A DNA stretch of 64,000 nucleotides from Octopus bimaculoides (lineage: Eukaryota), in NCBI RefSeq assembly GCF_001194135.2, contig NC_069007.1:431336-495335 (forward strand), read 5' to 3'. The translations under genes and the position numbers were made by a program. The notes beneath the pieces were generated by a model, which saw nothing but the letters and a program-made list of their open reading frames with translations, was not told the origin of the DNA and searched no databases. Below, one piece after another: positions 1 through 64,000 of this stretch (positions are counted from its first letter, which is position 1; every line of letters begins with the position of its first letter).

Positions 1-7
1 ATATATA

Positions 8-45
<38 letters not shown>

Positions 46-1736
46 ATCAACAGAGTAGTTGAGAAGACTACTGTCTTATTCAGGGACCTAGTATTTCTTT
101 CCAAATCTCTTTTTATGTTGGAACAAAATTCAACGTTCACGAAGTAAATCATGCAGTATTACCATCTATATTTCAAGCAAATATACTCTTTACGTTACAT
201 ATTAAATTCTTTTTCGTTCAGTCTTTATTGCCAACCGTACTTTATGTACAGCCTACCATAATATCATAGATTCGACAACCTCGCTGACTAAGCTACGATT
301 ACACGGAACCCGAGATACCACGGTCAGAGAAACAATGCTTAAATAAGCAATATGTGCATGTATGTTTTTACATGTCTTTTGAAAAGCTATTCTGAATGTG
401 CAACAAATCATTGTACATTACGTACTACGAAACTTGTACAACTCGATACTGAGTATTGCATCTGCGCTACAGAATTATATTTTATGTGTTGATTCTCTTC
501 CAAGAGAAACAAGTAGAACTGCCAGCCTATTCGCCTATTCACACGGCTGACGAGTGTATATTTACACGAAACTTGAGATCTCATGGTTCGAGAAACATTT
601 ATCAATATTTCGACATCTGTGTTTGTATTTGTGTACTGAAATGTATATCGTAAATGAGAATCAAATCTCTCTCTCTGTGTAAATCATTTAGATATATTCC
701 GCTTTAGAATATCAGAATATTGTTCCAGAAGAAAAATATACGATAGAAACACAGCAGCAGAGGAAGAAGAAGGAGGAGAGGGAGGAAAAGAAAAAAAAAA
801 GGAGGAGAAGAAGAAGACGAAAAAGAAGAAGGTGTAGAAGGAATAAAAAAATACCCATAAAAATAAAACAAAATGCAAGGAAATTGCTTCTTGCGAAGAA
901 AGGTGAGATTCAATGTAATAGAGAAGGAAAATGTATAATGGTGATGAGGTGGTGGTGATGCGCGGAGTGTGGGTGGCGTAAAAGATGGAATAGAACCTGG
1001 ATGTATCCTCGAGCGACGTGGGTTTGATGAGATCTCAATTAAGTGTTGACAAATTTGGAACTTGTTCCCAAGATTTAAAGGATGAGCAACAACAAAGATG
1101 GAATAATAATAATAATAATAAACTCTATGTCGCAGAAATGTCTTTAATAATGTTTCACAGCCATCGTTCAGAATTAGAATTATATGTTGCTACTTGCTTC
1201 TAATTTATATTAGACTTCCGACAAGATAAAGAATAAAATTACCTGGTTATAATCCCTTTCATGTGATAACAACACCACCACCATCACCAATAATAATAAT
1301 AATAATAATAATGGTAATTGTGTTTTTCATGTAGGTCTCCTTACTTGTATTGGCATCCTATCTTAAATGTAGTAAAAATAGGTTTTGTCTCCTTTATTGT
1401 TTTCATATAATAACGTGAATTTTTTTGTGTGGGGTGAGTATGTGGGGATAATGGTGGGTAGGTGGAGTCACAGAGGGGTGGGTGGTGTAGAGGTGAATGT
1501 TGAGAAGATGTGTGCAGAGGAAACATTCAGAGACAGAAAATAAAGAAAATACATAATGTCCCATGGTATACATACATACACACACACACACATATATATA
1601 TATATGCATTGATTCATACACACACATACAGGTATATTTGTATGTACGCATGTATGTATGCTTGTGGGTATATATTTATATATCGTTATATAGGTGCGTT
1701 TATATATACACACACATAAGCACACACAAGTGAGTG

Positions 1737-1769
<33 letters not shown>

Positions 1770-2624
1770 AATTCTGAATATATTAACATGTATACATTAT
1801 TGAACTTCATAAATCTGCAGTATTCGTCTCCAGAAAACTTTTCTTACATGGGCACAGCGCTAAAAAGAACGTAAGTGTATCGGTAGCAGACGAAAATCGT
1901 CCGAATTATATATCACGAGAGTGAGTGAGAGAGAGAGAGCGTGGTTGAGAGAGCGAGAGAAGGTGGGTGAGAGGGTAAAGACATAGATGATTTTCTTGAT
2001 AGCAATAGTAGAGATAGAAAAATAATTGAATGTTATTGTGAATGTAGCTGTGAATATAGGTACACCGATACTTATAGAGAGAGACTCACAGACAGACATA
2101 GTTATAACTTGAGAATTCGGTGCTCACAAATACGGTCCGTAAAATAATTATTAGGAGATGTATTGATATAAATTTCAGCCAACAACCATTAAACCTACAA
2201 AACCTAAGTTAAAGACATTATTTGTTCTGATGAAAATTACTTTCACCGTAGTGTTTCTTGATACAAAACACTCTCAAAGTTATTACCCGTATAAAAAAAG
2301 AATATATTACAGAACAATATTAATATTTGGCGGCGAAATATTATGTTAGAATCCGCTCTATACTTTAAATGTTCGTTCTAATGTTGCCAGGAAATTCTTA
2401 AAAGGTCATAAATAGTAACTTTAACGCAAGACGTAAATATGAGACATTTAATAAGAATTGCTCCAACGCGCATTGCACTCGTACAATAAATGTAGTATAG
2501 AAAACACTTTGTAGTGCTCAATTGACTTGAATGCAAACTAGGCCCACAGAGTAAAGAAAAGCTATCATAGAAATCTAGGCGAGTTGATATGGAGCAAGTT
2601 TGGTGAAGCGCATTATTCCACTGT

Positions 2625-2758
2625 TACTTATTTAATCGACCCCGAAAGAGTAAACGGCAAAGTCGACCTCAGCGGTGTTTGAACTCGGAAAGTAAAGACG
2701 GACGAAGAGCTGGTAAATACTTTGCTTGGCGATGCTAACGATTCTACCAGCTCGCCGC
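2625..2758 (-). mobile_element. SINE family A copy
   Basis: ATCGACCCCGAAAG...GGCAAAGTCGACCTCAGCGG...GAACTC...GCTAACGATTCTACCAGCTCGCC matches the family A pattern. Confidence 0.8.
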
Positions 2759-2777
2759 ACAATACAACCATATTTTG

Positions 2778-2977
2778 GTTTCAAATGCTGGAGCATGGCC
2801 AGTGATTTCGTGGGAAAAGATAAATTGATTAAATCGACTGGAACTTATTTAATCGACCCCGAAAGAATGAAAGGCAAATTCGACCTCGGCGGATTTGAAC
2901 TCAGAACGTGAACAAGCCTGACAAGGTGCTACTAAAGTGCCCTCCAAACATTGTAAAGGATTCTGGCAGCTCGCTGC
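2778..2977 (-). mobile_element. SINE family A copy (tandem with the previous one)
   Basis: Same body and B box, with a diverged head. Confidence 0.75.
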
Positions 2978-3375
2978 TCCATTCCATATACAGATAGTTT
3001 GCTGTATAAATATATATACATGAGAGAAAGAAGAGTAAACGAGACACAAAGAAGAGGTGGAGAGAACCGAGGCTAAAAGTATCTCCAACCCTTATCAAAG
3101 TCATGAATACAGAACTAATCGTTATTTCTTAGATTCTCTGCTGCTGTGTATTATTACTATCGAAGAATATTGTCCAAATTTAGAATTCATTTAACAATAT
3201 ATTAAGATTGTAGCATACTGTGATCTCGAACGGAAGAATTATGCAGGTACCAATGCATATGTATACATACATATAAATGCAAGCCTTACAACATATATTT
3301 ATATATTAACTCATACACTATACGTGCGCACAAAATCAATCTCCCTGTCGCTCCCCCGCTCTCCCTCACACACAC

Positions 3376-3555
3376 ATGCGTGCGCATGTGCATAGGTATA
3401 CACAACTGCGTACATATTCTTCAGTCACTATTTATTCACATTCCTCTATAGTATTTCCAATATGCGCGTGTTCGTACCGAAACATGTACATAGTGTTCAC
3501 ATATTTCTTACCAAAATTCTGTATTCACATACTCATGTATGTAAGCATGATTGCT

Positions 3556-3608
<53 letters not shown>

Positions 3609-3772
3609 GCAAACAGAGTTTCTGCCTGCATTTGAAGACGCTTATGAAATACACGCATGTTTATGGATGTATATCTTCCCATGTAGGTGTGTATGTGTGA
3701 AACCATCATTTATGAGTATGCATCAGTTTGGGAGTCTGTGTGTGTGTGTGTGTGTGTGTGNNNNNNNNNNGA

Positions 3773-3838
<66 letters not shown>

Positions 3839-4338
3839 GTGTCCATGCATATAGTGGTGTGAACAGCACAATGAATGTATATGCATGAATGGACACATGG
3901 ATGTCTGATTATTTGTGTGTGCGTTTATGTGTGCATGTGTGTAAATATAGTCGAGCGTGTGTGTGTGTGTGTGTGTGTGTGTTTGTGTGTATATATGCGA
4001 TTGGACGTTTCTTTTCGTGTGGCGTTGCATAAGTAGTTGCATGGAAAGCTGAAACCATGTATGAATGCATGAGTGTGGAATGTGGATATATGCATACACA
4101 AACACACACACACAAACGTAAACACACACATATATATACATACATATATGTATATATCTTTCTCTACGCACACACATATATGTGCATGTGTGTATATATC
4201 TATCTCTACGCATGTATATGTGTGTATGAATATGAATGTATATATATATATGTGTATGTATATGTTTATGTGTATATATATATATATATGTGTGTGTGTA
4301 CACACATATATGTGTTTATGTGTGTGTGTGTGTGCATG

Positions 4339-4417
<79 letters not shown>

Positions 4418-4480
4418 TTGTGTGTGCATATATATACACACACAAACAGATAGAGATATGTGAGGTGTGTGTGTGTGCAT
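3376..4480. repeat. Dense (AT)n/(GT)n/(CA)n microsatellite field, representative of dozens across the window
   Basis: Directly visible; similar fields at about 20500-20750, 30100-31200, 33400-33600, 40200-40530, 41400-41730, 50190-50570 and 54170-55440. Confidence 0.95.
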
Positions 4481-5119
4481 GTTTTGGTGTTAGTGTGCGT
4501 GATCCTGTGTGCAACAACCTATGTAAACCAGTGAAGTGGTCTGTAATGGAACCACTGCGTGCATATTGGTCTATGTATATCGGTGTCTGCTTAAATATCT
4601 CAGTAGAAGAAGACAAATAGCAGTTGGTAATTCCCCTAAGATTAACCAATGCTGTAATAGATCGCATCATTTTACAACGTCTTAAGGAATTGGACGAGAT
4701 CTGTCAGGTAAGCTTAATTAAGTAGCTGCTCCCATGGGGTTTCGGCCTTCAAAAGGGAACACTGTCCGGATTTGGTCAAGTTGAAAGCATTTGATTTATA
4801 GCGGTTAGCCCTTAACAGTGCTGTATATAGAAACACTTGTATGTTTGCCACATACACAGACACATTGATATGCACACACACACACACACACATACACAGA
4901 TAGGTGTGCGTTGAAAGCATATATGTATATACATAAATGTATATATACATTCATATATATCTTTATATATAAACACCTACGTGTATATCTATATCTGTCT
5001 GTCTATATTATATGATGATGTAATGCTACGAGAGAAATGATATGAAATATACGCAAACAATAATAATAATAATAATGGTTATTTCTAATATAGTTGTTGA
5101 GAATGAAATAATGCAAGGC

Positions 5120-5337
5120 AGTCAATTTCTAATTTAGGCACAAGGCCAGACAATTTGCGGAAGACTTCTGTGCATTAAACAGGCCCATATAAATGACTGG
5201 TACTAAATTTCCAGACGTCAGAGGTATAAAAGGGAATTTTGAAGTCAGCGACATTTGAAATTAGAACGTAAAAAACCGGAAAAAATGCCACCAGACGTTT
5301 CGTCCGATGCTCTAACGATTCTACCGATCGGGTGGCC
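5120..5337 (-). mobile_element. SINE family A copy (diverged)
   Basis: GGCACAAGGCCAG tail, TTTGAAATTAGAACGTAAA and CTAACGATTCTACC head. Confidence 0.6.
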
Positions 5338-5427
5338 TGAATAATTGTTTCTAACAGAGACAGAAGAACTAGAATTTTGAGGGAAGCAATTTGTCGATGA
5401 AATCGATATCATTATTCAAGTGATATT

Positions 5428-5778
5428 TTTTGTCTTTTAGTTGTTTCAGTCATTGGACTGTGGCCAAGCTGGGGCACCACTTTAACGGGTTTAGTAGAAC
5501 AAATCATCACCAGTATTTATTTATATTTTCAAGTATAGTACTATTCTATCGGCACTTTTGCCGAATTGCGTTTCCAAGCAGCGGGAGGGTGACACACACA
5601 CACACACACACACTCGACAGTCTTCCACGCAGTTTCTGTCTACCCACTTAACTCACAAGTCATGTGTCGGCCCGGGGTGTAGCAGATGACATTTGCCTAA
5701 AGTACTGAGCAGTGGAATTGAACCAGAAAGCAGGTGGTTAAAAAGCGAGCTTCTTAGTCACATAAACGCACCTGCATC
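5428..5778 (-). mobile_element. SINE family B, long form
   Basis: Tail TTGTTTCAGTCATTGGACTGTGGCCAAGCTGGGGCAC, an internal (CA)n, then the family B head in reverse orientation. Confidence 0.75.
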
Positions 5779-5944
5779 CAATGCATTATTTTATCGAAGA
5801 GGGACGGCGTCGGCGGGATCCGAACTCAGGACATAAAAGTGATGGCGCATGGGCAAACACCTTGGATTGAGAAAAAACGGGGTCAACGTAAAAACAGAGA
5901 AAAAATAGGTCCCCGCATCAAGTTTAATCTTTTTAGTAATGATG

Positions 5945-6100
5945 TAAAATTTTGGCACAAGGCCAACAAATCGATTACATCGACCCCAGTGCTCAACTGG
6001 TACTTATTTTATCGACCCCAAGAGGATGAAAGGCAAAGCTGACCACTGCAGAATTTGAAATCAGAGACGGACGAAATGCTGCAATTCATTTTACCCGAAG
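5945..6100 (-). mobile_element. SINE family A copy
   Basis: TTTTGGCACAAGGCC...CGATTACATCGACCCCAGTGCTCAACTGGTACTTATTTTATCGACCCC... Confidence 0.8.
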
Positions 6101-7298
6101 AAACAAATTCCCGTATCAAGTTTCATAATGTAGCGCTGTATTGAAAAAGGAAGCTTAAAGCTGGGTCTACATCTTCACTATTTTTGACTTCCACCTCGTT
6201 TTCCTAAGTTGTTTATTTAACAACATTCGACGGGGTTTCTCATGCCCCCTCACAAATAGCCGGGGATAAATCTAGAAGACGCTGTATCTGACATTTTAAC
6301 GCGTTTGATAACAACAACAACAACAACAACAATAATAATAATAATAATAATTGTTTCCCATTTAGTCACAATGCCAATACATTTGAAAGGGGAGAGGCTT
6401 CGTCAACGATGAAGCAATCATGATGGATTCTCTTATGCGGTACAACATCCACTTTGGAAAACTGACCGATCAATTATTGGACCGGTATCGATTTATTTTG
6501 TCGATCAATGACCGAGAGAGGCAAAGTCTAGTTCGGTACTCACCTTTCATATAAAATTCACAAAGATAGAGAACATGTATTGTCGATACCAGAAATTGAC
6601 TGGTGAAAAATCAACTGTAGCGATAAAAGAAGCTATGTAAATACTAACAGATATTTTTGTCCAGATTCACATTGGCAGAAGACGAGGTAATAGAACTGTA
6701 AATTGAGGGCAGCGATGGCGTTTCGTTCCCAAGCTAAATATATTCCATAACATTTTTTTTATTCACCATTCTGCAAGTCATCAACATCAAACGGTTCCAT
6801 TTACCTTCTCTTAATATATTGAAGAACTTTGTGTCTGCTAGAGAAAGCAATAATTCAAGATAAAAACGAAACAGCTTCGCGGATAACAAACGAACCGAAA
6901 ACAGTACGTATATACATAAATCAATCTCTTCTCTCTTTCTTCACCAATCTCTTTCTCTCTCTCTCTCTCTTTCTGTATACAAACGTGTGCATATAAATAT
7001 TGCACGAATAAACTTGTGTGTTTCTGTATATGTGTGTATATATCTCTGCTTGTATGCATATATGTGTGTGCGTATAATAAATTAGAATAAAAAAAAGGAA
7101 CGAGAAAATTATGTCATGAAGTCCATTCGCTTAAGGCTGTTTCTGCTTTATGATGCAATGCACGCATTTTTTTCCCGCTGTATGATGTAATGCACTCAAA
7201 ATCAAATGTTTGTGTAGCGTCAGAACTTCAGTATTCGATCCGTCTTCTTTAGTTTATAATTGAAGTATATACAGTCAAGTGTTTACTTACACACTTAT

Positions 7299-7380
<82 letters not shown>

Positions 7381-7399
7381 ACACACACACATACACACC

Positions 7400-7640
7400 A
7401 CGAAAAAGATCCAATGACCTTTCCGAGCCATAATGTCATAAGACTGGTTTTCCGGATTCTGTGGCATATATATTTCCCCCATGGCGGGATTACTCACATT
7501 TGCTAGCTGATTGAACTGGAGCGAAGTGGAATGAAGTGCATTGCTCAAGAACACAAACGCATCACCTGGTCCAGGAATCGATAGCACAATATCATGAGCA
7601 TCAGTGCAACAGCCTAACCACTAAGCCACTCGTCCACCCG
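7400..7640 (-). mobile_element. SINE with CORE-like head and short tail
   Basis: GCTGATTGAACTGGAGCGAAGTGGAATGAAGTGCATTGCTCAAGAACAC...CCAGGAATCGA...GCCTAACCACTAAGCCAC. Confidence 0.7.
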
Positions 7641-7678
7641 CTCCAACATAGGTATATATATTTTTGCTTGTCAAAACA

Positions 7679-7719
<41 letters not shown>

Positions 7720-7765
7720 TAAGTGCAGAGGCGAATACATATAATAAGACATAAATGTACGTAAA

Positions 7766-7804
<39 letters not shown>

Positions 7805-9161
7805 GTTATTTGTGTGTGTGCGTGTGCAAGTATATTTGTATTTCTATATCTTATGATATTTATATACGAATATATCTGAAGCCGAGTATAAATGAAAAGT
7901 CATGAACGGGATACTTTTATTCGATTATCAGGCTGATACCAACTGAAGTAATTTCAATTCCACGTAAATGCAATTCAGCCAGATCTACATAAGAAACCGT
8001 AGTTATGATAAACTGTATCTAGAAATTAGAAGGTCAAGAAGCTGATAAGCTATTAGTACTTTTCGTGTGTTGTATCTGTGATTGATGCACAACACTTTTA
8101 TAGAACGTACATTGTTGCACTGCCATTCATTTATGATGACCGAGAAAATTGTGTGCGTCTCGCAATACGTAAAATCAGAGTTACCTCACCAGCGATACGG
8201 ATGACGCATTGAATGCCGAATGTCAACTCTGACGGATTGAATTACGATGGTGCATATGCGTTTGATAACAGAGAAAATTACTCGACATCTCCATCAGGTC
8301 GAGCGACTATGTGAATATTCCCTCGTTGATGTCTTTCTCTGTCTGTCTGTCTGTTTATATACTGCAGCTTATAGTTATTTACGGAGTAAAAGAGGAAGAG
8401 AGAACGAGAGAGAGGGTCACTATTATGAGATGACAGAAAGTGAACATTCTCCTTAAGCGGGGAGAACCACCTCGGGGTTTCTAAAGTATTTTTTTCATGT
8501 ACATTTCATTGTTGCTTTATTATAGCAATGAATATCGTAGGAGGCCCTAGCAAATCTATCAATGCATTTGGTCTATCTTTCTTTCTGTGTGTGTGTGTTG
8601 GATATATACTCGTTGATGCCAGTTATAATCTTGTTATCACAAACACGTTTTGGACGTTGATATATACCAAAAGAAGATATTTCTTCTGTTTTGCACTTCA
8701 GGAAGGAAATATGTAAGATATTTATATAGATACATATGCACTCAGACAAACATATAAACATAAATAAACACACACATATGCGTACACACATGTACATTAT
8801 ATATNNNNNNNNNNNNNNNNNNNNNNNNNNNNNNNNNNNNNNNNNNNNNNNNNNNNNNNNNNNNNNNNNNNNNNNNNNNNNNNNNNNNNNNNNNNNNNNN
8901 NNNNNNNNNNNNNNNNNNNNNNNNNNNNNNNNNNNNNNNNNNNNNNNNNNNNNNNNNNNNNNNNNNNNNNNNNNNNNNNNNNNNNNNNNNNNNNNNNNNN
9001 NNNNNNNNNNNNNNNNNNNNNNNNNNNNNNNNNNNNNNNNNNNNNNNNNNNNNNNNNNNNTCTATTCCCTTATTGGGACTGTCACGTTAAGTTGGCAGTA
9101 TACAACTACTTTATCGCATCACTACTGCTTAAGTCTCTCTGAGAGATTTAGAAATTTATTA

Positions 9162-9196
<35 letters not shown>

Positions 9197-12100
9197 CGAC
9201 ACGTCACCTTGGGTCAGTGTATTCTACGCCGGGGGAGGGTTGATGCATGGCTTTAGAATAAAAATCCATAGACGGAATATGTGTGAACGGATGACCGTTA
9301 GACTAGCTTTTATTGGGTGGGGATCTTTATCTCTCCTCAATTACCAATAGATCTCTGGTTGTCACTTTATTAGAGTCACTCTCATGTCATCATTTGGTCC
9401 AGTTTCTGGTCAGAGAACGAATAAAGGTAAAATGAGCTCAAGGAAATAACAGACCCATGTTATAAATTTAAATCAATTAACGTATGATTTAATGAATGCT
9501 GAACTTGTAAAAATTTCTAATTACCCTGCTTTTTCTTTTTTTCGGAAAGAAAGCCAATTCTAAGTAGCATCTCTTAGCAACTTTTAAAGAAAAGGGAAAA
9601 CAATTCTAAGAACAATTAAGACTTAATTTCTTGGAGTTAATTTACATATTAGTGGAAGGAGATCCTGATTTTTGATTATAGGAAACTAAGTCGCTGTTTC
9701 AGTCTAATGTTCATCAGATATTATAGATAACTCGTTCACTTAATATTCACTTCTTGATCATTAATTGTAAATACTTCTCCTTTTTTTCTCTCACTTTAGC
9801 ATCCCTTGCGTAGGAGTTATCCTCATCACTTGAATAAGCAGTAAGAAATGTATAGATTATATTTACGATTGTATCCGATTTATTCAATTTGATCTTGTTT
9901 TCCTTCAAGCGGCTGTCATTTTAGTCTCGTCAGCTGTCTGTTGCAGAGAATAGTTTAAATTTATTAGTCATTATGAATCTGATTGCACTTAGATATCTTT
10001 TGCTACACTGATGGCTTAAAAAAGTCGAACAAAATACCAAAACACAGCAAAGTATAATGTTGTTGAGTCTGTTCATCGTTAACATGATGTAGTTTGACGA
10101 AAGCTTTGACTAAATTTACCTTCGTAACGGGGGGAAAAAGTAGAAAAAAACCATTATTTGAAAAGATCAATTCTGCCCAAGGAAAACACGGGAGGTAGCC
10201 GCAGAATTTAAATTACGTAAAATTAATTAAAAATAGAAAACAGGTAGATTTGATATAGATTTGACTGCTAATACGAGCAAGACAAACGATCGCGTAGAGA
10301 CAGACGCGTTCGTTTGAGCTCTTTAGCTGTAATTAAGGAAGTGTTTTAATTAAAAAGATGTAAGGTAAAAGCAAACAAACAAAAGCGCTATTACATCGAT
10401 TTTTCTTGTGCTTTGTGATAGAAAAGAAAACGATTTTATATCTTCAAATATGAACTGCACTAACCAAATTTTTGTGGCGAAAGAAGAATCAATGGAACGC
10501 TGCTGCATAAAATGGTTGCAAGAATTCCATTTTATTAGAGAATAAACCATCGTCCGTTATGTGTAATAAATGAAGATATATGTTCATTTATTGCCCAACA
10601 GAAATTTAAGCAACAACTCGCCAAACTAACGTCTTCTTTTTAAACAATAATTCAATATATTCGATAATAAAAATCTTAATATTTCATAATTTATTGTGGA
10701 GAACATAAAAAGAAAATTTATTGATTCAAATATTTCCATTTTTATTAAATTTTATTTCCTATACATCTTGTCAAACTTCCTTTTATACTTTTATCTTCCT
10801 TTTCACAAGAGAATCCTAACAAAAACCGTCTTAGATTTCTCATAACCAACGACTTGGTTCTTCTTAGTATTAATTTTGCCGTCGTCAATAATAATAATAA
10901 TATAAAAAAAAACAACAACATTTGTGAACTGTTGTAATAACGTTTAATTGCGGGACACTAATCGAATTCATCAAAATATATATTTGATGGAGGCAGGGTT
11001 GGTTTATGTGTTTACTTCGTATATATACATTGTTTTGTGTTCGGTCCCATCGTGTGGTACTACTTAGAACCAGTGTCTTCTACCGTAACATCTGGTCAGA
11101 CAAAGTCTGATGAATATCCACATAAAAATATCTTTACTGCAAAATTATGCATCAAAACAGAATCAGATTAATTGACAACAAGCTTAATACGTTTGCGTGA
11201 GACACATTTTCCAACTTAAAAGGCAAATGTTGACGTCTTCGGAGTTAAGCAGATGTTTGAGATCATCAGTATAAAGTGATATCTATCTATCCATCTTTTT
11301 ATGTACACACACGCACAAATACATACATACATACATATACTTATGAGACCATGCTTTCGTGTAGAGTAATACACTCTAACGAAGTTCATAAGTGAGCTAT
11401 ATAATTCTCAATAAATAAGTCAGAAAATCTAGGACAACGACTATACGTCTATCTGCTAAATATGCTCCAGACACAAACGTGTTTAACGTAAACCATACAA
11501 TCCAAACATATTCGTAAATAGCTGATTACTAACCAGACAGAAGATTTTTGTAGACACCTACTCAGGGCATTTAGTCAACAATGCCTTCAGGGCTGTGGAA
11601 AACATGCAGCGTTAGCAGCATCAGGAATAGATATAAATAGCATTGCTATAACACGAAAATCTGGCAATAAGTGGGGATAAATCATGTCAAGCGGTGTTGG
11701 ACGAGAATGAATCATGTATATATACATACATATATGTATATGTGTGTGTGTGTACCTGTGTATATACACAACACACAAACATATACCTATATATATAGGT
11801 ATTTATATTTATATATGTATCTGTGTATTTAAATGCGTGTATATACATATACCTGTATAAATATATATACATANNNNNNNNNNGAGGCGGGGAAGAGAAA
11901 ATAGAGAAATAACGGGTTGTATATAATTATTTACTTGTAAGCTTATAGCTGTTACAGACATGCATTGGGGTTGGTTCAGGTTGAATTTCAATCAATTGAT
12001 TGATCGAATGTACACACAGGGAGCCGCCCCGCCAAGATACCTTCCTCAGAGTCGCAACAAACCAACTGCCACCAGAAAAAAGGAAGGAAAGGATTTTGTT

Positions 12101-13009
12101 CAATTAGTGAATTAAGTCATCTATTTTAAATCATCAGTCTTAAGCCATTGTTGGGGCTCGCACTACAGGGGTGAATGCTATTGTTATCCATTAAAGACGT
12201 CTGATACCCTACAATCCCGTTATGATCAGTGGCAAATGGTTGGCGATTACTATTGTATTTCGAAGCAAAAACAAAAATTGTCTAGGGAAGTATGTATAAA
12301 AATACAAAACAGTTGGCAGCTAGCAGACTATTAATTATTCAAAACGAAAGTAACAAAATCTATTTACTATGAATTATGGTAGACGTAATCATTTTACAAT
12401 AAAGGTTAAAAACTAGTAAACAGGGAGAATGATAAATTATAACTGGTAAAATAGCAATAAGACAAAGATCAAAATATAATCCTAAAATATAAAACTAAGG
12501 TATGAATGGTAAAGAATCGATACGAAGGCTGGGGTTTGATTCTTAAAGGAGTTGGAAGAGGAAATAACATAGGAATTAAAAGAAGAATATGGAAACAAAA
12601 TGCAAACAGAAACAAGATGAAAACAAGTGGAAATAAATGGAGAGATGTATGGGGCAAATAAAATGGATATCTTCTTGTCATCGTAATAAATAGGGAAAAG
12701 TGAAAAAGGGAATGAAAGCTTTTATAATTCAAGCGATTAAGAAATTTGACAACGTGTAGTTTAAATGTTCTATTAAGTTGAAACTACTGAACCAGGAAGG
12801 GATACGGCATTTGGCATATCGAGGTGTTTAAAGGGATTGTTTATTCATGAGAAGTTTTCTTTACAAAATGCTTACGTCATGCAGCTAGTTCATGCTTTTT
12901 ATTTATATGTTTGTATCTATATATGTGTATATACGTACATACAAACATACACATGCATATATATGTATATATTTATAAGTATATATATACATGGATATAT
13001 ATGTGTGTG

Positions 13010-13056
<47 letters not shown>

Positions 13057-13074
13057 TCTGTTTATTCCCACCCC

Positions 13075-13180
13075 CGTTCCTTTCTGTTGAAGAGTGTAGG
13101 CTCAAAACGTAAAATACTCTCACCTTCCCGAGCGTTAAACTAATACATCTGTTTGTTGTTTATACACCTGTCTCCGTCTT
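13075..13180 (+). mobile_element. Second, more decayed copy of the Penelope-like terminal fragment
   Basis: CTTTCTGTTGAAGAGTGTAGGCTCAAAACGT...TTCCCGAGCGTTAAACTAATAC...ACACCTGTC aligns by eye with the reverse complement of 30425-30545. Confidence 0.55.
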
Positions 13181-13352
13181 TTGTGGTTCAGTAAATTTCA
13201 ACTATATGTATGTGTGCGTGTGTATATATCTATATAATCAATCCAAACAAGAACAAACAAGAAAAATCAACAACGCGAGGACGTGGTACAATTACTGAAA
13301 GAAAAAGGATTTCACGTTTCGAGTGGAGCTCTTTGCTCGCATGCACACACAC

Positions 13353-13391
<39 letters not shown>

Positions 13392-14352
13392 ATAAAAACA
13401 GACCAAAGGGTTATCTGGTACTGCTACAATTGTATCAGTCTGATTCTTTATTGTGACGTGAGCTCAGTAGAGTCAGGAATTCCGTATGTAGTATGCACGA
13501 CATCGTTAACACCATGTAATATGTTATGCCACTCACGGATTCACCAATCATTAGTCCTATCAGCTGTGCAAGCGAGGAGTTACACGTTGATTAATGACGA
13601 GATCATCAACGGATGACTTCGTTGATGTGTTACGATACTGGATTACTTAACTATTTGCATGATTCTGTCTTAACAATCAATATTAATACAACATTTTTTC
13701 TTAGATATCCAAATGTAGCGATGGCAAAGCGTATAATTTATGCGGCACACTTNNNNNNNNNNNNNNNNNNNNNNNNNNNNNNNNNNNNNNNNNNNNNNNN
13801 NNNNNNNNNNNNNNNNNNNNNNNNNNNNNNNNNNNNNNNNNNNNNNNNNNNNNNNNNNNNNNNNNNNNNNNNNNNNNNNNNNNNNNNNNNNNNNNNNNNN
13901 NNNNNNNNNNNNNNNNNNNNNNNNNNNNNNNNNNNNNNNNNNNNNNNNNNNNNNNNNNNNNNNNNNNNNNNNNNNNNNNNNNNNNNNNNNNNNNNNNNNN
14001 NNNNNNNNNNNNNNNNNNNNNNNNNNNNNNNNNNNNNNNNNNNNNNNNNNNNNNNNNNNNNNNNNNNNNNNNNNNNNNNNNNNNNNNNNNNNNNNNNNNN
14101 NNNNNNNNNNNNNNNNNNNNNNNNNNNNNNNNNNNNNNNNNNNNNNNNNNNNNNNNNNNNNNNNNNNNNNNNNNNNNNNNNNNNNNNNNNNNNNNNNNNN
14201 NNNNNNNNNNNNNNNNNNNNNNNNNNNNNNNNNNNNNNNNNNNNNNNNNNNNNNNNNNNNNNNNNNNNNNNNNNNNNNNNNNNNNNNNNNNNNNNNNNNN
14301 NNNNNNNNNNNNNNNNNNNNNNNNNNNNNNNNNNNNNNNNNNNNNNNNNNNN

Positions 14353-14945
14353 CACCACCACCACTAACAACACAACTCCCTCCTGTACCACGAAATCCAC
14401 TCAGACGACCAACACCACCCAAGGCTATTTACCTCGTTATCAACAACCATTACAAAAAAAGAACAAAAGCAAAACATGAGTAGTCTCAGCAAGGACAAGT
14501 GTAAGCTTGAACGCCACTACATCCACCCTAACCACTGATATTACAAACACCACCACCACCACCACTACCTTAATACACCCGTTCTATGTATAAACCACAT
14601 CGATACAAAAATAACATGATCAAGGGTAAGTGTAACAAAGACTTCACCACCACCGCCACCACTAACAACAATACCCACCCCACCACCGCTATCACAACCA
14701 CCACCACCATCATCACTACCACAACCACCATCATCACCATTACCAACACTCATCGCTTTCCCTTTTCCCTTTCTCTTCATCATGAACATCTGCAACAGCA
14801 ACACAAGCAGCATTTGCATAAAGTCCACTGTTATCATCATCATCATCATCATCGCCATCATCATCCTCATCGTTATTACCACTATCATTATCCTCACCAC
14901 CACCACCATCACCGCCGCCGCCGCCGCCGCCGCCGCCAACTACAA
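14353..14945. repeat. Mixed trinucleotide low-complexity block (CAC/CAT/CAA/CCG)
   Basis: Runs of CAC, CAT and CCG produce the poly-T/H/R/A ORFs in the track. Confidence 0.85.
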
Positions 14946-16254
14946 CAACAGCAAATTCTGATGTTTCCTCATCAAAACACCATCGTTTTTCCCCTAATTA
15001 ATCAAACATCGACTTCCATCGTAATTGTATTTCAACTGGAGGTTGTAATTAGTGGAGCCAACAACAACAACAACATCATCAATAATCACAAGGACAGCAA
15101 CAATATTTCAAGAGAAAAAAATAAATAAACAAAAACAGAAGATAAACAGCAACAAATGTTCTCAGAAATATCTTCTTTTTTTTTTTTTAAATTGCATTTG
15201 CGAGAGAAATTATTCTTAGCAACGTATAACGAACAGCGGCACCGCACCGCCGCCACAATAAGCCCCCTTGTGCCTCCACTTCAACTCATCTTCGCAACCA
15301 ATACCATTACCGCTAACCAACCTTATAACAATATATGTACTCTATTACAATCATCATTAAACGTCACCATCATTACTATAATAGCAACAACAACAACAAC
15401 AACAGCTATGATAATTTCTTTTTTTTTATTTTATTTAATTTTATAATGATTCCAGAGAAATGGTTCGGCGGAAGCGTTGAAACGAAGAACAAATGCTTGG
15501 CGTAATTGTGTTCTGCGTTCTGAACGGTTTGCGTTCTAAGTTCACATCCTGTTGTAATCGATTTTACCTTTCGCCCTTCAGGAATCAATGAAATAAAGTA
15601 CCAGTCACATGCTACGGTCAATTCTTTTCTCTCTCTCTCCCCCTCTATCACTCTCAGCATAATGTGATCCTTGTCTCATTATTACCACGCCTGAAACCCG
15701 AGCAAGAGAAGGAAGTTGAGCTAAAGAGACAGGGACCACGTCTCCTGAAACCTACGACAACCGTCCAAAGAGACCCGGGGTAAAGTCATGGTAGCTGAGA
15801 GGCAGACCTACCAGACGCAGACAGAGGAGTGAGTGGCATAACACGGACTAGATTAGGGGCTGAAGATTTCAATAACCGACTTTTAGGTCGAACCAAAGAA
15901 TCTGTTTCCTTTACTAATGATATTTGTTACTTACATCGCCATTCAGATCTTCTATCGTGGGTTTTGAGCACCGAACACAAAGAACAGGGTGAGATGGTGC
16001 AAACCTCTGAGAATTAGCCAATCCACTGTCTTCAACTGCTACATTGTTTATCGGTCTCAAAATGCTGAATAGTGTCGTTGAAATTGATGCAATTTGAACC
16101 CGGTGTGTAGAGAAGCAGAGCAAATACCACAACACAATCTGTTAGGCTCTCAAAAAACTGTCAGTTCTGTGCCTTTATTAGAACTAATTTTAAGGATGCG
16201 ATCCAGCAGAATCGTCAACACACCGCAGAAAATGCTTAACAATATTTCGTCTAT

Positions 16255-16410
16255 ATTTACGTCCTGTGTTCAAATTCCAGCGCGGTCGACTTTGCTTTTC
16301 ATTACTTCAGGACCTATGAATGAGTTCGAGTCAACCACTAGGGTCGATGTAATCGATTAGAGTCCTCCCTCAAAATTTCAAGCCTAGTATCTGTATTAGA
16401 AAGGATTATT
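16255..16410 (+). mobile_element. SINE family A copy
   Basis: GTGTTCAAATTCCAGCGCGGTCGACTTTGC...GGGTCGATGTAATCGA...CAAAATTTCAAGCC. Confidence 0.75.
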
Positions 16411-16412
16411 AG

Positions 16413-16567
16413 AAATAATCTTATGTTAATCTGTATAAATCATAATAATCTTATTTTAATCTCTATAAATTTCTATAATCTTACTTTAATCTTTGCAAAT
16501 TACAATAATCTTACTTTAAAATAAACTCTACCATCACAATAATTTCATTTTAATCTCTACAAACACA
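16413..16567. repeat. Degenerate ~30-bp minisatellite, about 5 copies
   Basis: Recurring AATAATCTTA(T/C)TTTAATCT(C/G)TA(T/C)AAA. Confidence 0.75.
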
Positions 16568-17960
16568 GTGACCTTTCCCTCCGCCAACTCTACTGCAATG
16601 GTGTCACCAGATTTTGGCGCAAAGCATGTCTATGTGGTTTTAACGGTACCAAGGAAAAGTGTCTCCAACGAGAGCTGGAGAGTGATTAGAACATTCTTAG
16701 TAAAATATAGTCGACAAAATCAATGTGGCAGGCCATTTAAAAAGTTGGGCGCTCCGTCTTATATCGACCCCATCCAGATTACATTATTTCATACATAACC
16801 CAATTGAGACATACGCAAGCCGTTACGGCCCCACCGTTCTTGATTGTTTTTATCTTTTTTTAATGACAGATGTAAACCTGATGCGATCAATATAAGTCAT
16901 AACTCACAACTGTTTAGTTCAGAAGACTCCATCTGTTGCCAGTTCCCAGCCTGGATTTCGATAGAAGAATAACACACTCCATTCATCACACATAAATACT
17001 ATGCAAGCCTCCCTTTAAACCACCACCACCACCACCACCGCCGCCGCCGCCGCCACCACCACCTCTAGCAGTCGATTGACCTGCTGGAAATAACAGCAAT
17101 ACTTTCGAGAGACACACTTGATAAACCACAAGCATAGATCTGGCAAATTTTTCTTGTCTTTTCTTTTACCATTTTTCAGATGAACCACAAGAAAATCAAC
17201 TGTTTACATATTTCCCTCAGCGCATCATAGCAAGTGACGTTCCTAGTTTTATAATCTATGCTAAATGTAAAGATTACTCACTCTATTAGTGTTCTATGGC
17301 ATTATTGTTGGTTCAGCGAGAAAGGAAGGCAACTGATTTCTTCATTCCTTATTAGGTTGAACAAGTATTGTTAGCTGAAAGTGTAGTCATTAAGAAAGAT
17401 GATCTACAGAGAGATATCAAATTGTTACAGAAAGTATTCTGGAGGTAATCGTTCCGAGTTCAAATCGTATCGTTGTAAACTTAATTCGTCGACCCATAAG
17501 TCTCAGTCAAGTAATAAGGCAGATTTCCGGTTATTCTATTTTTTTCTAATCTCTCATTATCGCAGAATCGGTTACCGTGCATTCTGAGGCAGACTTGGGG
17601 ACAGCTAACATTGTCCCTCGCTTCCAAGAAATGAAAAGATGATGGGCGAAAGGCCAGCAGTAATCACTTCTCGTTTAGCATGTTTCAAAGAAACACTCAC
17701 AAGAAATCGGAAATGGCGCATGCAAATGGACATGTTTTCTGAACGGGGCCTAGTGAATAATTGTTCATCGCATTTTATAGTTCGGAACGATTTAATTGTT
17801 CTGTCTTGGTGTCAAACAATATAGAAAAAGAGCTCTGCTTTTAAAACTGCAGCAACAAGCTCAATCTACAGAGGGTTCGTAAAAAACTGTCACCGGGAAA
17901 AAGAGATTCATTGGATCCTTATTGAAAAAAACAGGAGGTGCTGTTCGAATGTTTAAATAA

Positions 17961-18170
17961 TGGTTTCAAATTTTTTAACAAAGCAAGCAATTTCGGGGGA
18001 GGGATTAAGTCGATTACATCGACTCCAGTGCTCAACTGGCACTTATTTTATCGACCCCGAAAGAAATGAAGGGCAAAGTCGACCTCGGCGGAATTTGAAC
18101 TTAGAACGTAAAGGCGACGAAAGGCCGCTAAGCATTTCACCCGGCGAGCTAATAATTCTGCCAGCTCGCT
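17961..18170 (-). mobile_element. tRNA-derived SINE, family A (well-preserved copy)
   Basis: Minus strand has head GCGAGCTGGCAGAATT (A box) ... TAAGTTCAAATTCC (B box) and body GCCGAGGTCGACTTTGCCCTTCATTTCTTTCGGGGTCGAT. About 20 related copies or fragments occur in the window. Confidence 0.85.
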
Positions 18171-20282
18171 ACTTCATTTGTTTAAAATGATACGAAGGTG
18201 GTTTGTTTAGCATCATTGGTATGAACATCAAGACTAAACACATTAACATTCAAGGATTGTAATTAACATGTAACCAGTTAGTAATTCGGAAAAAAATATC
18301 ATCGAATGGCCGTGGATGAAATAGTTGGTTTAAGTAACAAACATCATAAGTTGGCCCAGTATATATGGTGACGTGGGTTCGTAATCAAGAGATATCGCGT
18401 TCGATTTCTGCACTCAGTATCTTGGCCATGTTTTTTTTCTTTTATCGCAGCCTCAAATTAAGTCAAGCCTTATAACTAAGGGTGAATTGTACCTGCATTT
18501 TAAAAGTTCAACTTTGTCACATGTGTCGTGCTGAAGATTATACTAAAGGATACTCTCATTTCTATGGAATATGCAGCCACTGATGAGTTAATTCAAGGAA
18601 TTCTTTGATCAAACAACTGAACACTGAATGCAGACTTTGGCAGATATTGATTCTTTCAAGATATCCTTGTTCACTGGTTTCTGGCCTTGTTACAACGAAT
18701 TTTCTCTGAAGAATTATCATTAATATTATCAAATGGACAATTTAGTTTTAAAACGGGGTCAAAATGGGAGGGTAATCGACAGTGTAAAAATAATCTGACC
18801 ATAAATTTAAATGATAAAAAATAAGGGTGGATTTGATTATTTGTGATATGTTTTAAGCAGTCGAAGTAGCTCTGGAAGGGTTTTATGATTTGATTCGGGC
18901 AAAATGGGTTTGGAATATCGACTGGATCGCCATCACGTTTATCTTCGATAATAACAACAACAAAGACAGGAAAATTATGTTTTGAAAATGGTAAAAAAGA
19001 CAAGATGGCCACAGTTGGCGCGTCTTTCTACACAGATCTATCGACCAGGAACTGAGCAGGGCTTAAACGGTAGCAATGCCAGCTATAACAGCTAAAACAA
19101 AAACCACTGCAGCAAAACTTCAAAGCTAACACGACAACTATTACCGCACTGCCCCTGCCACCACCACCACCACCACCATCGACACCAACAACTGCAGCAG
19201 CAGCAGCAGAAGAGACAACAATAGGAAAGTTTAATCACTTTAAGACAATTAAATAAATTTTAATTTCATTCTCCATAATTAATAACTCCTTCCTCTCCCT
19301 AGATTTTCTTTCATCTTTCACTTGGAATCTCTGCTCGTGTGTGTGTGTATGTGTGTATGGTGTGTGTGTATGGTGTGTGTGTATGTGTGTATGGTGTGTG
19401 TGTGTGTGTATGTGTGTGCTGGAATGCGATTGTGTGGTGCTGGTGCTGAGTGTGTTTGTGAGCGATTGGGAGAGAGAGAGAGAGACAGAGAGAAAGAAAG
19501 GAAGGGAGAAATGGAGACGGAGAATAGGGCAGAAGAGGACAAAGAGAGAAAGAGAGAGAGAGAGAGAGTGGGAGAGTAGATCGAGTTCTTGATTGGTATT
19601 TTATTTCATCGATCCCAGAAGGATGAAAGGTAAAGTTGACATCGGGGCTATTTGAACTCAGAACCTAAAGGGACGGAATAAAATGCCGACTTTGTCAGTT
19701 TAGTGTTCTTACTGTCTCCTCATAATGATTTCTAGATTTGACGCAAGACCGTTTCCTTAAGCAATAAACTTCACGCATTTGTGTGCGAGGCTCAGCACCT
19801 TTCTTGTCTTTATGGAAATAAAAGAAGCAAAATATGGCGAAAATGTTCGTTTTTGCACTCCATGTTAAAACTGACACTGAACTAACAGATTTAAACAAAA
19901 TTACGCGCAATTCGCTTCTAAAGTAAGTTTAAAGTAACGGCTACCAAATGTGAAAGAGAAAAAATATCATAACATTGACAAAAGTCATTCAAAAATATTG
20001 TAACTATTTGCAAAAAACGAAATTACTTTCTTGCTAAGCCAATATACCACAGACTCCAGAAAAATAAATTGCTGAATCAACCTCAGAAAAATTTGAACTC
20101 GGAATCTCCGGCTAAGAGCCACCACGGGTCATTTTAACAGCCACTCTAACAATTTGGCAACTGCGCCTCATTTCTGTATAGAAGTAATATTGATTGAATC
20201 AAGATTTATGGGGGAAAGTAGAGAGAGACAATGGAATTTATCACATTCATATATATGTACGAATGTACCAACGTATGTATGG

Positions 20283-20325
<43 letters not shown>

Positions 20326-20686
20326 TCGGTGTCTAGACTATAGTTAAACAATTTATTTGAATTAAAAATACATAAAAATATCAATGTGTGTATTTGTTAT
20401 TTGGTTTACGTCGACAACAGCAACATCGGCAACGAGAACTGAAGAATTACGCAAGGAAGACAAAACAATATTCTAGTACTTTCTTACTTTTGCTGGTTAT
20501 ACACACACATGCACACATATATATATATATATATATACATACATACACACACAAACACATACACACGTATTTATATGCTTATCCATATATGTATATACAC
20601 ATATATATTACATAAATATAGTAACATGACACTATTAGCAGACATGCTCACATACACATATATATGCGTATGGAAACATGTGTATT

Positions 20687-20747
<61 letters not shown>

Positions 20748-20818
20748 NNNNNNNNNNNNNNNNNNNNNNNNNNNNNNNNNNNNNNNNNNNNNNNNNNNNN
20801 NNNNNNNNNNNNNNNNNN

Positions 20819-21083
20819 CATTTTGGAGAGGGTGCAAATCCATTAGATCGATCCCCAGTACGCAACTGGTACTTAATTTATCGACCCTGAAGGGATCAAA
20901 GACAAAGTCGACCTCGGCGAAATTTGAACACAGAGCATAAAGACAGAGTTCAAATTCCGCCGAGGTAGACTTTGTCTTTTATCCTTTCGAGGTCTATAAA
21001 TTCATTACCAATGGAACACCGGGGTCGATCTAATCGACTGGTCCCCTCCCGCAAAATTTCGGGTCTTGTGCTTAGAGTAGAAA
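20819..21083. mobile_element. Two family A SINE bodies fused head-to-head as a near-palindrome
   Basis: A minus copy at 20819-20931 and a plus copy at 20946-21083 are both cut at the B box, with a 14-nt spacer between them. Confidence 0.85.
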
Positions 21084-22050
21084 AATATATGTATGTATAT
21101 ATATATATATAGCATATAAAAGAAGTAGAATATATAAATGTGCAAGTGTGAGTTAGACAAGACACCTGGCTGTAAAACGTCAGAGGCAGGAATCGAAATA
21201 AATCAGGTGGATTACTTAAGAACAGATTAACGAACATCACTGTGACTTAATAGATTACTATCTTGTCTTGCATGCATACTCAGGATACCCCTCTTCTGAT
21301 TCTCTCCCCCTCTTTTCCGTGTATAACAACATTGCTCATTGCACATTCTGTTTTCAATGTGCAGTTGTTAGAAACACGAATTCATGTCCGGAGAATAACA
21401 CAGAATAAATAAATACAAATATATGTTCATTTTAAAGCGTCTAACCAGTCTATACTTTATAGGATTTCCGCAAATGTACCGTTTTTATTTCAGTATACTA
21501 ATGCATTAAGTTTCAATGTATTTTCATATCCATCGAGCTTTCTCTTCAAACGTTTTACACAAACGAATGTTTCGGTTACGCTCGCAAAATAGCAATTTCA
21601 TATTCCACGCACGTACACACATTCACAAACACGTATACAAATACACACACATATATATATATATATGTGTCGTGGGTGACTGGGAGACAGAGTCAGATAG
21701 AGAGACAAATAGTAAAACCAGAAGGCCAGGAGTGTGTAAGACATGGACAGAGATGGGATGGGGGTGGGAGAAAAGATTTAGAATCGCTAAACAAAATATA
21801 TTGTCTTTATTCTTCTTTCGTTGTATTTAATGTGTCTATTTCTTTGTGTTGCGCTGGAAAAAATTACTATGCTGGGAATTTATTCTAGGACAACTAATTA
21901 CAGTTCAATGGATGAACTGTAATTTCCTCCATACACAGATATACACACATATACATACATATCTGTCTTTCTGTCTAGTTCACTTTACGTGCACACACGT
22001 ATATATGTGTAGCGTGACTGTGGATATGTATTTACACTCACACAGATGAA

Positions 22051-22085
<35 letters not shown>

Positions 22086-22381
22086 GCCCCGCTTTCCCGG
22101 GAATTACCAGGTACGTCAGCTAGTATCTATCTATCTATCTATCTTATCTATCTATCTGCATAGATATGTATATATAAAATTAGTTATATAAAATAGAAGC
22201 CTAAATATATACATGCATACCTACATATCTACACACAGATACATACATACATACATACATTCGTACGTGTGTACATATATACGTATGCTTCGAAAGTGCT
22301 TCGAAACCTCCAGCTTCTATATCGAAATTGTAAATTCCTAGTTCATCCACAACTTGCACTCAGGAATGCTCTCATGATTGT

Positions 22382-22446
22382 ACTCACGGCTGCACTCACA
22401 ACTCCACTCATGGCTGCACTCACAACTCCACTCATGGCTGCACTTA
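22382..22446. repeat. 24-bp tandem repeat, 2.7 copies
   Basis: Unit ACTCATGGCTGCACTCACAACTCC (first copy has C instead of T at position 6). Confidence 0.9.
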
Positions 22447-22559
22447 CGACGGAATGGATTGAAGTTGAATTCAAGATTAGCACAGGAGATTGGAACTTTC
22501 AGTTTCGTCTCTTCTACAGCTGTTGTTTTTGCTATTATTGTCCTTGTTTTTAAAGTGAA

Positions 22560-22815
22560 GACCTGTGGTCTAATGACTAGAGTGTTACACTCACGATCGC
22601 AGGATCGGGGTTTCAATTCTGGGACTGGTCGCCGTGTTGTGTTCTTGAGCAAAAGACTTAATTTTCACTTTGCTCTTGTTGACTCAACTATAAACGAGTA
22701 ACACTATGACGTGTTGACATCACATTGAAAGGGAAGGTTGTGATTTCGGTCCCATACACGACATGGAAATCAGGTAACAGGCCCTATGAGTTCTGGAACT
22801 CGAGACTGTAATATC
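22560..22815 (+). mobile_element. SINE, same family as 7400-7640, opposite strand
   Basis: GTGGTCTAATGACTAGAG...GGGTTTCAATTCTGGG...GTGTTCTTGAGCAAAAGAC...CAGGCCCTATGAG. Confidence 0.65.
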
Positions 22816-23409
22816 CAGTTGTTGAAGATTATAATGTTCATGTTGATATCATTGTCATTAATGCAAATGTATACCAAGTGAACCTGAATTGATGAATCTA
22901 CGATGAGGCAATTGTAGAAGTAACATATATGACCCACATTATCTAAAGAGTCTATCCCTAATTATCTGCCTTTATTGCCAAACAAAGTGTATCTAGGTCC
23001 ATGTTAGTCCAAATAGTCTGTCTCTAGCTTTAAAAGACGGCGGGCCTTGGACTAAGACAACATTGCCTATTATTTCTAGCAAGTTGCACACCCACACGAC
23101 CGAACGCTGTACGTCTTGGCTTGGCAGGTTGTATCTATTAATCTAGTCAAGCAACGAAGAAGCCACATATCTTTGAAGATTCAATTGGGATCTTTTGAAA
23201 CAAATAACTTTTTTAAAAGAGACATTTGTACTGCATCATTCGAGTTGATTAATTTTAATTAAAACCTATTTCGGTCGATTTTAGGAAAAAAACTATCAAT
23301 AACCTCTTTATCTACACCTGTAACTGCTTCTTAAAAGTAAATACAAGTGTGTCTAAAACAGAAATCCGAAGAAATATTCGTAAATAATTTAATGTTCGTT
23401 CTTCATTTT

Positions 23410-23800
23410 ATTAGTTTTTACTTGTTTCAAGCATTGGCCTGCGGCCATGCTACAGTACAGCCTCGAACGATTTAATCGAACAGGTCAACTTCAGCACTTC
23501 ATTTATTTATTTATTTAAATATTTATTTTTGAAGTCTGGTAATTGTATCTGGTAATTCTTTTGCCAAACTGATTAAACTGGTCAATACCAAGTTGTGAAG
23601 CGATGATGAGGACAAACACAAACGCAAAAAGACACATATTTATATTTAGATATACACGATGGGCTTCCACAGAGTTTTCTTCAACCGTGCATTAGCCAGC
23701 TTGGTGCTATATAACACTCTTGCCCACGGTGCCAGTCACAGGGACTGAACCCAAAACTTTGTGTTTGCAAAGCGACCGTCTTAACCAAGAGCCAAGCCTG
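23410..23800 (-). mobile_element. SINE family B, long form
   Basis: TTGTTTCAAGCATTGGCCTGCGGCCATGC...GGGACTGAACCC...TTAACCAAGAGCC. Confidence 0.7.
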
Positions 23801-24742
23801 CGACTACAAGAGTAACAGACGTTACGGTACGGAAGGGTTGGAAATATTTTTCCGAAATTCTTCCACATTAATTTACTTAAGTTTAAATTTAGGGAAAAAT
23901 ATTTTTACCAACGTAAATTCTTAGCGAACTGCAGCCTTGTTAGGGGACAGGGAATTTCAATGCGGTCTTCCAACAAAGATCCACATCTACACTCTTCTAC
24001 TTTCTTCAAGGCAGATGTGAGAGAAGAAGCCGGGAATCATATAATTTTTTTTAATGACTATCTCATAATTTTCTCATTTTTTCGGCGAAAAAGAAGCGAA
24101 ATATAAAACTAAATAAATAAATACAAAAAGATATTTTCGCAGACACTGAAACAATGAAGTAATCTACCGGGGCGTCGTTGAAGTAATTAGAAACTATGGC
24201 TAATCAATCAATCTGCCAACAGGACATATATTCAACCATTATACACTACTCAAGATATATACTGTACACTAATTCAATATCCATACATACATACATACGT
24301 AAGTCGTACATACATACAAATGTACACACACACACAAATACTAGACATGGCATTGGTATATAGGAATATACCATGTTATCTGAAATCAATATTTTTAATT
24401 GCTTAATAAAGTTTTATACAATCTCATGCTAATTTTAAAGTTCGGTGAAAGTAAGGACTTGCTCAGCTGAGGAAAACTAATAAGACTGGAGCAAATGCTT
24501 TGTAATATTTGTTGCGACTCTTTAAATAATGAATTCTTGGCTGGCAAACTTAACCTGTCTGCCCGTGTAGCATCCTCATTCTTACAAGCATTCGGATAAG
24601 GTCTCCACTTGAAGGGTAACTCACTACGGCGGCAGCGGTTGTGGTGGTGGTGTAGGCATAATGACCCTCCCAAGAGAGCAAAATTCTGGAAATGTTATAG
24701 TCTTGAAAATGTGTACCCACCATTGTGATACTGTGGTATCGA

Positions 24743-24970
24743 GCGTTACCATGGAGACGAGGGTCTTATCAAATTACCATGAAGTTGAGGCAAGTGTTGC
24801 CATGGAGTCGTGATGTTCAACGCTACCACCACGTGGTATAAAAACATATATTACCACGAAGGAGTTGTGTCAACCATTTTTCTATTTATTTTAATTCCAT
24901 GAAGATGAAATCTCGGTCTTCCATGATGATAAAATCTCAACTATTTCCATGAAGCTGCAGATCAACCAGC
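24743..24970. promoter_or_regulatory. Degenerate tandem array whose unit core is an RFX X-box-like motif
   Basis: GTTACCATGGAGAC (24745-24758) fits GTTRCCATGGNRAC; GTTGCCATGGAGTC (24796-24809) has one mismatch. Several weaker TT(A/C)CCATGA(A/T)G units are spaced about 25-45 nt apart. Confidence 0.4.
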
Positions 24971-25462
24971 TTCGAAATATCGACAAACATATCAAAAAGA
25001 AAGAAACAAACAAAAGAAACAATAACAAAACACTGTCGATATTATAGAAAGCTTGCTTTTCTCTCAGGCATAGATAATACGATTATATTGACATTAGCTG
25101 TGTATTAAATACCTGGATATGGGCCTCAGATATTTGCTTTAAAAAATTCGCAAGCTTAAATATATCTCCAATAATGAAGAGTATGTTTGTTTCTGGATCA
25201 ATGTAACTTTGAACCATGCTATTATTATTATTATTATCATTATTATTAAGAGCTTAGATGATATTTGGAGAGCTTTTGATACCATTTACCAGTTTCCCAA
25301 ATGCAAAGCTATTTACAAGGTCAGATCAATGACGCATGAGGCTTTACTAAATTATATACTGTACATATGCTTGGTCAAGGGCTCGATCCCCGAAAACTCT
25401 ACTTGGGGGAGTCATTTCTTTCCAGTATAACATCGGGTTCACCAATTCCTTGTCGGGTACAT

Positions 25463-25519
<57 letters not shown>

Positions 25520-25835
25520 GAAACACTTCCGTAGGTGAAGACTAGCTCAGGGAAAGCGTACAGGGTAAGGGTCGAAACGCTTGTGACCCTGAGATACCAG
25601 TAGACAATACTTAAGGGTTTTCAACGTTGTAATGGATTCAGAAGTGCTTGCAAAACATTTGAGAAGCTCCTGCAGTTTCAGCGCGGGTAAAGCATCATCG
25701 AGGTTTATTTCACCTGTCTGTCTGTCTGTCTGTCTATTTGTCCGACCATCAGTCTGTCTGCCTGTCCGTCTGTCTGGCTGGTAAAAATAAATGGTTCGTA
25801 TACAGCATTTCGAATGTCTATGAGAGAGCTAACTG

Positions 25836-26149
25836 GAGTTCGATCGCTTACAACGACGGCGGTTCCAGTTGATCTGATCACTAGAACAGCCTGCACGTGA
25901 AATTAACGTGCAAGTGGCTGAGCACTCCACTGACTCACGTACCCTTAACATAGTCCTCAGCAAGATTCAACAAGACACAAAATGCGAGAAGGCCGGCCTT
26001 TTGAAATAAAGGTACTTTCCATTTTTTCCAGCTGAGTGAACTGGACCAACGTGAAATAAAGTGTCGTGCTCAAGGACAAAACGTGCCTCCGGGAAATAAA
26101 CACAGAACCTTGCAATCGTGAGTCGAATGCCCTAACGGTTAAGCCACCC
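25836..26149 (-). mobile_element. SINE with family C tail and an alternative (CORE-like) head
   Basis: Shares the GGTTCCAGTTGATC...CAAGTGGCTGAGCACTCC tail, but the head region (GGACCAACGTGAAATAAAGTGTCGTGCTCAAGGAC) resembles 7500-7640 and 22560-22700. Confidence 0.7.
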
Positions 26150-26526
26150 GTTTTCACGAGAGAACTATTGTATCGTTGAATAACTGTATCTGATTTCGTC
26201 GATTTCATGAATGAAGAAACTAAACAAAATACTGCAGATATCAATGAAAAGAAGAAAAAAAGACAAAAAAACCCATGTAGGAACTAATCATATTATAGAC
26301 GTATGAAATGAATGATTAAAACCGGACTAAATGCTAACAATAACGTAATAGGCATTAATGCCCTCGATGTTGTAATAATGTGCAATCGTTTATTATAGTT
26401 TGATTTGGGATTTAAGTGATTTGGAAAGCGGAATCAGAAAACTAATTAAAATAATTGATATCATTTGCAGCGAACCAACCTAAAGCGGACAAGTAATACA
26501 CATGCACAAACGCGCACGCGTGCACA

Positions 26527-26562
<36 letters not shown>

Positions 26563-27289
26563 TACACAGAACTTTCTGACACTGATTAGGAAACAATTAC
26601 TGTCGATCTGAACAACCTCAACAGCAACTGGTCAGAGCTGGTAAGAATTTGAACTGCGAAAATGAAACGAAATAATTAAATGCCTCAAGGAATATTGCCA
26701 AGGGAGATTTTCTAGGAATAATGATTTCTTACATAATTACACGGTTTTTGATCAGACTGACCTCAATAACTGACAGGAAATTATTGTCATAATCGGCTCA
26801 CTGATATTTGCATGTAAAATTTCAAGGTTGACATTACAGAATTATGTCCATCATTCTACCGATTCTGCCTGTCTTAATATTTGGCGCTGATCAGATTTGA
26901 ACCCAGGACGTAGTGGGATACAAAGAAATGACGGGTGGTATGTAATGCAACGACCTGCATTTCATTCTCTGGTTTGGAAAAGTGGAATTGTTAAAATGTC
27001 GAAGAGAGTCGTGGTGATGCTGGATTAAAAAAGAGCCTTCAAGCGTCGGAAACATACCTTGTAGTATTTATTCCGACAAAATATAATGCAGCGTTTGCAC
27101 TATTCTGAATTCAAATCACGCCGGGATCAAATCTGTGCTTCGTTCTTCACCGCGGACAGATAAAATAAAACTCTGTTCGAAAGCTGAACTTGATTAAATC
27201 GACTTCTATTTAATATATAGACTGGTGCCTGAGTAAGTACCCTTATTTGAAGCCAAGTTAAACCACTTATCAATCTTTCCATCTCTACA

Positions 27290-27600
27290 CATTTTTCTTG
27301 AGAAGGACGTGGAAGTAAGAGTCCTTGGGTACCTCTATAGGGTCGCCAGAACCAACAGTTATACTTCCCAGCTGGATTCTCAAGTGTAACCTACTGGGAC
27401 CATGTATATTATCCAACCATCTCATTCTTGATCTAGCCGTAGGTCTCCTGCAAGAAAATCTTGCAAGATAGAAGAATCCGTGATGTGATATTTTTTTCTG
27501 CGTCATTCTAATCCCATGACCGCGGTGACTCCCTGATCTCCGAGCTACGACCCTTTCGATTAGTGTTACTCCACAGATCCTTCTGATGACTTCCACTTCA
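27290..27600 (-). mobile_element. Decayed RTE-like LINE 3' fragment
   Basis: Peptides VIRRICGVTLIERV and RRPTARSRMRWLDNI resemble the RTE C-terminal motifs (LRRICGVT.. and GKRPRGRPR.RW.D.I). Confidence 0.6.
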
Positions 27601-28009
27601 GCTACTGGTGTTTGCGATCAAAGTCTTTCGCTTTTTACTCAACTAATTATTAATTTGAAAATTTTAATATGATAAATATCAATTAAAGTGTTTACAACAT
27701 TGATTCTCATCTCCATCTTAACATTTACAACGAAACCAAACATTTAAAATCATAATTCTGTATAGCACATATACAGAGGCACACACAGAGATTCATAATA
27801 CATTCATATAGACAATAACACTGCACACACGCAGACATGTTTTAACCATCCTATAGAGTGACCTTTGTGTAATGATTGCTGATGGACAGATATCTTCCTA
27901 ATGAATGACAAATTAATTAGATAAGCAGGTATTTAATATCAACATGTGAAGCATTCAGACAACAAACCCGTTTCCGATAGCTATCGTATATGTTTTCATT
28001 TAAGTCTCT

Positions 28010-28072
28010 AAAACGAATAATAATAATAATAATACTAATAATGATAACAACAACAACAACAACAACAACAAC

Positions 28073-28127
<55 letters not shown>

Positions 28128-28140
28128 GTAATAATAATGA
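28010..28140. repeat. Compound (AAT)n/(AAC)n microsatellite
   Basis: Directly visible runs. Confidence 0.95.
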
Positions 28141-28492
28141 TCAGTGGCTTTCATGGCTTCTGATCTTAACTGATTGGAAGTGTTATCATGTACGTTGTTT
28201 TGTCTGGGTATAAAAAGATGGGCTACAGCAAATATTCTGCACAATGCCACAGATTTGCTTGTCAGTTGCTTAACCTTAACCAGGTGAGGATGTCCCTTGG
28301 TGGCTGATGATATGTGTGTCTCTGATAACGAGCAGAAGTAGTGGAGGAGCATCATAGCCATGTGTTGAGGAATTCTTAGGAAACATGGGTGTCTTGTTCA
28401 TAATCATTAAACAACCCTTATTTGAGGACCATTTGAGGACCAAAATTTCAGGCCTTGTGCCTTGAGTAGAAAGGATTATTATTATTATTATA

Positions 28493-28700
28493 AGGCTGCG
28501 AGCTGGCAGAATTGTTAGCACGCCGAGCAAAATGCTTAGCAGCATTTCGTCAGTCTTAACACTGAGTTCAAATTCCGCCCGGTTCGACATTGTCATTTAT
28601 CTTTTCGGGATCGATAAAACAAGTACGAACTGAGGATTGTGGTCGATATAATCAATTTACCCCTCCCCCGATATTGATGGTCCTGTGTTAAAATTTGAAA
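28493..28700 (+). mobile_element. SINE family A, full-length copy
   Basis: GGCTGCGAGCTGGCAGAATTGTTAGCACGCCGAGC...GAGTTCAAATTCCGCC...GATGGTCCTGTGTTAAAATTTGAAAC. Confidence 0.85.
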
Positions 28701-29473
28701 CTTTTATTACAAGGTAGCGAATCGACTGGATTTTTTCCAGTTCTCTCTATGTTATGATTTCAAATCTCACGGAAGCCAACTTTGTTTTTTGGCCTTTCAG
28801 GGTCGATAAAAATCAAAATATCAGTCAGCTACTGGTGTCGATCTACTCAACAATCCCCACGTCCTCAAAATTACTGACCTTGTGCTAAAAAGCAGATACC
28901 ATCACCAACACCACCACCACCACTACCACTACCACTACCACTACTACTACTACTACTACTACAGCTTGATCTAGTTGGGGGATGGTGGTGACGTTCGTGC
29001 AGGTGGCCTTCGTAGCTGTTACGCCCCGAATCTTAATCACCGTCCCTGAACGCTTCAAGAGATATCTTTCCCGGGCAAACATGCAGCAAAACTGGATACC
29101 AAGTTTTCGTTTTCGTTCATGCGACTCGCCGAGGTTACTAAGATAAATAAATGTATAAAATTACGTTTTAAATCTAAGCAAAAACCGAATGTTTTTATGT
29201 TCCTGATAATAAACGATCTTGATTAAACATCCAAACAACATTTCTCATAATCTCTCAACCCCACTTAATTATCATAGCAACATGACATCATATGTCTTTC
29301 TCTCTCTTTCGCTAATTGTTTCTATCGATATTACAGAATTACGATTCAAATGGTTGACAACTAACATCCTTTGGTGTGTGAAAGTGTTAGGGAGATATCT
29401 AAAAACACAACACATCACAGGTACTCCAGTCATTACAGTTACAATGGTTACAAACTGGTTTCTCCTTACCTTT

Positions 29474-29513
<40 letters not shown>

Positions 29514-29609
29514 GGAAGCGCAAATTCAACTTTTCAGTATCGAATTGTTGTCGAGTATAATTCCTTTTACAGAAAGAATAAAAATCTTCCTCTTTCTTCC
29601 GCATTCTGC

Positions 29610-29818
29610 TTTCAAATTTTGGCACAAGGCTAGCAATATCAGGGATCGGAGGGGTCGATGTCATCGACCCTACTAGTCAAATGGTACTTATTTTATCGCC
29701 TCCAAAAGGATGAAAGGCTAGGTAGACTTCGTCGTAATTAGAACTCAGAGCGTAAAGACGGACGCAATGCAAAACACAACAAAGAATTTTGCCCGGTGCG
29801 CAAACGATTCTGCCAGCT
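29610..29818 (-). mobile_element. SINE family A, full-length copy
   Basis: TTTCAAATTTTGGCACAAGGC...GAACTCAGAGCGTAAAGACGGACG...AACGATTCTGCCAGCT. Confidence 0.85.
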
Positions 29819-30346
29819 TACCTCTCTCTCTCTCTCTCTCTCTCTCTTAGAATGTTGTGTAAATTCAAAACTGGAATTGTTTGTAGCTACAAAAGTTGAT
29901 GTGTATAGAAACAGAATGTTTACTCGTTTGCCTGGGGTTTGTCAAGTGATGTCGACACCCCTAATGAAACCCAATCAATGTTGAAAATTGATTAAGACTA
30001 TTCAACTCCTTTTTCAGTCTACAAAGAAACAAATAATATTGACACATCTGTACATCTACTACGTAGGCGTGCTCATTACATACACGCACACACACACACA
30101 CACACACAAACACGCACACACGCACGCACACATTTATACACATGTATACAACCACTCGTATATATATACAAACATCTTATATATTAAATTTAGACAGCAG
30201 ACATTTGTGTGTGTCTGTATGTACGTGTATATCAATAAAGTGTTGTAACGTTTATATATATATATATATATATATATGAATAAATATATGTGTATACATA
30301 CATACATACATATATGTATACATACATATATATACATACATATATC

Positions 30347-30377
<31 letters not shown>

Positions 30378-30424
30378 CTATATACATACACATATATATA
30401 TATGGGAGAATATACAAATAATAA

Positions 30425-30545
30425 CAACAGACGAGGACAGGTGGTGTAAATAACAAAAGTATATATTAGTATGACGCTCGGGAATACGGAAAGTCTTTGA
30501 CGTTTCGAGCTACGCTCTTCAACAGAAAGAATACGGAGACAAGGA
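30425..30545 (-). mobile_element. Penelope-like element terminal fragment with minimal type I hammerhead-like motif
   Basis: Minus strand TCTTT-CTGTTGAA-GAGC-GTA-GCTC-GAA-ACGT-C-AAAGA (30530-30494) gives a 5-bp stem I, a 4-bp stem II and a palindromic ACGT stem III. A second copy is at 13075-13180. Confidence 0.6.
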
Positions 30546-31631
30546 GAAAAACACGGAGAAAAAAAATTGAATAGTGTTCAGTCAACGGTCAATCATAATA
30601 ATATATATACATATATTTATATGTATGTGAGTGTGTTTGTGTGTGTGTATGTGTGTGTGTAGGGATAACTCTTTCTCTGTATGTGTTTACTTATATGTAT
30701 GTATACGAGTACACGTTTGTCCTGTTCTGCGCATGTGTAAACGTGCATACGCGAGTAAATGTGGGTGCAAATGAGTATGCGTATGTGTGTATGTATGTGT
30801 GTGTGCACGTGTGTATGGGTGCATGTGTATGCTTGTAAGAAACAGAATCTAGAAAATCAATGTAATTGATATTTTCTTGTATTCCCTATTGGCTGAATGA
30901 TAAATACACATATACATATATACACAGATGCAAACACACACACACACACACACACAAACTCCCTCATAGACATACACATAATCGCACGCAAATACACAAA
31001 TTTTCATGAGCACATGCGTTCATATATAAATGTTTCCAAGTACATACATATGTATGTATATATCTATAAAGGTACACACACACATATATATATATACATA
31101 CACACTGAGATAGAAATAAATAGATTGATAGATTGATAGTTTTATATATATATATATATGTGTGTGAGTGTGTGTATATATATATAGGAGCGTCTAAATA
31201 CATTTCTTATATCAGTGTGAGAATTATAATATACAGAGATAAAACGAATCTCTTAATCTTATCATTAAAAGTAAAGAAAAAAGTAAAGGTCTATCATAAC
31301 ATCTCCTCATACTCCCTTCACACAACAACCGCCGTCAACACCTCCGAAAACGGCTTCACTACCACCACCATTAAGAACATCAGAAATATTATTAGAATCA
31401 TAATAGTCCAAGAACAAAAAAGACACACAGAAGTATATCAATGGAAAGTGATGACGTTGGTGGCGAAAAGCAATGATTCATAGACTCAATATGTTGTATT
31501 AAAAACTAACATTCCTTGGTAAGATGTCCCTGTGGAGCACTTAGTTTTGACTTGTGAAATTAGACTTTTCTCTTTAGAGTGCTGCTGTCCTATTTGGCAA
31601 GATGCAAAAGATGCTGTGCAGGAAATCTTTG

Positions 31632-31662
<31 letters not shown>

Positions 31663-32101
31663 AATTCTAAGCACTTTTGCACCGTAGAATATTACCAGTT
31701 ATGTCGTTAAGAAATTCAGTTTGTAACCATATGCTTGCGAGTTCGATGTCACCCGCAAAATTAAGCATAGCTTTCTAACAGTAATAAGTAAACNNNNNNN
31801 NNNNNNNNNNNNNNNNNNNNNNNNNNNNNNNNNNNNNNNNNNNNNNNNNNNNNNNNNNNNNNNNNNNNNNNNNNNNNNNNNNNNNNNNNNNNNNNNNNNN
31901 NNNNNNNNNNNNNNNNNNNNNNNNNNNNNNNNNNNNNNNNNNNNNNNNNNNNNNNNNNNNNNNNNNNNNNNNNNNNNNNNNNNNNNNNNNNNNNNNNNNN
32001 NNNNNNNNNNNNNNNNNNNNNNNNNNNNNNNNNNNNNNNNNNNNNNNNNNNNNNNNNNNNNNNNNNNNNNNNNNNNNNNNNNNNNNNNNNNNNNNNNNNN
32101 N

Positions 32102-32133
<32 letters not shown>

Positions 32134-33452
32134 GTGTGTGTGCGTGGTTTTACGTACACGACTAAAAGATAGGGGCTGTTAATATTTTCTCTCATTCTTT
32201 ACGCGGGTCTTGGCAGGATTCTATAATACGCCTTCTCTTTCCAGGCAATCTTCAGGCTCTGAATTCATACAAATTTTGTATATTGAATAAACCGTGTTCT
32301 CAGATAAAGTGACATGTATATTATAGCCAAGGAGAATGTACCTACAACCATTAATGCACGGTGTCCTAGACACAATGTCGAAGATCGGTTCTTCAGAATC
32401 ATGGTTAAATATTATTTGCTGTGGATATAAAATTTAGCGATAATTCATATCCATATCATGTTTGACGTGTTGAAACGGTAGCATTAACATATCGAAAACC
32501 CAACGAAAGAAAACAAATGAGATCCTCGTTTGTGTTGACCGATCAAGGACAACGATGGATCAAAAAGAGAAAAGAAAGAATAAATTTCAGAAATTTTAAT
32601 AGTTTCTCTCTTAAAGGTACTTTGCAGTGAAGTTCTTTAAAGTTTAGTGCGGTTGGGATAGCCTCATACTAGTCGCCATTCAGACAAGAAAATGGTGGAG
32701 CAGGTTTTTAGTTTTACCCACTTGAAATCTTTTGTCTGACACTATATAGCTGTCAGCCATAGAACGCATCACAGTCATCGGCAGATATTTACTACCGAAT
32801 CTCACGGTCACATATCCATTCTCGGTCCCGCACATGCTGTTACGGACACATGATGAAAACACATATTCCATTAGCATTTTGTGACAAAACCTACTTAACT
32901 TGAAAAAATAATTAATTAAAAGGAAAAAAACAAAAGGTCATTAAAAATTAAGTTAGTAAGATCCAGACCTCTGTCCTATGTGAATAGTACTGACTACGTC
33001 CTTAGAAAAGCTCTGTCAATTTAAGTACGTTTGTGTTGTATTAAATGAATCTACTTCGCCACTACTCCTGCCACATCTCCCCCCGACCCCCCCCCCAAGC
33101 TTTCAGTCAAAGTATGACAGCTTTTATCCTTCACTCGCCTCAGGACTCTGGGTGTGTCTCGGCAGGTGATTGTATCAGACATGCATATTAAAAGTAAATG
33201 ACAACAACAACAACAACAACAACAACAATAGGGAAGCACCTGCCCAATCGGAGTTTGTGATGTGACATCTTATGGAGACACAGGCTTTGGCGGACCTCTA
33301 GATTGAGAGTTCGCTTCCATGCATTATATAAATATAGACTATGATTTCCTTTAGAATTTATGCAACATAAATATATACATATCATGATTCTATATATATA
33401 TATATTATACATAATATATAAATTATATATTACATATATATTTGTATGTATA

Positions 33453-33506
<54 letters not shown>

Positions 33507-33545
33507 TATATATATACAGATATATATGTGCACACACACACACAA

Positions 33546-33581
<36 letters not shown>

Positions 33582-34404
33582 CTGTATGTATGTATGTAAG
33601 TTTATATTATATTATCAACAATATTCATCATATCAGTCAAATTTATTTTATAATTAAATAAAGAAATTTAATTATTCAAAAACTTATGGAAGGTTTATCT
33701 CATTTCGAACACATAAATTATGAATGTTTACTTGTCATAGTAAATGTTTAGATGTGAGCATATGGTGGAACGCACCACACACAAAAAGAAACAAAAAGGA
33801 AACAAAATATGCCAGTATATATATGCGCGCGTGTGTGTGTGTGTATACTCACACAGAAATAAAACACAGTAGTTTAATGTTTTAATGAAATTACTGCTTC
33901 TAAATAAATCATTGGTTTATCAGCATCGGAGTTCGCTCGGCTAGTTTCATTTCTTCTAATAGACATCAAGAAGAGCTCAACTTAACTCTTAATTTCGCAA
34001 CTCAGAAATTATATATGTCTTTACAATGCCATAAGTAAATAGCTTAACAGTGGCTCGAAACTGCCGAACAGCGAAGTTACTGGGGTGAAGACACAACATC
34101 ACTGTTTGTCAAGTGCTGGTGGTAGACAAACCCTGACGCAGACAGGCACATTCAGATGTCTATATATTGAATCATTCCATAAATAATGCAGTTTTTTTTA
34201 TATTTCCATTATTTTTTTAAAATTTCATATACACAAATTCTTTTTTACTCTAAAATATACTCTCCTTCATTTTCTACAATGCTCTTCCATCTATCTGGTA
34301 GTCCTGCCAGGCCCCTCTTCTAAAATTCAATTGTTCGTGACTAAAAATACCCTCCAATTCTCTTGTAACCTCGTCTACAGAATTCATATTTTTTCCATCC
34401 AAAT

Positions 34405-34545
34405 TATTTAGAAGACTGCGGAATAAATCTTTGGTCGGCCCGGGGTTCTAGTAGAAGACACATGCCTGCGGTTGCACGTCGTGAGATCGAACCCGAGACC
34501 ATGCAGTTGGGAAGAAAACGTTTTGCCACACAATCAAGTCCGTGC
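34405..34545 (-). mobile_element. SINE family B head
   Basis: CTTGGTCGGCCCGGGG..AGTAGAAGACAC...ATCGAACCCGAGACCATG..GTTGGGAAG. Confidence 0.7.
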
Positions 34546-35039
34546 CTAGTCATACACCTACACTTACTTAAACACACACACACGTATACACACGTATATA
34601 TACACACGTATATACATCTTTCTCTTTCTATCTATCTACCTCTCTACATATATACATATCTGACCATATACATGTGTATATACATATACTTCTGCTGTAA
34701 TATTCAGCTTTCGATGGTGTCTAGCAGTGTCAGCCCAAGCTGGAATCCTTATATTTCTTAGACCTCAGTTTGAAATTAATAGTCGTTGCGAGATAATGAA
34801 ATTTCCCCTAACCATTATAAAAATTGTTAATCTACAAATGTTTCAGTCATTCAGAAGCAGCAGCGATCTTCTGTGTTTACTGTTAATAATTTTTTACAGC
34901 AACCGTGTAAAGAAAAACCCGGAGTAACGGACGACGAATGAGTTATCTTCAAGTAAATGAATAACGTAACTCCTTTAAATTACGCTGTCTTCAGGCAATG
35001 CCAAGAAATTTCATGTGAGACGCACTTCTTCAGATACAC

Positions 35040-35091
<52 letters not shown>

Positions 35092-35140
35092 CAACTATAA
35101 CATATGCAAGGAATAATCGAAGATTCTGAAAACAACTTAC

Positions 35141-35272
35141 GTATCTTTTATATTGAAATGTTAAGAGAAGGCCACACAAGCATAAAGAGTATTTAAATGG
35201 AAAGTCAGTGTGTATATTCAAGAAACTCACCTGAAAAAGAAATAAGAATAAAAAAACATAAATCGGTTAGTG
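35141..35272 (-). other. Recursive splice site (ratchet point) with cryptic 90-nt RS-exon
   Basis: Minus strand: CACTAAC (35272-35266), then CGATTTATGTTTTTTTATTCTTATTTCTTTTT, then CAG|GTGAGT (junction 35231/35230). A second donor TAC|GTAAGT is at 35141/35140. Orientation matches the 62895 donor. Confidence 0.6.
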
Positions 35273-35884
35273 TCTAATAACATATTTAGTCAAATCATAA
35301 AATTAAAACTGAAATAACATGTCGAATTATGCAGAAAAGAGGGCAAAATTAATGTTTGTTCAGTAAATTGACAACAGGAGATCGGTTTCGGTTAAATTAG
35401 TCCTCTTCAGAAAAAGGAAAACTTAAGTAGTATTTTTGACTCTGGACCACTCGGTGGTTGGCAGATTTTTGAAAAGATTTTTGAGACTTATCTGTAAATC
35501 TTCGCTATCAATTCGTTCTCATTAATCGCTAAGTACCAATGTCAGCTGCCAATTAAGCCAACACGAAAACGCTAGATTTCTTTTCCTGGTGTAAATAATG
35601 ATGTCGATGTTTTAGAAGAATCAATATCGTATCGGCTCGAAATGAGTTTTGCAGTCTTTGCAGCCTCTTCTTACGATTCTGTGTTCGTGTCCTTATGAGG
35701 TTGACTTGAACTTTTATCGATCTCTGATCGATAAGTCAAACATATATATTGCCGTGGATCTAATTGATTGCACAACTCCACGAAATCATTGACAATGTGA
35801 CGTTCTGATAATGGTGTTTATGACAATGGTTATTATTATTATTGCTACTGCAACCACCACCACCACCACTACTACTACTACTGT

Positions 35885-35925
<41 letters not shown>

Positions 35926-37964
35926 ACCGTGTGCAGAACACCAAGGTTATATTTTCCTGTTTGTCTATCTCTGCTCGTAGTCATTATATTGAGTGCAATA
36001 CGAATGTTATTGAGACCGTTTTAGGACCTAATCGATGTGGGGTACTTGAATACTTTTTCAATGTGCCATATCCTTTAAATTGGTCTTAAAAAGACCCCTT
36101 ATTAAATGCTTGAAGTAAACAAACAATATTAGGGAGTTGCTTATAGCTGCGCTCTTTTATATAGATTTTGTACTTAAAATGTCAGTGAGAGATATTTAAT
36201 TGCAAAGGATCCCATGACCAATTTCTGTAATGGAACTAATTAATGTACGTTAACGTTTTTGAGGTCAGTCGATGGACAAAATCAGGTGAGGTTGGATAAA
36301 ATGCAACCCACTGCAAAACCGTTAATCCATCATGTCAGGTAGCTGGTATTTTGTTATCACTTTTCGTCTGTTTATTTTGGGAGGGTGAACCTCTATGTTC
36401 TAAAATAAATTGGTAAATTTCCTTAAGATGACTAAAATATTTGTCTCTTAAAAAAAGATAATATGGTTCCAGAGATATTGTCTCATAAAAGAAGGGTATT
36501 TATCGGCACGATTGTTTACTTTTACACTAAAATAAAAAAAATGGATAATAGTAGGGACAATATATACCCCTATACACGCCCTCCGTTAATGTTGAATAAT
36601 TACTGGCAGGGAAAAACACAATCATTGGTTGAACTTCACTTCAGATTTCTTAATTAATTAGATAAGTAGTCAATTATTATTTAGTAACTAGGCAATTGAT
36701 TAGGTTCGACAGCATCTTTAATATATATCTCTTATACACATTTCGCACAATTATATGGTTCCAGTTCCCATCTTTTGTCTGGGGCCTCTTACATCAATAT
36801 GAGCTTTTCAAATTACAATAATGCACATTTCAACAAATATCTAAAGAAAAAACTTGCAAAACAAATACAAAAGACAAAATATGAAACAGATGAAGTTTCT
36901 TTCAATTTTTGAAGAAAAAATGTTTCAAACCCTACTCATAAAACTAGATTAGGAAAGAAAACCAATTATTCTAAACACATCATGAAAAAAGTGTTGTATA
37001 AAACCTTTCTTAAAATTCTTTTACGCAAATTATTATTTATAAGTATATAATTAGTAAATTATATTAATAATTGCCTCGAAAAAGAATTAGTTTTGCGATA
37101 AAAAGAAAAAAAATTATTATATTATAAAAATTATTGTTGGAAACATTCAAATCTTATAGAAACACGTTTATAACAAAATTAGGAGAAATATTTATTAAAA
37201 AAATAAGAGTATGAGACTAATATTTGTTAAAATATTTATTATCTAAAATATTAAAAACCTCATTATGAAAGGAAAACATATTGCGGCTTAAATAATGAAA
37301 ACAATTAATGTTAATATCATTATTACAAAATGACAAAAAATTATTTTCAAAAACGTTTTGAAAGACGAATTGTGAAATACAAATGATATCCGCTATACAC
37401 CGGATTAGTAATAACTGACTGAACATAGATTTAAGCCTCATTGGAGATTTTAAGGTGTTTACAATTTTATTTTTCTCTAGTATCTGAAGTTGTGTGTAAA
37501 AAATTGTTGTCTGCCTGTGGCACTGCCAAAGAGGCCAATACATCGCAATCGTTATATATATATATATATGTGTGTGTGTAAAGGGCTCTGCACATAGGCA
37601 TACGTATGTAAATGATAAAAGACAAAAACGAACGTATATGTCTTTTACAAAAGCTGTTACTAAAACAGTTGCATAAATATAACAGTCGAAGCAGAAGTAT
37701 CCCTAGATAATTCCTTACAACTGTTTCGAAACTTCAACGACTAGTTGTCGCAGCAATGTGCATTACACCAACAGGTGTGCATACTGATGTAGTAATATAC
37801 ATCAAACAAATAGAAACAATGATGAACGTAAGAAAATAAAATCTCTATCAATCAAAGCCATAAACTAGGAAACATCGAATATTTTCACGAGAAGAGAGGA
37901 GTGTTAAAATGTAATTCATCTAACAGCGGACTTGTATTTAAGAGTATGAAGCATTAATGAGGGG

Positions 37965-38002
<38 letters not shown>

Positions 38003-38701
38003 AAATGTGAACAGAAATGGGGAGTTAGAAATACAGACATTAGAAAATTTGTGAGAGTAGAGTGATACAAGAAACGAAAGGTGAGGGGAAAGAGAAGAGA
38101 AGGGAAAAAATAAAAAGGAAACGAGTGGAAGAAAAACGGGTTAGAGATGAGAGCGTTTGAAATCAATTACAAGATGTCAGTCTGGTCGAAACCGGTCATA
38201 AATCAGAAACTGAGGAAGCAAAGAATCGTGCAGGATTCATTAAAGGAAACTGAATGGGAAAAAGGAAGCAACAATCCAGGATTTCCTTGAAAATGAGTGG
38301 CAAATAAGTCTTTCGTAGAGTGAATGCAGGATAAGCATCGATGCGATTAGATTATTCAAAGTAGGAGACATGGAACAAGAAAACGAGGAACATAACAGGG
38401 AGGGGAAAGAAAAAAAATTAAGGAACATTAAAAGAATAAAAGGTTATATAGGGAAAGGACAAGGGCAAGCAAAAAATATGATATATTGTCTATGATATTT
38501 AAAGAAGGTATCATCATGAGTGTATATTATAATGTCATCACTGTAATTAGGCTTAGTTTATAAGTAAAATACTTGAAGAAAGATTGCCAACTTCGAAAAG
38601 CGCTAATAATAATGAATAAATAAAAATGTTTCCAAAATTCTGGCGACCTCCTTTTTTCTCGATATACAATGTCTGTACACCACTTCTAACACTCTATTCA
38701 T

Positions 38702-38741
<40 letters not shown>

Positions 38742-38743
<2 letters not shown>

Positions 38744-38900
38744 CGTAGCTGTGTGGTAAGAAACTTGCCTTCGCAACCACATGGTTCCAGGTTCAGTTCC
38801 AATGCGTGGTACCTTGGGCAAGTGTCTTCTATTATAGCCTCGGAACGACCAAAGCTTCGTGAGTGGATATGGTAGACGGAAACTGAAAGAAGCCTGTCGT
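38742..38900 (+). mobile_element. tRNA-derived SINE family B (CORE-like centre)
   Basis: Head GGCGTAGCTGTGTGGTAAG...CCAGGTTCAGTTCC, then ACCTTGGGCAAGTGTCTTCT (resembles the CORE motif ACCTTGGGCAAGT), then an (AT)n region. Confidence 0.8.
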
Positions 38901-40206
38901 ATATATACATACGCATATCTGTCTATATACATATATTTACACACACATATACATGCATGTATCCACATTCATATATATAAATACACAAATATACACACAT
39001 ATATATATATATAAACCTTTACCCTTCAAGTCGTAGAACTGCGGTTATGTGGGGCACCGTCTCCAGGAGTTTGAAGTGTGTAGTGGAACGAGGAAACCCC
39101 AGTACTTAATATGCTAGAAATCTGGCAGTTTTTCATTGAATATCTTTTGTGGAGCAGCTAAATTACGCGGACAGAAAGAAACCAACATTAAATGCGAAGC
39201 GAGGTGAGGAGGAGAAAACACAACGACACACACATGCATTTACGACAGACTTCCGCACAATTTCCATCTGCCACATTCATTGATATGATATTGCTTGCTT
39301 CGTAGGTATAATAGAAGATATGTAAGATGTTGCGCAGTAGGATTAAACCAAGAAGCACTTGATTTTAAAGCAAATTTCACCGAAATTTGGACGTAAAATA
39401 CGAAGTAACCACGGCGTCTCCACCCCCACCTCCATAAACAGACACACCAAACACAGACCGATGGACACAAACACACACGACCACGTATACACATATACAT
39501 GTGAGCTCGTGTGTGTATATATCTATAAGTATATGCACATACATGTGGATCAATGTATAATTTTATTCCGAGTCTTTCTTTGCATACATGAAAAGCGAAA
39601 AACAAGCAGACAAAGCGGTAAATACAGTCATACATTTAGATATATATACATCCTTGAGGAATACATATCTACGTAAATCACTACTTACATATATAACATA
39701 TACAGCTATAGAGTTGTGCATAGATAGTATGTATATATAAGCAAACGTCTAGAAATATATATTTAATACATATAGAAATAATAGATATGTGTACACACAC
39801 GTATATACGTATATAAATACATATATAGATCAACAGAGAAATCCAAACCTAGATGCATTAGTCTATTTACATTTCTTAATTTCAGTATCTATATCATTCG
39901 TTCCACGAGTCTCTCTCTCTCTCTCTCTCTCCCCCAGACACATATAGCGACTTAGAAAGCCTTTTATGCTTATATAATGGGCTATTTTCCCCGCAGACTT
40001 CCACCCTCCATTACACATTCTTTCTTTTTCAAATAGCATCATAAAGTCACTAAGTCTGTCTCAAAAAAATAATTGCGCAGACAGTCTCTTGCAATGACAC
40101 ACACACGCACACACACATTAATACCTAAACCGCACACAACCACATAGATACACACACAAACAACTGCATAACGACTCTATCTCTTTTAGCCGTTTCTGTC
40201 TCAGTC

Positions 40207-40247
<41 letters not shown>

Positions 40248-40444
40248 GGCGAACCCATAAACAACATCCCCAACACACGCCCCCCAAAACAATCCACATT
40301 CAAAGTCTCACACAATGAAAGCCAGCCACACGCTATCAGAAAATCACAAACACATAATACTCCAACGTCTGCCGATACACACACACACATATGTATACAT
40401 ATATATACATATATATATACATATATATACACACATATATACAT

Positions 40445-40479
<35 letters not shown>

Positions 40480-41451
40480 CAAACATATACACACCTATAT
40501 ACATATCTATATACATATATACATACATATGTATACAGGTCAGAATGGTCTTGGAGGATTTTGTTTAAGTTAGAATATTTACCGTTTGAGAGAGTGTGAG
40601 ACAGCCAATAAGTCTACAGTTTTCTGCTAATGCAGAACACGTATACATGCATGTATGTAGATATGTATGTTTATAAAGCGATGTATATTTAGGTTTTAAC
40701 TTTATTCCAGTAGCGTAAATTATTATTACAATACATAAAGGTTCATCAAATATCTACGAAATTGAAATAAGTATTTGATTCATATGAAGGACTAACAACA
40801 ATAGCAAACAGTAACTTCGAAGGTTGCACTTCAATGATTAAAATCATTGATAGAATACAATAATAATGTATGTGAGTGGGTGTGAAAACACATGCACAAA
40901 CTAACACACGTAAAAGCAGCCATGAACCAGATAATGATAAACCAAACGATATTAACTTCAATCGGAAATATTTTGCTGACCTAAGACTATGACAAAAGCC
41001 ATACAACAAAAACTCCACGCAGTGGTTTCGAACCGAGATCACACAGTCTAAAAATGAAAACACTTAACCAAAGACCCCTCACAATCTTCTCTCTAATGAT
41101 CCAACTAATGCAGTTAATATAGTAATATATATTCACACAGAAAAACATTACGCAAGGCCGTTTATGATTTTTTTTTTTTTTACCATTTTTCCTATTGCTA
41201 AAGATATTAATTCTGGAAGACGATGATGGATTGGCAACGAATCCGTTTCATTCACTGCTTCATTGTTAGACATTCTTACTTCTGCTGGACATCATTCCGA
41301 TCAGCTATATTGTCTCCTATAGAAATGTCGTTGTTTCTTTCTCTTTTTTTTTTCTTCTCTTTTCGGTATCGTTCTACAAGAATTTGATGGCAATACACAC
41401 ACACACACACACACGCACACACACACACGCATATTAAACAAAGTATATATA

Positions 41452-41525
<74 letters not shown>

Positions 41526-42095
41526 GTATATACATATATATATATGTATATTTATGTATATGTTTTTATATATATTTATCTATGTGTATATATATATGCA
41601 TATATATGTGCTTATATATATATGTATATTTATATATGTATATGCATGTGCGTTTATATATATACATGTATGTGTATGTATATATGGATAGATACACTCA
41701 CACACGCATACAGAAACACGCACATACAAGCTTACCTACTGTGAATTTCTGTTGCTTTTGAACTGTTAGCATTTGGAAATAATGACCGAATGACAGAATG
41801 AATGATTGTATGATTGAATGAATAAAAGAATAGAAGAATAAATGAATAAATAAGGAATAACTTTTATATAGATTGTTACAGCTGCCTCAAAGTCAGATAA
41901 AGGCTGGACAGACAGCATCAATGTGAAGATACACAATTGATTAGAGTTCAATAAGTATCAAAGAGCAGTTCTTTTGACTGGAATAATGCACTTGTCTCTT
42001 GAGGCAGCAAAGAAACAGAGAATATCATAGAATGACAGATGTTTGAGGTTTTTGTGTAGGGGAACGTATTTCGATATATTAGTCGACCGATAGAG

Positions 42096-42138
<43 letters not shown>

Positions 42139-42359
42139 AGCGATAGGGCCGTTGTGTTCCTTACTGGTGGACGTACAGATGAGATGAGGAGTCAAGAAAC
42201 TGGGGGAGAGAGAGAGAGATAGATAGAGAGAGAGAGAGAGAGAGAGTGAAAGACAATGAAAGAAAGAAAAAAGGAGAGGGGGAAAAGAAAGCGCGCGTGC
42301 AAGAGAGAGAGGGCAGATATACGAAGACACACACACACGTACATACACATACATATTGG

Positions 42360-42557
42360 CATCAAATTTTGGCACAAAGCCAGCAACTTCAGGGGTGGGG
42401 GTGCCATGGTAAGTCGGTTACATTGATCCCAGTATTCAACTGGTACTTATTTTGTCGACCGTGAAATGATTAAAGGTAAATCGACTTCGGAGAAATTTGA
42501 ACTCAGAACTTAAGGACGAACAAAATGCCGCGGTAACGGACCTTACAGCTCGCCGCT
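42360..42557 (-). mobile_element. SINE family A copy
   Basis: CAAATTTTGGCACAAAGCCAGC...AAATTTGAACTCAGAAC...CAGCTCGCCGC. Confidence 0.8.
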
Positions 42558-42910
42558 TTCACACCCACACACACATATATACTGACAGAGTCTTTAAGAA
42601 GATGTATTTACATTTACTTATCCGGTTGATGGCAAATGGAAGATGAAAGCAACGATCTTGTATTCGTCCTGACTAGTTTTTGAAAATTTGCTTGTTTGTA
42701 TTCTGAGATTATTGCCGTCAGTTGACGTACCGTGTGGTTGGATGAAGCTGGTCACGAGGTCTAAGGGTCATGTGATTGTATGAATGATAGTTGCTGCGCC
42801 AAGGGACAAGTCAGTATGAGGCCAGTGAATAGGCTATGTGACAGCAGGATCAACTGCGCATTGTTACCCGTAAACCATCAATTTCCTCTGTATATTGAAA
42901 GCTCTCCTTC

Positions 42911-42959
<49 letters not shown>

Positions 42960-43349
42960 TGTTGTGTCTGGGGAGAGTCATTCTCTTTTGGTGCCTTATA
43001 ATTTAACACACTCACTGCCTTCATGAGGCCCTACGTTCGAAGGGTGCCCTTTTCGTGCCACTTTATATATATATATATAGCTTCTGTCTCATAGCTAGAT
43101 ACTTGAATGAACTGTTTCCAAAGTTTTTCAGCTTCAATGAAACACTATACATACATGAATACATACACACATTATCATTTCATTATATGCAAACCCCCAC
43201 ACTTTATTTCTATCTCTGTATTATTCCTCTCATCTTCGTCCATGTGGCAAGTAAAAGAAATCATTATTATTATTATTTAAAACAGTAAGGATGTGCAGAC
43301 CTCAACTACAAACATAGACATATATATATACGCATACATATCTATATAT

Positions 43350-43403
<54 letters not shown>

Positions 43404-44488
43404 AAACACACACATGCTCATTCACACATGTATTCTGCCATTCATACACACGTATACGCGTATATGTTGAGGGTGGCAGAGACACGAGAGACTGTCTCTG
43501 TCCGAGCCGAAACAATTATTCCGTATCTTTACAGTGTACTCTCGTTTTTATAGAGTAAAAAAAAGCCCCACAAAACAAAAGAAAAGAGATCAATGCTAAT
43601 ACAGACTAGTAGTATGCATAGCTAAATGGAAAGACGCCATGAAATGATGCCTGTTCGTGTATCGGGGTGGCTAGAGTTGCAACAGAGAGATATTTGTTCT
43701 GGAAAGAAGACGGAAAAGAAATCTTGAAATGGAAAAAAAAGAAATTCTGAAGTACAAAAATGAAAAAAAAAAATGAAGAATTAATAGAAAAAGAGACAAA
43801 AAATAAATGACTAATTAATCAAAGTTGGCGAACTTTGCTAGATTGAGTAATATTTACAGAGGTTCGTTTCTTTTGAGGTTTATAAACGAGTTAAACTTTT
43901 CGATCGAAACCTACAGAATCGTGGCTGCAGGGAAATGGTGAAAAAAAAAAGAAGAAAACAAAAATTAAAAGGAAATTCAACTTGCAAGTGTGAGTATGTG
44001 CACGTGCGTCGTATTTAAGTATTATACACAAATGTATATACACAAACATACATACATATGTAAAAAGAAGTATATATGTTTGTGTGTATGTGCATGTACA
44101 TATATATGTGTGTCTGTGTGTGTGTGTGTGTGTGCATATAGAGGGCTTATTCTATTATATAGTCATAGATTTAGAAATAAATGCTTACATACAAGCATGA
44201 ACACACACACACAGAGTAAGGTGAACGTAAGAAACCTAAGATGAAGATAATTGTGGTCTTTCTTGCGATGGTGTACCAGAATTGCTTGCATCACTATGTG
44301 CCTAGTTAACGTATATCTGTGGAGAAACTGTACGAAAGAGAGAGAGAGAGAGAGAGAAAGAGATAGAGATAGAGGGAGGGCGGAAAGGAGAGAGAGAAAA
44401 AAGAATCTGAGCAAATTAAAACAAATTAAGTATGACAATTATTCTAACCTTAAAATCAGGAAGGTTTAATGTCAGGGTTAGGGTATCA

Positions 44489-45229
44489 CACGATTTGAAT
44501 GAAAATTAGAATATGCGCAGATATGAAATTTGCTCATCGCTACTTCTCCGTAGCCAGACCAATCCATTTCTCGACCGTATTGCAACTTGCGATGAAAAGT
44601 AGATTCTGTACAATGATAAAAAACGTTCTACACAGTGGACCGAAATGAAGCACCGAAAACCTTCTTTAAACCCGAGTTCTTCTAAAAGAAGGTTACATTG
44701 ATTGTTTGGAGGTGTACTGTTGGACGCATCCGTTATAATTTCTTAAAACTCGGAAAAACTGTAACTGCAGAAAAAAATATTGTCGTGAAATTGCCAAAAT
44801 GAACGAAAAAATGCTACTCCTCTGTCCCAGACTCATCAACAGAAGAGGGCCAATCATTCTTCATGACAATGCTCAACTACACGTTTCACCAATGACGTTC
44901 TAGAAGTTGAAGGAACTTGGTTACGAAGTTCTTCCCCACCCAGCTTATTCCTCAGACCTTTCTCCTACCGACTACTACTTTTTCAACCACCTTGATGGTT
45001 TCCTGAGAGAGAAAAAAAAATCAAAAAATCAAACTGATGCTGAAAGAGCTCATCAGCTCCAGAACTCCAGATTTTTATGTTACCAGATTAAACAAACTTG
45101 TAACTCGTTGGCTAAAGTGTGCTGATTGTAATTGTACTTACTTTGATGAATAAAATTTCCGCATTGTTGAAATATATTGTGATGAATTTCATGTTTCAAA
45201 ACCTTGCTTACTTTTTACTCAGCCTGATA
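44489..45229 (+). mobile_element. 5'-truncated, decayed mariner (DD34D) transposase with 3' TIR
   Basis: Translates as HDLNEN*NMRRYEICSSLLLRSQTNPFLDRIATCDEK*ILY...IILHDNAQLHVSPMTF*KLKELGYEVLPHPAYSSDLSPTDYYFFNHLDGFL. There are 34 residues between the HD aspartate and the SPTD aspartate. It ends in ...CTTACTTTTTACTCAGCCTGA followed by TA (45228-45229). Stops and frameshifts are present. Confidence 0.92.
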
Positions 45230-46479
45230 TTATTCAAGAATACCAAACTATATCGAGTACAATTTTAGCCTGAATGTTGTTCATACCACTAGGAATCCAT
45301 AATTGTTACACACATACACAGCGCCTCTACACACAGGCATACACACATGCATGCGTACATACATGCACATATATACGCATGCCTATGGATACTGATATGT
45401 GCGTACAGTGAAAGGATGCGAAGAGAAAAAGGAAAATTATCTTATATATTGATATTTTAAAATTTTCCTTGCATGTATATACACTCTTTCCTTTTTATAT
45501 ACTTACATTCGCGTACACATGTGTATGTGCACGTACATACATACATTCATGTATACAGACGCATACTCTCACAGACGTATTGACACTTTATTTTAATCTA
45601 CTGATACATGTGATAACAATTACTCGTGACGCCAACTGCAGTAAATTAATTCGTTGTATGAAAAAATATTTCATATTTCCATTCAGTCATTTTAGTGGAA
45701 TATAATAAATTAATCAGAATGTACAGGTCTAGCAAAAACGTCACCGCAATGTCAGGTTTATTTTCATCGATCAACAGAATGTTGGTATTAATAACTCAAA
45801 CTCACATCTCACCCATCAATTCTAGATGGTTTATCTCTACCGAATATCTAATTTTATTCTTTTCAAAATTATTCAATCTCTTTTTTTTTTCTTGATAACA
45901 AACAATTATGCGAAACGTCTTTTATCTGTATTTCTTTGTCGGGTTTCTACGACTCAATTCTATTCATTTTTCAGTATTGTTCCATGATTTTCTCGATACA
46001 TTTCTTTTCTTTTCTCCTCGTTTCTTTACAGTCAATTACAAAATATGTAAACAATAAAATTTCATGAAAATTCGAAACTTCATGTTGCGTTTTATGCAGG
46101 ATTCGGCAGAACTTTGGTCTAAGCACGGCATTTTACCCCTCATAACTTTTTCATGCTTTGTAGTTTTCAGAAAAGTTTTGCGTATTTGTATTCTACACAC
46201 AGGAATTTATATGACTTTGACCAAAATATGTTTAATTTTTCGAATTAAAAAAAGAGTTTTTAATTTTTTGAATTTATCTATTAAAATCACATTTTAAAAT
46301 ACGGGAAGAGCGAATCCCAGCAATAGACCATTAAAAGAGTTTATGGGGAGGAAGATATTGAAAATAATCAATACGTCAGACTGAGAAACAAACGAATAGA
46401 ATTCCCTCCGGGGTTGCAATTGCAACGTATAGGTTGTGACACCTCATCTGATCAAAGTACTTCCACAAACTTCTGCCTC

Positions 46480-47170
46480 CTTTCATTTAGATTATATGTG
46501 AAAGTCACAAACCTTAACTAATCTAAATGGCAGATACTGGAAGGCTTTTACTCTGTGAAAGTTAACAGTTCTCTGTCCTGCCAACTGGACCATCACTATC
46601 TTTGATCTCGTACACTTCTAATTACTGATGATAGATATGAGATTGTTAATTCTTGGAAGAGAATAAAGTTCATCTCTTGGTTGTCTACTTTCCTGTATAT
46701 ATATTTTGAGAAGCACTGGTGGAAGGCCAGCCTACGTATGTATTGTGTGACCTTTTAGTAACATGTTCAAGCCATTCCAATCTCATTTTATTTGGTATAT
46801 GTCATGTGAAGAATTTTTTCTTTAGGAAATACTTTTGTACCCATCTTGCAACGAGAAATTTAGTCTGGGCTGCAAACACCCTATTTTAAAGTTTCAGTCA
46901 GTATATGTCTTCGGATTTTAGTGTTCATGTTTTTCAGTTGCATTGTACACTTCAGGTTCGAAGTGCAGGCTGGGTTCGTCACCAACCCAAGATGGTATTT
47001 CATGGTCTCCCACACGCTTTAGATACGTACGAGACCCTTATTTTGTAAGTCTGTTGACCCATTTGGTACTATAGGACTAAGAAACACGGACTCTGTGACG
47101 CGTTCCACTTCAGACCCTTCCACTTGGAACATTTCTTTACTACGTAACATGATCTTGTAATTCCCTGTAT
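46480..47170 (-). mobile_element. Heavily decayed RTE-like LINE fragment (RT thumb to 3' end)
   Basis: Minus peptides MFQVEGSEVERVTESVFL, MRLEWLEHV, TGK*TTKR* and WQDRE appear in the expected order for the RTE C-terminal region; many stops. Confidence 0.4.
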
Positions 47171-47554
47171 CTATTTCCATGCTTTATCTGATAAGTGGGA
47201 ATTTTCTATTTGTCAAAGATCGTGGATGTTAAGATTATATCCACAACATATATTACAGCTTTGGAGAAGGAATTAATAATTGCCAAAATTTTATCTAAGA
47301 TTTTGAAACAAAACAAAAATGAAACAAAAATTCAAGTAAGATATTGCAAAAGTGTATGAGTTTACGAAACCCACACAAGGAGAAGCTCTTTAATAATTCT
47401 TACAGCATACACCGCATCATCAAAGGATCTTTCTCACATAGCGCCTCACCCAAATATTGTTGATGCAAATGAAATGCTAGGCTGATTGTCGCTCTTTGGC
47501 TTTTCTGTCATCTATCTACCAGGCTGTCTGTTTGCTTGCCTGTCTGTCGGTCTG

Positions 47555-47607
<53 letters not shown>

Positions 47608-48672
47608 AGGGAATAGAAATTTCCCTTATGAATTTTTTTACACACTGGCTTCTTGATAACATTCTTGTAAAAGAGTTTTATCCCTTTTTGAATATATATA
47701 TATATATATATATATATCGCCATAATAGATCGCTAGCCACTAANNNNNNNNNNNNNNNNNNNNNNNNNNNNNNNNNNNNNNNNNNNNNNNNNNNNNNNNN
47801 NNNNNNNNNNNNNNNNNNNNNNNNNNNNNNNNNNNNNNNNNNNNNNNNNNNNNNNNNNNNNNNNNNNNNNNNNNNNNNNNNNNNNNNNNNNNNNNNNNNN
47901 NNNNNNNNNNNNNNNNNNNNNNNNNNNNNNNNNNNNNNNNNNNNNNNNNNNNNNNNNNNNNNNNNNNNNNNNNNNNNNNNNNNNNNNNNNNNNNNNNNNN
48001 NNNNNNNNNNNNNNNNNNNNNNNNNNNNNNNNNNNNNNNNNNNNNNNNNNNNNNNNNNNNNNNNNNNNNNNNNNNNNNNNNNNNNNNNNNNNNNNNNNNN
48101 NNNNNNNNNNNNNNNNNNNNNNNNNNNNNNNNNNNNNNNNNNNNNNNNNNNNNNNNNNTATATATATATATATATATATATATCTGTCGATCTCTCTCTC
48201 TATCTGTGTCTATATAACTATCTCTCTGTCTATCTCTATCTCTCTGTAAGTTTCGAAGGGTATATCAACCGGTCGTATACCGTATTATCTCTCAGTTAGC
48301 TTCCAGTTATCGGCTAACCACAAGGATCAGTATTTAACGTCTGTGACTGCAGTATGTTTTTAGTCACTCCGTGATTTCTTCCGATAGATAACCGTGTGTA
48401 CGCTTCATTGGACGGTAAATATTGTCTGGAGTATATATTACTGTTAATAATAAAGATTATGGAGACTTGTACATCCACAAAATATATTTTATAGTTGTAT
48501 ACAGCATATTATAATAACCTAAATGTGTTTCCACTACAGAGACTATTAACTGCTGTAGATTAAACCTTGCATTATTGTCGGTAAACCGACAATAAATCAA
48601 CAATGAACGAAGGTTGAATACGCATAATGTCTGTAAGTATGTAAACAGCAGAATGCGTAGTAGAAACACAAA

Positions 48673-49548
48673 TACAAGATGCGGTAGATAAACTGTCATC
48701 TAAATTCGGCAAAATGAAAGTAACACTGACATCTCATTTTAAGAGATATATTTACCAAAGTTACACTAAAATATCTTGAAATACTAAAGAGTAAATTAAT
48801 TCAGTAGAATCGCCATTGGCTTCAGCCACAACCTCCAGACGACTTCGGAATCTCCTGCAACTCTTCTGACGGTTTCCTTGTTTAAGTTGGTGTATGCTGC
48901 CACGATCCTTGTCTTCAGTACACCTTTGGTTTTACAAGGAGTTTTGTTGGTCTCTCCTCTCAACTGCACCCCACACATAACAATCAAGGGGGTTGCAGTT
49001 TGGGGAGTTAGGTGGCCAGATGTCAGGGGTGATGTGGTCGCAGAAATTGTCTGACAGTCATGACTGGGTTCTCCTGCTTGTGTGGCAGGGTGCAGAGTCC
49101 TGTTGCCAGACATAGGGTCTTCCAGCAGCCACCGTCTTGACCCAGGGCAGCACAAACTCCTCCAGGCACTAGATGTAGGCCTCCATGTTGAATGTGAGGC
49201 TGTGTGGGAAGATGAATGGAGGCATAACGTTGCCATCACTAGTGATCGTTCCAAACACCATGATGTTGACTGGATGTTTGATTTTTATCACACTCAGTAT
49301 GTGTCCTCTGAACGACGCCCAAACGCTCTGAAATGTTCGTCTTGGAGCTTCTGGCGCGAATACCGAGCAGTACAACATATCAGTCACTAATTTCTGGCAG
49401 AGTGAATTGCGTCATGATGATGTGTTTCTCACAGACGAAGCCCAGCTGACCCGACTATAATGTGTAATCGACAAAATCAAAAACAAACAACGCGCACGCG
49501 TGAAATTAAAATTATACAATGCCGACGATTTACCCATCGCACGCTGTA
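48673..49548 (-). mobile_element. Internally deleted Tc1/mariner element of the DD37D (maT/mori) class, with both TIRs and TA target duplication
   Basis: Minus translation: KHPVNIMVFGTITSDGNVMPPFIF...PYVWQQDSAPCHTSRRTQS*LSDNFCDHITPDIWPPNSPNCNPLDCYVWGAVE, with 37 residues between the QQD and NPLD aspartates. The ends TA-CAAGATGCGGTAGATAAACTGTC and GACGATTTACCCATCGCACGCTG-TA are imperfect inverted repeats (17/25 matches). The N-terminal half of the transposase is missing. Confidence 0.88.
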
Positions 49549-50208
49549 CATCTCTGATGAAACTGAGTAAAATCGTTGCGAAGAGGATTACACGCAGCCA
49601 TAGAGATACTGGCAAACACATCCACATCGACAATATCGCTTCCTTCCCGTACACACATACAGCCACACAAGATAACACGATAAATAGACAAAACAAGAAA
49701 AAAGAAAAGGAAAAAAACTAACACCACAAAATATATAGAAAAAAAACAGTGTTAAATATAAAAATAGAAACAAAACAATAAAAAAAGAAAAACAGAAGAA
49801 TCGATTATGTCAGTGAGTGAGAAGAGATCAATGTTAGTATTGTTAATCGTCAAAGGTTGTTAGGAGAAAAGGGGTATCGCGACAAGACGTTTGGCTGGCA
49901 CGTGCTTGGAGGCAACGATTTATTGACGAAACGTGATTATCTCGACAAATTCGCGCCATCGCAACTAGCACATTGATCAAATAGCCAACCATTCGGATAA
50001 GCAATTAATTGCAATAACAGATGGTATGGAGCTGTTAGGGGCTGCCCCCTATCGAAACCTAGCGCTTTCTACAGACTTGAGCAGGAAAAAGGAATTGTGC
50101 TAATTGTTCACAACACGATTCCGATTCATCCTTGTGTGACGTTGAAGCATCGTATCGTATTTTAGATGTACGCGTGTGAAAGCATGTATGTATATATACA
50201 TAAATGCA

Positions 50209-50287
<79 letters not shown>

Positions 50288-50378
50288 CGCTTATATTTGT
50301 ATGTAAGTGTACGCAAATACACACACATTTACATATATCAGAAACTAATACTCTTGTATTTTACATATATGTGCATAT

Positions 50379-50420
<42 letters not shown>

Positions 50421-50569
50421 TTTGTGTGTGTGTGCGTTTGTGTCTGTGTGTGCATATGTATATATGTGTGGCTACAGGTGCACACGGAGGCACATACACA
50501 TACACACATATATATATATACATATGTATATGTACATATATTTGTGCATGTGTGTATGTGTGTGTCTGT

Positions 50570-51115
50570 ATAAGCCACGAGATATGGATTCAAGCAATCC
50601 GGCAGTCCTCGTAAAAAAGCTGGTTAGTCTGTCAAGGCATAAACCATATAGATATATGATAAACTCCCCTTTTGAAGGCGAACTTTGAATGTCCAGCGTT
50701 AGCTGAACAACCTGCACAAAGGATTTGTTTATAGGGATCAAATATATGTGCTGTACGTTGGTTCGCTGCCTCAATTAAATCGAAATTGCCTGGATAGGTG
50801 AACAAGTATGCTACACGCCAGAGGTCGATGTGATCGCAGAAAGACACCAACGTGAAATGATGATCGTGATAAAGAGAAGGATGATGGGTGTTCCGTTGAC
50901 GTGTTGATGTTCAGTATTGAGGAGAGAAGCAACGCCAACAAATCTGAAGAAACAGAAACAGGGCATCATTCATACAAATGACTCTTTTGACTGGAAAGCG
51001 ACAGCCTACAGATACAAAAAAAAAAACATGTCTACATACGGTGGTGCACCAGCATGACCGCAGCCACTTGGCTGAAACCCATAAATAAATAAATGAATAA
51101 ATAAATAAATAAAAT
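50570..51115 (+). mobile_element. Decayed LINE (RTE-like) 3' end with (TAAA)n tail
   Basis: An RGRCDRRKTPT*NDD-like motif is followed by GGTGGTGCACCAGCATGACCGCAGCCACTTGGCTGAAAC and a (TAAA)n tail at about 51080-51115. Confidence 0.4.
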
Positions 51116-51911
51116 GCATTTACGTCATCTTATAAAAATTAATGTCTCTGAATAGGTACATTGAGTTCGTTTTAATTATCTGCAGACACCGTGAACTAAG
51201 AATTACACCCACCAGCACCACATGGACACACATACATATAGACACAAGGTTTTATTTCTTCGTTGCACCATGAATGCAGTTTAAAAATGGCAGTGGAATT
51301 TCTGCAGGTATTGATAGTAGTTTATGAAATTTTAAATTATTTTGACAAGCACACGTGAAATGACTAATTAACATAGATCTTGTTCTACATATTTATGGAG
51401 AAGGAATGAGAGATTCCTTTTAATAGAAAATACAAGAGTACCAAAGCGAAATATATTTAAATACGGATTCATTGAAATAATGCTATATTTGATTCCAGTG
51501 CAAAATCTGACTTCAAGGAAGATTTGTAAGATTAACATCTTTGGCAAATATTCCTTGATGGAACCTTCTAGAGAAAGCTGATTTCAAAGACATGAAATAA
51601 TCCAGCTTCTGTGACATTATAAAGCGATTACTAGCATCTCAAAGAGCGACAGGGATCAAGGCCTATTTTTTAAATATTGATAATGGAATATTTCCTACCG
51701 GTGTCTTCTGCATAAAGATCATGCAGTTAAATACATGCAGGAAATAGCAGAGAATCTCCTCTTTCCATTCTTGTTATGCTTTGAATCAATGAAAATTTCT
51801 CGAGTTATGTCAGTTGCTAACTTTCAGATTAAGTAAAGTAAAATTCAAAACAAAGAACATTTTATATTTAGTCGCCGAAATCTGAGTTCGGAAAGTAACG
51901 TTTATCCTTGA

Positions 51912-52225
51912 CGTGCTTCAATCGGTAGACTGTGGCCAGGCTGGGGCATTGCCTTGAGTAATATTTAGTCGAATGAATCGAACCAAGTACGTTTGTTTTA
52001 AAACCTGATACTTATTCCGTCGTTCATCTTTGCCGAATCACTAATTGTTGCGGACGACAACATACCAACACCGGTTGTCAAGCGGTAGTGGGACACACAA
52101 ACACACATATATATTTGCATACATGAAGATTTGGTCGGTCCGAGGCTATAGTAAAAGACATTTACCCAAGGTTCCACAGCAGGACTGAACGCGGCACCAT
52201 GTGGTTAGGAAGCAAGCTATTTACC
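51912..52225 (-). mobile_element. SINE family B, long form
   Basis: GACTGTGGCCAGGCTGGGGCA...GGTCGGTCCGAGGCTATAGTAAAAGACA...GCACCATGTGGTTAGGAAGCAAGC. Confidence 0.8.
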
Positions 52226-52775
52226 ACACAGCCACATCTGTGTCTCTATTGACTTTGTTTTCGTTGTTGTGTCGCCCTCACTCGTCTGTCATCATCAGAG
52301 AAAAATCTCCGCCTTTTATTGACACAGTTTATCAAGGAGTAAACTTCTTCAACAACTCCTTCCGAGTTGTTTAGTTCCATGTGAGACCAAGTAACAAATA
52401 TGTCAAAAACGTTCAAGCATGCTGGGTATTTTTTCAGAGGCCTAGGATATCTAGGACTACGTTGTATAATGTGTCCTATTTTAAGAGAGTCAAGTGTGAT
52501 TTGATCAGGGATTGGCTGTTATTTCAGGCTGCTGGAGTGATATGCGCCCTCACTCGCTGACACATCTGCTGTTGTTGCTTGTCAGCTCAGTCGATTATTT
52601 TGTCAGCCTTTCTGTTGATAGATCTATACCAACTACAGAAGTATAAATTTAGCTGCTTGTGTGTATGTCGTATCACACAGCAAAAAGTCATTCTGCAAGA
52701 GTTTGTATTAACTACAGTTCTTTATTGTTGGTGTCAGTTTATTATGATGCGATAGATATCAGTGTTATAGCGAGC

Positions 52776-52806
<31 letters not shown>

Positions 52807-53015
52807 NNNNNNNNNNNNNNNNNNNNNNNNNNNNNNNNNNNNNNNNNNNNNNNNNNNNNNNNNNNNNNNNNNNNNNNNNNNNNNNNNNNNNNNNNNNNNN
52901 NNNNNNNNNNNNNNNNNNNNNNNNNNNNNNNNNNNNNNNNNNNNNNNNNNNNNNNNNNNNNNNNNNNNNNNNNNNNNNNNNNNNNNNNNNNNNNNNNNNN
53001 NNNNNNNNNNNNNNN

Positions 53016-53047
<32 letters not shown>

Positions 53048-53869
53048 AAATCGATAGAGAAAAGCTGACACAAATGTGTGACCATATAAATGCACGCACA
53101 CACACACATATACAGGTAGATATATAGGAATATATACGTGTTTGTTTGTGTGTGTGTAAGTATGTGTGCATCTATGAGAGTGCTCGCAAATATATTTATA
53201 TAAATGTGTGTGTGTATATTTTTCGTTTTGACCTTCTACTATTAGCCATTGTTTTATTATTCTTTTACTTTTTTCTAATTGTTTTGTTTTGAGTTTTCAA
53301 ATTTTTTGTTATTTCCCACAATTCTTCACTTCACTCTTTACTCTCCAGTCTCCCTTGTATCTTTCTTTTTCCTTTCGTTGTTTTTTCATTTTATTTTTGT
53401 CCTTTTATCATTTTTCAGTTTTATATCTTTCTTGTTTAATCAAACCGTTTTTGATTCTCAATCACCACAGGGGAATCAAAATAAAATTAACGCACAATAA
53501 ATTGAATTTCTTTCTTTCTTTCTCCCTCTCTCTCATACACACACACACTCATTCTTTTTTTCTTTTAATTTTATTTTTATTATGCCAATAACTGTGAAAC
53601 AATAGTGAATTTATTTGCTGATTTTGATGGACGGGTGTGTTGGTGGGAGTGATTCATTATTTTTGTTCGTTTTTTTGTAGTCTTGTTTTTCATTGTGGTT
53701 AAAAAACCACATACTGCCATTTTGTTTTCCACTAATAAAAACATATGTTTGGCATTTTACTTATCATTAATGTTGACTGGTTATTCTTATCATTTTCAAT
53801 ATCATTACTATTATCATTATCATCATCATTATCGACGCCGTAGTCGTCATCATCATTATTGTTGTTGTT

Positions 53870-54082
53870 AATCCGTTTGGTTGGGACTCCGTCGGTTACG
53901 ACGATGAGGGTTCCAGTTGATCCGATCAACGGAACAGCCTGCTCGTGAAATCAACGTGCAAGTGACTGAGCACTCCACAGACACGTGTCCCTTAACGTAG
54001 TTCTCGGGGATATTCAGTGTGACACAGAGTGTGACAAGGCTGACCCTTTGAATTACAGGTACAACAGAAACAGGAAGTAAGA
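53870..54082 (-). mobile_element. SINE family C 3' half (cut by a gap)
   Basis: Nearly identical to 56432-56720: GGTTCCAGTTGATCCGATCAACGGAACAGCCTGCTCGTGAAAT... Confidence 0.88.
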
Positions 54083-54183
54083 NNNNNNNNNNATGGTTCT
54101 ATGCCTACTTCCTATATCCATCTCTTCAAATCTTTAGGGATAGATCCTAATGCACCTCTAACTACGAATATTCGTTTCAAATA

Positions 54184-54215
<32 letters not shown>

Positions 54216-54533
54216 ATATATATATATACATAAAATATATAATATACATACATAATATACATATATATAATATACGTATACAATATATGTATGTATATAT
54301 ATAAAATATACATACATAATATAGGTATGTATATATATACATACGATATGTATATGTATACACACATATATACATATAATACTTGCTCATACATATAATA
54401 TATATATACATATATATATCTTGCCCATATGTATATATGTATATATATACACACGCACATACACATGTATTTATATGATATATAAAATACATATATAATA
54501 TATATGTATGTATATATATATAATATGTATATA

Positions 54534-54574
<41 letters not shown>

Positions 54575-55381
54575 NNNNNNNNNNNNNNNNNNNNNNNNNN
54601 NNNNNNNNNNNNNNNNNNNNNNNNNNNNNNNNNNNNNNNNNNNNNNNNNNNNNNNNNNNNNNNNNNNNNNNNNNNNNNNNNNNNNNNNNNNNNNNNNNNN
54701 NNNNNNNNNNNNNNNNNNNNNNNNNNNNNNNNNNNNNNNNNNNNNNNNNNNNNNNNNNNNNNNNNNNNNNNNNNNNNNNNNNNNNNNNNNNNNNNNNNNN
54801 NNNNNNNNNNNNNNNNNNNNNNNNNNNNNNNNNNNNNNNNNNNNNNNNNNNNNNNNNNNNNNNNNNNNNNNNNNNNNNNNNNNNNNNNNNNNNNNNNNNN
54901 NNNNNNNNNNNNNNNNNNNNNNNNNNNNNNNNNNNNNNNNNNNNNNNNNNNNNNNNNNNNNNNNNNNNNNNNNNNNNNNNNNNNNNNNNNNNNNNNNNNN
55001 NNNNNNNNNNNNNNNNNNNNNNNNNNNNNNNNNNNNNNNNNNNNNNNNNNNNNNNNNNNNNNNNNNNNNNNNNNNNNNNNNNNNNNNNNNNNNNNNNNNN
55101 NNNNNNNNNNNNNNNNNNNNNNNNNNNNNNNNNNNNNNNNNNNNNNNNNNNNNNNNNNNNNNNNNNNNNNNNNNNNNNNNNNNNNNNNNNNNNNNNNNNN
55201 NNNNNNNNNNNNNNNNNNNNNNNNNNNNNNNNNNNNNNNNNNNNNNNNNNNNNNNNNNNNNNNNNNNNNNNNNNNNNNNNNNNNNNNNNNNNNNNNNNNN
55301 NNNNNNNNNNNNNNNNNNNNNNNNNNNNNNNNNNNNNNNNNNNNNNNNNNNNNNNNNNNNNNNNNNNNNNNNNNNNNNNNN

Positions 55382-55428
<47 letters not shown>

Positions 55429-56431
55429 GTGTGTATATATTTATATATATTTCAAACTAGCCAAAGGAAAACGATTTAGTCCCTCATTACACAAGCAGAT
55501 GTGCTTGCTGTGGCATTCAGAAATACACAAAAATACTGCACATACACATGTACACATAAGAACACATCTATGAACAATTATTCCCCCTCCCCATCACACA
55601 AACATGTTCAGAAAGTATGGAAGGGTTGCGGGGAAAACAGTAAAATCGATATATCTGTTTTTTTAAATCTCCCAATAAAAAAATAACAGACACACAAACA
55701 AACAAATAACGCGATAAATAATTGAAATTCGGGAATTGAAATATATCTAATTAGCCAATTAGTGTGTTCTTAATAGAACTGCGAGAGAAATGATGCTGTC
55801 TTAAAGATTTACTTAAATATATGTTGTTTTGAAGGAACTGGAGTAATTCGATATGACAAGGGAAATAACCGTGTTTCAATAAGTGTTAATGAGAAACCCT
55901 GTACCTGTTCCTGCAGAAATAACAGCTAAATATCTTTCACGGCACTCACGACTTGAAATGTAGGAAAGTGATGAATGGGACATTATAGTCTTACGTATGC
56001 AATGCATGTGTGAATGACGATGCAGTCGTGGCCAGAACGCTTTGATTCGACGTCTGCTCAGTTTTGGGTGATCCAACGACCAAATAAAAACTGTTCTAAT
56101 TGTTGGTATCACGTGACCTGTTTTGCTGTTTTAGTAGTTTTGAATAAGCGACTAGAATTACATCCTCGTATCTGTGTCAGGTTGTGTGTGTGTGAGAGAT
56201 CGTGTATGTGTGTGTGTATAAAAGTGGGTGAGAGAGTGCTCGTGTATGTGTATATATGTTGTATGTATCAGTGTGTGGGCTCTTTGTGTGCGTGTGGTAT
56301 TTTGTTACGATAAGTTGTGGTAGTAGCAAGTAAGTTGCATTCAAAATGTTTTCGTATTTGTAAGGATGTCAAAAGTTCACTATTCTTGACTGCAATATCT
56401 TCGCCGATGAGTCGGTCATCAGGTCGAATTA

Positions 56432-56900
56432 CTTTTGGCACTCCGTTGCTTACGACGTCGAGGGTTCCAGTTGATCCGATCAACGGAACAGCCTGCTCGT
56501 GAAATTAACGTGCAAGCGGCTGAGCACCCCGCAGACACGTGTACCCTTAACGTAGTTCTCGGGGATATTCAGCGTGACACAGTGTGACAAGGCTGACCCT
56601 TTTGCNNNNNNNNNNCACAGACACGTGTACCCTTAACGTTGTTCTCGGGGATATTCAGCGTGACACAGTGTGACAAGGCTGACCCTTTTGCATTACAGGC
56701 ACAACAGAAACAGGAAGTAAGAGTGAGAGAAAGTTGTGGTGAAAGAGTACAGCAGGGTTCGCCACCATCCCCTGCCGGAGCCTCGTGGAGCTTTAGGTGT
56801 TTTCGCTCAATAAACACTCACAACGCGCGGTCTGGGAATCGAAACCGCGATCTTATAACCGCGAGTCCGCTCCCTTAACCACTGGGCCATTGTGCCTCCA
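56432..56900 (-). mobile_element. tRNA-derived SINE family C, near full length and young-looking
   Basis: Minus head TGGAGGCACAATGGCCCAGTGG (A box) ... GGTTTCGATTCCC (B box); tail GCAGGCTGTTCCGTTGATCGGATCAACTGGAACCCTC. An internal ~60-nt duplication spans the 10-N gap at 56606-56615. Confidence 0.88.
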
Positions 56901-58184
56901 CTTTCAGATCGAATAATAACGAAGGAAATTTTAATAAATGACAACTGAATAATTTTTTGGCAATATCGTCAGGAGAGGGAAAATGTTTACAAAATTTCAT
57001 CTGTTAAAGTAATCTAAATATCTCTACTTTAAATGTAGAAAAAAAGTACTTTGAATATTCTAGTTTTATATAAGCAATGCGCATGTCAATGACGGCGTAA
57101 ACTGTCCGTGTAATCACGGCCAGTTTCGAACCATCAACCTCAAGTATGATAAGTATTAAAATGGTTCAATTGCTGTCATTAAGTTAAAAACTGTACTTGA
57201 AACTTACGTTAAAATAATTCTCGACCGCAATTTTGCATCGCAATTTAATATCAGTAATGAACAAGTCGATTGAGAGATATTTCAATGGAAATTATTCATG
57301 TTATATATATATATATATAAGGCGTCACCCAACTGTACACAATAGATTTCACCAAAAGCTACAAACACACTGTTGTTAAGGATATTGTTGAAGTTATTCC
57401 TAAAAGATTATGCATGGAGTGCTGAACGCCGACGTATCATCCGCCATTTGTTACCGCCTGAACGTTCTGCTTTGGTCCGCTTCTCGTTTAGTAAAACTGG
57501 TTTCTCTGTTTTTCTTATTGTGATGGACAGAAGGAATGCTTTCCATCAATGAGGCCATCCTTTGTTGTTAACGTCCCCGAAAAGAGGAGTAGACAGTTAT
57601 AGCCGAAGGTCCACAGTTAAGCGCTAAGACTACTTCATCCCCAGCGATTTCATAAGTGAACAAATGTGATCACCGTTTGACAGACATGCTTTTCTGCAGC
57701 TCGTCTTTTTCACAAGCAAAGTCCGCAACAAGGTGCTTGGCATCTGGAATATGCCGAAGCGCTCACATCCCCCAACCATTCGGACAATTCGAAGGACTGA
57801 ACTGTAGAAGATCAGTGACAGACAAATATGAGGACGTTCCTGGAAAAAACAGGACATCGATGAAAATCAACAAACTTGTCTATTTCGAATTTTTTCGAAT
57901 CCGGATGCATAAAAAATTTCCAGAAATACCTGATAGTGCTATTAGTATCTCTTTATTACCCACTAGGGGCCAACATGGTAGTGCTATTAGGGAGCAATGC
58001 TGGGTCGAGATAAACGCTACAGGCATTGAATGCCGTCACCCTGTTATTATATGGGCTACGATCGGGTAGAACCCTCTGGGTGTCAAGAGAAATAGTTTTG
58101 AAGCAGCTTTTTACGCTGCGAGCTTAAATTGAGCTGAGGACAACATTCCCTCACCCGTTTTTCCACGGTCGATAAAGATAGAGT

Positions 58185-58335
58185 AGCCATCTCGTTGGTT
58201 CTGAGTTCAAATTCTGCCGAAGCCGACTTCGGCTTTCATGCTTTCGGCGTCAATAAAATAAGTATTGATCAAGAACTGGGATCGATGTAATCGACTTACC
58301 ATGGCCTTCTACCTATTAGTAGAGAAGATTATTAA
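58185..58335 (+). mobile_element. SINE family A copy
   Basis: TTCTGAGTTCAAATTCTGCCGAAGCCGACTTCGGCTTTCATGC...GGGATCGATGTAATCGACTTACC. Confidence 0.75.
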
Positions 58336-59136
58336 TGGTAGTGCTGTTATTAATATTAGTAGCAACAACAGTAGAGAATTAGGTGAAGAGGGAGGAAAGT
58401 CGGCAAGAAGAGGACGATGATAATGGAAAATAGCAGAAGCATTAATAGCAGCCACGTCGTTTGTGTTAACACTGTATCCATACTCTACCGTTGGGTGGTA
58501 ATTGGCAACTTTGCAAACCGATTCCTTTTATTTTGTTTTCCATGACTTGTTTGACGTTTCGGTTATTATCAAGGAAAAAAGTTTTCCTTTCCCAGCAACG
58601 AATCGGTTATTGTTTACTGAAAGGCTTGTTTTATATCCGTATGAATCTGCTGTTGCGATTATAAATTGTTTTGTTCTTTCAATATTGTATATACACACTG
58701 CACTTTACATTGTTTCTCTGTGTTTGTGATTGTGTCAGATTATAAACTCTCTAAGAAATGGAAGACATAAATGGAACAATACTCTATTGTTGTCATGTAT
58801 TGCGTTGTTGCTTTGCCAATGCAAACAGTTGCGTTTTTTCTTGTTTTTGTGGTTTTTTAAAACCCAACTGGCAAACATCTGCCGCTGGAATCTCCGATTT
58901 ACTGTTGCACAGATACGTGATGCTGTTGTTGATATTGTTGTTGTTGTTTATGATATTGCTATTACACCGCTGCTTCTCCTGAAATATATTATGGTTTCTG
59001 GACATAATTCACGTGTACATACCTTCAAAATTATACACACATGTATATATATTCATATATACACACACACATAGTTTCATATGTAAATATATATATATAT
59101 ATATATGTATATATATTCATATATACACAGTTTCAT

Positions 59137-59186
<50 letters not shown>

Positions 59187-59629
59187 NNNNNNNNNNNNNN
59201 NNNNNNNNNNNNNNNNNNNNNNNNNNNNNNNNNNNNNNNNNNNNNNNNNNNNNNNNNNNNNNNNNNNNNNNNNNNNNNNNNNNNNNNNNNNNNNNNNNNN
59301 NNNNNNNNNNNNNNNNNNNNNNNNNNNNNNNNNNNNNNNNNNNNNNNNNNNNNNNNNNNNNNNNNNNNNNNNNNNNNNNNNNNNNNNNNNNNNNNNNNNN
59401 NNNNNNNNNNNNNNNNNNNNNNNNNNNNNNNNNNNNNNNNNNNNNNNNNNNNNNNNNNNNNNNNNNNNNNNNNNNNNNNNNNNNNNNNNNNNNNNNNNNN
59501 NNNNNNNNNNNNNNNNNNNNNNNNNNNNNNNNNNNNNNNNNNNNNNNNNNNNNNNNNNNNNNNNNNNNNNNNNNGAGAGAGGGTGAGATAAATATAGATA
59601 TACAAATATATGTCTGTCTACGGATACCT

Positions 59630-59990
59630 TTGAACCGTTTTACTCGTTTCAGTTAGTGGACTGTCGCCTTGCTGAGACACACCATGAAGTGCATAGTTTT
59701 CTTAAATCCCGGTTCATGTTCTATCGACCACTTTCACCGAACTGCTTGGTTATGGAGACTTAAGAAGGAAGCAGTATTTCTCCAACGGTGGCGAGGGACA
59801 AGAACTCAGAGAGATACACACACATAAGTATATACATATACATACATAGGCGACGGGCTCATTTCGGTTTCTATCAAACCTACTGACAATGCTTCAATCG
59901 ACCTGGGGCTACAATAGAACACTTGCCCATGTGGTTGTGAATCAAGAATTTTTATCACGCACCATTGCCTATACATGTCTGAATATACAT
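59630..59990 (-). mobile_element. SINE family B, long form (diverged)
   Basis: CGTTTCAGTTAGTGGACTGTCGCC...GACCTGGGGCTACAATAGAACACTTGCCCA. Confidence 0.65.
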
Positions 59991-60039
59991 GTCCTGTATA
60001 TATACGTATATATACCTACCTACCCACACGCACAAATAA

Positions 60040-60214
60040 TCGAGGGGCCAATCGATGAGATCAATGCTAGTGCGTAACTGGTACTTATTCTATCGAACCC
60101 GAGAGGATGAAAGGCAAAGTCGACCTTGGCGGAATTTGAACTCAGAACGTAGACAGATGGAATACCGCTAAGCATTTCGGCCAGCGTGCTAACGTTTCTG
60201 CCAGCTCGGTGCCT
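60040..60214 (-). mobile_element. SINE family A copy
   Basis: AACTGGTACTTATTCTATCG...GGCAAAGTCGACCTTGGCGGAATTTGAACTCAGAACG...GCTAACGTTTCTGCCAGCTCG. Confidence 0.85.
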
Positions 60215-60510
60215 TAATATTTGCATCCATCGACGTTGAATGCACAGGTTAACTGTGTGTCGCATGTCTGAGGTTAAACGAATTGCAGATGAAGCCTTTT
60301 GCTGACGAAGGCAAAGTTCTGCCCAGTCCAGAAATTGAAACCACGTACTTGCGATTGTTAGTGCAACAGCTTAAGTACTTGGACAAGTGCTTTGAAATCA
60401 TAAGTATATATACACATCTATATATATATACATACATACATACATATATATGTATGTATATATATCCACAAACATCCACACATAGCCCCCACACATACAC
60501 ACACACACAC

Positions 60511-60558
<48 letters not shown>

Positions 60559-60617
60559 GCACACGCGAATGTATGAATGTGTATATGACATTTAAGCAAA
60601 GTGAATANNNNNNNNNN

Positions 60618-60651
<34 letters not shown>

Positions 60652-61050
60652 TGTATATACGTATTTATATGTGCGTGTGGCTGTATGTATGCTTATATAA
60701 TTAATTTTAAAGGTAAGAAACAAAAAAGCGTAGGAAAACGGAAAAACAAAAACAGCAGCAATCAGTATGAGTAGAACTACGGCACGCACAGCTGTGGTAG
60801 GAAAAACCTTTTTAGCGAAGCCTTGTCGTTTATCTTCACGCTTCACTAAACTTTGTAATACATAATTCATCACTCGTTGTTAATTGAGAAGGAAGCTCAA
60901 GGTTTGCCAATAAATAAATAAATAAAAATTAAAGAATATAGAAAATTATATTAATACCGAGATTGCAATAAATATTGAAGAAATTTCTAAATAGATTGAT
61001 AGTACGCTGTGCCCATTCGCTATATTTCATATTTGATTATTAAAGTACTA

Positions 61051-61094
<44 letters not shown>

Positions 61095-61583
61095 CATGAT
61101 AATAAGAATAAGAAGAATCAGAATTCATTATAATGATATTCTAATGATAATAATGATAATAATATATTGAAAAAATATCTAATACTATTATTTTTAAGAA
61201 TATTCCTATCACAAATTGACTCTTTGGAATTGCTTTATGCGTTTTAATGTTTGGTTTGCAGTCGAAAAGGAACGGCAAATCTTTAAGTACACAGCTCACG
61301 TTCGCGTTCACATTCATTCGCTGTTTATTTCATTCAAACATGTGTGCTTGCCTATATACACACATGTATACATACATATAACAAAGCGTACAGATTTGCA
61401 CATGCGGTGACTCGAAATATTGCCCATATACACAAATACATGCGAAAATGCCCTCTTCGTTTTGTTGAGATTCCAATGAAGCAGCCTCGGATGTAGGTTA
61501 GAAACTGACTCTTTCTCTACCGGTAAGAAATCTTTAAATAAAACTGAATAATTAAAATACATACATATATATATATATATATA

Positions 61584-62036
61584 CATGGCGGTTGTCTACT
61601 CCTTATGCAGAGTTTGACCACCTCCTGTACCTACACCTTAGAACCATCATGGCATCTGATGTTGCTTTTTAAACCAGACAATGTTCTGAAAAGACACCCA
61701 CATAGATTGCATCTCCGATTTGGACAACCAAAACCTACAGATAAGTTCTGCTCTTTGTGGATCTTAAAATGTTTTTTGAGGCCTCCGTTGGATTTGCAAA
61801 CCTTCTGGCATACACTGCATTGAAAGGTGTGCACAGACATATAGGCAGCATAGTTGGTAGAGGTTCGTTTTTCATGCATTCACAGATAAGATTTGAGACC
61901 AGCAAAAGACAGGTATGGTCTGTCACAGACTGTGCACACAAAAGGTCATTGTCATTCACCTCGATCGTTACATTCTTCCTTAGATCTCTTTTGAGACTTG
62001 TGTTATCCTGGCCTCTTCAAATGCTTTCACTCCACT
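61584..62036 (-). mobile_element. 3' remnant of an RTE-like LINE with three tandem C2H2 zinc fingers
   Basis: Across frameshifts it reads GVKAFEEARIT...KRDLRK...LCAQ(C)DRPYLSFAGLKSYL*MH; FQCSVCQKVCKSNGGLKKHFKIH; RCNLCGCLFRTLSGLKSNIRCH. It ends in a short 3' UTR followed by an (AT)n tail. Clade assignment is from motif resemblance. Confidence 0.7.
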
Positions 62037-62715
62037 CCACATACATACATACAGGCAGACAGATATCTGCACGACCTAAAGCCTTAAAGAATGATGAACA
62101 AGACAACATGCCTTCCTTCACAGCTTTGCTACGAAGTAGGTTGTCGGTCAAAGCTTAGACTAAATTGAAAACACAAAGAGATAAACATACACAAACGCAC
62201 ATATACATGAAGGATGCATAATACGGGCATAAACACATACACACAAGCACAATGTGCGTGTGTGCGTGAATGAACGTATACGCATATATATATGTGTATA
62301 TATAATAAATAATAAGGGCGGATTGTTAGCAATGTTTCAACCGAAAGACAACGATATATACGTCACTAAAGCAAGCGAGGGCGCTATTCGGCACCAGTAT
62401 TGCAAGAAATAAGAGTCAAAACGACTCATAGCCACAATAACGCTGCGTCTTATTTACGGACACGGAAGGGAAAGTCCTTAAGTAACGGATCAGTGATTAC
62501 ACGATTAGATTAACACTCGTCAGTGGGTCTCATCTTGGATTAAACTCCACTCGCCTTCCCAGCTTGAGGCGCTGGTGGGAGCCACTGACAAGCGTCAATG
62601 TAAACGCGAGGTCACTGGTGATCTGGCTATGACCGGTGCTTAGGAAGCTTGTTCCCCTTGTCACTAAATGAGACGGTGCGTCATTCTGGCTTTGAATTGT
62701 TTTGTATTTACAAAC

Positions 62716-62717
62716 GC

Positions 62718-62764
<47 letters not shown>

Positions 62765-62781
62765 TGTGTGTGTGTGTGTGT
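62716..62781. repeat. (GCGT)n followed by (GT)n microsatellite
   Basis: Directly visible; lies in the first ~200 nt of the inferred first intron. Confidence 0.95.
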
Positions 62782-62894
62782 TCCTAGGTCCTCCCCTGTA
62801 TCTTTTTCAACAGATGTGTTCAACCTGAAATGTCTAGACCCATGGTACTTCCACCCACCGTTCACATGCACAATTTTAGGACGTGACCACTTAC

Positions 62895-63100
62895 CTCCTC
62901 GAATCCAGTGCTTTAGATCGGACAGGAGATTAACCACAGTAGAGAGACATTCCCATGGACTCTGCAGCTGAGGGTCCTGAAACCACACATCCACATCGGT
63001 AAATCCGACTGCGACCTTAACGCAGCACCTTAGACCGCTTGACCACTCTATAATCCACACAACATCTCACCGGACCGCCTTTCTTGCGACCGCATGGCAA
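62895..63100 (-). other. Putative non-coding first exon (5' UTR) of a minus-strand gene; ends at a consensus splice donor
   Basis: Minus strand reads ...CGAGGAG|GTAAGTGG at 62895/62894, a perfect donor. The sequence is unique, GC/CpG-elevated and directly downstream of promoter-like motifs. Every ATG in it closes at a stop before the donor; the only frame open across the donor has no ATG. The 5' end is estimated. Confidence 0.55.
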
Positions 63101-63200
63101 CGACTACTACAGAATAGTCGTTATATTCCGCCCACATCATAATAGCACACCAGAATCATACTACGTACGCTTTAAACAGTCACGTGACAACATCGAATTA
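63090..63200 (-). promoter_or_regulatory. Putative promoter: GC box, TATA-like element, palindromic E-box and RFX-like half site
   Basis: CCGCCC at 63128-63133 (GGGCGG on minus) is immediately followed on minus by AATATAA (63127-63121). A perfect GTCACGTGAC (USF/MiT-TFE type E-box) is at 63179-63188, and CATGGCAAC at 63093-63101. The motifs cluster in CpG-retaining DNA next to the donor-bounded exon. Confidence 0.5.
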
Positions 63201-63809
63201 TTTTTTTTTGTCTTCGTTTTCAAAGCCAGCGAGCGGTGTTCTAATTGACATCGTACGAATGAGAAATTATCTGAATATAATTTTTTTTCGTTCGTAACAA
63301 TGTTTAATATTTGATTTCTATTCATTACGAGGCTCTTGAATATTCTAGTCGTAGGCAATCTTGTACAGCGCCGTTGAAAACGGTTTATTTACTGCAAAGT
63401 CATGGTTCAATACATAGCGATGTATTCGTTAATCTCCTTTGAGACTTCCTCTTTATGACTACCTTAGTCGATGTGCCCATGCGCCATGTAAAAGTATAAG
63501 TTGTGATATAAGGAAGAATTGTGTACTATTTCTAGTAAAAGACTCCTTTTATTACTTTGTGATCGTGACGCTTGATATTTCAGTTTTGAAAATTCACGCG
63601 GGATTCAATATAATTAGCAGCACATTTGAAGATGATGTTCCAACATGGCCACAGTTCTATGACTGAAACATTTAACCCATATATACCCCCTGGTTGTGTT
63701 TTCGCAACGCAAAACCTGCTCCCACTTGGAATATTACTATTTAAAAATCTCAGAATGTGAGATATTCAGCTACTGTACTTTGTAGTAAAGATTGTTTGCC
63801 AACATAACA

Positions 63810-64000
63810 TGACAGTCCTGGTTTAGGACGAATGTTGCTGTAATCTAGCCCCAGGAGACATCGTCTCCAGCTGGCTATTCGACACGATCTGTGTCCTTAA
63901 ATTTTCGAACAAGGGAATCTAGCACCTCCACTCAGCTCAAAACAATATCTGTGTATCGCGATTTCTAGGTTATGTCGTATAACCAGCTGGAGACGATGTC
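63810..64000. mobile_element. Foldback/MITE-like element with inverted repeats, cut off by the window end
   Basis: GACATCGTCTCCAGCTGG (63857-63874) is the exact reverse complement of CCAGCTGGAGACGATGTC (63983-64000); the match extends inward imperfectly for another 16 nt (11/16). Confidence 0.6.

What the first reader, a model, noticed from the sequence alone, without database searches (positions are those of the whole stretch)
35141..35272. Candidate recursive splice site with cryptic RS-exon inside a giant intron
Seen: on the minus strand a perfect branch point CACTAAC (branch A at 35267, 36 nt from the junction) is followed by an AG-free T-rich tract and CAG|GTGAGT, so a strong 3' splice site regenerates a strong 5' splice site with zero spacing. 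A second donor (TAC|GTAAGT) lies exactly 90 nt downstream. It is the only such site I found on either strand of 64 kb, and it shares orientation with the first-exon donor 27.7 kb upstream. Established: this architecture (YAG|GT plus a downstream cryptic donor for exon definition) defines Drosophila ratchet points and vertebrate RS-exons in long introns. Inference: this gene removes its very long first intron stepwise. I know of no description of recursive splicing in cephalopods or molluscs, but cannot check the literature. Alternatives: an ordinary 90-nt exon that happens to begin with GTGAGT (open only in phase 0: VSFLNIHTDFPFKYSLCLCGLLLTFQYKRY), or a 78-nt UTR exon 35231-35308 using the weaker upstream CAG.
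Basis: partly seen in the sequence, partly recalled or inferred. Interest (0 to 1): 0.85.

Follow-up and report, generated by a model that had tools for sequence, protein, structure and literature searches.

The report
Candidate recursive splice site, context unproven
A strong splice acceptor joined directly to a strong splice donor lies on the minus strand of a repeat-rich, apparently gene-free, octopus-like region and looks like the 'ratchet points' that remove long introns in steps, but nothing here shows the strand is transcribed, and the supposed upstream first exon is a fragment of a dead retrotransposon.

Summary
The sequence is exactly as described. On the minus strand, CACTAAC (A at 35267) is followed by a 26/32-pyrimidine, AG-free tract, then CAG|GTGAGT (35231|35230) and TAC|GTAAGT 90 nt later. 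The 9-mer alone is at chance level (1 found, 1.42 expected). The joining of a top-0.13% acceptor to the best donor in the window is unusual: about 0.3% of simulated windows, or up to 5% under a looser null. The perfect branch point adds a further factor of about 1.6%. The site is unique sequence, shows no RNA structure, and its 30-aa peptide matches nothing among 5.8 billion proteins. It meets every sequence-level criterion of a ratchet point with a cryptic RS-exon, including a regenerated donor stronger than the downstream donor.

The context claim fails. The 'first-exon donor' at 62895 lies inside a decayed Ty3/gypsy integrase ORF, where GGT-AAG encodes Gly-Lys. No exon or gene was found on either strand of the 64 kb. 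Transcription, junction use and conservation could not be tested.

My estimates: real recursive site about 0.35, ordinary non-coding exon about 0.28, chance about 0.30. If real, it is a new member of a known kind, of modest interest.

The parts
35266..35272 (-). Candidate branch point CACTAAC (branch A at 35267, 36 nt from the junction)
   Evidence: Read. It lies inside the 40-nt AG-free zone. CTAAC at 18-45 nt upstream occurs at only 1.6% of AGs in the window.
35234..35265 (-). Polypyrimidine tract, T-rich and AG-free (26 of 32 pyrimidines; T at -5 and -6)
   Evidence: The acceptor PWM score is 10.9 bits, rank 8 of 6217 AGs. TT at -5/-6 is found in 99.5% of fly ratchet points.
35231..35233 (-). 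3' splice site CAG; the junction is 35231|35230
   Evidence: This is the only YAGGTRAGT on either strand.
35225..35230 (-). GTGAGT: a 5' splice site regenerated at zero distance from the acceptor (the ratchet-point donor)
   Evidence: It is the best donor score of 7573 GTs in the window (13.1 bits as CAG|GTGAGT; 12.2 bits if preceded by GAG).
35141..35230 (-). 90-nt candidate RS-exon. It has 31% G+C, is open only in frame 1, and holds a short ATG...TAA uORF.
   Evidence: No protein among 5.8 billion shares three 5-mers with its peptide. It has no repeat copy in the window and no RNA structure (z = +0.8).
35135..35140 (-). Downstream donor TAC|GTAAGT, which would define the RS-exon
   Evidence: Its PWM score is 5.6 bits, rank about 330 of 7573. 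It is weaker than the regenerated donor and is not statistically special.

Best explanation
The element is a real spliceosome target on the minus strand: an RS-type exon deep in a long intron whose upstream exon lies outside what I could identify, possibly outside the window.

The proposed steps, all inferred, are these.
1. U2AF and U2 recognise the CACTAAC branch point, the T-rich tract and the CAG.
2. U1 binding at the GTAAGT 90 nt downstream helps define the 90-nt exon.
3. The upstream exon is joined to 35230, which removes the first intron segment as a lariat.
4. The junction recreates a strong donor (xAG|GTGAGT).
5. This donor outcompetes the weaker TAC|GTAAGT, so in the next step the 90 nt leave with the rest of the intron and never appear in mRNA.

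Only the sequence anatomy and its statistical rarity are shown here. Transcription and use of the site are not.
For: - The juxtaposed acceptor and donor stand out: 24.0 bits against 14.3 for the next of 282 AGGT sites. The acceptor ranks 8th of 6217 and the donor 1st of 7573.
- Such a site arises in about 0.3% of Markov-simulated windows.
- A perfect CTAAC at -36, inside the AG-free zone, has a background of 1.6%.
- TT at -5/-6 matches 196 of 197 fly ratchet points.
- A short downstream exon with its own donor fits the RS-exon model.
- The regenerated donor (12.2-13.1 bits) is much stronger than the RS-exon donor (5.6 bits). In fly mutagenesis this pattern predicts skipping.
- The exon has intron-like composition (31% G+C) and no protein match.
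- The sequence is unique and is not part of any repeat family seen in the window.
- The minus strand is T>A by 3.3% in 13 of 16 masked 4-kb bins, a weak hint that the minus strand is the sense strand.
Against: - There is no evidence that the minus strand is transcribed.
- No other exon was found.
- A looser null gives 0.048 such summed scores per window, which is about 2000 per 2.7-Gb genome before the branch point is counted.
- The PWM was written from memory and is not cephalopod-specific.
- The downstream donor is unremarkable.
- The exon is 90 nt long with one open frame, whereas fly cryptic RS-exons are about 50 nt and usually out of frame.
- GC skew is near zero.
- Most transposons in the window are sense on the minus strand: 9 of 13 SINEs plus the gypsy, LINE-tail and one mariner remnant. 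By analogy with mammals, this mildly disfavours minus-strand transcription.
- Conservation could not be tested.
- Recursive splicing has never been shown in a mollusc.
Confidence: 0.35

Rival explanations
1. It is an ordinary expressed non-coding exon, either a 5'-UTR exon or a cassette exon of an mRNA or lncRNA, spanning 35230-35141. It happens to begin with GTGAGT. The 90 nt are included in at least some mature transcripts, and the recursive donor is incidental or only partly used, as for 'expressed RS-exons'.
For: - The branch point, tract, AG and a GTAAGT 90 nt later are what any real internal exon has.
- The length is a multiple of three with one open frame.
- Mammals may hold thousands of expressed exons with a recursive donor but only a few fully skipped ones.
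- The statistical rarity of the acceptor half supports a real exon as much as it supports a ratchet point.
Against: - An exon would begin with GTRAGT by chance only about once in a thousand cases (my estimate).
- The regenerated donor is far stronger than the exon's own donor, which predicts skipping.
- G+C is 31%, and inclusion would add a uORF.
- The peptide is absent from 5.8 billion proteins.
- No partner exons were found in 64 kb.
Confidence: 0.28
2. It is a chance juxtaposition in untranscribed or antisense DNA. A T-rich low-complexity tract, possibly the antisense tail of an old retroposon, happens to abut CAGGTGAGT and has no function.
For: - The 9-mer is at chance frequency.
- The genome is AT-rich and full of low-complexity tracts.
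- The recombination null gives 0.048 per window.
- There is no gene, exon or transcript evidence in the window.
- The supposed first exon is a transposon fragment.
- The features were chosen after the site was seen.
- The strand indicators conflict.
Against: - Both halves being this strong occurs in about 0.3% of windows.
- A perfect CTAAC at the right distance adds a factor of about 1.6%.
- Together these give about 1-15 chance sites per 2.7-Gb genome, fewer than the real sites expected if cephalopods resemble flies or vertebrates.
- The site is not in any repeat family seen in the window.
Confidence: 0.3
3. GTGAGT is a plain donor. It ends either the 78-nt exon 35308-35231, which uses the upstream CAG, or an unannotated alternative first exon.
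For: It is the best donor score in the window. A CAG lies at 35311-35309.
Against: That acceptor scores -4.3 bits, rank 1368 of 6217. The 'exon' would consist largely of a pyrimidine tract and a branch-point consensus. A lone strong donor is expected by chance. No promoter evidence was found.
Confidence: 0.04
4. It is a protein-coding cassette exon encoding VSFLNIHTDFPFKYSLCLCGLLLTFQYKRY.
For: Frame 1 is open and the length is 3n.
Against: - No protein in the 5.8-billion set shares even three 5-mers with the peptide.
- The other two frames are closed.
- G+C is 31%.
- No coding neighbours were found.
Confidence: 0.03

Closest known systems
Drosophila intronic ratchet points with cryptic RS-exons (Ubx, kuz, Bx; Hatton 1998, Burnette 2005, Duff 2015, Joseph 2018/2021, Pai 2018)
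   Same: - (Y)nCAG|GTRAGT with zero spacing.
- A prominent T-rich tract with TT at -5/-6.
- A short downstream exon with its own weaker donor.
- The regenerated donor is predicted to win, so the exon is skipped.
   Different: - The exon is 90 nt, against about 50 nt in flies.
- One frame is open, whereas fly cryptic exons are generally out of frame.
- The host intron and gene are unknown.
- There is no junction, lariat, saw-tooth or conservation evidence.
- The animal belongs to a phylum where the process has not been reported.
Vertebrate RS-exons in long (often first) introns of neuronal genes (Sibley 2015)
   Same: AG|GTRAGT plus a downstream donor used for exon definition. The exon size is normal, and inclusion would act as a poison or UTR exon.
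   Different: Position in a first intron is not established here, because the proposed exon 1 is a transposon remnant. No expression data are available.
Expressed or annotated RS-exons whose recursive donor is repressed by the exon junction complex (Blazquez 2018; abstract)
   Same: An exon that starts with a functional-looking donor. The length is a multiple of three.
   Different: Those exons are annotated, usually coding and constitutive. This one has no protein match, and its own donor is weaker than the recursive one.
Pseudoexons and decoy exons in long introns
   Same: An intronic acceptor and donor pair with exon-like spacing and intron-like composition.
   Different: Pseudoexons do not usually carry a consensus donor fused to the acceptor. 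That fusion is the distinguishing feature here.

Membership tests
Recursive splice site (ratchet point + RS-exon) | [quoted passage not shown] | tested here: met
   CAG|GTGAGT at 35231|35230. It is the top composite of 282 AGGT sites.
Recursive splice site (ratchet point + RS-exon) | Prominent polypyrimidine tract with TT at -5/-6 and a branch point upstream within the AG-free zone | tested here: met
   26 of 32 bases are pyrimidines, with T at -5 and -6, and CACTAAC at -36. The fly figure of 99.5% TT comes. Use of the branch point was not tested.
Recursive splice site (ratchet point + RS-exon) | Downstream 5' splice site that defines a short RS-exon | tested here: met
   TAC|GTAAGT lies 90 nt downstream. 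It is present but not more than chance would give.
Recursive splice site (ratchet point + RS-exon) | For a cryptic (skipped) RS-exon, the regenerated donor is stronger than the RS-exon donor | tested here: met
   12.2-13.1 bits against 5.6 bits with an approximate PWM.
Recursive splice site (ratchet point + RS-exon) | Lies on the sense strand inside a long intron of an expressed gene | tested here: inconclusive
   - The proposed exon 1 is a gypsy integrase remnant.
- No exon or gene was found.
- T>A skew mildly favours the minus strand, while transposon orientation mildly disfavours it.
Recursive splice site (ratchet point + RS-exon) | Splicing intermediates: exon-to-ratchet-point junction reads, recursive lariats and saw-tooth nascent-RNA coverage | not testable with these tools
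Recursive splice site (ratchet point + RS-exon) | The acceptor|donor motif is conserved above the flanking intron in related species | not testable with these tools
   No orthologous locus could be retrieved. The peptide and the ORFs within 2.5 kb either side gave no hits, and the exact-product look-ups were empty.
Recursive splice site (ratchet point + RS-exon) | [quoted passage not shown] | tested here: inconclusive
   The peptide is absent from the protein database, which is consistent. However, the exon is 3n long with one open frame, which is atypical.
Protein-coding cassette exon | Open frame whose translation is present in, or homologous to, known or predicted proteins | tested here: not met
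   Only one frame is open. No candidate was found in 5.8 billion proteins.
Structured small RNA (miRNA, mirtron, snoRNA) in an intron | Match to an RNA family, or a fold more stable than shuffles | tested here: not met
   Rfam gives nothing except a spurious microsatellite hit. The fold z-score is +0.8.

The most novel reading that the evidence does not exclude
This is a working ratchet point in a cephalopod, which would be the first recursive splice site in a lophotrochozoan. It would imply that stepwise removal of giant introns through cryptic RS-exons is shared by all three bilaterian superclades, and that it helps octopus process its very long, repeat-laden introns.
Probability: 0.33. Interest if true: 0.5.

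Novelty: new member of a known kind. Interest (0 to 1): 0.3.

Why it matters
Recursive splicing has been shown in flies and vertebrates and predicted in locusts. No paper in the searchable library reports it in molluscs. Cephalopod genomes have very long introns in neuronal genes, so a validated ratchet point would extend the mechanism to a third bilaterian superclade. It would also give a concrete site for RT-PCR and for a genome-wide scan of motif enrichment on sense against antisense strands.

One unvalidated site in a window with no identifiable gene is only a lead. The practical lesson is that the 'first exon' used to orient it is a transposon remnant, so host gene and strand must be established from transcript data first.

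Tried and rejected
1. Coding exon. Rejected.
2. Repeat or transposon origin of the site. A local repeat scan, blastn of 34800-35700 against the window and whole-window self-blast coverage found no other copy.
3. Structured RNA. Rfam at the gathering and E-value thresholds and an RNA fold found nothing.
4. Host gene.
   - Pfam on all minus-strand ORFs of at least 45 aa, concatenated, found nothing. Sensitivity was low, since even the C2H2 finger was missed.
   - Ten individual ORFs gave only a C2H2 finger and a weak DDE_3 match.
   - A 1155-aa pseudo-protein of the longest ORFs against 1.84 billion representatives returned only transposon families: gypsy integrase, an RT-linked zinc finger and antisense calls of the same element.
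5. Conservation and orthologous loci. ORFs within 2.5 kb either side, searched as one query, gave no hit. Exact-product look-ups for three window ORFs were empty. The ENA contig reached through a mariner homologue is not this locus. The DNA collections on offer are prokaryotic, viral or metagenomic, so I did not scan them.
6. First exon. No ATG-initiated frame ends at 62895, and CpG observed/expected there is only 0.9-1.6 against 0.88 overall. The ARAGORN tRNA-Leu call beside it is not supported by Rfam even at E<=1. The donor lies inside an integrase ORF. Rejected as evidence.
7. The 78-nt exon alternative. Its acceptor scores -4.3 bits. Rejected.
8. Strand of transcription from composition and transposon orientation. 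The hints are weak and conflicting.

I did not run the plus-strand concatenated Pfam scan, because the minus-strand run showed the method to be insensitive.

Full report
**What is there.** Read on the minus strand, the sequence is ...agaCACTAACcgatttatgtttttttattcttatttctttttCAG|GTGAGTttcttg...(90 nt)...aaaagaTAC|GTAAGTtg.
- The nearest upstream AG is at 35275-35274, so the branch point sits in a 40-nt AG-free zone.
- The tract holds 26 of 32 pyrimidines, with T at -5 and -6.
- Only frame 1 of the 90 nt is open.
- The segment has 31% G+C and contains a short ATG...TAA uORF.

**Is it more than chance?** The core YAGGTRAGT is not: one match against 1.42 expected, and the 8-mer gives 5 against 4.8. 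The combination is unusual. I scored it with an approximate metazoan splice-site PWM that I wrote from memory. It is not cephalopod-trained, and MaxEntScan was not available.
- The site scores 24.0 bits, against 14.3 for the next of 282 AGGT sites.
- The acceptor half ranks 8th of 6217, and several better ones are (CT)n microsatellites followed by AG.
- The donor half ranks 1st of 7573.
- Markov order-3 and order-5 simulations reach 24 bits in 1 of 300 windows each.
- A null that recombines the window's real upstream and downstream contexts is less favourable. It gives 0.048 expected per window for the summed score, or about 0.003 if both halves must be as strong as observed.
- This corresponds to roughly 10^2 to 2x10^3 chance sites in a 2.7-Gb genome.
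- CTAAC at the right distance occurs at 1.6% of AGs, which lowers the chance expectation to about 1-15 per genome.
- The downstream donor adds little. GTRAGT lies within 250 nt 10% of the time, and the acceptor-donor pair ranks only 5th of 27 such pairs.

**What it is not.**
- It is not a known coding exon. No protein among 5.8 billion shares three 5-mers with the peptide.
- It is not part of a repeat family visible in the window.
- It is not a structured RNA.
- The alternative 78-nt exon has a poor acceptor, at -4.3 bits.

**Context.** The window has 34% G+C, is crowded with TA and CA microsatellites, and has 13 assembly gaps totalling 3104 N. A mariner-like remnant has one named relative, from Octopus bimaculoides.

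I found no cellular gene on either strand. Concatenated minus-strand ORFs gave no Pfam hit, although the method was insensitive. ORFs around the site gave no homologue. The longest ORFs of both strands, searched against 1.84 billion representatives, returned only transposon families.

- That ORF aligns with the C-terminal domain of Ty3/gypsy integrases: 40% identity over 83 aa with P0035, which carries Integrase_H2C2, rve and Integrase_p58_C.
- Ten library hits are significant for the whole library (E from 4e-7 to 8e-4).
- The alignment crosses the supposed splice site: IRGG|KWSRPKIVHVN against IRGGRKSHPMVVHVN.
- The GT-AAG is therefore a Gly-Lys codon pair in a dead transposon.
- The neighbouring ZnF ORF (61634-61879) is the zinc-finger tail of a reverse-transcriptase protein family.
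- The local rise in G+C is transposon coding sequence rather than a promoter island. CpG observed/expected is 0.9-1.6 against 0.88 overall.
- The tRNA-Leu call beside it gets no Rfam support.

The orientation argument and the phrase 'giant first intron' therefore have no support. The site may still lie in a long intron whose exons are outside the window. Indirect strand indicators conflict. The minus strand is T>A by 3.3% in 13 of 16 masked bins, but GC skew is near zero. Most transposons (9 of 13 SINEs, the gypsy and LINE remnants and one mariner remnant) are sense on the minus strand.

**Mechanism.** Taken as a splicing unit, the element has everything the RS-exon model requires: acceptor fused to donor, a strong tract with TT at -5/-6, and a short exon bounded by a second donor. 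The donor-competition rule, established by mutagenesis of fly Bx and kuz, predicts the outcome. The regenerated donor (12.2-13.1 bits) is much stronger than TAC|GTAAGT (5.6 bits). The 90 nt should therefore be spliced in and then removed. Only the anatomy is shown here. Every step involving RNA is inferred.

**Weighing.** If cephalopods hold tens to hundreds of such sites, as flies do (more than 500) and mammals may (nine fully skipped sites, thousands of expressed RS-exons), real sites outnumber the 1-15 expected by chance. If they hold very few, chance is competitive. I put a real splice unit at about 0.65, split between a skipped recursive exon (0.35) and an expressed non-coding exon that merely starts with GTGAGT (0.28). 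I put chance at about 0.30 and other readings at about 0.07. For calibration, 57% of the conservation-filtered fly predictions were later verified (91 of 160). This site lacks the conservation filter.

**Novelty and interest.** Full-text searches found no report of recursive splicing in octopus (0 papers), cephalopods, molluscs or squid; the few co-occurrences are incidental. A locust case rests on prediction plus U2AF binding. If validated, this would be a new member of a known kind in a new phylum, which is expected rather than surprising given the conserved spliceosome. As it stands it is a good-looking but unvalidated motif in a window with no identifiable gene. I score interest at 0.3.

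Noticed in passing
The ORF reads straight through GAG|GTAAGT as ...IRGGKWSRPKIVHVN.... It shares 40% identity over 83 aa with a 549-aa integrase protein. The fragment is truncated on its upstream side by the tRNA-like sequence.
   Followed up: yes
window 62961-63053 (-): ARAGORN calls a 93-nt tRNA-Leu(AAG), but Rfam's tRNA model gives no hit even at E<=1. The D and anticodon arms look Leu-like and the T arm is degenerate. It is probably a tRNA pseudogene or a SINE head abutting the integrase fragment. There is no other copy in the window.
   Followed up: partly
window 61634-61879 (-); antisense ORF 61745-62155 (+): An 82-aa ORF with two C2H2-type fingers (one passes Pfam, 25.4 against a 25.2 cutoff). 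It aligns with the C-terminal fingers of a 748-aa reverse-transcriptase (RVT_1) protein at 37% identity over 78 aa, so it is probably the tail of a LINE-like ORF2. The overlapping plus-strand ORF also has homologues, presumably antisense ORF calls on copies of the same element.
   Followed up: partly
window 2617-2755, 2834-2912, 5968-6097, 16230-16377, 17940-18190, 19601-19678, 20825-20942, 20947-21058, 28498-28708, 29607-29818, 42350-42531, 58198-58298, 60052-60208: Thirteen copies (71-89% identity to the copy at 17940-18190) of a roughly 200-bp tRNA-derived SINE with a B-box-like GTTCAAATTCC. Nine are sense on the minus strand and four on the plus strand. In translation they produce recurring motifs such as FHPFGVDKISTS.
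   Followed up: partly
window 48796-49411 (-) and 44904-45122 (+): Frameshifted mariner/Tc1-like (DDE_3) transposase remnants. Relatives include 'uncharacterized protein LOC128250757 [Octopus bimaculoides]' and unnamed ORFs on long ENA contigs (ERZ21867824 for the one contig looked up). This is the only pointer to the organism.
   Followed up: partly
window 63857-63884 and 63973-64000: A 28-nt inverted repeat, 93% complementary, with an 88-nt spacer. It is cut by the window edge and may be a MITE or a transposon terminus.
   Followed up: no
window 62705-62790; many other places, e.g. 30250-30420, 33430-33600, 35030-35095: Dense microsatellites: (ACGC)n/(CA)n, (TA)n, and (ATT)n just downstream of the candidate RS-exon. 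They give spurious mir-297, mir-3149 and snoRNA matches in Rfam E-value mode, and long spurious YIYI/HTHT ORFs. Thirteen N gaps (3104 N) are mostly flanked by such repeats.
   Followed up: yes
window 22197-22700: Overlapping ORFs of more than 100 aa on both strands with repeated peptide units (ALTTPLMA..., SHEWSCEC...), suggesting a minisatellite rather than a gene.
   Followed up: no
window 27288-27617 (-): An ORF containing ...RRICGVTLIERV...RMRWLDNI..., which from memory resembles the C-terminal tail of LINE ORF2 proteins. Pfam gave no hit.
   Followed up: partly
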